DNA of 63,950 bases, filler included. It is 14 parts of 14 records of this genome, joined end to end, with 100 filler letters (N's around TTAATTAATTAA, not from the genome) between each part and the next. Parts side by side here need not be neighbours in the genome. Positions count along the whole stretch, not along the records: positions 31,416 to 34,944 come from SRR7504441_78670; 13 more parts are not named here. One strand, given 5' to 3'. Shown in pieces: positions 1-63,950 of the stretch. The first letter of the stretch is position 1. Each line of letters starts with the position of its first letter. The notes below the pieces were generated by a model. That model was not told the origin of the DNA, ran no database searches, and saw only the letters and a program-made list of their open reading frames with translations. Made by a program: the position numbers and the translations under genes.

Positions 1-292
1 TCTCCCAGCGCCTCGCAGTCGGGCGACTCATCGCACGGGCAGTCATCGGCCACCGTGGTGCTCATCGACGCCACCAGTGCAAACAGCCCCCCCAACACGA
101 GCCTGCTCCCGCCCGCCACGGTTACCCGGCCGGCCTGCCCCCCCCCCCCGGTTAGCCGGCTCGCCCGATCGACCAGGGGGTGGGGGCTTAGGCGGGCAGG
201 TCACCGGGACGGACCAGGGTAGCGGACACCCCCTCCCCACACCCACCGAGACCCTGGGCACTGGCCGGGGCACGCCAGACTGCCTCCCCACC

Positions 293-1033
293 ATGGCAAC
301 CAGTGAGGGCTGCCTCTGGGCTGGGCTCGTTTGTAGGAACATTCCCAACCGACAACTGGCAGAGCTGGAGGGGCGGTGTTCCGAGGCTCTCCGGGCGCTG
401 CTCGGCCAACCGCCGGGCCAGGCGCTCGCTGGCTTCGAGAACCGGGGCGGACTCACCGGCCGCCCACCCGCCGAGTCTGTCGAGCTCGCGGCGGTGGCGC
501 TCGGGCGCAAGCCGGCTGCGCTTGTCCACCTCGATTGGCTGCCGGGCGCCCCGCGCGCTTTGGAGGCGTGCGGGCTGGTCACACTCACTGCGCCCGGGAG
601 CCCGCTGGCCGTGATTGCCCCCGAGGCGCCTGCCCTGCCGCCGAGCGGCCCTCAGCCGTGCGGCAGCGCGAGCGGGCGCGGGCTGCGGCGCCGATGCTTC
701 AACGGATCGGGGCCTGGCCGGGCGCGGCCGGCCGACTGAGCGAGGCAGCGGGCCGGGCGGGTGACGGACTGATGTTGCGGGCAGGTTCAAGCGCATATAG
801 CGCTGGGGGCGGTGCTGGGATACCCGATGGAGGACCTTCGGGCGGTGCACAGCCAGGCCGACGGGACAAAGCTCCGGTTCGCGAGCGATGCGGGGGCGGC
901 GTACATGCTGCTCACCCGACCGATGCAGTGCGGTCCGTGCAGGCGGATGGCCCCGACCCGGGCTGACATGAGTCGGTTTGCTTTTGCGGTTAGAGCGTGT
1001 TGCGGGCCTAATCATGATGCGGCCGGAGGGTAG
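293..1033 (+). CDS. Hypothetical protein, spliced
   Basis: ATG at 293. Removing GC-AG introns 626-666 and 745-784 joins ORFs 77..739, 376..966 and 812..1033 into one frame (...LGRKPAALVHL...APE|RERA...LSE|VQAHIALGAVLGYPMEDL...TAG). No family recognised. Confidence 0.5.
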
Positions 1034-1239
1034 CGCATCAACAATAATTAGATAGCGGGTATCGTGAGTCAGACCTTGAACCGAGTACCCGCCTCACGAC
1101 TACAGCCTATAATAACGCATACGCGATCGTGTTCATAACCAGCACCTTTGTATTGAGCGATTGAGCCGCCGCAGCCGCAATCGTTGCAATATTTTATTCG
1201 GGCTCCGAATCTTTCGTGCTGTTTTATTGAGAGCACACC

Positions 1240-2823
1240 ATGCCTTTCGCCAGCAGGGCGCTGCTCCTGGCGGCGCTGGTCCTGCTAGCGCTGTGCCGGG
1301 CGCTCGAGAACGTGGTGCCGTTGACTCGGATCACCAAGACCAGCAACGAGAAGACCGAGCTGGTCCAGACCCTCGCCAAAGTCCACGCGGTGCCCGCCGG
1401 CCGCCAGCCGCGGGCTCACGCGGGCCCGGCCAGCACCTGCTGCTGGACAAGACCGGGCCGACCCCGATCCTGCTGCACAACCATCAGAACACCCAGTACG
1501 TGGGAAGCATGCAGGCCCGCCGCCCCCCACCGCACCCCTGATCGCCCGCGGCAGGTCGGCACGCCGGGCCAGTCGCTCATGTCGATCTTCGACACCGGGT
1601 GCCCTCTCCCTGGGGGCCCGGCCGACAGCCGGGCAGGTCCGGCACGTTCTGGGTGCCGTCTGCCGAGTGCAAGGCCCCGGGATGCACCGAGCACCATCCA
1701 TTCGACAGCGCACAGTCCAAGTGCCATCCCAATCCCCTCCCGCAGGCTCATCCCCGGGCAGGACGTTCGCCGAGGATCCGGATAAGGACCACTTTGCGAT
1801 CAAGTACGGGAGCGGGGAGGTCAAGGGCAAGGTCATTATCGACAACATCCAAGTAGCCGGCCTCACACTGCCCAAAGCCAGGTGCACCCTGCAGCTGCCG
1901 CCACTGACCGAGGTGAGCAGGATCGGAGTGGTCACTCGGGAAAAGGGCTCCGCCTTCCAGAACGCCGCATTCTCTGCGCTGGTCGGGATGGCCTACCCGT
2001 CGCTGGCTCGGGCCGGGATGACACCAGTGTTTGATCAGGTGTCTTGTGGCGCCCAGGGGGGGGGGGGCTGACGCGGGGGCAGATGATGCAGAACAAGCTG
2101 ATGAAGCACAACCGGTTCACGTTCTTCATGTCGGACCAGCCGGCGCACGGCAAGAGCGGGATCTGGTTTGATGATGTGCCCAAGTCGCTGTTCAAAGGCA
2201 AACTGGTCAAGCACCCTGTGGTGGCCAAAGGCTACTGGAGTCTCAACCTGCTCGACGTGAAAGTCAACGGCAACGCCACCGGGGTGTGCCCTTCCGGGTG
2301 CAAAGTGGCGGTCGACAGTGGCACCTCGCTCCTCACTGCGCCCACTGGCCAGACAAGGACTATCCTGTCTGCGATTGCTGCCGCTGGAGCAAAAGGGCTG
2401 CTGGAGACAGCGGGCTGCCAGAAGATGACAGAGGCACCCACGCTGACTTACAGCCTGGAGGCCCAGTCCGCCGACGGCAAGAAGTCGGCGCACGACTACG
2501 AGCTGGCGCCTCAGGACTACATGATAGAAGACACGCCGGGGTGTGGCCGGCCTGCGATCAATGCACTGGATGTGCCGGCGCCCAACGGGCCGGTGTTCAT
2601 CCTCGGGGACGTGTTCATGTCAAAGTATCTGTCGGTGTTTGATCGTGACGCGGACGCCGTGTACATCGGGGAAGCGGACCAGAAATCTAACAAGGATGTG
2701 ATGTTTACCGACGAACCAACTGACGCGCTGATCGAGGGCGACCAGCCGACCGAGGGCGTGGACGAGGACGACTGGACCGAGATCGACCCGATCCTAAGCC
2801 CCATCTCAATCCAAACGAATTAA
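1240..2823 (+). CDS. Secreted/lysosomal aspartic protease (pepsin/cathepsin D-like, family A1)
   Basis: Signal peptide MPFASRALLLAALVLLALCRA; QYVGSMQ|VGTPGQ; both catalytic motifs (IFDTG|S and VDSGTS); YGSG flap; FILGDVF...VFD. About 6 short introns in the 5' half. Confidence 0.92.
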
Positions 2824-3069
2824 GGATCATTCGAATCAGTCGATTAGTCGTGCCATAATTGTGGAGCGACTCGATCGTACGATGTCATGATGGCGTGCAC
2901 ATGCGAGGAGGTACGAGAGATGTTGTATAAAAATAAATGTTTAGTCAAAATAGCAGCTAGCGGCATAGATGTAACTAGTGTGGATTGCAGGATATAGGAA
3001 GTCCTGATAGGTACCAGTCTGATACAGATCTATAGGATGCGCTAATAGACTCCATTTCAACGGACAGCG

Positions 3070-3561
3070 ATGGCAGGAGCAGCATCTTTGGGCGCGGTGC
3101 TGCTGCTGGGGCTGGCGTGCAGCGCCTGGGCCGCCGAGTGCAGCGGTACAGCGACTCCGGGCCCGGCAAACCTGCACCCGATCGACCGGCCGGCGCCACG
3201 GCTGGTGCGACGAGTGCCCAACGGCAAGTTGTTCGAGCTGGGTCCGGACCGGCTGCCGCTGCTCCACCTGTACGGCACGGCGTACCAAATGGGTCAGGCG
3301 CACGGACTGCTGCTCCGGGAGCGGCTCCGACAGTTCTACCCGCAGCTGTACGCGTATCTTGCTGTTGACTTTGTCCAGGCGGCCAACCGGAGCAAGATCG
3401 CACGAATGGCCGTAGAGCTCGGGCTAGACGCCGCGCTCGACTTGAGCTACGCCCGGACTGTCGGGTACGTGAAGCCGTACGTGATGGAGGAGATCCGGGG
3501 GCTGGCTGACGGGGCCGGGCTGCCGGAGGCTACCGTGCGCCGGGTGATGTGGCTGGGCGAG
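3070..3561 (+). CDS. N-terminal part of a secreted peptidase C45 / acid-ceramidase-like (dcd1-like) Ntn-hydrolase, truncated
   Basis: Signal peptide; LLHLYGTAYQMGQAHGLLL and EEIRGLADGAG are typical of the C45 alpha subunit. Similarity appears to stop at ...MWLGE, before the expected catalytic Cys. Confidence 0.6.
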
Positions 3562-3904
3562 CATCTGTGGAACATGGCGGAGGAGTGGCAAGTGGACTGG
3601 GTAGGGCTGAGTGATCATTGCTTGGTTGTGCCGAAGACGAAGAATGGGAAGTGGGACGTCAGTGGGGTCGGATGTAAGCCGGGGCAGAAATACAGGAGCT
3701 CTGGTGTGCAAGCAAATGCGGCGAGAGGATACGGAGGACAGGGATGGGGTGGTGAGCACATGCAATGGTCGATTGATCAGGGGTTGGAGGGAAAGCATGG
3801 TCCAGTGGGCGGCACGCTGCTGGCGGTGAAATCTGGCTGGGACAGGGCAGATGCAGCGCTGAGTGATTGCAGAGGCCGGACTAGGCAAGCATGTGGGGGC
3901 GGCA
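3562..3904 (+). mobile_element. Possible non-LTR retrotransposon endonuclease (APE-like) fragment
   Basis: Abrupt shift to purine-rich sequence. VDWVGLSDH, GGTLLAVKSGW and D-C-R-G-R resemble APE motifs (DxxxLxET, GGVAxxV, DxxGR). Runs into the contig end. Confidence 0.35.
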
Positions 3905-4004
3905 NNNNNNNNNNNNNNNNNNNNNNNNNNNNNNNNNNNNNNNNNNNNTTAATTAATTAANNNNNNNNNNNNNNNNNNNNNNNNNNNNNNNNNNNNNNNN
4001 NNNN
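3905..4004. other. Artificial contig linker (44 N + TTAATTAATTAA + 44 N), first of 13
   Basis: Identical 100-nt spacers with stops in all six frames at 3905-4004, 7894-7993, 14183-14282, 18136-18235, 24903-25002, 31316-31415, 34945-35044, 41161-41260, 45084-45183, 49035-49134, 52464-52563, 57436-57535, 60840-60939. Confidence 0.98.
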
Positions 4005-4146
4005 GCTGTAGACAGCATGGAGCGACTGCACTCGAGGCAAATGAGTCTCGTCAGAGGTGGACACGTCATCCTGGGATTGTCCAGGCACCATACTTACAGC
4101 GGAAAGAAGAAAAACGTGAGAAACTGGTGAGTTGCGAAGACTGCTC

Positions 4147-5498
4147 TCAGGCTGCTTGGCCAACACTCGCAGCAGCAGCGTTTCGGAGTTTGTTGCCTGA
4201 AGCTCGGGCAGATGCTCGGCGCTTTGGCCGCTTCTCTCGCTTCTCGAGCTGCGAAAGCGGCAGATCGAGCAGGTGGGCATTCAGCTCAAACGCTGCAGCT
4301 ACGGCAGCGACGGCGGCGGCAGAGGCAGAGGCATGCCTCCAGGCATCGATCAGATCGACGACGGATTGCCGAGCTTGAGCGGCACTCATTGCTCGTGCCG
4401 TGAGATCCATGGCAAAAAGAGCTGAGGCGGCAGTGGCAGAGGGGAAGCGTTTCTCCAAGGCCTGGTCGAGAAGTCCACGGTTCCAGGAAGCGTTGCGGAA
4501 CTGCTCCTTGATCTGAGCGAAAGCCTCGTTCTTCTGCAAGTAGTCCTGGTTCGCCTGCTTGGACTCCTCCTCCGCATCGAGAACGACTTTGGTCCTCCAG
4601 ACATCCAGGCATCGGACGAGGGTCGAGATCGAGGCACTGAGCCGGGGAATCTGGCAGTGCAGAGCCCAAACTCGGAGCTGAATCAGAGCGAGGCGGAGCG
4701 GCTCAGGCGCGGGCAGAGAGACATGGCACCAGGCGAAGCCAATATCGACATAGATCGCAGTTTCCAACGCCTGGTCATGGCAGTTAAGAGCCCAAGCTCG
4801 AAGCTGGGCCTTTGCTTTCCGAAGGAGAGCCGCTCGAAGATCGCGCCGCTCAGCCTGCAGACAAGCGCGAGGTGAGGCAGGCATCGCCAAATGGTTGGCA
4901 CCAGCGCGGTGCGCCTCCAAGGCGGAGTGGATGAAGCCAGTTGCTCGTTCTCCTCTGGAATCGTCACGGCGTCGGTCCGCGAGGCTCCTCCGATCAATCC
5001 ACCGATGGCGATGGCGGAGACCGCGGCGACGGTCATGACGAGCCCGGGCCCGCCAAAGCCCTCGAAAGACAGAATCACGGCAAGGAGGACGGTGCCGGCG
5101 AGCAGAATGTGCGCGCAAAGCCAGGGACGCCGGACCGTCGGCTGCTCTTTGTTCTTGAACTGCTTGTTCAGGCAGCTCGAGGTGGCGAGGCTCGCCCGAC
5201 AGCCGGTCCCGCCAACGAGAATGTCTTCATGCAGGATGGCCGCCGGGTCGGGCAGATTGGTGCCGGCGGACGCGTCCGGGTCGGTCAGCGAGAGCACGGG
5301 CTGCTTGGCGGTGAGGGAAGAGCTCGGACGACCACCCATGTTGAGAGCTGGCCGAGGTACGAAAAGTTCGTTACCGCGGAGGAGCTGGCCGTCTGACAGC
5401 TCGCCGGCTCTTCGTGTGTGGGCACGCGCTTCAGCTGCCTCGTCCTCGATGGAGGACACGTCCCCACGCTCGCCGGCCGAGCGGATCCGGGCCGACAT
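4147..5498 (-). CDS. Hypothetical membrane protein with helical, Trp-spaced C-terminal region
   Basis: ORF 4683..5705 (two hydrophobic helices) joins ORF 4147..5118 through a GT-AG intron near 4855-4901 (TAL|AERRDLR). Both ends uncertain. Confidence 0.45.
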
Positions 5499-5547
5499 GC
5501 TGCTCCGGCGCTCATCGTCCGGGGCGAGCCAGCCGGAGTTCCGGCTG

Positions 5548-6923
5548 ATGGACGCCAGCGCGGTGGTGATGCACGGCAGCCTGGCGGCCGACAAGGGCTG
5601 GCCGGCCCCGGAGTGCGTGTGTGAGGTCGGGATCCACGCCCGGCGGGCCTTCACCGACATCTCGGCCGACGAGTGGACCGACCGACCGGAGGTGCTCGAG
5701 GCCAAGGTGGCGATGCTGGCCCAGCTGATCCAGCGGGCGGAGGCGATGATCGTTTACACCGGCGCCGGGATCAGCGTGGCGGCCGGGATCGATGACTACG
5801 CGACTAAGGCCAACACCACCAGCCACGCGGTGAGCGTCACTGAGGCCGACAAGCCCAAGCTGTCCGGGGGCACGCTGGCCAAGTGTCTGCAGGCCCGGCC
5901 GACCCTTACCCACCGGGTGCTGGCCAGCCTGCACCAGGCCGGCCGGCTCAAGCATTGGGTCCAGCAGAACCACGACTCGCTCCCCCAGAAGGCTGGCTAC
6001 CCGCAGTGGGCGTTGAACGAGATCCACGGCTCGCTGCACGACCCTTCAAACCCGATTGTCCCGATCGAGGGCATGCTCAGGCCCGACCTGTGCCACTGGA
6101 TGGACAGCTGGAAGCAGAAGAGCGACTTCTGCCTGGCGGTCGGCACCTCGCTCTCCGGATTTACTGCAGATTCGGTTGTGGCTGCGGCAGCTGCCCGGCA
6201 CAAGAGAGGCGAGGGGCTCGGGTGCAATGGCGGGCGCTGGGCTGGGGCCGAGTCGGATGCAGGCTGGCCCTGATCAATCTCCAACGGACCGAGTACGACG
6301 AGCGCTGTCAGTTGAGGATTTACGCCAAGTGCGACGACGGTGAGCCCAGCTGGCTGAGCCTGCGAGCCCGGTTGGCAGTGATGCGGATGCTGGCCGACCG
6401 GATGGAGCTGCCCGTGCTCCCGATGGACCAGCCCAGCACGTTCGAGCTGGCCCCAGGCGCCGAGCTCGAGGAGCACGTGTTTAGGATCCCGTTCGGGGCG
6501 TCTGGCTGGCCTGGTGAGAGCTCCGTATGGGACCTGCGCGAGCGGCGGAGGGTGCGGCTCACTGGCGGGCCGTACGATGGAGACATCGGGCATGTGCGCG
6601 GGACGGACCAGCACGGGCACTACCTGGTCCACTTCAAAGACTCGGTCCACCCGCAGTTCCGGGACAAACCGAAGCGACTGCAGATCAAAGCCAAACCGTT
6701 CACGCTCCGGCTCGGGCGCTGGTTCATCGAGGCCGCCTCGCACGGGCACGGGCTGTACCCCGGAGGGCCGATCCCGATGGTGAACGTGAGGGATCAGACC
6801 GGCGAGCCGGAGCTAGAGCCGGAGCCGGTGCGGCTTAAGGGAGTCAACGTGAGTCAATATCAGATTGCTGGACTCGGCTGGGGGCCGAGCAAAGGCAAAG
6901 GCAAAGGCAAAGGAGGAAAGTAG
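5548..6923 (+). CDS. Sirtuin-family (Sir2) NAD-dependent deacylase, lacking the zinc ribbon
   Basis: VYTGAGISVAAGIDDY, HWVQQNHDSL, EIHGS, LAVGTSLSG, LINLQRT. Two short GT-AG introns near 6222-6262 and 6340-6378. Start at 5548 or 5569. Confidence 0.88.
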
Positions 6924-7281
6924 ACGACTTGGACCCCCAACAGATGCTCATCATGTTCAAAAAGCATTGTTACAAGCATTAGAGATACGTACAAATCAGC
7001 TGACAACGTTCACTGAGTTGTAAAATTTATACTATCGTGATCATATCGGCTTACAATAATAATACAATAGACAATAATCACTACACACGTACGGATCTTG
7101 AAATACAGCTACTCCTAGTTGTAGAACTTGTTTTATTGAGCTCTGAAACCGAATGCTAAGAATGCAAGCAAAGGAAGCCTTGCTTTTATTTTCTCTACGA
7201 AGGCCTGCCGTTCGCAAATTCGAAGGAAAATCAGGCAATGGGCGCACTGCACGCGTGGTTGACCGCGGGCGGCGGCGGGTG

Positions 7282-7893
7282 ATGGGTGACATGAGCGCGG
7301 GCGGCCAGGGCTGGGGCGGCCCGATGGGGCTGATCGACCGGCTCGAGGCCGAACACGCGGCCCGACTGGCTTCTCTGGAGCGGACAGCCGAGCTGGCGCG
7401 CGAAGGTCTGGCCCAGGACGCAATGGCGCTGGGGGACGGCCAGCTGGTGGCGGCTGAGACGGAGGTGCGGCTGGCCCAACTGGAGCGGCTGGTGTCTGCG
7501 GCCAGGGCGGGGCTGAATCGCGACCTGGCCGAGCAGAAACTAGAACTCGAGGCGTCAGGGCTGGACCGGGGCGCAGGGCTGGAGGAGGCACGGGGTGTGT
7601 GGCATACAGCCGAGGGGAAGGACACGATCGCCGACCAGGCGGTGCACGCGGCCCGGGTGCGCGAGCTGCAGCTGTCGCTGAGCCAGACAGCTGCGCGGGC
7701 CGAGGCCGAGAAGGTGCAGCTGGAGGCGGCACTGGAGGCGGCGGCAGCAGTGGAGAAGCAACAATATGAGGAGAAGGAGCAACTTGAGGCTCGAGTAGCC
7801 GAGCTTGAGTCTGCATTGGAAGCTAAGACAGCGGCAGCGGCGGCACTGGATGAGGCACTGGACGATGCAGTGAGCACGGCCGAGGGCGAGGCT
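7282..7893 (+). CDS. Coiled-coil protein, 3'-partial
   Basis: E/A/L-rich heptad ORF open to the contig end. Confidence 0.55.
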
Positions 7894-7993
7894 NNNNNNN
7901 NNNNNNNNNNNNNNNNNNNNNNNNNNNNNNNNNNNNNTTAATTAATTAANNNNNNNNNNNNNNNNNNNNNNNNNNNNNNNNNNNNNNNNNNNN

Positions 7994-8747
7994 GGAGGAG
8001 GAGGAAGAGGAGGAGGAGGAGGAATCGTTGCAAGAGGCTTGGCTGCGACGACCTAGCCCAGTGAGACGGCTGGCGCTCGATCAACACCACTGCACGGCGG
8101 TACAAACAAATGGCACCCGACAGGCTCCGACCCGTGACGTCAATGCGAGTGCGACCGCCGACGATCCTCAGACCCGCGGGGCCGAGCGGTGCTCGATTGG
8201 CGTGCGAGGCAGGCCCCGCGCTGCCCCGCGTGCGCCGTCAACTCCCACCACAAAGCCAAAGCCAGCACGCGCCCGCGCCTCCGGGCTGCCAGCTGCTGCA
8301 AAGCCGACAGCGTGCCGGCGGATGGTCAGCACGGCCCGGCTGATTGCACGGGCGACCCACCGGCGGGACAGCGCGAGGGTGGGGATGCTGGCCAAGGGGA
8401 GCCAGGTGATGGTGGTAGAGCGGAGGCCAGGCAAGGGCGCTGAGCGGGCCAAAGTACTCTGGACGCAGTGCGGGGTGCGCCGGGAGGGCTGGGTGACCGC
8501 TGTGCTCAAGAGCGGCACAGAGACGCTGGCCCCGGTCCAATCGAACAGTACGCCGTTGGATAAAGTGGGTCGGGTCAAGGTCAACGGGTTGGAGAAATGG
8601 TGTGAGACAAGAAGCCCGGCGAGTAAGCCGAGACAACCGGTGCAAGCACAAACAAGTGCGGACCAAAGAGCCAAGCCGAAGGGCTCGGCCGACCGACTGC
8701 GCCGCAGGAAGCGCCCGAGTAGCCGGCCGCGCAGATTAGACTTTTAG
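7994..8747 (+). CDS. Hypothetical protein, 5'-partial
   Basis: Open frame from a poly-Glu run at the contig start to TAG, followed by AT-rich sequence; possible SH3-like segment (REGWVT). Confidence 0.45.
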
Positions 8748-9031
8748 CTCGTACTTCTTAGAACAATTACATGGATCAATATAAATTAATATGCTCACAT
8801 CTCATATTTATTTTAAATCACAAACCGGATTCACACCCGGCCGCAAAATCTCGTACCCGTACGACAACATTGATATCACGCAGTACTGGTACAAGACCTT
8901 GCGCTAGAGCACTCCCAACACATTGTAAACGTGCACGTCTCCGGCGTGCACCGACAGCTCAAATCGCTGCCCAGAGTAAATGAGATGATGATTTTCAAAC
9001 TTGATTTGAGCTCAGCAGATCAGCCCAGCAC

Positions 9032-10379
9032 TCAGGCGTCATCGTCGTACCCGTTGAGCAGGAACTCGTCCCACAGCCTTGCTATGAGGTCGATCGTCAT
9101 CAGCAGCGTCTCCTTCTCACCCTTGCGCAACACCACCGCGTTGCGCACGTTGGGGCTGAGCTCGGTTTTGAGCAGCTCGAGGTCATCTTGGTAGCTTGTT
9201 TTGTACCTCTTGAGCAGCTGCTGGCAGGCCACCACCAATGTCCTGTACACCTCGAGCTCGTTACGGAGCGTAACCGGTTTGCCCTGCCCCAAGGTCAGCC
9301 CAGCCACGGCCCGAGCGCGCCTGGAAGGCACGGATGTAACGGTCAAACTCGGACGGCCGGAGCGCCTGGACACGCATGGCGGCGAGCAGACCCTTGGAGA
9401 GCCCCAGTTTGCTGATCACAAAGCCTGTGTTGTCGTCGATGCCCTGGTTCTTGAGCATAGCAGTCTTGACCGAGGCGAACGGGGCGTCCTCGCTCACCTG
9501 CCATGGCTGAGCCCCGGTGGACGGAGGGGGGACCTTGACGTTGAGTTGGACCTGATCAAAGTCGTTGTTCTCAATAGTGAACCCGTGGCTGAGCAGCAGC
9601 TGAGAGTTTGATCGGCCGCCAATCGAGAGTTGGATGGGCTGGCTGCTGTTGATCTGGGTGTTGGTCACCACCTTGAAGTTGTTCTCCTCGTCGAAGTCAA
9701 ACGAGCTGTTCATCATGTGGTTGTGGGAGGCCAGATCCGCGAAGGGCACGATGATCGGGACCGTAACATTTCCGGCGTTGACCACCAGGCTACGGGAGGC
9801 CACGATCGAGGAGGCCCAGTTGTACGCCTCGGGGGTGAACACCTCCGCGGGGAAGAGCGCCGAGTGGTTGACTGCGAGGATCTTCATCACTTGCTCGTGT
9901 TCGGAGGCCAGAACCGCCCTGCGCTGGAGTGTGATGGACTGCATCATCGAGCCGTCCAACTCGGCCATCTCGGCCTCGTTGAAGAACAGGCTCGACGGCA
10001 CTTGCTCCGGCAGCACCGAGATCCAGGGCTTGTAGAACGAGTTCGCGTCGCTCTTCTCGTGGATCAGGAAGAGCGCGAGCACAATCTGCGACGGCAGCGC
10101 GATCTCCCTGAGGGCCGGGCCGAGGGCGCCGTCCCCGGCGGTCTTGGGCGAGATGAGCATCTTGAACGGGACTGAGATCATCAGCTCGCCGGGCTGAATG
10201 TCTTCGGTGGCCACCAGCTTGTGCTCAGCTCCGATCTCCATCTTGTGCGGCGGCAGCTTGTTCTCTTGGAGCCAGGCCTTGAACCCAGCGATTGCGGACG
10301 CGTCGGAGCTCACCCCGGAGAAGCCGGCCGCCATCCCGACGAGCAGCAAGCAGGCGAGCACCACGGTCTGTGCGCTCAT
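9032..10379 (-). CDS. SET-domain methyltransferase (SETD3/Rubisco LSMT family) with N-terminal signal peptide
   Basis: LVATEDIQPGELMISVP, SFYKPWISVLP, WASSIVASRS, IVPFADLASH, SNSQLLLSHGF and an LSMT substrate-binding C-terminus (TSYQDD...AVVLRKGEK). GC-AG intron 9284-9320 and an in-frame GT-AG intron near 9498-9533. Confidence 0.88.
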
Positions 10380-10455
10380 GCTCCTTGGTTGGTGTGTGAC
10401 GTCGCTCCTGTTGGCGTGCAACGGCAACTGAACGCCCAGAGGTGCTCGGAGAGCG

Positions 10456-11274
10456 ATGGAAGCCGTGCCGTCGGAGGAGCCGTCGCAGGATGACGGGTTC
10501 GAGGCGTACGAGCTGACGGTGCACGGCCGGCCAGGCTGCCGGGCCAGCGGCGGGCGCCAGCCCAAGGATATGATTTGGGACGACAGCGCGCTGATCGAGG
10601 CGTATGAGAACGCGGTGGACCAGTATAAGGCGACCCGTCCGCCTGGCCGGACAGCGACGCGGCGCAGGCGATGCACCCGAAGCAGGGCGGCGGGCACTGG
10701 AAGCAGCGGGCGAACTCACGCCACGGCGGCGAGAAGCCGACGACAAGCCGCCAGCGGGAGCCCGAGCCGGCGGCGGAGGTGGGGCCGTCGCTGGGGGGCG
10801 AGGACACGGTTGTGTTCTACCAGGACGGGGAGGTGCGTGCTTGTTGCTGGCGGGCGGCAGCCAGCCGCAGGTGATCGGGTCGATGCAGCCGGGCGATCAA
10901 CTGCCGGGCCACATCTTTGGAGATACTAGCGAGACCGGCCCCAACAGCCAGAGCGAGCAGCCTGCGGAGCCAGTTCATCCTAGCTACGGCCAGCAGCCAC
11001 CACCGTGCCAGCCACAGTACTACCCACAGCAGCCATACCCGGCACAACCGGCTGTGGGGCAGCATCCGCCCTGGCAGGGGACAGCACAGGTGCGTGCCGG
11101 TGCCGCCGCGGTGAGGTTGGGGTGCAGCAGGGCCCTCCACAGCCGCCGATGATGGGGATGCTGCCGGAAGATGAGGACTTGGCTAACTTGTTGCTTTCTT
11201 GGTATTACAGTGGGTACTACACGGGGCTCTACATGGGGCAACGCCGCGCACAACAAGGCCAGCAGCGCTGGTAA
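10456..11274 (+). CDS. SMN: Survival motor neuron (SMN) homologue
   Basis: Gemin2-binding motif [15 protein letters not shown] and C-terminal YG box [20 protein letters not shown]; about 4 short introns including GC-AG 10630-10667. Confidence 0.9.
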
Positions 11275-11814
11275 GCAGCCCACTAGGATAAGCTGATCCG
11301 AGTTCCAGCCTGGTCTTGGCGTCTATATAGGGTAGACGCATAAGAGCCAGTAAAAATCAATCAATTTCAAAAGAAATTCATATTGTTGACGAACGAACGC
11401 TGTCACGGGGAGCACAACGATTATCAACGGCGATAACCAACGAGCGGCAAAGAGCTCGCGAATGTGCAAGGGTCGATCGCCACAGCGCCCGGCGAAACTG
11501 CCCTGCGGCCCGCACATGGGGCAACGCTTTCGGCCATGCACATGTTTAGCACATGTTGAGCGCTCCGAAGCACCGGGGAGGCAGGTACGGCTCGTCTTGA
11601 GGCGCCACGCCGCAGCAAGGGATGGGGCAAGGAACCAGGGGTCGGCAGCGCGGGGGAGGGGGGGGCATCTGTGGAGAGTTCATGCTGCAATGTATTCGGA
11701 GCATTGCCCCTGGTCTCTTAGCTTAGCAAGTACACTATCCTAGGCCCGCGCCAGACCTGCAGGGGGGCTCGAGCGGCCAGTGGATCGGGCCCGCAAGCGC
11801 CCCTGTCTGCCTAG

Positions 11815-12126
11815 TCATGCGCCGCCCTCCTGCCTAGGCTGTGTTATCTCAGACATGGCTAGACCCTCCCCGACCGGCCGTTGGGGCGATCCGAAGGTCC
11901 TCTCTTCCCCGCACAGGGCCCCGCGGTATCCTGTCGGGCTCGGGGGTAGAACGTCCTGCTGTGGCGGCTGCTGGCTGAGCCACGGGTGTTGCTGCTTGAG
12001 CGTTGCGTACACCCCGCCCCGCCAGGGCCCCGTCCGTCGCTGGGCGTCTATAGCGAGCTCGAGCTCGTTGCGCTTCTTGACGCGCAGCTCGCGGCCCATG
12101 TAATCCAGGTAAGGCGCGCTATTCAT
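11815..12126 (-). CDS. Hypothetical protein (may extend by splicing)
   Basis: ATG-started ORF divergent from the GH43 gene; no family recognised. Confidence 0.3.
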   Translation of the reverse strand: MNSAPYLDYMGRELRVKKRNELELAIDAQRRTGPWRGGVYATLKQQHPWLSQQPPQQDVLPPSPTGYRGALCGEERTFGSPQRPVGEGLAMSEITQPRQEGGA

Positions 12127-12274
12127 TCTGGCGCTCGGGTTCCGGGCCGCCCAGCCAACCGGGTCAGCGCCCACGGCTCAGATATGCGCTTGAGGACGCC
12201 CGCAACGTGCTGCGATGCGATGAACGTTCAAGTAACCGTCAACTCAACGGAAACGAAACGAAACGGACACTGTG

Positions 12275-13465
12275 ATGCTTGCCTGGACGGGCTGCTGGCT
12301 TCTGCTGGCCTGGACGGGCTGGGCGGGGGCGGTGCTGATCGACAACAGCACCCCGCGGCGGGACTCGCACGGCAACATCCTGAACGCGCACGACGGGCAC
12401 ATCCAGCGGTTCGGCGGCCTTTACTGGCTGGTAGGCACCTCGTACACCCACTGCAACATGACCGACGCCACCTCCTGCCTTGGCACCTGCGGCTGGCCTG
12501 CAGTCGGGCAGCCACCGAGCCAGTGCGGCTACCCGATTTCGCCGGGGGCGGTGCCCAACCATCCGGCCTGTGGATGGACCAACAACGACTTGGCCGCCTA
12601 CTCGTCGCCGGACCTGCGCAACTGGACCCTGCGCAACCCGTCGCTGCTCCCAGCCGACCGCCGGCCGAACGGAATCTACTTTCGGCCTAAGATGATTTAT
12701 AATGCGCACACTGACCGGTATGTGCTCTGGTTCAACTTTGTGACCGAAGGGGCTGGGCAGTACTGTGCCACAAACTTCCCCAACTGCTGGTCCACCTACG
12801 GCACCGCCACCAGCGCCAGTCCCGACGGGCCGTTTGAGATCGCGCAGCTGCCCGTGCTGATGGGCACTCGGAACGCCTCCTACGCGCATGGAGATTTTGC
12901 GCTGATGGTTGACGGTCCTGCTGCGTACATTGTGTACAATGCTTACGACCACCGTGGGGCTGGCCAGCACTCCAACTCTGTGGACTTGCTCAGTCCGGAC
13001 TTCACCAGCTCGACCAAGAAGACCAGCGGTTTCTTTGCAGAATGGAACAATGGGTCGGACAGCGGCGGCGATGAGGCCCAAGTGCTGTTCAAGCGGGGCA
13101 GCGTTTACTATGCAATAATTGCCTCGGGCTGTTGCTTCTGCTCGGCGGGCAGCTCTGCCATTGTGTACACCGCTGCCGCTCCGCTCGGGCCCTACATAGC
13201 TGCAGGATATGACATCCAGCAGAAGAATGGCTCGGCAACTGGCAGCCGAACAATCCCAGCCCAGCAAAGCTTTGTGGTTGCTCTTGACACAGCAAGCGGT
13301 GTGCAGCACATGTGGGGAGGCGACCGTTGGCAGTCGGCGCCAGATGGGTTCAAGAGCCACGACTACCAGGCGTGGGTTCCTATGAACTTTGGTCCAGATG
13401 GCGCGATCAAGCCACTTGAATGGCTGAAGCAGTGGACGGTCGACTTGCAATTGACGTCCGGCTGA
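12275..13465 (+). CDS. Secreted glycoside hydrolase family 43 (beta-1,3-galactanase-like beta-propeller)
   Basis: Signal peptide; NAHDGHI...YWLVG, YSSPDLRNW, RPKMIYN...YVLW, HGDFALMVD, EAQVLFKRG, IPAQQSFV, WGGDRW. Intronless. Confidence 0.85.
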   Translation: MLAWTGCWLLLAWTGWAGAVLIDNSTPRRDSHGNILNAHDGHIQRFGGLYWLVGTSYTHCNMTDATSCLGTCGWPAVGQPPSQCGYPISPGAVPNHPACGWTNNDLAAYSSPDLRNWTLRNPSLLPADRRPNGIYFRPKMIYNAHTDRYVLWFNFVTEGAGQYCATNFPNCWSTYGTATSASPDGPFEIAQLPVLMGTRNASYAHGDFALMVDGPAAYIVYNAYDHRGAGQHSNSVDLLSPDFTSSTKKTSGFFAEWNNGSDSGGDEAQVLFKRGSVYYAIIASGCCFCSAGSSAIVYTAAAPLGPYIAAGYDIQQKNGSATGSRTIPAQQSFVVALDTASGVQHMWGGDRWQSAPDGFKSHDYQAWVPMNFGPDGAIKPLEWLKQWTVDLQLTSG

Positions 13466-13936
13466 TGTACGAAGCTCGCTCGAGGTCATATCGAGGGGTA
13501 CTCGTCATGGGATAATTATGCATCATGATGATGGATGATCATGGCAGCTAACGACGAGCGCGTCTGGCCCGCCACATCTGATCATGTTCATGATCGTATA
13601 GAGGAGTATTATGCACACAATGTCAACACAATGATTGTCATGTATACAATGTCATGCAGTCATTCATAAGTATACGAATTCGCACTGCCAGTTTAGTTTA
13701 AGTTTAGTTATCATTGTTGGTAACACGGCTATTGCTCAAGTATGGCAAATTGATGCCCGGGATCTTGTATACGCCTTCGAGCTCAGGGCGCACTTGCAAA
13801 GCGAGTCGCTCTGAGTAATAGCTGCGGTTGGCATCATGGATCCTTGGATTCAACGGAACCTTCTCATAATAGCCGGGGGCTATCTCGACAGCACTGGTGT
13901 GGATCCTTGGGCTCAAGTCAGCAGCTTCGCGCACTC

Positions 13937-14182
13937 TCAGTACATGTTTAGGCGGTGAAGGCGGCTCCACCGGAGAGCAGCCATCGATCCCCCCGGTGAC
14001 TCACAACCATACATAAACGACTCAGTCTTTCGTGAATGGCCATGAAGATCACAGAAAAAGACAGCCCGCTTTGCATTCTCGATCAGATATTTCTTGAGGT
14101 GATAGATTGCGGGAGTCATTGATGGGCTTGGGTGGCGCCACTGCCTATTAAGGGGTACTGGCCCAGGCCCCTGTCCCATTCG
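13937..14182 (-). CDS. Fragment of a cytosolic carboxypeptidase (M14, CCP/Nna1 tubulin deglutamylase-like)
   Basis: LNRQW..P and FCDLHGHSRK..FMYGC motifs; 5'-partial and stops early. Confidence 0.6.
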   Translation of the reverse strand, partial: RMGQGPGPVPLNRQWRHPSPSMTPAIYHLKKYLIENAKRAVFFCDLHGHSRKTESFMYGCESPGGSMAALRWSRLHRLNMY

Positions 14183-14282
14183 NNNNNNNNNNNNNNNNNN
14201 NNNNNNNNNNNNNNNNNNNNNNNNNNTTAATTAATTAANNNNNNNNNNNNNNNNNNNNNNNNNNNNNNNNNNNNNNNNNNNN

Positions 14283-14795
14283 TTGGACATATGTCTTCTA
14301 AAGTTGGTACTGCGAGCTACAGTCTACTCTAGACGGCTCGTGCTCTGTCATAGCCCATCGTCGGGTTCGTCAAACCCTCGTGCGGTGGCCGACCGGTTCT
14401 CAGTCTCAACGGACCTCCGCTCCATCCCGGGGCTGCTGGCTGGGCTCTGCCCGCTCCACTTGGGGTCCACGTTGAAGCTCCCAGTGTCGATCGACTTGAG
14501 CAGTCCGGCGTATTCGGCCTCCTGCCCCGCCCCGCTCCCGAGCGCGGCCCGAGCGCCTGCACACCACTTCCTCCACGCACAGCCTGGTCGGCTCCTGCCC
14601 CTCGAGCTCCAGGCCGGTGGGCGAGGCCGGCTCTGGCTCGAATCGGTTCCTGTGCGGCATGCACCTGCCGGGAGGCTCGGCCCGGAGAATCTGGCCGGGC
14701 TACTTTGCGAACCAGCGGCTGCTGATCCGCTTGACCCGCTGCTTGATCTGATCCGCCCGGGCCTTGATGCCAGCCAGGCGAGGCCGGTCGGTCAT
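14283..14795 (-). CDS. Hypothetical protein, 3'-partial, spliced
   Basis: ATG at 14795 (MTDRPRLAGIKARADQIKQRVK...) followed by short GT-AG introns; divergent from CCDC22. Confidence 0.35.
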
Positions 14796-14857
14796 GGTTT
14801 ATGCCCGCGATGCCCGCGGCCGGAGCGCCAGACAGGAGCCACACAGCCTGCTGAGAA

Positions 14858-14873
14858 GCCGTTGGACAACGGC
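14858..14873. promoter_or_regulatory. Inverted pair of MYB-like sites (GCCGTTG-GA-CAACGGC) in a bidirectional promoter
   Basis: Perfect 7-bp inverted repeat midway between divergent ATGs at 14795 and 14913; the same core recurs at other promoters. Confidence 0.4.
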
Positions 14874-14912
14874 ACCACTCCACACTCAGTCCGACTCAGC
14901 TCGGGGCAGGCC

Positions 14913-17747
14913 ATGGAGGAGGTGGGGAATAGGGCGGGCCCAACTGACGAGGCGATGGCAGGTGGACAACATCTTGCTGCTCTCGCTCCGGCAGTCCGGC
15001 TGGTCCGGCCCGCCCGCCGCCCCGGCTGAGCCGGCCGCAGCGAGGTGCCGGACGAGATCCTGCTCATGGGCGAATTCACAGTCGAGCTGCTCTTCGGGTG
15101 CCGGCCGCCGAGGGGGGGGGGGGACCGGCGGGCAGCTGTTGCGCCCGGCTGCTCCAGCTGATCGACGATGGGCTCAATTTCCCCAAGCAGTGCGCCCCCG
15201 CCCCGGCCGGCTGCCTGAGCGGCCCGGCAGGATCCCGACCGAGGAAACCATGTCCTCACGGTCCGCCCTCGCCCGCCCCGGGCCCGCTCACCCGCGGCCA
15301 GATTCCGGGTCTGCACCAACATGGCTACCGCCGTCTCGCAACTCGGGTTCCCGGTACCTCTAGCGCCGGCGGCCAGTGGGTGAGCCAAGGTCCAGGGCGA
15401 GCTGGGCTACAATCAGTTCATGTACCCGAACGGCAAGGAGACCCGCGAGATCCTGCGGTGCCGGCCCGCCGGCCCGCGCGCTAGCCCGCCCGGCAGATTC
15501 CTGGTGGACGCGGTCCCGAAAGACGAAGAGGAGGAAGTTGAGGAGGTTCCTCCATAGCGATTCGCGCTCTCAATTGCCCGCAGGTTCTGGGCCCAAACGC
15601 TGTGCGGAACAGGGCGATTCTGGCCTCATTGGCCGAGTGGGCACGGTGCGCTGGCTGCTGGCGCAGGGCTGAGCCTTGGTGTGGCAGCAAGCCTTGGTTC
15701 CCGCGCAAGCTGCTGCCCCCAGATGTGCAGCTCAGAAAGCTCCACGCATGCCCGCTCGAGTACCCGGCCAGCGACGAGCCGTCCATGGCCAGGGAGGCCT
15801 ACCACCGCGAGGCGCGCCATCCGGTGCCGGGTGACTGACTGCCGTGGCAGGGTTTGGCTGTGTTGCCCTTGCAGCCGCCCTGTCGGCGCGACTTGGCGCC
15901 CTCGGTGCTGCAGTGTGTGGCGCTCATGGCCGCGGGCGAGGACCCGGTGGGTGTGGGGCTGGACCAAGACGAGGCCACGCCGGGCCCTGGCAGCTCCAGG
16001 GGCAACAAGGCCGAGCGCAAGGTCGCTGGCTGAGCCGGGTCATACTGACTCGAGGTCAGGCGAGGGTGATGCGGGCGTTCCGTACTGCCAAGTCCGGTGA
16101 TTGGCAGCGCCCAGGGAGCAGATTGGTGAGCCGTTGGCAGGGCCGCCCAAGCTGTCCGAAGACTCTGGGCTCGAGGATCTTCTGGCTGAGGCCGGACTGC
16201 ACAGCAAGGGTAGCTGGTCCAGCCTGCTGATGGCTGACCCAGATCAGGCAAGGGCGCCGGCTCGGCTTTTAGCCATCAGAACGACTTTGCACAGGCACGG
16301 TCGCAGCTGGGCGGCTGGCTGACATCTGCTTCAGGAGAAGCAGGGAGCAGGGGTCAACCTGGCTGCAGCTGCTGACCTGCAGCTGGGCGACGCGGAGGCA
16401 GCGGCGGAGACAGCAGCACCTGCCAAGACCAAGCTGCCATCTAAGCAACAGCAGGAGGAGCTGCAAGCCGAGCGGGAGAAGCAAGTCGCGGCGCTGCAAG
16501 AGACGTTGAGCAGTCTAGAGTCCACATGCCAGATTCTGGCTCGATCTATAGACAAAAGGAAGGGCCAAATACGGTGCGGGAGAGCTCTTGGCCTGAGGCT
16601 GAGCGGGGCGCAGCAATATGGAGCTGGATCTGGGCCACGAGGAAGAGGAATCGCAGCAGCTGCGAGAGGTGGGCAGGATGGCTGATTCTGTGCCTGAGCC
16701 AGCCGGCAGAATTATCGTGTGACTAAGAGAACTTTTGAGCTTCTTCCAGATATTGAGAAGAACCTTCAAGGCCTCAGACAGATCACCGCTGAATCTGCCA
16801 AGAAGCTGATGCAACTAGCCTCAGAATGGGAAGCACACCGACGACCGCTGATCGAAGAGTATAGGAATAAGAAGGCTCAGGTGTGTTGGCCGGATTGCAA
16901 ATCAGCTAAGCAGCGGTGCCAGTTGTACAGCCGCAAGATGGAATTCGACGCTAAGGTGGAGAAAATCAAGAGCATGAGGCGGCAGATGAAGGCGATGCTA
17001 CAGGACTTGCAGGTGAGGCGCATGGCTGGCTAGTGGATGACTGGTCGGGTGGTTAGGCCAAGGAAGAACGATACAAGCAGCTGCTGGAGGAGTATGAAAA
17101 GCTGCCTCAGAATCTGAACAGGGTGTGTGGTCTAGCTAGTGGAGGCTGAACTAATTACAGGTGACTTTCATCTCAAGGATCCAGGAGATGGTACAGAAGG
17201 TGCCTTGCTGGCCGGGCTTGGATCAGTCTCGGTCTGTAGGTGCGGAAGCAGAATGCAATCATCGACCAGCACTTAGTGGACACCAGAGCGCTCCAGCTGG
17301 ATATCAACAGCACCTCGGACAAACTCAACCGGTGCAGCACTCGGCTGTGCAGCTCGACGCGCGGTGCTTGCAGGTCGTATGCAGCTACCGACAGCAGGGC
17401 CTATAACGACATTGGCAAGAACGAAGAGTCCAAGCAGTTGTACAAGAACGTAGCCCAGATCCACCAGCTGTACACGTCGTCTCTGGATGAGCTCGAACAG
17501 GTGATTCTGCACTGTTGATTTGGCGCTGAGCCCGTTGCAGATTAATCGGATTGCGCACGAAAAGTACAACCTTGAGTCGAATGTGAAGCAGCTGCAGGAA
17601 ATGAGGATTGATCTCGACCAAGTGACCAAGGTGAGTCTGCAGACAGCCCAGTGGCTGAACTAAGTTGTGGCGTGGAAGGATTTGTCGCAAGTCCGATCGG
17701 AAAACAAAGCTCTTGTAAAGAAGCTTGGTCTCAAGAACAAGACGTGA
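14913..17747 (+). CDS. CCDC22: CCDC22 (CCC/Commander complex subunit)
   Basis: Spliced N-terminus MEE|VDNILLLSLRQSG..., ELGYNQFMYP, coiled coil, ELLPDIEKNL...LMQLASEWEAHRRPLIEEYR, DTRALQLDINS. Roughly 20 short introns. Confidence 0.9.
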
Positions 17748-18367
17748 AAGCTAGCCTGGACATAGCCTGGACATTAGCATAACCATAGGCAGGCATAATC
17801 ATAGAGCTGGCTTGTACGAAGTGTGTTCGTAGCGGTGCTTAGCGGTGCTTTGCTAGAATTCATGTCGCTCACCTGCGGCGGATCTTGAAGAGAGCTCTGC
17901 TAAACTAGACTATGCTTGACCTATGCTTGACCTTTGTTATCTAACATTACGTAATTCTGACTGAAATCATGGTGAAATCAGAGATCGTAGCTTCTCGTAG
18001 CGTGAAGCTCGGCACCGAACCGGCCGGCTCGTCGTTGTGGATGATTGTGTAGACGGGAGGAGATGTGAGTTTGGGGTTGTTGGCGGAGCTGAGTGGGCGT
18101 GGAAGAGTGCCGTGTTGGGCAGCGCCAGCTAGCGCNNNNNNNNNNNNNNNNNNNNNNNNNNNNNNNNNNNNNNNNNNNNTTAATTAATTAANNNNNNNNN
18201 NNNNNNNNNNNNNNNNNNNNNNNNNNNNNNNNNNNCTCGTCACACATGCCCGAGTCAAGCCTGCCGTGCTCCCTAGAACTGCCCAACCGTCCTGATGTCC
18301 TCAACGGTCTGGAAACGGCTGACGGTATCACCAGAGAACGTCCTGTGCGCTGCAGTGAGCAGCTCGC

Positions 18368-21189
18368 ATGGAGTCAGGCGAGGAGGAGGAGCCCGGAGGC
18401 TTCACCGCGGGGTGTGCGCACATGCGGGCGATCGACGTCGAAGCACTCAGAAAGTGTCTCAGCGCGCCGGACGTCCAGCGTCGGCTGACCGAACAGGACA
18501 TCTGCTGCCAGGACTGCGACACGGTCATGCCCGCCGTCTGGCTGTGCACCTCTGCCGGCTGCCTGTACAGAGGGTGCGACAGCCACATGGCGGCCCACTG
18601 CGCCGAGCGCGGTCACCCGACCCGGCTGCTGCTGTCCCGCGGCACGGTTTATTGCCAGCAGTGCAGCGAAACAGTCTACTGCGACACTAGTGCGGCTGCC
18701 GGGCTGGGCGAGGTGATCAGATTGCTCCGCGGGCGGGGGAACAGCACAGTGCGGATCCTCGAGGGCAGCCACGTCGCAGCCGCTGCCGGCCGCCGTGGGC
18801 TCAAAAACCTTGGAAACACCTGCTACATGTCGGCGGCGCTGCATGCGCTCAGCAACTGCCCGCCTCTGTCGAGGTGAGCTGCACCCTGGCCGGGCGGGGC
18901 TCAGCCAGGGGCAGGTACCTGCGGGTGGTTGGGGAGCTGGTCAAGGACCTCCCGTCGGAGCAGCCGCTCCTGCACAGCTGCGCCAGGCTGCTCAGAGAGC
19001 TCTGGGACACGGACGAGGTAGGCGTGGTCAGCCCGACCCACCTGCTCCAGCATATTCGAAAGGCAAACAGGGCGTTCCGAAACCGCGACCAGCACGATTC
19101 GCACGAGCTGCTCCGGTGGCCGGCTGTGTTTGCTCGGGTCTGATCGAGGGGCAGGTGGTTGCTCGACGCCCTGCACGAGGAGAGCCAGACCACAGAGCCG
19201 GCCGAGCCGTCCAACGGAACGGTCCCTGGGGCGCAGGCCGAGGACGGGCCCAAGCCTGTGCCGCGCTCTGTGTTCTCTGAAGTGTTCAGAGGCGAGCTAG
19301 TCTCCGAGTGCCGCTGCCTGTCGTGCGGGCATGTGTCCAGGACATACGAGCCGTACACAGACCTATCGCTCCCGATACCTGATAAACGGCTCCGGACTAA
19401 GCTGATCCAAGAGCTCGAGATCGAGCCCGAGGTGCCCAGCCGGTGCAGCGCTGCTGATGGGTCGGTGCAGGATCCCGGCCCGGCCAAAGCGCGCGGCTGG
19501 TTTTCATCGTGGTTCCAGTGTGGCAGATCACGGGCGGCCCCACCCACGCCGCCGCTCAGGCTGGATAGCTGCCTGGCCGTGTTCTTCCGGATGGAGTGTC
19601 TCACGGGCGATGAGCGGATAGAGTGTGACAAGTGCAAGCAGAAGGTCGAAATAGAGAAAAGCTTAAAGATATCCAAGTGAGCCCGCCAACCGGGGCGAGC
19701 TGACAGTGTGCTGCGCCCAGGCTGCCTCCAGTGCTCTGCCTGCATGTGAAGCGGTTCAAATACACCAGCACAGGCTCAGCGATCAAGTTGACCGACAGCC
19801 TGGAGTACCCACAGAAGGGACTAGACATCAGTCAATTCTGCCACCTGGACTGCGACACAGGCGAACCCTCCGGCGAAGTGCCGCTGTATTCGCTGTTTGG
19901 TCAGTTCTGCTCCTGTCTCGGCGCTGACTGCGTGCGCAGGGGTGGTGAGCCACACCGGTGGGTGCAATTCGGGGCATTACGTGGCGTACTCACTGAACTA
20001 TGCCGACCACAACTGGTGCGCTGGCCAAGCGCTGACGACCGACAGGTTCGGTCCGGCAGGTACTGCTTTGATGACTCGAAAGTGACTCGAATCGACAGCA
20101 GCGGCCTTCGCAAGTGCGAGCTGGTGGCCTGAGCTCCGGTTAAGCTCATGTGCAGGGTCGAGCCCTACATGCTGTTTTACACACGCTGTGGCGACACGCA
20201 CAAAATGCAAGAGCGGCGGCGTCTCATGCTGCTACTTGAGAGTTTACCTGCGTCCCTCTCGAATAAGCAGGTGCGTCGGGGCAGGCCTGCATGTGGAGCT
20301 TACTTTGGGAGCAGGACAACTTTTTGGTCTGCGCGGAGTGGTTTGCAAAGTGGAGCTGCCTGGATAATGTGCGTGTAGATGAATTGAATGCCCCGTTTCT
20401 AACACTGGAGGCGACAGGCTGGACAAATGCCCCACTCCAAGTTCTTGTGCCCACATGGCTGCACCAATATTGCAACGTTGCAGGCGCTTCGCAACTTGTT
20501 TGTCGAGGTCTCGACCACTTGCTTTGTTACTTGCCTGATCAACTATCGACGGCAGGTCCCGCCAACGCTATGGAACATGCTGCAGCAAAGCCACAGGGGG
20601 AGCATATCAATCGGGTCCAAGCTGTGGCAGCACACGTGTCCCGCCTGTGAACAGGTGGCTCCACGATTGCTCAATGCAGTGACTGCCTGCACCTCAGACC
20701 TTGCAGAAGGAGCGCGAGCGCCGCGAACACGAAAAGCAGGTCATTCACGCCTCCGACAGCGCCGTGCTCGACGCGAGCAAGGCACGCATCCGGCACAGGC
20801 AGCAGATGAGCTCTTGCTTTGGCAGGGAACAAGCTACTGGTATATAATCTCATCGAACTGGCTCCACCTGTGGAGAGTGTACTCTGCCACGGGCTCAACC
20901 GCTCCGCGACCTGGTGACTGCTCTGGCGTTCCAACGGACTGATCTTGGCGCTCCAGGGCCGGTTTTAAATGATGTGCTGCTGGATAGCGACGGAGAACCG
21001 CTGGCTGGATTGCAGCGAGTCCAGGTGGCAAAGCTGAGGCTCGCCTTGCTGAGCTGGGCTGTGCAGCACTATAGGGGGATTAATGAGAGGACTTGGAACC
21101 TGTTCGTAGAGTTCTACGGCGGAGGCCCCGTCATAAGAAGGAAAGTGCTCGATATCTACGGAGATTCAGGAGAGGCTAGTGCAAGCTAA
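18368..21189 (+). CDS. Ubiquitin-specific protease USP20/USP33-like (ZnF-UBP, USP, DUSP)
   Basis: N-terminal Cys/His zinc finger, GLKNLGNTCYMS, QHDSHE, LCLHVKRF, HTGGCNSGHYVAY, and C-terminal DUSP (WYIISSNW...PGPVLN...YGGGP). Many short introns. Confidence 0.88.
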
Positions 21190-21486
21190 GTCAACACTGG
21201 GCGGACCTAGCAATAATTACGAGTGCTGCTGCGCAAAGTAGCAGCTTAACTAAGTTCCAACCGAGCTCATGCACACCTCGGATTAATTGTTCGAAGCTGA
21301 CTCAAATAAACTGAGTTATGTGGGTTGCCCTCACTCGTAATGAATGTACAGTACTTACACTACACAAGTATCACACAACTACTTTGAATACTTATGCTCG
21401 GTAACTAACTAACTTATCATGATACAGTGAGGAGTATGTACGTAGTAGTAAGTACTTTGTACAGCTGCACAGCACAACCTGACCTC

Positions 21487-21891
21487 TTAGCGTTTGGCGA
21501 GCTCCAGGTTGGCACCCCGCAGGTCAGCACCCTCGAGGTTGGCGCCCTGCAGGTCAGCACGCTGGAGATTGGCGGTCCCGAGGTCTGCACCCTGCAGGTT
21601 GGCGCGCTGTAGGTTCGCATCGGAGAGGTTTGCCCCTTTCAAGTTTGCACCCGCGAGGTCCGCGCCCTCGAGGTCTGCACCGTGGAGGAGGGCGGCTGAG
21701 AGGTCGGCACCAGAGAGGATGGCATCGCGGAGGTTGGCACCCTGCAAGTCAGCCTGCCGAAGGCCGGCAGCCTTCAGGTTGGCGCCCGCGAGGTCTGCGC
21801 CCTGGAGAGCTGCACTCCGGAGGTTGGCTCCCGAGAGCTCTCTATTCTCCAGCTTCTCCAGGTCATGCTTGTCTTTGATGACCACAGGCAT
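21487..21891 (-). CDS. Pentapeptide-repeat protein
   Basis: About 22 tandem A(D/N)Lxx repeats; ATG at 21891; intronless. Confidence 0.9.
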   Translation of the reverse strand: MPVVIKDKHDLEKLENRELSGANLRSAALQGADLAGANLKAAGLRQADLQGANLRDAILSGADLSAALLHGADLEGADLAGANLKGANLSDANLQRANLQGADLGTANLQRADLQGANLEGADLRGANLELAKR

Positions 21892-22020
21892 CGCTCGAAC
21901 CCCACCTACCTGTGAGGGCGCCGCAGGTCGCACGAGACGTTGCGGCCGTGAGAGCCGTTATAAACGTTGGGGCGAACAGTGCTGCAAGTGCACTCAGAGC
22001 GGCGTTGGCGGCAGCTCGGG

Positions 22021-23616
22021 ATGGCTGACCACAGGCTGACATACTCGAGCGCCGCGGGCATGCAGCCGCAAGTGGTGTTGCACAATCCGGACTGCAAGTG
22101 GGGCTGCGGGTACCTCAGCTTCGACAAGCGCTGCCTCAGGGCGCACCAGTCCCAGTGCGATGCCCGGCCGCCTCCGGCCCAGTCCAGGCCTGTGCCCGGT
22201 CAACCAGACAAGCCTGCAAAAGTGGCCGTGAACGACGAAATCGAGCTGTTCTTTGGAGAGGCTGGCAGCGCGGGCGCCGCCGGTTGGTACGCTGGCCGGA
22301 TTGTCAAGGTGCTCAAGCGGCTGGCACCTGAGCCGACGGTGAATATTCGCTGGGCCGATGGCTCGGGGACATGGAAGCGGGTGGACCTGTCCGAGTACGA
22401 CTGGAGGCCAAAGCAGCAGGCCGGCGGACGACCGACCCCAGGAGCCGACACCCCGCGGACTCCAGCTCCCGCCGCAAAGAGGCCCGCGGTCAAAAAGCCT
22501 GCGGTAACAACAAGTGCAGCCCCGCCACAGCACTATGAAAGATGGGAATTTCCCGATGACTCTGACATGTATGACTTATACTCAGATGACTGCAGCGAGG
22601 ACGAGCCAGGCGGTCGGCGCGCTGCGAAGGGCGTGCACCGCGCCAAACGGAGAGCCAACAAAGAGGATCAAGAGGAATCCCCAAAGAAGAGACCGGCCGT
22701 GAGCAGGCCGAACAAAGCCACGAATGGCCCTGCTCCGGCACAGACCGGGCTGAAACCTGGGAACCGGTCTGCGAACCTCGAGCTGCTGCTCGATCAAGCA
22801 AGAAAGCAGGAGGATTTCCTCAAGAAGAAGCTAGACAGTCAACAAACGAGGGCAGAGGAGGCCGAGCAGAGAGAATCAGCGCTGGTCTGGCAGCTGAACC
22901 AGAGGCCGGATGCCAGTTCGGAGGTCGAGGAGGCGACTCCAAGGCCTCAAGAAGCGAGTAAGTCTCTGAAGCGCGAGCTCCAGGATCTTACAAAGAAGCT
23001 TGCTAGGGAACAAAGCAGTGTTGCAATGCTCAGAAACAAGACTGTGGAACTGCGCCAAGAGATTTCGAAGAATGAGGCGGTGATTAGTCAGCTGCGCGAG
23101 AAGAACGTGAAGCTGGAGAAAGATCGCCATTCGTGTAGGTGGGAAAAGCGTCAGATTGAAGCTCTGAAAGAAGAGAACGAAGCGCTGAAGAGCGGCCCAC
23201 CGTACACAGGCTTTAAAAGCAAACTCATGGCGACGTGTAAAGGGTTACGCCAAGAGAACGCTACATTACGCCAGGAGAATGTGCAGTTAAAGAACGACGG
23301 GAGAGGATTGCGCGAGAGAATGATGCAAGATCAGTCGACGGATGCATCTGTAAATGACAAATTTGTAACTAGAGTGAAGGAAACAATGACAAAACTTGTT
23401 ACCAGGATCGGCAGTGAGATACAATTGACGCGCCCGGATGACCCAAGCAACTTGGCTGGGGGCCTTGAATTCAACCAGGATTGGCAGTGGATTGAGGAGA
23501 AGAAGAAGAAGCGGAAGGAGCTGCTCATGTTCTTTCACCCAGACAAGTGGGCAAGGGTCCGCGAGCTAGGGTGGATCGCAGAGGAGGTGATCAAGGTCAT
23601 ACCCGACGAAATCTAA
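22021..23616 (+). CDS. Hypothetical protein: Tudor-like domain, coiled coil, C-terminal J-domain-like HPDK motif
   Basis: Intronless ORF; GWYAGRIVKV...VNIRWADGS; long heptads; KKRKELLMFFHPDKW. Confidence 0.65.
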   Translation: MADHRLTYSSAAGMQPQVVLHNPDCKWGCGYLSFDKRCLRAHQSQCDARPPPAQSRPVPGQPDKPAKVAVNDEIELFFGEAGSAGAAGWYAGRIVKVLKRLAPEPTVNIRWADGSGTWKRVDLSEYDWRPKQQAGGRPTPGADTPRTPAPAAKRPAVKKPAVTTSAAPPQHYERWEFPDDSDMYDLYSDDCSEDEPGGRRAAKGVHRAKRRANKEDQEESPKKRPAVSRPNKATNGPAPAQTGLKPGNRSANLELLLDQARKQEDFLKKKLDSQQTRAEEAEQRESALVWQLNQRPDASSEVEEATPRPQEASKSLKRELQDLTKKLAREQSSVAMLRNKTVELRQEISKNEAVISQLREKNVKLEKDRHSCRWEKRQIEALKEENEALKSGPPYTGFKSKLMATCKGLRQENATLRQENVQLKNDGRGLRERMMQDQSTDASVNDKFVTRVKETMTKLVTRIGSEIQLTRPDDPSNLAGGLEFNQDWQWIEEKKKKRKELLMFFHPDKWARVRELGWIAEEVIKVIPDEI

Positions 23617-23945
23617 TTACGGGCCATGGCCGTACTAGTACTTGTACGAGTATTAAACTTGTCAATGAATGAGTTCAGTTGGATTTAGAGTTGAAAAGAT
23701 TAAGTGCATCCGGCCAGAGCGAATGAAATCAAGTAATTTATAAATGAAAATCTCGGATATGGACTGGACTGTGCTTTAAAGTATGACATGTATCAAAGCC
23801 CTCGTATGAGTACGTATGAGTACAGTAATACATGAGTACGTAGATCTCCAGATTTGAAGCCACCAAACAGTTAGCTTGCTAATAATGATACAAAGGCAGT
23901 ACAAAGGTAAAATAAAATCAGGCAGGGTTTTGAGTGCATCGAGCA

Positions 23946-24836
23946 TCACTCCATGTTCGATCGGCCCGTCGACGGACCGGGATCTTGCTTGGTGGGCACC
24001 CCAACAAACTGCGGCTCACTGACAGGCTCTGCTTCTTGATTAGCCGGCACAAAAGACGCATTGTAGTCGGGCGGCTTGTCGACTGTGATTGGCTCGACTC
24101 GAGTGCTCTCCATCATCTGCTGGTCCATGTGGATGCCGCCTGGCGGGACCTGGATGAGTCCGCCGTGCGCGGTGACGGTCTGGACTTGCATCTCGAGGTC
24201 CGGCTCCGGCATCATCGCAAACAGCTCGGGGCTGTGCGCCAGGTCGTGGCCCCACCTGTACTGCACGTAGTAGATCCCGGCCTGCATTGCTCCGAATAGG
24301 ATGTTGATCAGTCCCACCACCAGCGGGACTTGAACCATCTCGGTGGACGGGCTGCCGTCGCTGTTCCGCTTCGGGATACCAGTGAACATCTGTATGCACA
24401 TCATGAGCGCATTGATCCCGCCGCAGATCCCGCAGCCTGCCCCACCTCACACCGACCACCCGGCAGCCACACCCAGGCTCCATCCGTAAAAGCATCCGAG
24501 AAGGTTTCTGTTCTTCTGCTTGGCCCCGAAATATCCGCAGGCCGGCACCAACAGCCCGATGCTAATCGAGAGCACCAGGTTGTACACCGAGCTTTGGTGC
24601 TCGTGCGTCTCGTCAAGGTAGCGCAGCGTCTCCCACCAGATGCAGCGGGAGACGATAACGAAACAGGCCCCGACCAGCGAGATCCTGAGCACTTTGCGCA
24701 CCAGTTCAGCCACCTGCGGTTCCTCTATCCGCAAACCGAAGACCATGGTGTACTCAGGCGGCGCGTTGGCGTCGGCCGGGTCCGGGTGCGTTGAGACCAC
24801 CGCGGCGCTGCCGGCCTCGTACTGAGCTGCCGCCAT
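23946..24836 (-). CDS. Multi-pass (about 4 TM) membrane protein
   Basis: ORFs 24447..24836 and 23946..24404 join through one short GT-AG intron (WSLG|CGICGG); motif LLVPACGYFGAKQKNRNLLGCF. Confidence 0.7.
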
Positions 24837-25002
24837 GAGAGCTCAAGTCCGTTGTTCGAGTTGCTCAAACGGCCGCCAATACACGGATTGCCACATAGCC
24901 AANNNNNNNNNNNNNNNNNNNNNNNNNNNNNNNNNNNNNNNNNNNNTTAATTAATTAANNNNNNNNNNNNNNNNNNNNNNNNNNNNNNNNNNNNNNNNNN
25001 NN

Positions 25003-25947
25003 CTTCTGCCCGAGCTTCCGCCGGGTCTGCCCAAGAACGAGCAGCTCGTCCTCACCGACATCGCCGCCGCCATCCAGGTCGAACAGCTGGTAAACCTTGC
25101 GCAGCTGGGTCTGCCGATGCTCCCGGTTCCTGTTGGCGCCTCCTGGAGGCGTGCTGATTGGGCTTCGCTTGGCTGCATCCTGCTCAGCTATTCTCATGGC
25201 AGTTGATTTGCTGCTTCCCGAGTTCCAGCGGGCCTCCATATCGGAGCTCGCTTTACCGGGCGAAGTGGGCCGATCCTTGGACTGCAGACCCCTCTTTGCT
25301 TTGTCTTCGCGCGCCTTATATTTGGCGTCATCCGAGGTAGATTTGGCTGCTCCGGCACGCTCTTCAGCACCGGCCTTGCCTGCAGCGGCCTTGCGTGCTT
25401 TCTCCTCCCGCGCCGCCCATTTGGCGTCATCGGCAGCCGAAGGCTTGGAGCCGTAGCTGTCGGAGACCATCCCGCGCCTGGAGGTCCCGGCGGCGGTTGA
25501 AGGCCTGCCGCCGCTGACCTTCTTGTTCTGGATCTTCTTGGCGCGGCAGGACCGGGCCACCTCCATGAATTGGGCCACGATGGTGCTGAACTCAGCTGGG
25601 TCCTGCGGGAGCTTCTTGTCGAAGTAGGTGGCGAACTCCATCTCGTCCACTAGCCCGTCCCCGCTCGAGTCAAGGTTCTTCACCAGCCGAGCGTTCTTCT
25701 CGGCGGTCCACTCGCCTGATTTCTGGCCCATGCTCCGGCGCGCCTTCCCCAGCTCCATCAGCTCCGAGGCCGCGATCTCGCCCGAGTCGTCCAGGTCGAA
25801 CTGGGCGAAAACCTTGAGCAGCTCGGCCTGGCGGGTCTTGGGGCTGGCCGGGCCTTTCTTGGTTGCTTTGGGGCTAGGTTTGGCGCTCAAGCTGTCAAAG
25901 AACTTGTCATCGCGCCTGGTGCGCGGCGGCGATCGCGAAGGCGGCAT
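25003..25947 (-). CDS. EF-hand calcium-binding protein with repeated modules, 3'-partial
   Basis: Loops DLDDSGEIAASE, DSSGDGLVDEME and DLDGGGDVGEDE; module LxKVxxxFDLD...LGxxRRxxGQK occurs twice. Confidence 0.8.
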
Positions 25948-26382
25948 ACCCCCCTTCAGACACCCGGAGGATTGGCAGTTGAAACGTCAGTTGCACCTTG
26001 CTCCAGCCTGACTGCGGATCCGGAGCAGTACATGTACCTCAATGCGCGAATGCGCTACCGGGCGAGCCCGTGTACTTAGTGCACATGCCGTCTGTGCAAG
26101 GAGTGAAGAGTCTACTCGTGACCCCCTTCGCCCCCTGGCGGCAACTACCGGTATACCGCACTAGCTTAGGCAGCACTATAGCTAGCTATTGTGCTATGAA
26201 ATAGGGTCTCGTCCTACTAGCAATTTCGCACTCAGCACACCGCCGCTCCCCCAAATACTCATTTCTAGTACAATCATCGCAAAATATTCGTCCACAGAAT
26301 CGGCAATGATGCCGCCGAAACAACAACGTGAACTTCTTTCTGCAGCTAGTACAATCATCGACCTGCAGCCCGACCCACTCTC

Positions 26383-29300
26383 TCAGTAACCCAGCCCATA
26401 GCGCGCCCTCACGTCGTCATCGGCGTCCCAGGGGAAATGAACCACCGGAGAGGCGAGCTGTTTGCAGCGTCTGCATATTTTGAATCCACCACCGTCGACC
26501 AGATGCTGGCGGCAATACGCACGACCGCAGCATTGGCAGTTCAGCCATTTTGTTCCGCCGTCAAAGTTGACGGGGCATGACAGGTGTGAGCATGCCCGTG
26601 GCCTGTGCTCCCACCAGACACTGCAATTTGCCTCGTGGCACCACTCACACACAATTGCGCTATCCTCGCCGTCACTCGAATCTCGGAGAGGCCCCCAGAT
26701 CCCACATGCGCCTGACAAGGTGCTGTTGGACTCGAGCCCTCTGCAGATGTCTTGCAATATGTCCTTGAACTCGGTGAACGAGCACACTGCAGTTGAGTCG
26801 CCCCGAGGCTCGAGTTCCTCCTCGTCCCACTCGACGCCGTAAGTTGCTAACGGCATTGGCCTGCAGACACCTGTCGCGTACAGATGGCTAGGGCGATCGC
26901 ACCTGGAGCAGAGAAAGCCACGCCCAGTCACCCTGTTGACTTTACGCGCACAGCTCTCGCACAGAGCGAAGCAGTTGTGCAGCTCCTCCTCGCTGATAAA
27001 CATTACAGTAGTCAAGTCGTGTATCTCGAACCCGCCCCAACAGGCGTCGTGATATGCCAGAAGATACCGCGTCTCGACTTCATGCGACTGCTCGTCCTCG
27101 CTGCTACTCAGATGCCCTGGATTGCACCATGCGCTCAGCATTTGGCCAATCGGCTATTATCAGACCTTCCAGGCTGCCACAGTCATCGCAATTCCCAAAG
27201 GATTCTCCAAGATCGGGCTCACGGCAAGCACGGACTGCGCACTCGAATGATTGAAGTTTGACAGCTGCCGTGGTTCCCCGCATGAAACCTCCTGCGTCAG
27301 TAGATTCTGCTGCCAGCTCATTGTCCACTTCTCCTAACGCAGAAACCCTCACCCATGATATGTTTTGATCCCAGTGGGTTATCCTGACCTGTCACGACCA
27401 AAGTTGAGCTACAGTCAGACAGCAAGCTAACCTGGCTAGCATCAGTGAAGACAGCAAAATGGTACTTGATGAGTACTTCAATCGCAGGCACCAGGCCATG
27501 GGCCATCGAGTGGAGCTTTCTGGATGGCGTCTCTGCCCAGCGTCCCAGCACAGAGGCTAGGCTGTTGGCCAGCTGGAGAGCTGTAATGGGAGATCGCCGA
27601 GTGACTTGGTGCCAGTGCACAGCAAGTGCCCTGAGCACCGAACAGGAGCACGAGCTGCTGCGCTGCAGAGTCTGGCCAAAGCGGGTTCATGCACTAGTCA
27701 GTGGGGCGGCTCAGACCTTGCAAATATATGAAATCGAACGGCAATTTTCCAAATCTGCTGTTTGACTCTCTGATAGTAGACCATGCGGGATCTCTAGCAG
27801 CCACTGCTTCAGAAACGATGTGACCACCTGTCTGTTCCATCAGCTCCAAGCAGCGTCGCTGAACTGACCGGAATGTCTTCACAGTCAGTGAACTCAGGCA
27901 AGTCGCCTGTAGTGCACAGCGCTTGCATAAACTGGACCACCTGGGCCCACGCACTCGCCTCCATGCAAGCTCATGGGACTAGCCCTGTCGTCGTTGCCCT
28001 CGACAATCCATATGGTCCGACAGGACAACCCATCGGCGCACTCCTCGTCCTCTAACCAGTCTAGGCAGTGCTTGAGCAACATGGGCACACAGCCGTCAGT
28101 CCAGCCTGATGGGTAGTCCCGCTGCATCACAGCCTCCAGCTCCTCACCCAGCACCTGGCCCACAGGCTGGACCCAGCTCCAGACCACAGACCACCTTGTG
28201 CCTCACCAGGCTGGGCGAGTCGTGCTCCTGGCGCTTCTCGATTACTTGCCGTGCATTCGCGATATCCCGCATCAAGGTCGACACATGGCTTCTAAACCTA
28301 CTGTACATGAGCTCTGGATGCTCTGCAGGCACCGGAGTCGGTTGAGCATCACCTGCAGGACCTCCACTCGAGTCTGTTCATACGCATGCTGGAACGGAGG
28401 CTTGTTGTGCTCGTCCAGGAGGAAAAGGCTAGCGCGGTGCTCAAGGAGGATCTTGACAACTTCGGGCTGATTCCCATTAATTGCTGCAACAAGAGGAGTT
28501 CCACCGTGCAGTGACGGCACCTAAGCCAACACATGATACAACCCGGTGCCCTCGGTAGCACCTGGGTCACGTTGACACACCGAGGTGATTGCTCGATCAG
28601 CTTACGCAGCGCGTCGATCTCCCCTGCCTTGGCGCTACTCAGCACGTCCCCGCAGTCTCCCAACTCGGCCTGCAGCGCCAGCACCAGCTCACAGAAGATG
28701 TCAAAGTCGCAGTGGTCGCGGCTTTCGGACAGCTGCAGCGGGGTGAGCCCTTGGGCGTCCTTGCACTGCTGCTGGGCGCCATGTTGAAGCAGCAATCGGA
28801 CCATTTGCAAGTCATGATGCTCCACAGCCAAATGCAGCAGGCTCGAGCCGCCCCGCACCAGCTCGCTTACGCCGCCTGCCCGATCTTCAGCATGGCGCAC
28901 AGCCCGGCTGTCACCAGGATCCCGCCGCAGGGACCGCTCCACCTTGCCCAAGTTGCCTGCAGCCACCGCACCGGCCAACTGGCTCAACTCGAGGCTGTCA
29001 GGGTGGCTGGCGAGGTTGGCCCGGGCTCCTGAGTTCCACACGCCCCTTGCAGTGCAGCTTGCAGGCACCGACAGTGGGTCAAACAGCCTAGCCTCAAACG
29101 CAAACATCTCCTGCAAGCGCCTATCAGCACCGTCCAACTAAGCCGAGGAGCCTCCACGTTGGCGAATAGGTCGGGCAGGAACGCCTTTGAATAAACATTG
29201 TCGTGTCCCATTTGCTCAAAGATCCGCACTCGCTTGCGGCAACCGCCCGCAATATTTGCGAGCTCGACTGCGTGATTATACGGGACCAGTTTGTCTTCAT

Positions 29301-30165
29301 ACCCGTGTATCAGCAGCACAGGGCAGACCACTCTCTGAATCTCACTCGCAGTGTCGAACGCGTTGTGCAGCAGCATCGAGGAAAGGCTGCCCAGGCCCTC
29401 TCCACCGTGGTGCGCCACCAGCTCCTGTATCGACAGGAACGGAGCCACCAGCACCAGCCCCCCCCACTGGCCGGTTCGCAGCCAGGCGCACCGACACCCC
29501 GGTTCCGATCGACCTCCCCATCAGGAGCACCCGGCTGGGAGGCCAACCGAGCTCGTCCACGACGAAACTGCACCCGGCTGGCTGGCCAATCTGGGTCCCG
29601 GGCTACCTGAACACGCTCTCCAGCGCAGCGTTGCACGTCTCCTCGGTTGGCTTTGTTTCTGTGCGGTGCAGCGCCCCGAACCCGGGATACTCGTACACAA
29701 GCACGTGCACCCCGAGCTGAGCTCGCAGCGCCTGAAGGAACGGGTTGGGCTGCCACATGTCCTCCGCATTCTGGTGGCTGTACAGGCTGTCCCCGCCCAG
29801 TTGGCTCACAGCCGGCCGAGGCCGCACATGAGGTAGCGCGAGCCGAGCGGGTAGGGGTAGAGCAGGCACGGGACCCTCCGGTCGACCCAGAAGAACTTGA
29901 CCCCAACCTCCTCGAAGAATATGGGGCTCCAGGAGGCTGGCACCGGCTCAGCAGCTCGGGTGGCAGCCGGGCGCACGCTTATTCGGCCTGGCGTTGGGGC
30001 CGGCTGGGCTGTACGACGGCTGCGGCGGGGAGAACAGCAGATTCTGGCGGGCGTGAGCGGCCGGCGGCGGGGCAGGGCGCGCCTGGGCCAGGCTGCTGAA
30101 GAACCCGCTCATCACGCTCAGGCTGGCAGGCAGGGGTGAGGCCGCAGTCGCCTGAGCCTGCTCAT
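26383..30165 (-). CDS. Multidomain protein: ABHD17-like alpha/beta hydrolase + ankyrin repeats + RhoGAP-like domain + Cys-rich C-terminus
   Basis: LYSHQNAED, YEYPGFG, GRSIG, IHGYED, GHDN; ankyrin LLHLAV and TPLVAA; RhoGAP-like VPMLLKHCLDWLE, VVTSFLKQWLLEIP, AIEVLIKYH. Joined by about 12 short introns; one +1 frameshift in the C8 run at 29458-29465. Start at 30112 or 30165. Confidence 0.65.
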
Positions 30166-30311
30166 CGGCTGGGGCCGGCTGTTGTGTTTCGTTGCGAGCA
30201 CGGCAGCAGCAACTTGCACTGTTCGCAGCAGGCCCCACTGTCCGTTTATTTTTTTATTCGCGGTTTATTTTAATTTAGGATCCGGCCGGAGACCCCGGCT
30301 GCACGGTGGGC

Positions 30312-31315
30312 ATGTCCTTTTGGTACGACCAGTACCAAAGGAGCCAGGCAGTCCGGACCCCGGGCCGGCCGCTCAGCACCGCCCGCGACCAGATCAGCCG
30401 GCTGCCCACTCCGGCCCTCGGATGGGACAGCACGCTCGGCGACTCGCCCGAGCCGCAGCCCCGGCCGCACATGAAGCCGCTGCAGTGCGACACTCGGGCC
30501 ACCAACGTGTTCCGGTGCCGCAGTCGCGCGCTGTCCGGGGTCGGACTGGGCTGGCAGGACGTATATAACCGACGGTGGGATCCCACGGCACAAGCACGAG
30601 ATCGGGAAGACCATGCAGAGCTTCTGCGCCGCCGACTCGGGCGAGATTCAGGTGCTGTCCGCGCCGGTGGCGACCGAGGCTCGGGCAGGACTACGTGCGT
30701 AAGCTGCGGGACTTCCTGGCTCAGCTAGAGAAGCAAGTCAAGGCGGCTATACGAGCCGGTGGCCGGCGAAGCGATGATCACAACAGGGCAGTGTACGATA
30801 GATTTGGTAGGCTGCCGCTCTGGGGAGTGCTGACCGGTGTGCCAGTGGAGTTGACGTCGCTTCCGCCGAGCCGGTTTCGGGCGTTGCTGGCGCAGTACGG
30901 GATCGCGATTTCAGACGAGGAGTTACGCCACCTGTTTCGCCGCTACGGTAGAGGGGCCGCCCCATGCAGAGGAGACCTCGGCACGATGGATTTGGAGGTA
31001 CAGTGGTGCCGGCTGTCGCATTGATTGATGCTGGGCGGCAGCAATTTATACAGCGAATGGTTCGGAATGAGGCTGCGATAGGGAGCTGGGGTGGCGCACA
31101 AAAGGACGACGCTATCCTCTATCCAGGTGCCACAGAGGCCTGACAACATTGATTGACGTGGATGCCTGCTTTTTGCAGGGAACACTCCCATACTCCGTGG
31201 GGAGCTCCCCAGCAATCATAACCTTGCTGGAAATTTACCGGTTACGGTGACCCGCAGTGATTCCTGGCACTGATCGGCAACAGACTCTGCCTCTGCAAGA
31301 CTCCGCCGTTCGGAG
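30312..31315 (+). CDS. Hypothetical EF-hand-like protein, 3'-partial
   Basis: ATG at 30312, spliced; FRALLAQYGIAISDEELRHLFRRYG resembles degenerate EF-hand helices. Confidence 0.5.
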
Positions 31316-31415
31316 NNNNNNNNNNNNNNNNNNNNNNNNNNNNNNNNNNNNNNNNNNNNTTAATTAATTAANNNNNNNNNNNNNNNNNNNNNNNNNNNNN
31401 NNNNNNNNNNNNNNN

Positions 31416-34400
31416 GGCACCTCGGTCTCGGGTGACAACGTGCATATCGTGCTTAGTCCGATGGATGGAGAAGACAGAAGCAAGTCAGAGCCCGAGATAC
31501 TGAGTTGTTGGACTTCGGTCCTGGCCAGTCCTCAGATGTCACAGAGGAGCCACGAGATAATGAGGCTGGAGGCGAGGTCGGACACGTTGCTGAGTATGAG
31601 CAAACGTAGGGAACCAGCTGAGGTGCAGGAGCGCATCGAGCTGTTGCAGTGCAAGGAAGCCATGCATGTTAGCTCTGATCAGGATGGGCGGACTGACATG
31701 TCAAGACAGGAGTCTTTGGAGGGCAGCACCTGGGATCGTCTTGCGGTCCGCCCCGATGATGGCAGCACCAGGGTCCTGATTGTAGGGGCCGGAGTGTATG
31801 GCCTTCCGAATGCCAGCCTTCTTGAAAATGACGACATAGTTATCGTCGACAAGAACCCAGACGTTGGAGGCATATGGAGCACATGTCGATACCCTGGTTT
31901 GCGCTTACACACGTCAACGTCGACCTATACGTTCCCAGGCTTCGACTTTGTTGATGCAGACGTCAGAGCAGATTCATCACAAGTGCATACTTATCTCCGA
32001 CGCTACTTTCAGGCTTTCTGTGGCCACAGTTGCGTGGAACTGCTCCTCAACACAGAGCTCCTTGAGATTCACGAGCTCTCTCCAGACAACCTTCAGTGTA
32101 CCCTACGCCAGGGTCTGCACACTCATCAATCCATGTTCACGCATGTCATCTTGGCCACAGGCTTCAATGTGGCCGGAGTTCCACGAATGCCCTTTCTGGG
32201 ACCAATAGTACCCGGAGTTGTACACAGTTCATTGCTGACAAATGATCTCGTGCTGACTGCGGAGTCAATCATTGTTGTTGGTGCCGGTAAGTCAGCCATG
32301 GATATACTTGTTGATCTAAAGATGCGCCACGGGAAAGATGTTCTGTGGACAGCGAAGAGTTTTCTTTGGTTCATCAACAGGGCAAAGTTCGTTGAAAAGA
32401 GCCTGAACTTCGTCGCTGTCATTTCTGATTACGCCTGCAACAGTGGCTCCAAGGACATCATGCGCGAGGTTATGCTCGACCCAACTGGTCTGGCCGACCC
32501 TGAGCACCTGGACGAGACTCGAGGAGGTGTCATAAGCCCATACGAGAACGCAATTCTGCGACAGATTCGGTGCGTCCGTCACGAACGTATCAGCCTTTCT
32601 GGCAAGTGTGTAGTCATCGACGGAACCAGCCATCCGTTCGATTTGTGTATCTGCTGCACAGGCTTCAACAAGCCATCGATTATGCTCAATGGTAGACCTA
32701 TTCATGAAACACTTGCACCTTGTTTGAATCGAGGCATTCTTGACCCAGCGCATCCAAATATTCTCATTACTGGACTGGTGAGCTTACCTAGTAATGTCCT
32801 CAGCTCGTGGATTACAGCTCACTGGATCAATCAATACATCTGCAATAGCAGATTTCGAGGTGACGTGAACGCAAAGCCATCTAGAACCACGCACGGGTTT
32901 CACTGGTACTGGGGTGTTGACTCCCCTGGAGCATCGTCCTCTTTGCCAAAGTACGGGGACCAGCTGCGGGCTGATGCAAGCTATAATCTCGATATTTTGT
33001 TGGATCTCAAGCCCTTTGATGTGCCGCATCTCGAACATTTGATTTCATACTCTTATGGGCTTGACGACCAAACTGCTGCCTCTATGGATGCATTCGACAG
33101 TGAACTCTACACTCTCACATCTTCCAACTCAGGCGTAGGTGCGCCTGACTCTTTGCTCGAGTCCTCGAGCAAGGTAACAACAGATGCACTGCCTGCGGAG
33201 AGGAATGTGAGCGATACAATATTTGCGCTGGTCAAGGCAAAGATGCCAGACTGCACGGTAGATAACTCGCTGATAGAGGCTGGCTTGAAGTCGCAGGAGG
33301 CGCTTGCCCTAGCTCGAGAGGTGTCGATGGCTCTGGATATCCAGGTGCATGGTGCAGCTTTGGTCACGTATCCATCAGTGCGTCTGTTGGCACAACATCT
33401 CGATGCTGCTAGCGTGTGCTCAGTCAGCCTCAGTGCGGATGGGGATGCGGCCAGAGCGGCCGATGGTAGCTTGAGCAGCATCGTCCCAGTGCAGCCGGAT
33501 ATGCCCATTGTCGTCTCTGGAGTATCATGCACTACAGGAAGTAACTTCTGGGAGTTGCTGTGCAGCGGCGTAGACTACAACGCAGAAGTAGGTACAGCTG
33601 TACCTCGCGTTGACATTGCTGCGCTAGACGGAGGTCGCGTGATGCATTGTCACTTCTTAGATCGAGTGCAAATGTTTGACAATACCTTCTTCAAGATGAG
33701 TTCAGCCGAAGCTCAATGTGTCGACCCCCAGCAGCGTTTGGTTTTGGAGGCGACCTATCGCGTTTTCCTGCAAGCTGGTCAGTCAAGACTGCTGTTGGCT
33801 GGCACCAGAACCGGCGTATTTGCTGGTTCGCAGTCTGATGGCGACTGGGCTATACTGCACCACCAGCAAAAGCAGCTCAACTTGTCTCCGTATATGATCA
33901 ACGCCCTTGGGCCTGCTCCAGTCTCCGCACGTGTGTCTTTTACCTTTGGCCTTATGGGACCCTGCCTTGCTTTGGACACCAGGTGCTCTGCGTCATTGGT
34001 AGCTTGCGAGGTAGCAACTAGGAACATGCCTCCATTTGGTCGGTGCGCTCTCACTCTTGTGATTGGTGTGAACCTTGCCTTATCTGCGGTGTCGTTCCTC
34101 GGCTACGGGGAGTTCCTGGCTCGGGACGGTTTGTGCAAGACATTTGATACCTCGGCTGACGGCCTTGGGCGGGGAGAGGCTGTAAGCGCAGTAGTATTCA
34201 CCACCACGAGCGCAGCAAACTCGGATGTGCGTACAGTCGACCAGGATGGTCCTTCTGGCAGTCCTTCTGATCCCTCCTTGTTGTCGGTTTCAGTACTCGC
34301 TACTGCTACAAATCAGGATGGTCGCAGCGCTTCATTCACAGCACCAAATGGTCTCGCACAGGCTATGTTGTTACAAACGGCAGCACAAGATTGGCCACAG

Positions 34401-34944
34401 CATGGTTTCCATATGCTTGAGACGCATGGAACAGGTACTGCTCTTGGCGACCCGATCGAGATTTGGGCGATCCGAGATGCTCACAAAACAATGAAACGGC
34501 GCGGGCCACTGGTGCTAGGTGCTCTGAAGACACGGACTGCGCACACTGAGCCGGCAGCGGGCCTGGTTGGACTGATCAATAGCGTGATGACTCTCTCTTA
34601 TTCCACTCGAGTACCGAATCTGCATCTTACAATGTTGAACCCCGTCTTAGAAATCGACGGTTTCAACGTCTGTCTTTCATCCCAAGTAAAGGACGTTCCG
34701 AGGCAGCATTCCAAGGCTGTTGGAATCAGCGCATTCGGAATGACAGGTACCAACGCCCACGTGGTGCTGAGATGTAGCGAGCGAATTGTTGACTGTGGCC
34801 TCACAGGCAAGTTAGAGTCGGTGTCGGTGGTCATGTACAGGCATTGTTCGTTTGCTTGGTGGGACCCGGTGGTGAGTGCATGCGAGCCGCAAATCCTCTC
34901 TACGCACAGCGTCAGGGAGCGCTCGTGGCCTTCTGCTTCCTGCA
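31416..34944 (+). CDS. Internal fragment of a modular AT-less type I polyketide synthase: KS C-terminus, flavin monooxygenase, ACP, KS
   Basis: One frame open across the whole contig. FMO motifs GAGVYG, GGIW..RYPG, ATG, VVHSS, GAGKSAMD, CTGF; ACP EAGLKSQ; KS DPQQRL, DTRCSAS, ETHGTGTALGDPIE, AHTEPAAG, SAFGMTGTNAHV. Confidence 0.92.
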
Positions 34945-35044
34945 NNNNNNNNNNNNNNNNNNNNNNNNNNNNNNNNNNNNNNNNNNNNTTAATTAATTAA
35001 NNNNNNNNNNNNNNNNNNNNNNNNNNNNNNNNNNNNNNNNNNNN

Positions 35045-35064
35045 GTTAGTTAGTTAGTTAGTTA
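35045..35064. repeat. (GTTA)5 microsatellite at contig end
   Basis: gttagttagttagttagtta directly after the linker. Confidence 0.8.
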
Positions 35065-35184
35065 CCGAGCTTTGGTATGTTTACATGTAAGTAAAAAAAA
35101 AAGACACTCAATCAATCGGTGTTTGCATGTACATGATTGTATTCTCATAATCATCAATTGTGTACTGTACCACGAAACCTAAAT

Positions 35185-38100
35185 CTACAACGCGCTCGCA
35201 TCATTATGCGTGATCAGATGTCGTAATGTTTGCCCAATTCTATACCTATAATTCCCAGATGGCTCACGTTGCAAGCTGTCAATCGATCCGCAGAGAGCTA
35301 GCCCTCCCCATGGTGTGTTGCCGCACCCGCCTGCATTGAGCAGTAAGTCAGATGTCATAATATGTTTGGCGCACCTTCGCGGAGCTCCCTCATGGCACAG
35401 TCCAAATATAAGACTGTTCTCGCCCACTCTCCCAGCAAACTCTTCCTCCACCTTGCAAACAACATGTCTCACAGGCGGCCCACCACCAAGCTCACCACAG
35501 CATCCATCGCAAGCTCCTTGTAGCTGACAGCTCTGGGCTCCACAGCAACAGGCGTCCAGCGAGACCATTCTCGGTCGTCAACACCCAGCCTCGTCTGCAA
35601 CCTAGACATTACTTGCGATACTGTCTCTGTCGGCCTGCCATGAATGTCAGCAAGTTTTAAACCATTTGATTCCTCGGACCTGATGCACAGCACCGCAGGC
35701 ATCTCAAACGCAAATGTGCCTTGCTTGTTGCGCCATACATGGTTGACCTGCACTCTCCGACCTCGTGCAGGGCCACGTGTCTCATTGGCCTCCCGAGGCT
35801 CCCGAGGGTGAGTATAGAAGAACATGTCGTCTCTGGGCACTAGCTCCGCCACCAGCAGGGCAGACTGCCAACCCATCAGGGAGCAGCCCACATGCAAAAA
35901 GCTACCTGATCCAGCCGAACCAGCGGGTGGCCAGCGCGCACACACATAGCGTCCGTCATACTCGTCTCCGGGAAGTACGTAAAGTACCTGATTCACACGG
36001 ACTGTCAACGAACCAGTCCCTCAGGAAGCATACCTAATCTCTCGGTCTTCTGGTATGATAATCCCACCCAAGTCAGGCTCACAGAGATAAGTCTGCACGT
36101 CTTCTATAGTCGATGACTGCAAGCGCGTGGATCAGTACTGTCAGCCTCGGGGTAGCGGAAGCACCTTTTCCAGAAGGATCCTGTGTTTAATAGGGGTAGC
36201 GCTTGTCTCGGTGTCGAGCCATTCGACGTTGACATAGAACCCGTTCTGAACCTCCTTGACTGCGTCGCTGAGGATCTCGTAGAAGAAGAGATAACGAGAT
36301 TGCTCATACATGCTCTGATGCTCGAGTGTGGACAGCAAGGTAGTGAAAGAGTCGACCTCGATCGGAGTCTCATCCGGGATGATTTGGCGTAGCCCGTAAC
36401 TCCGCGCAGGCAGGTAGAGCTGCACGTGATCTGCGTCTGGCAATTCAGGCTGGTCTGTGCGCGTGGCCTCCCGTAGTTGCTGGGCACAGCTGGCTTGCAG
36501 CTGGGCACAAATAGTCGCAGTCACTTGCTCATAGTTCATTCTTAGATCCAGCTTGCAGCGCATTCCTGGCGGCAGCCCAGTTTGAGGTGCGTCTGGGCTG
36601 TAAAAGTCGGCTTTGCTGATCAGCTCCACCGGCACCATGCTCAGATGTCTCTCGAGCAGGTTGAGATTGTCTATCGTGTCATCCGCGTTCATGATGTATA
36701 GGACCTCTCCCATGATCAACTCTTCGGATATTTTTCTTTGCCAATTGTGAAGTGTCAAGGCTGAGTTCGAGCTCTCTCTCTTCGCTAAAAGAGTCTTCTC
36801 GCCCCAATTTGTAGGGTACGACTCCAGAAAGGCGCGGAATGTAGTGTCATTGTCTACCATGACAGCCTTCAGCTCTTCGAAATCTCTATTCACAACGTGG
36901 CCATTCTGCTCCTGACTACTATTCTGTACGCAGAATATCACCAGGTGGCCTTTCTCGTCAGAACCATGACTGCCTATTGCACGGCGATAATCGAATTCCG
37001 ATAGCTCCATGGCTACAATATGCAACGGGGGATACATACGCATCTGTTCGAGTATGTCCGAAATCTGCAGTTGTAGCGGTATGCAGTGCAGTCTTTCCCT
37101 CCCATAGTAGAGCCACAATGTCCACATAGTACGCCCAGTTTTGTCTGTTAACTCCCCTAACTCTTCAGTCAGCTGTTTAGCCATCATTTCTTTGTTTAAC
37201 CTCATGGGCCGGATGGCGTTCCAATCGACCGGTATGTCCTCCTTGATTGTGCACAGCTCAGCTGCTTCTTTGTAATCGTGTGGAAACATTGCCAACTGTA
37301 CATCCGCCTGTAAGTGCTGAAGCCGCATTTCCTCTTCCTGGCGCTTTTGAGCCTCTAGTTCACGGTCTCTCCTCTCCTCGAGGTGAGCCGGCGCCTGGAC
37401 CTCACTACATCTAGGTACCTTGTCCAGCCAGTCCTCGCGGACGTACACAAGCATGTAGGCATTCGTGCGCTTTGGCATCCCACGGCGCACCCCTTGCTCA
37501 ATCTCACCCCCATACCCATCGTCCATCCATCTGGTATCAACCACCTCACGCACTTCATCGTCGTCGAACTTGTACCACTTGCTCCCGGGAGCATGCCGCA
37601 GGTACACGTAGTAGTGCCCGGCATGTACGTCGCCCCCATGGATGAGCACCGAATGAAGCACGTACACGTTGTCCACAGGCTCAGCGGCAGCCGCTGCTTC
37701 AGTGCTGCTTGGTGCGTCAGCAGGCGGTCCTTCCCCAGACGGACCGGCTTCGGCTGGGCCAGCGTTGCCTTGCTGCAAAGGACGATTCTCACCGGCTGCA
37801 GCACCTGGCTGGGCCGCTTCCTCTGCAGCTGCCGGTGGCTCACTAGGCGCAGCCCCTGGTTCAGCGGCATCGCTTTGTATATACTTGTTCAGATCGAGCC
37901 GATCTGGGAACTCAAACCTATCGTTGACCTGAGCCATCACAGCTTAGCGCAAAAGTAAAGTGCCGCAAACCTTGACCATCATGTCGCGCTGGAAGTCATA
38001 CTCGAAGCGCATCAGGTGGATGTGCAGCACCGGTGGGAGCGAAAGGAACCGCTTGCCCATCTTGGCATCCTACCCACCAGATCACAACTCCGGCCCTGTA

Positions 38101-39683
38101 GATTTGCTCACCTGCAGCCCGTGTCCCTCTGCTTGATACTTGTTCTCGCCGTCCATTGTCTCGACTTCAATGTACTTATCGAACGCAGCATAAATGTTCT
38201 GCGCCACATGGATCAGTTTGCAGAACGACCCCGGCGATACCCCGAGCCCCTTGACGTTCAATGAGATATCATAAAACTCCTCCTCGCGAGTCGAGCGGAA
38301 GTCGACGTTGATGCAGGCTATATAGTTCTCGAGTCTCCCCTTAAACATATCCGCCAGCGCGCCCTCAAGGTCCGTCCCCTTCATTTTCTCCTCAAGCTTA
38401 TCAAACAGCAGTCGGCATAGCTCTTGCACATCATGCTGTTCAAAAGCTTCCATCCCATCCCATCCAAACGCTTGGGTGAGCTCCCTTGTGCTGACCGCCT
38501 TTGAGGTAACCTGAAGCGCAAAGAACACGCGCTGCAGCGCAAGCACGATGCTCCGTTCGCTTTTGTCCCGAGAGACGGCCGCCTTAATGTCCTGAGTGGG
38601 TATGCCGTATACCGATCTACGGAACTCAGTGAGATGGTAAAGAGTCTGCAGCAGCGAATTCATGTAGCAGGTCGCCCCTTGGTTGTCAAACCCAACGTAA
38701 CCAGTCTCCTCCTTTGAGTCGTACGGCAACCAATGCTCCCGCTCGCTCCCTGGCCAGCCCAACCTTAACTGCGGCCAGACACTGCGCAGCGAACCTTCCA
38801 ACCGCCACAGCTCGATGTGCAGATGCAACCACCCGCTCCCTGGGTGATCACCGGGGTGCACATATTTCTCCTTGACGTGATCTATCGCGCTTATCGGAGC
38901 CATCAGCATGCTCTTCATCTGTAGCGACAGGTCACGCAGCCCAGGCGGTCCAGGTGAAACCGTGTGATCCTTTGAGAACCCGAAACGAAATCGCTGCATG
39001 AAATCACTCTGACTGTTATCCTGTGCACATCAGCCGTACTGAGTTGGGTCCGAGCACGCTGGGGGCACCACAGGGAGTAGCCGGCAGACCACGTGCAGTG
39101 CTTCCTTGGCTTTCGGTTCATGCTGCGCATCCAGAAGACTGATCCCTGCAGTCAGCCCGTGCTGGGTATCACATTTCATCCAGAGCTGCCACTGATGCCC
39201 CTCAAATTCAAACGGCTCCATTAGAGCCGGCTGCGACCGCACAGCGCCTCAGCCTGCGCCGCGGCCCGCGGCACACCGAGTCATTTTTCAACTCCGTGGT
39301 GTGAACTCGGAAGGTCTTTATGTACTGCGCCGGCGGCAGGGCGGGTTGCGTCACTGGTCCTGCCGCAGGCATCAGTGAGCACTTCTCGTTTCGTCGGGCA
39401 ATCCTAGACCGTGGTTCAAATGACTATCAGCGCACCTTCGGCCTCGATCACTCGGTCCGACGAGACGCGGCTCCGATGGCCGGGATGACGCCGCAACCGC
39501 GCCCGCTCATCACCGTCATCTGCCAGCCGAGCGCTCATCGGAAACGGCAGCGAGGCCAGCGGGACCGCCGAGCATGGAGGCGGTGCCATTGTCGTCGTAC
39601 TCGACCCCGGAGGACTCGCCGTCCGAGTAGCTGCTGTCCTCCTCCTCCGAGTCTGGATGCCCTCCCATGGCATTGCCCTGCAT
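35185..39683 (-). CDS. USP7/Ubp15-like deubiquitinase (MATH-like, USP, UBL region)
   Basis: YDSKEETGYVGFDNQGATCYMNSLLQ, QHDVQE, VNDRFEFP, HGGDVHAGHYY, WYKFDD, NAYMLVY; N-terminal MATH-like FEFEGHQWQLW...FGF. Several short introns; ends approximate. Confidence 0.88.
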
Positions 39684-39817
39684 GCCGTCTTGGGCTTCCA
39701 GCACAGCGCGTAGCTCTCGGGCGGTCTTCTTCTCTCGCGGCCCCGGTGCTGCCCTGCCCGAGCCCGCACCACCAACGGACAGACTTGCGAGAAGTCCAAA
39801 ACCCTGAGAAGAAGCAC

Positions 39818-40821
39818 ATGGCCGGGGGTGAATAGCAACCGGTTGCTCCCGGCTGAGCCGCGGGTCGGCAGGCGGCGGCTCGCTCATCTTCGCCGCGGTG
39901 TACCGCCGCGGTGGCCACAAGGAGCCGCTGTCCAGTGCGCCGAGCACGGCTGCTGGTGGCTTAGGCCGGGTGGCCGGCAGGCTCGTGGATCTGCGAGGAT
40001 TTGACCGGGAACATAGAGGACATTTGCTCCGAGCTGGTGTCCTCGTACAACAAAATCGAGACCACCTGCTTCACCAACGACAGGTACCCCCGCCCACCGC
40101 TGCCGCCCTTCTGATTGGTTCGGCGAAGCTTTTCGTTCCTAATCAGCGGCACCGAGGGCGGGCTGGTTTTCATCGTAGCGTTCCACCAAAAGCTGGGGAT
40201 GGGCCTGCCGCGGCTGTATATTCGCGAAATTCAGCAGAAGTTTACGCAGGCCTACGGCAGCAGGATCGGTACAGGGCCCGGACGGGGTCAGGGCGAGCGG
40301 TGGGTGGCAGGCGCGGAGGAGCTGACCACGCCGATGATTGGGCGGGGGTACGCGGAGTTCGATGCGATCATAAAGAACTATGGGGAGAAGCTGATGCAGG
40401 AGAACCCGAAGAATAAGACGGATCAGCTGGTGGAACATGTCAAGGATATCATGATAGAGAACATGGACAAGGTGTTGCCCCAAGCTGCGCGGGTTCTCAG
40501 TGCTCGCTCTGGCAGGCTCTGAGCAGAAATACAAAGATTGAGGTGATCCTAAAGGACGCAGAATCGCTCAAGCAAACGGTGTGCCCTTCTGTTGGCTGCC
40601 CAGTAAGAGCGGCTTGCAGAGTATGAAGTTCCATAACGATGCTGTGGACGCCAAGCGGCGGATGTGCTGGAAGAACTACAGATGCTGGGTGGCGATTGCG
40701 CTAGCATGCGTGGTACCGCCCAGCAAGCTCTGTGTAGAGTTATGAGTGTTGCCGCATGCAGGTGGTGTTACTCGCCATACTCATGATTGCTTGTGATCCG
40801 GATTTCTCCAAATGCAAGTAA
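39818..40821 (+). CDS. VAMP7: VAMP7-like longin R-SNARE
   Basis: Longin N-terminus (LIFAAVY...), SNARE motif VEHVKDIMIENMDK|ALSRNTKIE, KRRMCWKN and a C-terminal TM helix; about 7 short introns. Confidence 0.85.
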
Positions 40822-41487
40822 TTACTTTATGTACGTAGCTGCAGATCATTTGGAAGGTTTGTCATCGATTTATTAAAGTAGTAGTTTATTCAAAGTTAAA
40901 ACAATCTTGTTAACTGTATTAATACGTCTCTTCACGAGATACAAATCCCAGCTCCCTCAAATCAGACATGTACGGCTATTACGTATAACGGCTTATTATA
41001 CGGTAAATCCGGTTGACTAGTTCGCTAGTTCAGCTCACGAATCGAGATCATGTTGTAGTATGGTTGGCCCATCTGTTGGACCTTTCCGGGCTTGGCCACC
41101 ATAAGTGCAGTCACCCTATAGTGAAATCGTAGTCGCATCCGAGATGAGTGACAAGATCTANNNNNNNNNNNNNNNNNNNNNNNNNNNNNNNNNNNNNNNN
41201 NNNNTTAATTAATTAANNNNNNNNNNNNNNNNNNNNNNNNNNNNNNNNNNNNNNNNNNNNCCAAAGATACCCAATAGCGAATTAATACCCGGTGTCACTT
41301 GGCGGAGCTGAACGCACGGGAGTCCAGGAATAACAATAATAATGGCTGTGGTGTCTGGCGCCAATGCAAGTTGAGGCCTGCCGGGCGGGCGACCGGGGGC
41401 TGCGGGTGCGGGTCCGGCCCCCGGCGGCGGCCCGGGGCCTGCCTCTGCGTGTTTCGGCCTACTGCACCCAGCCGGGCCTCTAGGGGC

Positions 41488-42065
41488 ATGTCACTGGCAC
41501 GGCACCAGCTGCCTACGAGTGGCCAGAATGGAGGGTCAGAGCTCGGCTCAGACCACCAAAGCGCCAACAGATCTCCATCCGAGGTGCCGGCGATGCGCTT
41601 AGTAGCTGTGCGTCTGAGCGCTGGGCCATGCAGAGTGTGGTTGTCGATGCGGTGGCTGCAGCTCCAGCTCATTTGGAAGAGCCTAGCACTCAGCTGCGGG
41701 ATCCTGAGACCGAAAGAACAGCACAACTGACAGAGCTGGTGGGGTCGCGAGCAGCTGAGTTGCCGATCAAGGACCTTTTTGTGGACCCGTTGCGCGATGT
41801 GTTGGCTGGGATTGAAGAGCCCCCCAAGCCAGTTCTGGAGGCAGCAGGTCGGGCGCTGTGCCGTGCCAAGGCAAAGGTCGCCCTGCGCGTTTGGCGTTGA
41901 TGACCGGGTTTTAATTTACAGGCGGTCAAGTTTTGCCCAGTGTGTGCGTTTGGAATAAACGTGACGAGCCGCTGCCCAGACCATGGCGAACAATGGCTCG
42001 AAGGTGCAATTATTGCTCAAGAGAAACGGCGAGCAGAGCTAGAGGCGGCCGCGCAAGGCAACTAG
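41488..42065 (+). CDS. Hypothetical protein with CxxC...CxxH motif
   Basis: Spliced ORFs give ...KAK|AVKFCPVCAFG...RCPDHG...TAG; start uncertain. Confidence 0.4.
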
Positions 42066-42090
42066 TCGCGTACTGATCAATTCGTAATTA

Positions 42091-42251
42091 ACTAATTGTT
42101 GTATCTACGTACTAATTGTTGTATCTTGTACATTCATCATATTATTCACCGCCCGTCTATGTGTGGGCTTATTGGACAGTACTTGCTACGTACGTATGTC
42201 AAATCCTATGTCTATCATCAAATCCTATGTCAAATCTATGTCAAATCTATG
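42091..42251. repeat. Short tandem duplications in convergent intergenic DNA
   Basis: actaattgttgtatct twice, and (tgtcaaatc[c]ta)-like units about four times. Confidence 0.7.
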
Positions 42252-42319
42252 AATGTCAGAACTATTACTTTTCAATGATTGTTACTTCGCGGTGTGGGCG
42301 ACTCCAACAGGCTCACAAC

Positions 42320-45083
42320 TCAGGTATCGAGGGATACCTCGCTTGGACTCATCCTGCCGCCCATGGTAGGCAAGGTCGAAGCCCCACTCCGCTGCAGCGC
42401 CGACTCCTCGTGCATCCGATTTGTCTCAAACTCCGAGACCAGCAAGCTCCTCAAATTCTCCACATTCACCTCCGACGCCACTTTCTCCTCTCGCAGCTGC
42501 CCGATCACAGTGTCCCTCATGATCAATTCGGTCTCGAGCCTCTTCAAATTGAGCTCGGCCTCCAGCCGCTCCTGATCGTTCACTGCCAGCTCCGCTTTGA
42601 GCTTCTGCAGGCTCCGCCTGAGCTCGCGCTCACTTGAGACTACTCCAGTCATCTCGAGATCGGTCGACCTGAGCTCGTTCTTGACCATCCGCAACTCAAG
42701 GCTCATCGTGACCACCTCCCGCCGAAAGGCCGCCTGCGCCCGCCAGCAGTGCCAGCTGCTCATTAGACTGCGCTGCACCGCTAGTGGAGACGCCTGGGCC
42801 TTCCGCCGGATCTGCTGTGCGTTCTGTGCCTGGGCGATTGCCTGGTCTCGAACCCTGGCTTGTCGCTTGAGCTGGCTCACTTCCCCGTCTTTTGCCTTCA
42901 TCTGCACCTTTAGCTCGTCGAGCGAGCTCTCAGTCAACTGCCTCTTACGCTCCTTTGCAGCCAGCTCCGCCTTGAGCTCGGCGAGTTGCCACTCTTGCTT
43001 CTCCGTGCTTCGCTCTAGATCTTTCTCCCTCGAGCACTGCGATTGGTTCTCTGCCCGGAGCCCCGCTGTCTCCCTCTCCGCAGTTTCCACTGCAGCCTGC
43101 AGCCGAGAGATCTCGGACTCCAGGGACTGGGCCAGCTGCTTCCGAGCCTTGTGTTCCTCGTTGGCTGCCCGACTCTCATCCTGCTGCATTGCCAACTCTG
43201 CTTCCACACGGCTCAGGCTCTTCTGTGCATCCTCATCCCGTGACAAGAGCAATGTGTGCTCTGCCATTTTGCTTTCGAGATCGGCTTCCAGCGATGCCAC
43301 ACGCAGCTTGAGCTGCTCTTCTCGCTGCAGCGCTTCAGCATGCTTTCCTTCTAACGCTGTGAAGTCCAAGTCTTGCGATTCCAGGAGCCCGCGCATGCGG
43401 CTTGTGTGCTGCTCCAGCTCGCTGCTTCTCTGAGATGTCGACAGTTGCTCTCGCGCCAGCTCCTCAAGCTCAGCTTCCTTTTTCTTGAGCGCAGCTTCTG
43501 TCTTATCCTTCATTGAAGCCTCTGCCCAAAGCGCTTTGCCTCTTGAGAGCGACGCCGCCAGCTCGCGCTCCTGCTCTTTCAGCTCATGCTCCTTCTCGAA
43601 CACAGTGTCTTTTAGCTTGCGCATCTCCTCCTCCAGCGTTTGTATCTGCTGCCTCTCGGACTGCAGCTTGGCTATACTCTCTGCGTTCTCCAGCTCTCTG
43701 GCACTGTAATTTTCACTCAAGTTGGAGTATTGTTTTGTCCGATGGGTGAGCTCGGCATTCAGTTTGGTGTAGCTGCTTTCTAGTGCTGTCTCTCTTGATG
43801 AAGATTGAACCAGTTTCTTGTCCAGCTCCTTCGACTCTCTGGTCTTGGCTTCCAGCTCAGCTCGAAGCCGGGCCAAATCATCGAGAAATCCTTGTTCCTT
43901 GGCTGACCACGCTGCATGCTGCGTGGCTAACTCCTGCTCAAGCACTCCGCTTCGCCTCTCGCGCGCTGAGATTTGGCTTTGCATTTGGATTGTGGTGGCC
44001 TGATCTTGCGATTTTAGTGAGTCAAGCTCCTGCTGCAGTCGCCAACACTCGCGCTCCTGAGTTACTAGCTCCTCATTCAGCCTGACAACATCTTCCTTCA
44101 GGTTCTTCCTATCGTGTGACACGAACCACATGCGCCAGCACTGCCAAGACTCCAAAAACACATTCCTCAAAAGAGACAGCCGGCGTGCGTCCAGGTAGCT
44201 ACTCATTGTGACCCTATGCGTGTCCTTGAGTCGCAATGCTTGGTGCTCCTGTTCTTTCTCCCTCGACAGAGACGAGGCAAGCTCAGTTTGCAACCCTCCC
44301 AGCTGGGCCTCCTTGTGTTCCAGTGCGGCTGCCAGTTCGCTGCATCTTGATAGCAGTTCCTCACGCTCTCTGTCCCAGCTTACTTGAAGCATAGAAGTCA
44401 GTTCGTGCATCTCCTTCTCCCGTGCACCTGCGGCCTCTAGCTCTCCTTTCTTGAGATTCAATTCAGCATGAGATTTGCCTAGATCCTTGGCTAGCTCCTG
44501 CTGCCTTAGTGATGAGAGATCTTCCCTGCTTTCTGCCACCCGTTTCAATTTTCCCAGCTCTCGCTCTCTCCCTTGGGCATCAAGCTCCAGGTCATTCAAG
44601 CGCTCCAGGGCCTGCTGTTCTCGCATCAAGGCTATCCTATGCTCGTCCTTCATCTGACCAAGCGCTGTGGTCTGTGATTCCAACTCCTGTTTGAGGCTCG
44701 ACACTATCTGCTCCTGCTCAATCTCCCTGCATACGGAATGAGCCAGCTGCGCTTCCAGTCCCTTTACTTCGACCTCCTTATCCTGTACTTTAGCCTCCAA
44801 TCCGATATTCTTGTGCTGATTCTGACGCAGTTGGCGCCACAATCGCCACGACTTGAGCGATGAAACCAACCTTGCAAAGTCAACAACATGCCACACGCGC
44901 TGGGTCACTTCACCTAACCTTGTGCGACTTTCCATTTTTCTGTCAGCATTTGTCCTCCAAGTTCTAAGACATCGACCAGAAGCATTGTGCATATACCTGG
45001 CTGCAGCATACATGAGCTTTACAGCCTTTTCTGATTGCTTTCTGGCTGCTGAATGCCATTGCCTCATTGCTCTCGCGCCCTGT
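42320..45083 (-). CDS. Long coiled-coil protein with Sfi1-like Trp repeats, 5'-partial
   Basis: Over 900-aa intronless ORF with E/L/K/Q heptads and repeated xWxxWR motifs. Confidence 0.75.
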
Positions 45084-45183
45084 NNNNNNNNNNNNNNNNN
45101 NNNNNNNNNNNNNNNNNNNNNNNNNNNTTAATTAATTAANNNNNNNNNNNNNNNNNNNNNNNNNNNNNNNNNNNNNNNNNNNN

Positions 45184-45484
45184 GGTCAAGGGAGCAGTTG
45201 TACAGTGCATTGCTCATTGGAGAGAGGCAAGACGGGAGGAAAAGCGATCATTAAAGTTTGTGCTGGCCATGCAGACTTCAGGGATGCAGCTGGTGAACAA
45301 AGTTCTTGCCGGCTGGACAAAGGGGAGAATGGATCTAAATACAGTTCGATGCATAGCCTCGTGGAGAGAATCTAGGCAGAAGCAGATCTTTGCAGCTGAG
45401 ATAAAGAGGAGGAAAGCTGCGGAAGCTGCTTTGGCGGAGCTTCAAGAGGAGGAGCTAGCCAAAAAAATGGCCAAGCTTAAGTGA
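45184..45484 (+). CDS. C-terminal fragment of a helical protein with Sfi1-like WRE repeats
   Basis: Two CIAxWRE repeats, TGA stop, then AT-rich sequence. Confidence 0.5.
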
Positions 45485-45648
45485 AGGCGAGCTCGCTAGC
45501 GTCCATCGTGCGATTGTGGAGTTCTTTGTAGATGTGTTAAATAATTTTTAATCGTTGATCGAGTCGAGTTCTAAATAATTACCAAAATTTCGTAAGAGTT
45601 GGTGCATAGGGCACAAATACTTGATGCAGGAAACCCTGTATAAGAGAC

Positions 45649-48600
45649 TTATGCACTGTGGAGCTTCTTCATATCAGCTAGGAGGTCCTCATCGATTGTG
45701 ACTTTAGAAGCAGACTCCACAAAATCCGGAATTTCGTCAAAGTTAAGGTAGCGGTAGATTTCTCCAGACATTGAGTCCAGCTTGCTCTGGTACTCAAGAT
45801 ACTCCTCAAACGTGGGGAGCTTACCCATCACTGCGGCCACAGACGCGAGCTCTGCCGATGCCAGGTACACGTCGGCCCCATTTCCAAGTCGGTTGGGGAA
45901 GTTCCTTGTTGATGTCGACACGCACGTTGTCTTGTCAGCAACCCGAGCCTGGTTGCCCATGCAAAGCGAGCAGCCAGGCATTTCAGTCCGTGCCCCGACC
46001 CGGCCGTATGTGTAATAGTAGCCCTCTGCGTGCAGCTGTGCAGCATCCATCTTGGTCGGAGGGCACACCCAAAGCTTAGTGGGCACAGAGCCAGGGACCT
46101 CCTCCAGCAGTTTACCAGCAGCCCGGAAATGTCCAATGTTTGTCATGCACGATCCAATGAACACCTCGTCGATGGGAGTGCCAGCAACTTCAGCGAGGGT
46201 CTTGGCGTCATCTGGGTCGTTCGGGCAGCACACGATCGGCTCCTTGATGTCCTCGAGGTCGATGTGGAACTCATAAGCATACTCGGCCTCTTTATCCGCC
46301 CGCATCAGCTTGGGATCCGCAAGCCAAGCCTCCATCTTAGCAATACGCCGCTCGAGTGTGCGCACGTCGCCGTAGCCCTCTGAGATCATCCACTTGAGCA
46401 TCACAACGTTCGAGTTCAGGTATTCCCTGATTGGAGCCTCATTGAGAGCAATCGAGCACCCGGCAGCAGATCGCTCAGCAGACGCGTCGGACAGTTCGAA
46501 TGCCTGCTCGCACTTGAGGTCCTCGAGTCCCTCGATCTCGAGCACCCGGCCGTTGAAGACGTTGATCTTGTTGGCCTTGGGCACAGTGAGCTGCCCCTCT
46601 TCGATCGCCCGGAGAGGGATTGCGTGCACGAGGTCTCTCAGCGTGATCCCAGGCTGGATTTTGCCAGAGAAACGCACCAGCACAGACTCTGGCATATCCA
46701 ATGGCATCACGCCTGTAGTGGCCGCGAATGCCACAAGCCCGGAGCCCGCAGGGAATGAAATCCCCAACGGGAACCGTGTGTGCGAGTCGCCTCCCTGATG
46801 GGGCGGTCAGTACGCGGTCTGTTTCGGGCGGAGTACCGTGCCAACGCAGTCAGGGATCAGCATCCTGTTGAGCCACGAGTGGATGATTCCATCACCAACC
46901 TTGAGCGAAACGCCGCCTGCCCGGCAGCTCCGGCCAGTCACCCAGCAGGCAGAGTCACCTCGTGTCCGGATAAAATCTGGTAGCGTAAACTGCATCGCCA
47001 CATCCGACGGCTTGGGGTAGGCAGCCGTGTGGCAGAACGACTGCATCACAAGATCCGCCGAGAACCCGAGGCACGCCAGGTCCTTGAGCTCGTCCCGGGT
47101 CATGGGACCGGTGGTATCCTGCTCGCCATGAGTCAGGCTGACCCGTGTGGGCAGCTGCCTGCGAGCCGACTGTGGTCATCTTGGGCTCACAGAACTGCCC
47201 TGGAAGCACGCCCTCCATCCCACAGGCCTTGCCCACCATCTTCTGCGCCAGTGTGTACCTGCCACTGGCTTCACACTGCCTGGGCCGCCAGCCCGCACCC
47301 TTTGACGCTGTCTGCACCCTCCGGAGGAGGTGCTTGTCTGAAGATTGTCGTTTCGGGGAGTCCGAGGGTCTCACGGGCCTTGGCCGTCACGTTCCGGCCG
47401 ATGATGAGCGGGATACGGCCGCCGGCCTGGACCTCGTCCCTGAGGACCTCGGTCTTGAGTGCGAAAGTGCTCAACTCCTGCGCTCACCCCTCAGCGACTT
47501 GCCGCTCGAGAGAGCACCTCGCCAGTTTCATGGTCCGTGACCACTCCGTTGACAGTGTCAACATCGATCACCCGGCCCATGTGCAGCTTGTCCACATCCA
47601 TCTCGAGCGGGAGCGCACCGGCGTCCTCCATCGTGTTGTAGAAGATCGGTGCAATCTTATTCCCAATGCACACTCCGCCTGCGCGCGGCTCGACAACCGG
47701 GCTGGGGCCAGGTCGCACCGCCCCGCTTGTTGGGCAGGTACGGGATGTCGTCTCCCATGTACCACAGCACCGAGTTCGTGGCCGACTTTCGCGACGATCC
47801 AGTCCCGACCTGTGCAGCCGTCACACCCGGCGCCTGGCGCAACACGCACCACGTCGCCCGTGTACACGAGCTGGTGGCCCTTGGCCTTGAGCTCCTTCAT
47901 CAGGGCCTGCGCGTCGTCGATCCCGTCGCGCGCGATCTTGAGCATAGCCAGCCCGTGCAGCGGGATGTCAGGACGAGACCAAGCGTCGGGTGCAGGCGAT
48001 AGGTCGTCTGTGTTGGTCTCTCCTGTGACTTTGAAGACGGTGAGCGTGTACTTCTCCTGGAGCTTCGGCTTCGAGGTGAACCACTCGGCCTCGGCCCAAG
48101 ATTCGAGCACTGCGGTCGCGTTTGCGTTGCCCGCTTTGTGCAGGTCGACAATGTCATGGTATGCATCATACACCAGCGTGATGTGCTGCACACACCGGTG
48201 AGCTAGATCCCGGGCTGGAGCACACCTTGAGCTGATCAGCCGCCAGCGCCCCGAGGCCGCTGTCCTCGAGCAGTTCGATCTGCCCAGGATTCAGCACCCG
48301 CCCACCCCGCCCGCGAGCACCAGCGGCGCGACGCAATAGCCGCCCTGCATGGTTCCGAGTAGCTTGACCGCCTCCTCCCGGGACACGATCGGGCTGCTGG
48401 TCTCGCCCTTGGCCACCGCACTCAGGAAACCCACCTGCGGCCGGCGGCTGGCCCTGGGGCCCCGCGGGCTCAGCGGTTGCCTTCACGTAGGCGGCCTCGT
48501 CGACTCCGGGCGGGATCCGGTTGGTGAGCAGGTCGAGCACGGCGTCGCCTTCGTCCTTGGGGTCCTGGGCCAGCTCGACCAGCGCGGCGCATTGCTCGGC

Positions 48601-48795
48601 GTCGATCGGTTTGGGCGGCATCTCGGCGGTCGGGTGGAGCGCAGCCCGCTCCTCGATCTGGGCTTGGTATTGCTCCATGAAAGCCGAGGCGAACCGAGCC
48701 CCGGAGGTCCGCTGAAACATCGATGCCGACACCCCAGGCACCCGGCTCTGCCGCATCATCCACCGCCGCGCTACGTTCATACCGGCGGGCAGCAT
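45649..48795 (-). CDS. acnB: Aconitate hydratase B (bacterial-type AcnB) with mitochondrial-like presequence
   Basis: [84 protein letters not shown]; 10 short introns; Arg/Ser-rich, acid-free N-terminal 35 aa. Confidence 0.95.
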
Positions 48796-49209
48796 AGTCG
48801 CTCGCAACCGATTTGCCGTTGGAAAATGCGGCCCGGGTGGTTGCTCGGCTGGGCCACGTGCCAGTGGGTGGCGGCGGGGGGTGCGAGGCTCGAGTTCGGA
48901 GGGCCCAGCATCGTGGCCGGCCCCGAGTGCCCGACAAGCCAGGGCGGGGTGCGCCGCCCCCACCTGCAGGGTGACCGGCGGTCGCAGGGGCCGTGGTGGG
49001 GGGGTGGCTGGGGCGGGGCAGGCTGGGCGGCACCNNNNNNNNNNNNNNNNNNNNNNNNNNNNNNNNNNNNNNNNNNNNTTAATTAATTAANNNNNNNNNN
49101 NNNNNNNNNNNNNNNNNNNNNNNNNNNNNNNNNNCGGCAGACAGGCGACCGATTGGGGCCTCCCCCTGTGTGCAGCCGCACAGACCTAAGCAGCACCGCT
49201 CAGAACAAG

Positions 49210-50160
49210 ATGGGCTGCGGGGCCAGCGCAGCACCGGGGCCTGATGACCCGGCGACCGCCCAGCCGGCGGCTCAGCCGGTGGAGAGTCCAAGCAGCGCCA
49301 AGCCAGCGGACTCCAAGCCGCGCTGGGTCCCGCAGTGTCTTAGGCTCGACACAGCGGAGGCAGCTGGGGTGTCCCTAACCGAGCAAAAGCGCACCCGCCG
49401 GCACAAAACATCGCTGGCCATCCAGCGAGCCCCGGTGCCTGAGCAGCTCTTCGGGACTGGACCTGAGCCCAGCGTGGAGCTCACGGCGACCTGGCGGAGG
49501 CTGAAGGCCGCGGCTGGGCCCGGCGGCAGCCTGTCGCTGGAGAGCTTCACGAAGAGTCTGCAGGAGCAGGGCATGGCATCCTGGGGCTCCGAGTTCGCAG
49601 AAGCGCTCTTTCGAAAGTTTGACGCCGATTCGAACGGGGAAGTGTCGCTCCTGGAGCTGGCCGGGGGGTTGAATATATACCTCAAGGGGACATTCAGGGA
49701 GAAGGTGGCGGCCACGTGGGAGACGTTTGATACCAACGGCAACGGCAGCCTGGAGGCGAGTGAGCTGAGAGCCATGATCCGCTGCCAGGTGGTCGCAGCG
49801 CTGCGTGGGGTGCAGATTGCTGCCGAGTTTGGCGACAAAAAAGTGACACATTCGATTGAGGGCGGGACTATGGTGGAGCTCGAGCGAGGGGAGGCTGGTG
49901 GGACGGTCCAAGTCCAGGTGGGAGGCGTCGGCCAGACTGCAACCATCGAGCTGGAAGGCGAGCTTTCACGGATCTGCGACGTGTCAGAGGAAGATCTGCT
50001 GGAGCTCCTGCAGCTAGACCTGATTCTAGACGAGTTGGTCCAGGACGTATTCCGCATTGCCGATCGAGATAAGGACGATAGCATTAGCTGCGAGGAGTTC
50101 ACAACATTTTGTCAGAAGCGGAAGGGTTTAACGGATTGGTGGGGATATTTCGAAGTATAA
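49210..50160 (+). CDS. N-acylated EF-hand calcium sensor (NCS/calcineurin-B-like)
   Basis: MGCGAS acylation motif; EF loops DADSNGEVSLLE, DTNGNGSLEASE and DRDKDDSISCEE. Confidence 0.85.
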   Translation: MGCGASAAPGPDDPATAQPAAQPVESPSSAKPADSKPRWVPQCLRLDTAEAAGVSLTEQKRTRRHKTSLAIQRAPVPEQLFGTGPEPSVELTATWRRLKAAAGPGGSLSLESFTKSLQEQGMASWGSEFAEALFRKFDADSNGEVSLLELAGGLNIYLKGTFREKVAATWETFDTNGNGSLEASELRAMIRCQVVAALRGVQIAAEFGDKKVTHSIEGGTMVELERGEAGGTVQVQVGGVGQTATIELEGELSRICDVSEEDLLELLQLDLILDELVQDVFRIADRDKDDSISCEEFTTFCQKRKGLTDWWGYFEV

Positions 50161-50201
50161 AACTTATCATTACAATATTGTATTACGTGTGCAGCCACTT
50201 A

Positions 50202-51382
50202 TTAAGATAACCCGTATTTGTCCTTCCAAAGGAGCTCCAGCTCCACCTTATGCGAGAAGCCCCATAACGCATCAATCAAGTACGTTTTGGCATCCACTCC
50301 CTTGCTTTGCTCTTCTGCCCAGTCATCACATTCGACATCGGCGATGGCCTCAGCCACTGCGTCACTGCCAGCCTGGATGCGCTCTTTCATCTCTTCCATC
50401 CCTTCCACCACCACTTTATTGAATTGTTCCATCGGATGATAGAGAGATTGATTCTTATACATGCCCCTCACTGTGCCCTCCGGGACTTGGTCTAGGATGC
50501 CCGAGTCTATCCCCCTCTCCCGGAACAGCCTGCCCCCCCGTGCCCTCGGAGCCTGGGCCAAGCCTACCACTCCTTGCACTCCTCTATTGGCATTTGGCTG
50601 ATTGCTTCCTCATTGCTGAGCGGGGGATTATCCTCCAAAGCCTGCTGGACGGTGTCATCAAACGCTCCCTGCACCGCCGCGGCTCGGACTGCCAGCCGGC
50701 AGCTCTGGCTACCTTGGCCAACACGTACTCCTTCAGCCCTTCCTCCTTCTCCTGCTGCAGCCTCTCCTGCTCCTCCAGCTCGGCCGCCTCGCGTGCCTCG
50801 CGCTCGGCCTCCTCGCGCAGCCTGTCTGCCTGCTGCTGTTTCAACCGCTCCTCATCCGCCGCCTGTTGCTTCAGCCGGTCGCGCTCGGCCTGGGCGTTGA
50901 GCAGGGCCTCGATCTGCCGGCCCTCCACCTCCATGCCGTCGCACGACTTGATCACCTCCGCGGCTGCCCAGCACCGTCAGTTGCCCGGCCAGCCCGGCCA
51001 GCCGACCGAGCTGTTCGGTGAAGAATGAGATCCGCGCCGAGAGCGTGGGGTCGTCCTCTGCGTCGTCGGGGACAAGTGTGATCCCTGCGACCGCGAACTT
51101 GCTGAGCAACCCCATGATGTCCGCCTGGGTCCACTGGCGCGGGAGCTTCCGGATCAGCACCGTCTCCTTGTCCTCGAGCTCCGCCTCCTGCTGCTGCTCC
51201 TCCGAGAGCGGCGCAGTCTCCGGCACCCTCAGCGGCTCGTCGTCCTCCTCGACCGGCAGGGCGGCCGGCTGCTCCTGCACGTACGCCGGCTCGTCGTCGT
51301 CCGACTGGCGCGGGAAGTGATCCACCCCTTCCGAGACCAAGCCGTCTTGCGAGTAGCAGCATGCCTGCAGCGCGCCGCCCAT
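50202..51382 (-). CDS. Hypothetical protein with N-acylation motif, RRM-like domain and coiled coil
   Basis: MGGALQACC; TVLIRKLPRQWTQADIMGLLSKF...ARISF...CDGMEVEGRQIEA is RRM-like; spliced to ORF 50202..50579. Confidence 0.6.
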
Positions 51383-51458
51383 CTGGTGCCCGCGGCAGTT
51401 GGCTGCCCCCGCCTTGTTCGTCCACCGGCAAGGCTCGAGTCTAACGACTTCCTGCAAC

Positions 51459-52146
51459 ATGCCCGGGCGACCTGATGCGCCCAAGGTGATCGAGGGGACG
51501 ATGCGTCCGGATGGCACGATGCGCAAGGCGGTCAAGATCCGGCCCGGATACACCCCGCCCGACGAGGTCCAGAAGTTTGCCACACGCGGCTCCAAGGCGC
51601 CCGTGCCCGCCGGCCGGGCTGACCGGGTGCCAGTTCCGCGAGCTGCAGGAGAACAGCACGCTCCCCACGGTGAGCATGGGTGGTGCGGACGCCGAGGGAT
51701 CCCAGCCGCTCACCAAAGCCCAAAAGAAGAACGCTGCCCGGAAAAGGGCCAAGGCAGCCGCCGCAGCCGCTGGGGAAGGCAACGACTCAGCACCAAAGAA
51801 AGGGAGCGGTGACCCAGCGTGCTGCCAGCGCGCTCGGCTCACTGGCGGGGTGCGCCAGTCGAAGCGGCACCCGCCCCGAGCGGCGAGGCGGATGCAGCAC
51901 CGAAGAAGGAGCTCACGCCGGCGGAGAAGGATCTGCGCAAGGCTCGGAAGAAGCTGCGCGATTGCGAGTTGTTGCAGAAAGCCGTAGAGGAGGTGCACCG
52001 CCCGCTGGCTCGGCATGCCAACCTGCGGCTTGCTGCAGGGCACCGTGGACCCTGATAAGGACCAGCTGGCTAAAATTGGTAGGCGAGACGAGCTGGCTAA
52101 AATTGTAGACGAGCTGGAAGCCAAGGTCCAGGCTCTGCAACTATAG
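51459..52146 (+). CDS. PYM1: Partner of Y14 and Mago (PYM1/WIBG)
   Basis: IEGTMRPDGTMRKAVKIRPGYTP, KAQKKNAARK, LRKARKKLRDCELL; 3 short introns. Confidence 0.9.
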
Positions 52147-52231
52147 TCGTATATTATTAAACTAGTCATAACCGAGTTAAGCTTTCGTAATAATTATGAT
52201 ACACCGGTGCTTCTATTGATCACGGTTGCGA

Positions 52232-52463
52232 CTAGAGCCTTCCTTCCCGAATCTCCTCAAGTAAAATTGCCGAAAGCTCCTGATGCGCGACTGTTTGCTG
52301 GGCCACAGGCTTGCCGGTCTCGGTCGGCCCAGCGGGCTTCCCCTGCAGCGCCTCGTTCCATTTCAGTTGGGTCAGACAGAACTTGAGTTCGTCTTCTAGC
52401 TCAAGCACTCGCGCGTGCAGCGCCTCGTTCCCGGCTTGCTCGGCCACCAGCATCTCTTCTAAT
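52232..52463 (-). CDS. C-terminal fragment of a coiled-coil protein
   Basis: Open frame from the contig end to TAG. Confidence 0.4.
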
Positions 52464-52594
52464 NNNNNNNNNNNNNNNNNNNNNNNNNNNNNNNNNNNNN
52501 NNNNNNNTTAATTAATTAANNNNNNNNNNNNNNNNNNNNNNNNNNNNNNNNNNNNNNNNNNNNTCAGCCGGGGCAGCACCGTCTCTGCGGCAGC

Positions 52595-55500
52595 ATGTGG
52601 GCGCGGGGGCGCAACAAGGCTGCCAAGGAGACGTTCAGCCTGGGCGACATGCTCCGCCTGAAGGCACCCCGCCGGTGCCCCGGGGCCTGAACCTGTTGGG
52701 CCAGCGCGACGTCCGGTTCAATAAACTCAAGCTGCAGCTGAACAGAGCCGGTGCGCCCCACCTGGGCTCGACCCAGCCGGGCCAGGGCACGAGCTGGTGT
52801 TCGCCGGCCGGTTCTACGAGATCCAGCCCGAGAAACACATGGTGCCCCGCCGGCCAGGCCTGGGCGAGGCGGCCGGCAGGTGAGCAAGTACCACTCGGTG
52901 CTGGCGGTGAGCGTCGGACGCAAGGACAGGGACCAGGCCTCGCTCTGGAAGGCGGCCCGGGCTGGCGGGCCGGGGCTGAGCCGGCTGGCAGGTCAAGCTG
53001 CGACAGGATGAGCAGACGGCGCGGCGGCCGGGGCCGGGCTGGGGCCAGCGGCCTGTGCAGGTGCAGTCGAACGGTGTGGAGGAAATTCAGATGGACCACG
53101 TCACGTGCCCGGCCGTGCGGGGCTGGGGCCAGCGAGGGGCAGGTCGATTGGGCCGTACGAGTCGTCGATGGTGGCTGGCGACGCGCAGGATCACTGGTTT
53201 CAGATCAGTACGGACCTCGGCCCGCAGGCCAACAAGTGCATGAGCTGGTGACAACGACCACTCCGACCGGCCGAGCCGGGCCAGGTCGCCCCGGACTCTG
53301 ATGGAGTACAACTGCTTCATCTGGTGCCTGTACCAGGTTGCGGCATGCGCCAGCTGCCTGTCAGCAGTAGTGCAGGTGCACCGAAAGGTCAAACACGAGT
53401 TCCCCAAATCGTCCGTCGAAAGCTGGAATTCGTCGATAGCCGAGCTGGAGAAGGCGAGTCGGCCTCCCTGGGCCGGGCAGATGGCCGGGCAGCTGTCGCA
53501 GCTCAACCATTTCCAGTATATATTCGAGTTGCCAGAGTCGGTCCCACTCGTGGGGAACGACCAAGGCACGAGCGAGCGCACGGGCGGACCGACTGGTGGC
53601 AGGCACCGAGGCTAGGCTGTACTCGGTCCAGGAGGAGAAGGAGCTCGAGGCTATCCTAGTGGTAATCGGTCCGTTCAGAGCTTGGCTGAGCAGATTGGCA
53701 GGATTTTGATATCCGAACTAACGACATCAAAGAGCTGGCCGCCCGCAAGGAAGCCAAGCTGGGGATGGAGGAGAATCTTAACATCAAGCGGTTTCTGGAG
53801 GCGCAGCACGTGGCCAAGGCCACCCACCACACGCTCCACCGGGCAAGCTCACATGTGATCGATATCGAAGCCAAGATGAAGGAGCTGGCCAAAAAGTCGC
53901 TCAAGCGGCCGACCAGGGACTTGAGGCGATTCCGGTAGCCCCGGGCCCGGACTGGGCTCAGGCGAGGGCCAGGGAGGAGAACGAGCTTCTGAAGATTGAG
54001 TCGCTCAACCAGCAGCGACTGCTCAAGTGTGTTAGGGACCTGCACGACAGGCTTAAGATCGAACAGGAGGAGGAGCAACTGGCCAAGGTCCGCTGCGCCG
54101 GTCCTGGCTGATTGGGCGCAGGATCCGTTTGTGGGCGGGACGCCGAAGGACTTGCCAAGGCTGGTGCAAGTGATCCAGAAGCTTATCAACGGGCTAGAAC
54201 TGAACAGCTCAGGCAAGCTCAAACAGATGAACATCGTACGCGAGCGGGTAGATGAATTCGGACGGTGGCCCTGGCTTGGAGGAGTGGAGCTTGACGCGCG
54301 CTCAGGTTGGCTCTCAAGCTGAACAATAAGACGGAGGTGTTCATGATGAACGAGTTCAGGACTGTCAAGGTGTGCCCACGGCCTGATCTGGAACTGGAAC
54401 TGCCCGGGCCAGGCGTCCGCAATGGACGCGGAATACGACGCACGGAATGACTTCGAAATGTTCCTTCGGGGCACTGCGCCGCCGTATAGCGTCCATGAGG
54501 ATCTCAAGAACGATACAAATTTCATCAACAGGTGCTGCTGGCTCAATCAGCGGGGTTGACCAGGCTGGGCAGGTTCTGTCAGCTTGAAGAGACTTTAGAC
54601 ATGGGCTTGCCCAAGGATCGACTCAACTTCGAGCTCTCCAACATCTATGCTCACGAGTTCAGCAAGGTCGTCGCAGCTCTGGATTCGGCTGAGCATCATG
54701 ACAGGTGTACATGGCCCACTTCTCCAGGCTTGTGACCGAGGTGATGGGTCTCGCATCGAGCAGCTACCGGAATTGCTCGCTGATGGACTTCGAGAAGACT
54801 GGTGGCAGTGAATTGCTAAGTTGCTTGACTGGTGTACTGCAGGAGAGCCTGGTCAGCGAACATGCTTTGAGGGGTGCGATTTGTATCGGGAAGAGCCACA
54901 CACCGTGTGGACGTGCCGTGACCTCATATCCAAAGACCATATCAAGCCACCCCGTTGGGTAGCTGTGGCGGCTCTAGTTGAAATCTTCCTCGACCGAGCA
55001 TACAATGAGTCCTCGTTCCTGGATAGCTTCTTCAGCCTGGGTGGGGACACTGACAATGATGTGGAAGACAAAGCGCGCCTGATGTCCATGCTGTATGGAC
55101 AGCTACTTGGCCTATTCTACAACTGCATAGATGAGGCCAACAGTCAATCACAGCTCAATTCACTTACCTTGGCGTTGCTAGTGGCCAAGATCCGTGGGCT
55201 GTGCGACCCAACAGACATGCTCCGGTGCAGGCTCGAGGCGGGCGTCCTGAGGCTGGCTTTGCAGGTACCTGCATCTATTCCTGACCCAGCTCGAGATGAA
55301 GTGCCAATACCTGCTCAACCAGTACACGGATCAGATGGTCGCTGATATAGAGGCCGAGAATCCCTACGCCTCCAGCGCAGGTGGTCAGCTAGCACGCGAG
55401 CTCTAAGCGCTCTGACAGGCATTTTGAAGTCGGTCCGGCAGCTCCCCCGCCTTGTCAACCACCTGGTGCCCGAGTCTGCCCGGCACAGACCAGCCTAGAC

Positions 55501-57048
55501 CGGCAGGTGAGGACCTCTGAGATGGTCTCGATGCTGCCGTTCCCACAGATCGAGCAGGAAGTACAGGCGCAAGGGCCTGCTCCGACCGAGGTGGCCCTGC
55601 CTGGATGCAGTCGCTGAGCTAACAGTAGGTTCACACAAACGGTCACCCACCACAGCAGTTCCAGCAGGATCTGGAGCCTCAGTCGTGGCTGGCCCAAGCA
55701 GTGCTCAAACACAAGCGCAATGCGCATGCCCGAGAGCACAGGATCTCACAGACTGATAACTATAGACATTCTGAAAATGGCGCCCCAGCAGAAGAGAGTA
55801 CGCAGCCCACAGAGGGGCTCAGGCTATCGCAATCGCATCAGCCGAGTGAAGCACACAGCCGGTTCAACCTTTATCTGATTGACTCAGTGGTGCACAAGCT
55901 CACAGTCGCGGTGTTCAACTCGATAGAACGGATCGCCCATTCAGACCTGAGATACACCTCGATTGTTACCTTGCAAAACTCGTTCATCTTCGCCACGCTG
56001 TTTTCCAAGCCTGGTCCAATGTCGCCAACACTTTTCACCACTGCACACAACCGCGGCCAGAACAGTGCGTGCCCGTTGTAGCTTTGCTTACATGTGTGGG
56101 CTAGGCAAACCTGGCATCAAGTATGTGCTGCGAGCGCAGAAACAATACTATGAAGCCATGGATGAGTATGTCCGCTGGTTGGTCACTTGTCAGCTGCGAG
56201 AGGCGATGGCTTACTTTGACGAGGCAACCCCAGCCGTGATGGTCTTGTTCTGATTAGCTCTGATGGCAGGTAGATGCTGTGCTCACTTCGAAGCGCCAGA
56301 CACCGCAGGAGGTGAGTGGGCCTCAAAGCCGCTGGCTCAGCGGCGTCTAGGTGCACTTTTGCCATCCATTCAGCGAGTTCAAAGAAGTAGTAGACCACTG
56401 TTTGTCGCGCACGCGGCTCCAAGAGATTTGGGATGACATAGTGGACAAGATAGATACGCAGTTGGATGACTGGATGATCCGGTGGGGTGCACAATTGAGC
56501 GCCTATTAACTGTGTGGACAAGGGCGTGTGTATGCATGCGGCTCGAGGAATACTTTGTGGAGCAGTATTCGAAATATGTCCGGATTACCAAGACCTGCTT
56601 CCCCAAGTATATGCCTCCTCACACTCGAGACTGTCTAGACGTTGAGGTGCCCCGGCCTCTTGCCCTCTTTCTAGAGTTTGCACAGGTGAGCGAGCTCAGG
56701 AATAATCTAATCCCGCGGGCCGTGGCAAAACTATTCATGGGCGCGCGCAAAGATCCGTCCGAACGGGCGAAGATGGATAAGGAGTGGTTGGACTTTATTC
56801 GGTCAATGGATGACCACGCTCAACTTGCGGACAACCCCAGAGAGCACCGGCCTTGGTTCTACACGTTCCCGAGGGATATGTCTGACCCGAATGGACCAAC
56901 ACGCGCGTTTAATTCCAAGTGCATGGTGTTGGTGAAGCAGAAGATCTTGCAAGGGTATGGGGAGTGGCCAGAAGATGATCTTCCGGACGAAACCGCGTTA
57001 GAACCAAATCCTTCGCAACATCATTTTGAGGTTGAGGTTAATATATGA
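52595..57048 (+). CDS. SEC3: Exocyst complex component Sec3/EXOC1-like
   Basis: PH-like N-terminus, LKIESLNQQRLL coiled-coil motif, C-terminal FNSIERIAHSDLRYTSIVTLQN and LLTVW...FVEQYSKYVRITKTCFP; well over 20 short introns. Confidence 0.75.
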
Positions 57049-57594
57049 GAGGAAGCGGCGGACACCTGAAATAGTCTAGTATACGTAGATACAATCGATA
57101 TCATGTATGTTGTTAGTGAAATGCCCAGGTACGAGAGTTTATCTAAAGGCATGTCCAAAGGCTGGCACACTGCCTCCTTCGCCCGATGGCACCGCACCGG
57201 CCGCTCCCAAGAGCCACTCAGCATCGCCTTAGTCACTCCTCAGTCCTGAGTCACCGTTGATTAACCGTTGATCGCGACGAACTAAACAAGTGTCCTCAAG
57301 CCCACGGGTAAAGATCTATTCGGTGTCGGTGTAGTGTCGGTGCACAAAAGTACCCTGGCGCGCAGTACAAGGCTACTACTACGTACGAACATCCCTGGTT
57401 CATTCCATGGTCGGTGAAATCACGCCCTTCCCACGNNNNNNNNNNNNNNNNNNNNNNNNNNNNNNNNNNNNNNNNNNNNTTAATTAATTAANNNNNNNNN
57501 NNNNNNNNNNNNNNNNNNNNNNNNNNNNNNNNNNNCTCCTGCCACACCAACCCAACCGAACGGGGCGATCGGGGAGCACACCAGCCGCCGGGGG

Positions 57595-59106
57595 ATGGCG
57601 GCCGCTTCAGCTGCCGTGAAGCAGGAGATCGCGAGGGAGGCGTTTCGTAAAAAAGCCGAGGGCAGGGTCGACAGGCAACATGAGTTCAATCGCCAGCTGT
57701 TCAAGCGCCACAATACGGAAACGCCGGGCAACCGTGGAATTTATACGATCCACAGCCTGCTCAAGGGCGCCCCACAGGAGCCGCGCTGCAGCGTCGGCGC
57801 TCGGCACGAGGCGTTCCAGGGCGACCTCGGTCCAGTCAAGTTTTTTGTATGTGTAAAAAAAGCCTTACATCCTTATGCCCCGGGCATGACAATAGGCGTT
57901 GTCGGAGACCAAGGGGACAAAACCGGGGCAATTTTCCTCCACGCTGATGAGGCCCTCGTCGCACCGTTCCCGCTCTTCACGCGGCCGAATTCTGCGCCGG
58001 GCCACGCCTGGTGGCAGTATTGCGGCCACTACAGGTTGCAACGCCTTTTTCACGCTGGCGAGTGCGGGCTTCCGGCACTCGACTGCGATGACGAGTGCAC
58101 AGAGCGGCGCGTGTCATTTGGGGAGATTTTCGAGGACAAGGAAGCCTGCGCAGAGCAGTGGGTGGAAGGGTTGATCAAGCACGACAGCTGGTCCAGCTCC
58201 TTTTACAACCTGGTCTCAGACGCACTGCAATGGTCTCGTTTGACTAATGTTACTCCACAAGATGATATCGTTTGTTCCGATGCACGTGTTCTAGCGTACA
58301 AAGAGATACTGGGCTCAAAGTACATCCAAGGTGCAGCAACGTTAACTGCGGAGCAAGCTTGCAAAGCAGTGCCTCTATCACAGAAGAGGATCTGGGTGAG
58401 GAAATTTCTGAAGTCTGGGTGCTTAGATACTGGATACAGTGTAATCGAGTACTTTGCTTACGACGAAAAGTTGTATGAAGCACTGTGTTCCAACCAACGA
58501 GAAGCACCGTGGATGCAACGTGCAGCAATGCATGCGCCTGGGCCAGTACATGTAAACGACAATGGAGTGGAGCAGACAAGGGGAGCGCGCGAACCGGAGC
58601 CACAACCGGAGCTAGCCATTGTGCTAGAGCCACCGATAGCAAGACGAAAGCGGCAGAGGCTCAGTCTAGGAGATCTGGTGTGGGTGGACTGCGGGCCAAA
58701 GTTTGGCACCTGGCCTGCCGACATAACTGGAGAGGTTGATCATGATGGGCGATACATGGTACATTTCTATGACGACACTTACGACGACACCGTGAGGTTG
58801 GAGAAGCTCACTCGCTACAGCGCCACCACTTGTGACAAAGAGGAAATAAGGAACACAGTGCCGGATATCGACCGGATTGAATGGAGCAAACATGTTCGCC
58901 GTGCGGAAAGTCTACACAAGGAGAAGTCGTCAATCGACATAAAGAGAGAGAAGCTAGAGGAGCTTGATGACGACTATCAAGATCAGATTCTTTTCACCGA
59001 CAGGCTGCAAACCTCTGTCGATGAGTTGGCGGAGCTGGCACTGAAGTATGGAGCGCCGCTGACCGAAATCAATCGCATCAAAGCTAAGATGCGCTCAGGC
59101 AATTGA
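57595..59106 (+). CDS. Intronless protein with DUF6697/SRA-like N-terminal domain and PWWP-like domain
   Basis: HPYAPG...PLF...WQYCGHY; GDLVWV.....WPA.I......YMVHFYDD; NLS-like RRKRQR. Confidence 0.6.
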   Translation: MAAASAAVKQEIAREAFRKKAEGRVDRQHEFNRQLFKRHNTETPGNRGIYTIHSLLKGAPQEPRCSVGARHEAFQGDLGPVKFFVCVKKALHPYAPGMTIGVVGDQGDKTGAIFLHADEALVAPFPLFTRPNSAPGHAWWQYCGHYRLQRLFHAGECGLPALDCDDECTERRVSFGEIFEDKEACAEQWVEGLIKHDSWSSSFYNLVSDALQWSRLTNVTPQDDIVCSDARVLAYKEILGSKYIQGAATLTAEQACKAVPLSQKRIWVRKFLKSGCLDTGYSVIEYFAYDEKLYEALCSNQREAPWMQRAAMHAPGPVHVNDNGVEQTRGAREPEPQPELAIVLEPPIARRKRQRLSLGDLVWVDCGPKFGTWPADITGEVDHDGRYMVHFYDDTYDDTVRLEKLTRYSATTCDKEEIRNTVPDIDRIEWSKHVRRAESLHKEKSSIDIKREKLEELDDDYQDQILFTDRLQTSVDELAELALKYGAPLTEINRIKAKMRSGN

Positions 59107-59230
59107 TTAGACTAATTAAATCAGTTTATGATGCATAGACGACACTCTTTCATCTTTCAATCTCCTTCACTACTCGCACATCGCATTCTAATGACATTGG
59201 CGTAATAGTACCTTGAAATTGGGTTATGGC

Positions 59231-60839
59231 CTACAAGTGCGGTTTGCCCACAACAAGACGCAGCTTCTCCGACCACACTTGACACTCTTGTTCAGATGTG
59301 GCCTCAAAGTTAGAAGTGCCCTTCTTGCTCACAATCTGAAACTTTGTCGCATCAACAGCGGCCAGAGATCCGGTCTCTAGCATTTGCTCTGCTAGGAATT
59401 GATATCTCTTGGCCCGTGGCCTCTTCGGGTCCTTTTTGGGCAGTAACAGCAGCAGCCGGGCACCCCGGAGAGTCGAGGTGACCAGCACAACATGCAGCGA
59501 GTGCCCCATGCTCTTGAGCGAGCCTTGCATGGCCACACCATCGCCAATCTTGGCCAGCTGCCACCCAGCCGGCGCCCCCTCGTTGATCGCGACCTGCAGC
59601 TTGCACAGCTTCTGAAACCTGTCGAGCACTGAATCGAGCTCTGGCCCAACTCGTTGGTGCAGCTCGCACGCGTTCGACAAAGCGCCTCTGGTCGGATCCC
59701 CCATCGGCGTGAACTCGAGCATCTGCTCCGCCAGGTCCTTGTATGTGACCATTTTGAGCAGCGGCGAGTGCAGCAGAGAGTTGAATGAGTCGGGGATGCC
59801 CGAGCTCTTGTGCTGGCCGCTGAGAAAGTCTTTGAGCCAAGCCAGCTGGCGCGTCTGCTTGGAGAAGACTTTCATCACCTCCTGCACCAGCGCAAAGTAC
59901 GGCACACAGCCCTCGAGAAGGAAGTCTCCGACTGAAATGAGCAGCACCGCAATGTATTGAGTGCCCTCACCCGTGTCGTAGCGGCTGCTGTCTAGAGACG
60001 AGAGCCTGTCGCTGCAGTCCGAGTGTGTCTGGGCCATAAGCTTCATGGTGTCGCAGAACAGGACGAAATCCTCACTCGAAATGCACACCCCCCAGCTAGT
60101 GCACAGCTCGGAGCTTGGCCACCACTGCTGCAGCTGCGCCCTCAGGGGCTCGAGATAGTGTCCAGACAGCGTGGACAGCTTACCCACGTACTCGGCCTCC
60201 TTCTGCTCAAACGCCTTGACTACTTCCACCTTGTTCCCGAGCACGTGCGTCTCAGTGACGATCTGGGCGGTCTGTTGCGCGAAGTGTTGCAGCTTCCACT
60301 CAGTCCAGAATTGGCTCGCAGGCATGTCCTCACGACAAAGCGACCAGAACGATGAGCCAATCTCCTTGACCTTTGCCAGCAGCTGGTTCCTGGCCGCGCC
60401 GTCGCCCTGCTGTCCGAACAGCTCGCGCAGCTGCGCCGCGTTCGGCTGCTGCTTAAGCCCGACACACGCCTGCAGCTGAGCGTGCCACTGTTCAGCGGGC
60501 AGTAGGTCCGAGTGCTCGTACATCTTCAGCTCAACAGGCCCCAGCTCCGGCTGAGACACGACGCCGTCAAACTCTTCGACCAGGGCCACAAGCGCGTCGA
60601 GGATCTCCACCAGTCCCTGCACGTTTGGGTTCGTCTGCCTGCAGCCAGCCACGACTCAGCTCTGCTGACCCGCAACTCACCCATGCTTCCTCAGGGCCGA
60701 CAGCCGCAGCCCGGTGCTAGTCGGTGGGAAGAGCCCGGCGCCTCGGGTCTCGATCGCAGACTTGCTGCCGGTGTAGAACAGCAGCGACATCAGCATGAGC
60801 GCCCGATGCTCGTCCGACTTGCCACCGCCGTCAGACCCC
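59231..60839 (-). CDS. Dbl-family RhoGEF (DH-PH), 5'-partial
   Basis: EQKEAEYVGKL...YLEPL, SLLHSPLLKMVTYKDL..MLEFTP, PH C-terminus FEATSEQECQVWSEKL. Confidence 0.8.
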
Positions 60840-61015
60840 NNNNNNNNNNNNNNNNNNNNNNNNNNNNNNNNNNNNNNNNNNNNTTAATTAATTAANNNNN
60901 NNNNNNNNNNNNNNNNNNNNNNNNNNNNNNNNNNNNNNNTTGCGCCGCCGGCCGTGGGGGCAAGGCATCTTCTGGAGGCCACTGACTGTCACGAGACTCG
61001 AAAGTCTAACGGCAA

Positions 61016-63509
61016 ATGTCCGGTGCAGCTCGGAGCCAGGGCGGCACTGTCGTGGTCTACCAGAACGAGCGGCGGGATGGGGTGCGCTGGGGGGCGCCCC
61101 GATCGCAGGAGGCGCCGGCCTGGGGCGACAGCACCGGTCGGATCTCGTACCAGGGCGGGATCGGGGCTGTGGTCCTCTCCGGCAAGTTCGGCTGGGTGAC
61201 GCCCTGGCAGCCCGGCCCGTGGCGCTTCGCATCCAAGTTCCAAGGCGGCCGCTGGACCGACCAGATGGACTGGCGCAGTTTCGTCCGCCGCCGCGCCTGG
61301 TCGCGCCGGTACGACTGCCGCCCGCCCAAGCCACCTGCTGGCCCACCGCCCGGCGCGCCCCCGGCCGCCCCGCCGCCGCCCAGCGCACCGGCACCCGTCG
61401 CTGCGCCGCCCCGGCCACCGGCACCCAGCGCTGCGCCGCGGCCGCCCACAGCGCCAGTGGGGCCGCCACCGGGTGGGCCGTTCGGTCTGCGGATGTCGGA
61501 GGGCGTCGACGGACTGGACCGGTGCCGGGCCGGGCGGGCGGCCGGCAGCGGCGGGCAGGGAGGACAAGCGGAGCCAGCGGGAGCGGCTGCACCGGGAGGC
61601 GGGTACGCTGCGAGGCACGCTCGAGCGGCTGTTCGGGGAGCGACTGCCGTGCACGGAGAGCCAGTTTGTGATCCGGCCCGCGGTGGTGTAACGGGAGCGG
61701 CTCGAGTGAGCGGCCGGACAGGATGTGGATCCGGACATCGACCAGAAGTGCTGCCGGTACCTGCACGAGTACATCGGCCGGATGCACGCCGAGCAGGGGG
61801 TGCGAGTGCGGCCGCTGAACACGACCGGCGATGGAAGCTGCCTGACCCACGCGCTGTCGAGAGGGCTTTGGGGGGTCGAAATATTCTCGGCGGTGCTTCG
61901 GGTCCACCTAAAGCGAGAGCTCGAGCAGCACGCCGCGTGCCCGCCGGGCTAGGCTGGCTGACAGGGGGGCAGGTGGTACATCAGTCGAGCTGGCAAGAAG
62001 GAGTGGAGATCCGCAGTAGACCAAGTGTCCGCGCGCTCCGGCGGCCAGCGAGCTGTGTGGCAGGCGGGGACTGACCGGTCCTACCTGAGTAACCTGCACA
62101 TCGCCGGGCTGGCCAACGTGCTTTGCCGGCCGATTGTGATGCTTGCGTCTCAGCAGGACGTAGACAAATTCGGAACAGGCTACTGGGGGGTGGCCGGCCG
62201 GTACAACCCGATCCGACGGGCAAGCTGGTGCGGCCAGTGCGGACTGGGCCAACCGGGCGGCAGGGACCCGGCCAGCCCGCTGTGTGTGGCCTGGCAGAGC
62301 TCGTCGCACGACCACTTTGTGCCGGTAACCTGGTACAAAGACAGCCCGTGCCCAAGCTGGATGCTCCCCCAGGCGACCCGGCCGGCCAATCCTCCTGACA
62401 TGCGGTGCAAGGTATCCGGCGAGCGCCCGCCGACCAGTCTGGACAAGTTCGAAGCAAACTGCGCCGACGCAGGAGAAGAGAGCCGCAGCCCAGTAGCAAG
62501 CGACGTGCTCGGTGCGCTGCGCTCCAGGCCGGTCGGAGCTGGAGGACAGAGCCAGAGTTTGTGTGCGGGCTGATCCATAGGGTAAAGCAGCTGCACGTGC
62601 AGGCCCAGCAGATCGCGCACAGCGGGGCACCCGACGCACGAGCCCAGATACAGGCGCTGCTGCAGTTCAGCACAGTAGCGGAGCTCGCAGGGCCGGCGGC
62701 CGAGGCCGAGCCGTGCGACGATGACCACGTGAACAGGTCCGGCCGCAGATGGCCCGGCCCGAGCGCAGGCCAGGTGGGCGCGGAGTGGCCGAGGGTTCAC
62801 TGTGGTGGGAGACTGCGGCGCCACACCGCAGCCGCACGTGCCCCAACCTCTGCCAACGCTGCTGAGTGTGCCCGCAGGCGACAGTCAGCGTGTCGGAGCC
62901 GCCGAGCCCGCCAGCGCTCCCGGAGACGGCGCTGATGATTGTAGCTCGGGTGGCTGGCGAGGGCGAGCCCTGGTCAGGTGGGCGAAGAGCTCAAACGGAT
63001 CAGCCAGCTGGATCAGATGAACGTTATGCCCGACCCGAGCCACCCACTCTCATGGCGGGTGCGCGCACGGCCCAGCCCGCGCGGCGAGCTGGCTCAGGTG
63101 GAGCTGGACCAGGCCGGCCGGAGCTGCGTGTGCGGCCTCGAGTTCCCGCGCGGCTACCCGACCGACCCACCCTGCTTGAGCCTTCTGACGGTGCACTCGC
63201 CCAGCACCCTGGCGCCAGCCGCGGCCAGCTCGACGGGAGACCTGCCAAGCGGGACGGCGCTGCCAAGCTCCCGGATTGGCGGGCTGCCGATGGGGTGCTG
63301 CCGCAGCTCCGAGCCGTCCAGCGCTGGATGCGCGATGGGTGCTCTGCCACTAGGCCCGGCCGAGTGGTGGCAGGCTGGTGCTGGAGAGCAGGCCGGGAGA
63401 GCCTTTGACAGTCAGCGAGGAAAGCCACCAGCGGAGTAGCAGCAGCTCGGCGTACGAAGAGCTGTTCGGGTCGGGAGGGCACACTGTGCAGGAGCTGTTC
63501 GATCGGTGA
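61016..63509 (+). CDS. DysF + Pro-rich linker + VCPIP1-like OTU deubiquitinase + UBC/RWD-like domain
   Basis: VYQNERR...W...FVRRRAWSR (DysF); TTGDGSCLTHALSR, LHIAGLANVLCRPI, PLCVAWQSSSHDHFVP (OTU); LEFPRGYPTDPP (UBC/RWD). About 10 short GT-AG introns; TGA at 63507-63509. Confidence 0.75.
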
Positions 63510-63950
63510 GGCCAGGGCTGTTATTTTTATTACTGTTGCTGCTATTGTTACTACTTGTACTTGTATATTAGAGCGAGGCCGGGGCAGGTTTGCAAGCTCG
63601 TACGACAAGCTGATCTCCCGGTCCCAGCTGGTCTGCCTGCTGGTGCTCGCAAAGCAAGGCAGCTCGGTGGTCTGGGCCCAGCAGATGGCAGACAAGATCG
63701 TCTCAGCCAAGCAAGTCGGCCAATCCAGGTCAGCTGCCCCGCCCGCCTTGCCAGAGCCTCGGCAGCCGCGTCTCGCTCGAAGGCCTCTCACAGTTTATTG
63801 AGCTCAGCCCGACGCTCGCCGAGTGTTTCGCGCCGCCCGCCGACTGGGAGGGCGACCGGGTTGCTGCCGAGGCCCAAGAGCTCCAACGAAGGGTCACACT
63901 CACCCTCGAGCCGTTGACGCCGCTCGAACCGCTCAGTGCCCCCCCCCCCC

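Follow-up and report, generated by a model that had tools for sequence, protein, structure and literature searches.

An in-line class B flavin monooxygenase in a modular polyketide synthase fragment, most likely of marine-eukaryotic origin

We read the contig at positions 31416-34944 as a fragment of a gene for a modular type I polyketide synthase (PKS), most likely from the marine eukaryote to whose assembly it belongs, a reading to which we assign a probability of roughly 55%. The fragment carries a class B flavin monooxygenase (Ox) directly preceding an acyl carrier protein domain (ACP) in the same polypeptide. The window, that is the whole stretch of DNA analysed (63,950 nucleotides), joins 14 contigs through 13 spacers made of runs of N and TTAATTAATTAA, and the feature corresponds to exactly one of these contigs (3529 bases). 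Along it follow a possible ketosynthase (KS) end, a 104-residue linker, the monooxygenase, a helical linker, the ACP and a KS:

31416..31457, + strand: possible C-terminal end of an upstream KS, residues 1-14, GTSVSGDNVHIVLS (KS HMM, weak)
31458..31766, + strand: linker of ~104 residues from the KS end to the oxygenase (no Pfam or NCBIfam match)
31767..32996, + strand: class B flavoprotein monooxygenase, residues ~118-527 (Pfam, AF2 model, VIA-align)
31785..31802, + strand: FAD-binding GxGxxG motif, GAGVYG, residues 124-129 (motif scan)
31866..31910, + strand: GGIWSTCRYPGLRLH, residues 151-165, with His at its end (motif scan)
32205..32231, + strand: degenerate fingerprint IVPGVVHSS, residues 264-272, FxGxxxHSS in relatives (motif scan, clade alignment)
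32280..32297, + strand: second dinucleotide (NADPH) motif, GAGKSA, residues 289-294 (motif scan)
32997..33206, + strand: helical linker from the oxygenase to the ACP (AF2 helices at lower confidence)
33207..33413, + strand: ACP domain, residues 598-666, with Ser626 at 33291-33293 in GLKS (Pfam, ACP HMM)
33504..34772, + strand: KS domain, residues 697-1119, with Cys857 (33984), His1004 (34425) and His1043 (34542) (Pfam, NCBIfam, motifs)
34773..34944, + strand: 57-residue stretch 3' of the KS (no Pfam or NCBIfam family match)

As originally predicted, a single uninterrupted frame runs through the whole contig: frame 1 is free of stops over all 1176 codons, for which the chance given the base composition of the contig is ~7.6e-23. 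The remaining five frames have stops in nearly every segment, and base composition is uniform across positions 31416-34944.

The flavoprotein domain is assigned with confidence to the class B (FMO/BVMO-type) monooxygenases on its predicted fold. For the AF2 model of the oxygenase (pLDDT 83.1, pTM 0.85), the best 50 VIA-align entries (Z 22.7-27.8) comprise 49 monooxygenases of FMO or BVMO type, the sole other being YpdA, a related two-dinucleotide-binding disulfide reductase. DiatB scores Z 27.8, the LbmA Ox-ACP structure (8odw) Z 24.7, with 397 residues of 8odw_A aligned at an rmsd of 3.8, and type I BVMOs about Z 23; the top Foldseek matches are likewise class B monooxygenases. The original prediction had placed an FMO with both Rossmann motifs at about 31770-32850. 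Pfam and the fold uphold the domain and both motifs are found (GAGVYG from residue 124, GAGKSA from residue 289), but its end lies further on, at ~32996. In this region NAD_binding_8 and Lys_Orn_oxgnase exceed their Pfam cut-offs, and FMO-like (20.2 against 22) and Pyr_redox_3 (28.6 against 30) fall slightly under theirs.

A tree of 137 oxygenase sequences places the contig domain in a 48-leaf clade (support 0.999) that includes five of the six carrier- or PKS-embedded oxygenases of the sample. All three glycines of GAGVYG are retained in 46 of 47 clade members and Lys292 in all 47, while His270 is kept in the contig oxygenase as in 46/47 members; the GGxW motif, Asp296 and the DxxxxxTG motif are retained as well. 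Type I BVMOs are marked by the motif [A/G]GxWxxxx[F/Y]P[G/M]xxxD and by the fingerprint FxGxxxHxxxW[P/D]. The stretch GGIWSTCRYPGLRLH fits the former save at the last position, where His165 stands instead of Asp; this histidine is common to 37 of the 47 members of the clade containing PKS-embedded oxygenases, and outside the clade the position is mostly held by Gln (47/89), Asn (18/89) or Asp (8/89). A regular-expression scan of the contig protein for the type I fingerprint, as F.G...H...[YFW], found none; the region reads IVPGVVHSSLL, with Ile in place of Phe264 and Pro in place of Gly266, positions at which the clade has F (39/47) and G (38/47).

This degenerate fingerprint could be taken to mean that the oxygenase is catalytically dead and serves only as a spacer, or that the gene is decaying, as could the GLKS motif of the ACP, found instead of the usual GLDS, and the very long branches seen in both the oxygenase and the KS trees. 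We regard this as very unlikely given the 1176-codon open frame (chance ~8e-23), the retention of both dinucleotide motifs together with GGxW, His270, Lys292, Asp296 and DxxxxxTG, the confident predicted fold, and the conservation of the same motifs in related environmental fragments at 33-54% identity.

The domains that follow the oxygenase are those of a PKS. Pfam PP-binding covers residues 611-662 of the ACP and, at 20.3 bits, stays slightly below its cut-off of 20.8, and an HMM from nine PKS ACPs matches residues 598-666 at model positions 8-76 of 80 (E 6.4e-7), aligning Ser626 of GLKS with the serine of the GlDS motif of the model; Ser626 sits at 33291, the position originally predicted. 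The seven weak PDB matches of the ACP region are, every one, carrier domains or carrier-bearing synthases, and the NCBIfam Pks13 profile, an ACP then a KS, covers residues 609-1119. The KS is recognized by the Pfam N-terminal domain (residues 697-932, 5e-42, 144.6 bits against a cut-off of 20.8) and C-terminal domain (residues 960-1071, 4e-24, 85.3 bits against 20.8), and scores 339 bits against a KS HMM made, without the query, from 90 KS domains; the PKS profiles of NCBIfam reach 1e-82 (PKS_plus_SDR) and 1.5e-74, compared with 4e-19 (PfaA) and 2e-15 (FabF). The Cys/His/His set described from the outset as intact is present in DTRCSAS (Cys857), HGTGT (His1004) and AHT (His1043), and we propose that this KS is elongation-competent and belongs to the next module.

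At the 5' end, the KS-like C-terminus of the original prediction is seen as a weak match of 11 residues (residues 4-14) to positions 408-418 of the 422 of the KS HMM, with E 0.03-0.05 for one sequence. A 504-base metagenome contig matches positions 31419-31458 only and then departs, as the conserved KS end of a different module would. The ensuing linker (other five frames with 2-8 stops each) is, at 104 residues, too short to hold an acyltransferase. The expected lack of such a domain is borne out for the visible module, as Acyl_transf_1 has no Pfam or NCBIfam match on the contig, where just 57 residues are in view 3' of the KS; nor do KR, DH or ER have a match on the contig in either collection. 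Within this 3' stretch, the sequence GTGAGT at position 34872 resembles a splice donor.

The linker between oxygenase and ACP carries a motif, (A/R)xMDxFDxE(L/I)Y, that aligns with the environmental fragment P0030 and with P0110, a 3364-residue PKS of the order KR-KS-FMO-ACP-KS-DH-ACP-LPG_synthase_C; by BLASTP, contig residues 120-1123 are colinear with residues 1071-2130 of P0110 (E 4e-51, 21% identity). This colinear order of oxygenase, linker, ACP and KS, linker motif included, the single frame that continues through all junctions and the uniform composition make it extremely improbable that the contig is an assembly chimera of an oxygenase gene joined to a PKS gene. Such an artefact might be suspected from three segments uncovered by metagenome pieces (33118-33257, 33415-33589 and 33743-33889), which leave junctions without independent support; no single independent contig in the four metagenome runs compared bridges the oxygenase-ACP junction.

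We consider it quite likely that the oxygenase functions on-line, on the ACP-bound chain. The upstream KS, visible only as its last residues, would extend the chain onto the ACP, itself loaded by an acyltransferase encoded elsewhere, and the tethered intermediate would remain a beta-keto thioester because the module is without KR, DH or ER. The built-in oxygenase would then oxygenate this carrier-bound intermediate, and the next KS would accept the oxygenated product. Provided that the upstream KS elongates, the lack of KR and DH makes a beta-ketone the expected substrate, and we tentatively suggest, from this module context, that the likeliest reaction is of Baeyer-Villiger type, in which oxygen would be inserted beside the beta-ketone as for bacterial OocK and LbmC-Ox, giving an ester within the chain or a later cleavage point.

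Baeyer-Villiger, hydroxylating, epoxidising and N-oxygenating enzymes are not told apart by the fold: scores lie within about Z 23-25 for type I BVMOs, FMOs and LbmA-Ox alike, with DiatB at 27.8. An on-line oxygenase of other chemistry, which might perform alpha-hydroxylation, epoxidise a double bond introduced upstream, or carry out N- or S-oxygenation (e.g. to an oxime), is a possibility that we take seriously, although we would not call it probable. For integrated Ox domains of bacterial trans-AT PKSs, epoxidation (spliceostatin) and oxime formation (LbmA-Ox) are known or have been proposed, and the best in-line structural match of the contig domain is 8odw, LbmA Ox-ACP; the type I BVMO fingerprint is missing, and in sequence searches type I BVMOs match the N-terminal part of the oxygenase only, at E 3e-5 or weaker. 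However, a module without KR and DH is expected to present a beta-ketone if its upstream KS elongates, no adenylation or condensation domain is in view as an amine source, and OocK-type enzymes perform Baeyer-Villiger chemistry though they are not type I BVMOs.

The eukaryotic origin of the contig, part of the original prediction, is likely but unproven. The remaining contigs of the window are eukaryotic: nine of their 15 long frames have family matches, UCH, RhoGEF, EF-hand and SIR2 among them, and on neighbouring contigs the aconitase B gene is divided into at least three pieces and the UCH gene is also divided, as intron-bearing genes are. In the KS tree, drawn from a sample without named haptophyte or dinoflagellate sequences, the contig KS shares a 15-leaf clade with every one of the 11 named eukaryote KS domains sampled (FastTree support 0.80, and 0.96 for the inner nine leaves; IQ-TREE SH-aLRT 97.5), separate from the AT-less, bacterial-looking P0284, P0280, P0205 and P0110. 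The same clade also contains a genuine Vibrio plasmid PKS and two KS domains of one further protein. Low-depth pieces, mostly 95-100% identical, are present in marine metagenomes of several studies.

The Vibrio PKS within this clade is among the observations that would fit a bacterial contig of the same architecture, from a symbiont, prey or contaminant, mis-binned here and carrying an ordinary oxidation module of a bacterial trans-AT PKS. The colinear P0110 clusters with KS domains that are AT-less and look bacterial, every described in-line Ox module is bacterial (PMC7586987), and the 3.5-kb frame shows no interruption although it lies among genes that bear introns. Composition points the same way: at 0.53, the G+C of the contig is below that of all 13 others (0.548-0.691), and its GC3 is 0.56 where eight of nine family-supported host frames have 0.60-0.84, although the ninth and two family-less host frames have 0.39-0.49, and its codon usage correlates loosely with that of 12 comparison frames (0.15-0.50). 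We nevertheless judge a bacterial source unlikely, though far from negligible. In collections of 5.8 billion clusters and 1.84 billion representatives, the maximum identity to any relative, bacterial proteins included, is 41% for the KS and 31% for the full-length oxygenase; of the 1233 relatives that the oxygenase search returned at E<=1e-3, none had E<=1e-30, and signature peptides searched for in prokaryote genomes (185,579 species) and in viral contigs found no relative. The clustering of the contig KS with all 11 named eukaryote domains also argues for a eukaryote, as do the closest oxygenase relatives, each a short frame within a long environmental contig (179 aa in 14.7 kb; 71 aa in 8.3 kb), a pattern that fits split eukaryotic genes.

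In-line oxygenase modules are already known in bacteria, and to these the contig would add a probably eukaryotic case; were it bacterial, it would be an unremarkable though very divergent example of an established module type. Marine protist polyketides contain in-chain oxygens and missing carbons beyond ordinary PKS chemistry. Labelling has proven a Baeyer-Villiger step for DTX-4, as cited in PMC5725682. In bacteria such backbone editing falls to oxygenases that are built into trans-AT PKSs or attached to them, and a fused Ox-ACP in a eukaryotic-type PKS would show the same device in protists. That the contig represents the first eukaryotic assembly-line PKS module with an in-line class B monooxygenase, doing Baeyer-Villiger insertion or oxidative one-carbon excision and spread among uncultured marine protists, strikes us as distinctly improbable; such an enzyme would be of the kind long postulated to account for in-chain oxygens and carbon deletions in protist polyketides, and four related environmental fragments are the basis suggested for such a spread. 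No mention of an in-line class B oxygenase domain was found in the titles, abstracts and texts of the algal and dinoflagellate PKS papers searched. The Ox-ACP didomain, of ~570 residues, would offer a small, expressible unit for direct tests of the chemistry.

Among known systems, the in-line precedents are LbmA-Ox, LbmC-Ox and the spliceostatin Ox, integrated oxygenase domains of bacterial trans-AT PKSs, the first two from the lobatamide PKS of Gynuella sunshinyii; LbmC-Ox carries out Baeyer-Villiger oxidation of beta-keto thioesters and oxime formation is proposed for LbmA-Ox (PMC7586987), the Ox-ACP of which was crystallised with ethyl glycinate (PDB 8odw). Like LbmA and LbmC, the contig has a class B monooxygenase within a PKS module, directly before the ACP and with no in-module acyltransferase, and LbmA Ox-ACP matches the contig oxygenase with a phmmer E of 3.5e-8 at ~19% identity. 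The contig differs in its probably eukaryotic host, in a KS from a eukaryote-dominated clade and in a downstream KS that retains Cys/His/His; unlike the LbmC module it has no MT in view, and unlike the LbmA module no NRPS loader. OocK and PedG, originally invoked as bacterial precedents, do not serve as in-line ones: they and TobD are free-standing FAD/NADPH Baeyer-Villiger oxygenases that act in trans on ACP-bound beta-keto thioesters (PMC6174933), whereas the contig oxygenase is fused in line. The partner module of OocK leaves a beta-ketone unreduced (PMC6174933), as the contig module would. Among solved relatives, DiatB (PDB 8z12, 8z16 and 8z17; 432 residues, a flavin-dependent monooxygenase) comes closest both by sequence (E 5e-16, residues 25-378 of the part searched with) and by structure. 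It shares the His at contig position 165 but is free-standing, and at its variant sites N57 and R360, mutated in the deposits, the contig oxygenase has Ser in both cases by our reading of the alignment.

The parallel first drawn with PKZILLA flavoproteins probably fails as well. The FLX domains of PKZILLA-1 from Prymnesium parvum are described as alpha-hydroxylase flavoprotein domains (10.1101/2024.01.29.577497), and the precedents cited for them, MupA and OocM, are luciferase-like, FMNH2-dependent TIM-barrel enzymes of subclass C (PMC10952193). The contig domain is a two-Rossmann class B enzyme, so that FLX, set apart by this description of its precedents, would not be its relative. What is shared is a flavoprotein in an AT-less PKS module, the giant algal PKZILLA having on-line oxidation proposed for it. 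P0110 has the same order of oxygenase, linker, ACP and KS, colinear over ~1000 residues and with the linker motif in common, but is rich in lysine and asparagine; in its downstream KS, EGQGMAT stands at the site of ETHGTGT in the contig, so that this KS of P0110 probably does not elongate.

Algae and apicomplexans have AT-less multimodular type I PKSs, matched here in Chrysoparadoxa, Toxoplasma, Cystoisospora and Bathycoccus, that belong to the same KS clade, with a KS identity of 33-37%, and like the contig their modules are without acyltransferases; none of these matches carries an oxygenase family, and the text of Shelest et al. 2015 (PMC4661987) does not mention monooxygenase, oxygenase, FAD or flavin. 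The contig shares with the bacterial in-line systems an oxygenase fused between KS and ACP in one polypeptide, the upstream KS end being weakly supported. The module works like a trans-AT module, but membership of the bacterial trans-AT lineage is not supported by the KS tree, in which the contig KS falls outside the AT-less, bacterial-looking domains of the sample and groups with those of eukaryotes.

The window holds 14 contigs of 3.0–6.7 kb each, joined by 13 spacers (runs of N around TTAATTAATTAA), and is not one locus; the polyketide synthase (PKS) and its flavin monooxygenase (Ox) domain lie on exactly one contig, at 31416–34944. Frame 1 of this contig runs without a stop through all 1176 codons, in agreement with the single open frame originally predicted. 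The probability that a random frame of 1176 codons stays stop-free at the contig's base composition is about 7.6e-23, and the remaining five frames contain stops in almost all segments, linkers included. Rfam gave no match in the whole window, and no dinoflagellate spliced-leader motif was found with up to three mismatches allowed. The family matches in the translation are as follows.

Family matches in the 1176-residue translation of 31416–34944
Within residues 119–323: NAD_binding_8 (Pfam, 26.8 against a cut-off of 21.9, above)
Within residues 119–323: Lys_Orn_oxgnase (Pfam, 24.6 against 21.3, above)
Within residues 119–323: Pyr_redox_3 (Pfam, 28.6 against 30, just under)
Within residues 119–323: FMO-like (Pfam, 20.2 against 22, just under)
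Residues 611–662: PP-binding, acyl carrier protein (ACP) (Pfam, 20.3 bits against 20.8)
Residues 697–932: ketosynthase (KS) N-terminal domain (Pfam, 5.3e-42)
Residues 960–1071: KS C-terminal domain (Pfam, 4.2e-24)
Residues 1098–1120: KS C-terminal extension, partial (Pfam)

In NCBIfam the KS falls among the modular PKSs (PKS_plus_SDR, 1.1e-82), and the Pks13 profile, which begins with an ACP, covers residues 609–1119. Every predicted motif is present: GAGVYG at 124, GAGKSA at 289, GLKS with Ser626 (base 33291), and the KS triad in DTRCSAS (Cys857), HGTGT (His1004) and AHT (His1043). Since the Pfam match of the ACP is marginal, nine ACPs taken from the PKS hits were used to build an HMM, which gave a single match at residues 598–666 (positions 8–76 of 80, E 6.4e-7) with Ser626 as the conserved serine. 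The same part has seven weak matches among PDB sequences, all seven of them carrier domains or carrier-bearing synthases, while its single-sequence AF2 model (pLDDT 42.3) is too low in confidence for use. The evidence for reading the 5′ end as a KS C-terminus is thin: residues 4–14 align to the end of a KS HMM made with the query left out (408–418 of 422), at an E of 0.03–0.05 computed for a single sequence. A 504-base metagenome contig matches the 40 bases at 31419–31458 with four differences and diverges beyond; it may come from a different module, matching through its conserved KS end, or from a paralogue in the same or a related organism. The visible module lacks an acyltransferase, as anticipated (no match in Pfam or NCBIfam), the 104 residues from the KS end to the oxygenase being too few to house one, and the KR, DH and ER families of both databases are likewise without a match in the query. 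A donor-like GTGAGT in phase 0 lies at 34872, 73 bases short of the contig end. The 57 residues downstream of the KS match no family, and the tail may therefore be partly intron.

The AF2 model of the oxygenase, from a 53-sequence alignment, is of high confidence (pLDDT 83.1, pTM 0.85), and comparison by Foldseek and VIA-align leads to the class B flavoprotein monooxygenases. DiatB, a flavin monooxygenase of 432 residues, aligns over 383 residues with Z 27.8 and the Ox-ACP didomain of LbmA from the lobatamide trans-AT PKS (8odw) over 397 with Z 24.7, followed by small bacterial FMOs (Z near 24) and type I Baeyer-Villiger enzymes (Z near 23), values which lie too near each other for subclass assignment. 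No papers on 8ODW, the LbmA didomain, DiatB or 8Z12/13/17 were found in the literature searched. The NCBIfam models for ArsO, trimethylamine monooxygenase and PtlE all score far below threshold. In a HMMER search with residues 95–600 against 1.84 billion representatives, 1233 relatives passed E ≤ 1e-3 and 75 of them also E ≤ 1e-10, while no protein reached E ≤ 1e-30. The nearest full-length relatives are free-standing proteins of about 520 residues with 29–31% identity, and only four short environmental fragments are closer (47% over 179 aa, 53% over 71 aa, 39% over 116 aa and 32% over 184 aa). Query and fragments have in common the lineage-specific stretches YPGLRLH, WTA(K/R)xSFLWF, DLCICCTG and HWYW, together with a motif in the linker downstream of the oxygenase domain. 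The two nearest, P0022 (179 aa) and P0034 (71 aa), are very short predictions on contigs of 14.7 and 8.3 kb, which is what a gene interrupted by introns would give, and hint at a family of such oxygenase domains among uncultured marine eukaryotes.

In an alignment of 137 oxygenase relatives the cofactor motifs are kept, and the fingerprint FxGxxxHSS reads IVPGVVHSS in the query, with the histidine retained and the phenylalanine and glycine substituted. The oxygenase tree places the query inside a 48-leaf clade (support 0.999) that includes five of the six sampled oxygenases embedded in PKS or adenylation-carrier proteins; support for its own branch within the clade is 0.035. Lys292 of the query is found in all 47 other clade members and His165 in 37 of the 47, this position being mostly Gln, Asn or Asp outside the clade. 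The homologue search found no longer protein containing the oxygenase part, metagenome contigs yielded neither a relative by protein nor the same DNA by 41-base exact word, and viral contigs (IMG/VR) held no relative of the oxygenase signature peptides.

PKS-embedded relatives show the oxygenase in several contexts. P0110 (3364 aa) reads KR-KS-FMO-ACP-KS-DH-ACP with an LPG_synthase_C-like domain at its end, in P0036 and P0037 the order KS-AT-FMO leads into a hydrolase or thioesterase, and P0145 reads AT-FMO-DH-ACP-reductase. By BLASTP, residues 120–1123 of the query are colinear with 1071–2130 of P0110 (E 4e-51, 21% identity), in an alignment that takes in the ACP serine and the linker motif. 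Ox-ACP-KS is therefore a recurring unit rather than a fusion that arose once or an artefact of assembly. The downstream KS of P0110 is missing the first catalytic histidine, whereas that of the query keeps Cys, His and His. P0110 is rich in lysine and asparagine, and a scan of genomes from 185,579 prokaryote species found no relative of it. In marine and seawater metagenomes (20 indexed runs from 16 studies, four of the runs aligned) the contig is represented by low-depth pieces, mostly of 95–100% identity, and those of the four runs are 151–504 bases long. Because 33118–33257, 33415–33589 and 33743–33889 are uncovered in all four runs, the contiguity of oxygenase and ACP is without independent read support. 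Two 151-base metatranscriptome pieces are identical to the KS, with DNA carry-over a possible source.

The KS-(linker)-Ox-ACP-KS stretch is intact, with cofactor and catalytic motifs present and with neither an acyltransferase nor a reductive domain. As such a module cannot reduce a β-ketone, the tethered substrate would be expected to be a β-keto thioester, provided that the upstream KS elongates. Baeyer-Villiger oxidation of ACP- or SNAC-bound β-keto thioesters during chain growth is established for LbmC-Ox (PMC7586987) and OocK (PMC6174933); other integrated Ox domains carry out epoxidation in spliceostatin or, as proposed for LbmA-Ox, oxime formation (PMC7586987). The Ox domain would oxygenate the ACP-bound chain, with Baeyer-Villiger insertion favoured because of the expected β-keto thioester. 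We tentatively regard this insertion as the single likeliest reaction, the remaining oxygenations, taken together, being about as likely. The downstream KS, built to elongate, would then take the oxidised chain onward.

We favour a eukaryotic origin of the PKS contig, with a probability of roughly 0.65. On the other contigs, nine of 15 long frames match families that include ubiquitin hydrolase, RhoGEF, EF-hand and SIR2, and the ubiquitin hydrolase and aconitase B genes are in pieces, a pattern that indicates introns.

Genes in pieces on the other contigs
36141–37943, minus strand: ubiquitin C-terminal hydrolase, profile 167–254
38082–39029, minus strand: ubiquitin C-terminal hydrolase, profile 1–138
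45649–46806, minus strand: C-terminal half of AcnB (NCBIfam acnB, 630 bits, profile 485–843)
47568–48290, minus strand: profile matches to Aconitase_B_N 111–153 and Aconitase_2_N 1–65
48166–49032, minus strand: profile match to Aconitase_B_N 1–63

The bases separating the two hydrolase frames (about 140, within 36141–39029) are probably an intron. The AcnB at 45649–49032 (minus strand) is of bacterial type; it occupies at least three separate frames with gapped profile coverage and looks like an intron-bearing gene of a eukaryote. On the minus strand at 42320–45127 there is a 935-codon open frame without a Pfam match, whose GC1 of 0.65, GC2 of 0.62 and GC3 of 0.39 are the reverse of the other genes; possible readings are a shadow frame and a protein of low complexity. 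Strong AT skew (−0.37) marks 43001–44000.

None of the 7530 KS matches is close (top identity 41%), and a search of genomes from 185,579 prokaryote species and of IMG/VR found no relative of the oxygenase signature peptides, both of which speak for a eukaryote, as do the low-depth pieces in marine metagenomes. For the KS tree 91 domains were picked out of 279 domain hits, those with fewer than 290 aligned model positions being dropped. With FastTree the query joins a clade of 15 leaves (support 0.80, and 0.96 for the inner clade of 9) that takes in every named eukaryote KS domain sampled, 11 altogether (six from Bathycoccus, two each from Chrysoparadoxa and Cystoisospora, one from Toxoplasma), and fast IQ-TREE, run on the 15 members with 33 drawn at random from the other 76, recovers the same clade (SH-aLRT 97.5). 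Against this, the clade also includes a genuine PKS of a Vibrio plasmid, along with two KS domains from one further protein, and the sample is without a named haptophyte or dinoflagellate KS. A bacterial gene would also fit the G+C of 0.53, the lowest among the 14 contigs, the GC3 of 0.56 against 0.60–0.84 in eight of nine family-supported host frames, a codon usage loosely similar to host frames at best, and the lack of a visible intron. G+C and codon usage do not settle the origin.

The query is at present a 3.5-kb fragment with a putative chemistry. The oxygenase-in-module type is already known, from bacteria. OocK and PedG, originally cited as precedents, are both free-standing, and the comparison is properly made with the integrated Ox domains. 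No class B oxygenase domain inside a PKS of algae, haptophytes, dinoflagellates or apicomplexans came to light in literature searches judged by title and abstract, though supplementary domain tables may list some; term searches within the PKZILLA preprint, Shelest et al. (2015) and the Karenia, Gambierdiscus, Symbiodiniaceae and Chrysochromulina papers gave no such domain. If the origin holds, this would be a first eukaryotic example. The PKZILLA flavoprotein, also cited as a precedent, belongs elsewhere: the preprint describes its FLX domains as alpha-hydroxylase flavoproteins, with work on OocM and MupA as precedent (10.1101/2024.01.29.577497), and MupA is an FMNH2-dependent, luciferase-like TIM-barrel of subclass C (PMC10952193). 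By these published descriptions FLX therefore belongs to a different enzyme class from the class B Ox domain of the query.
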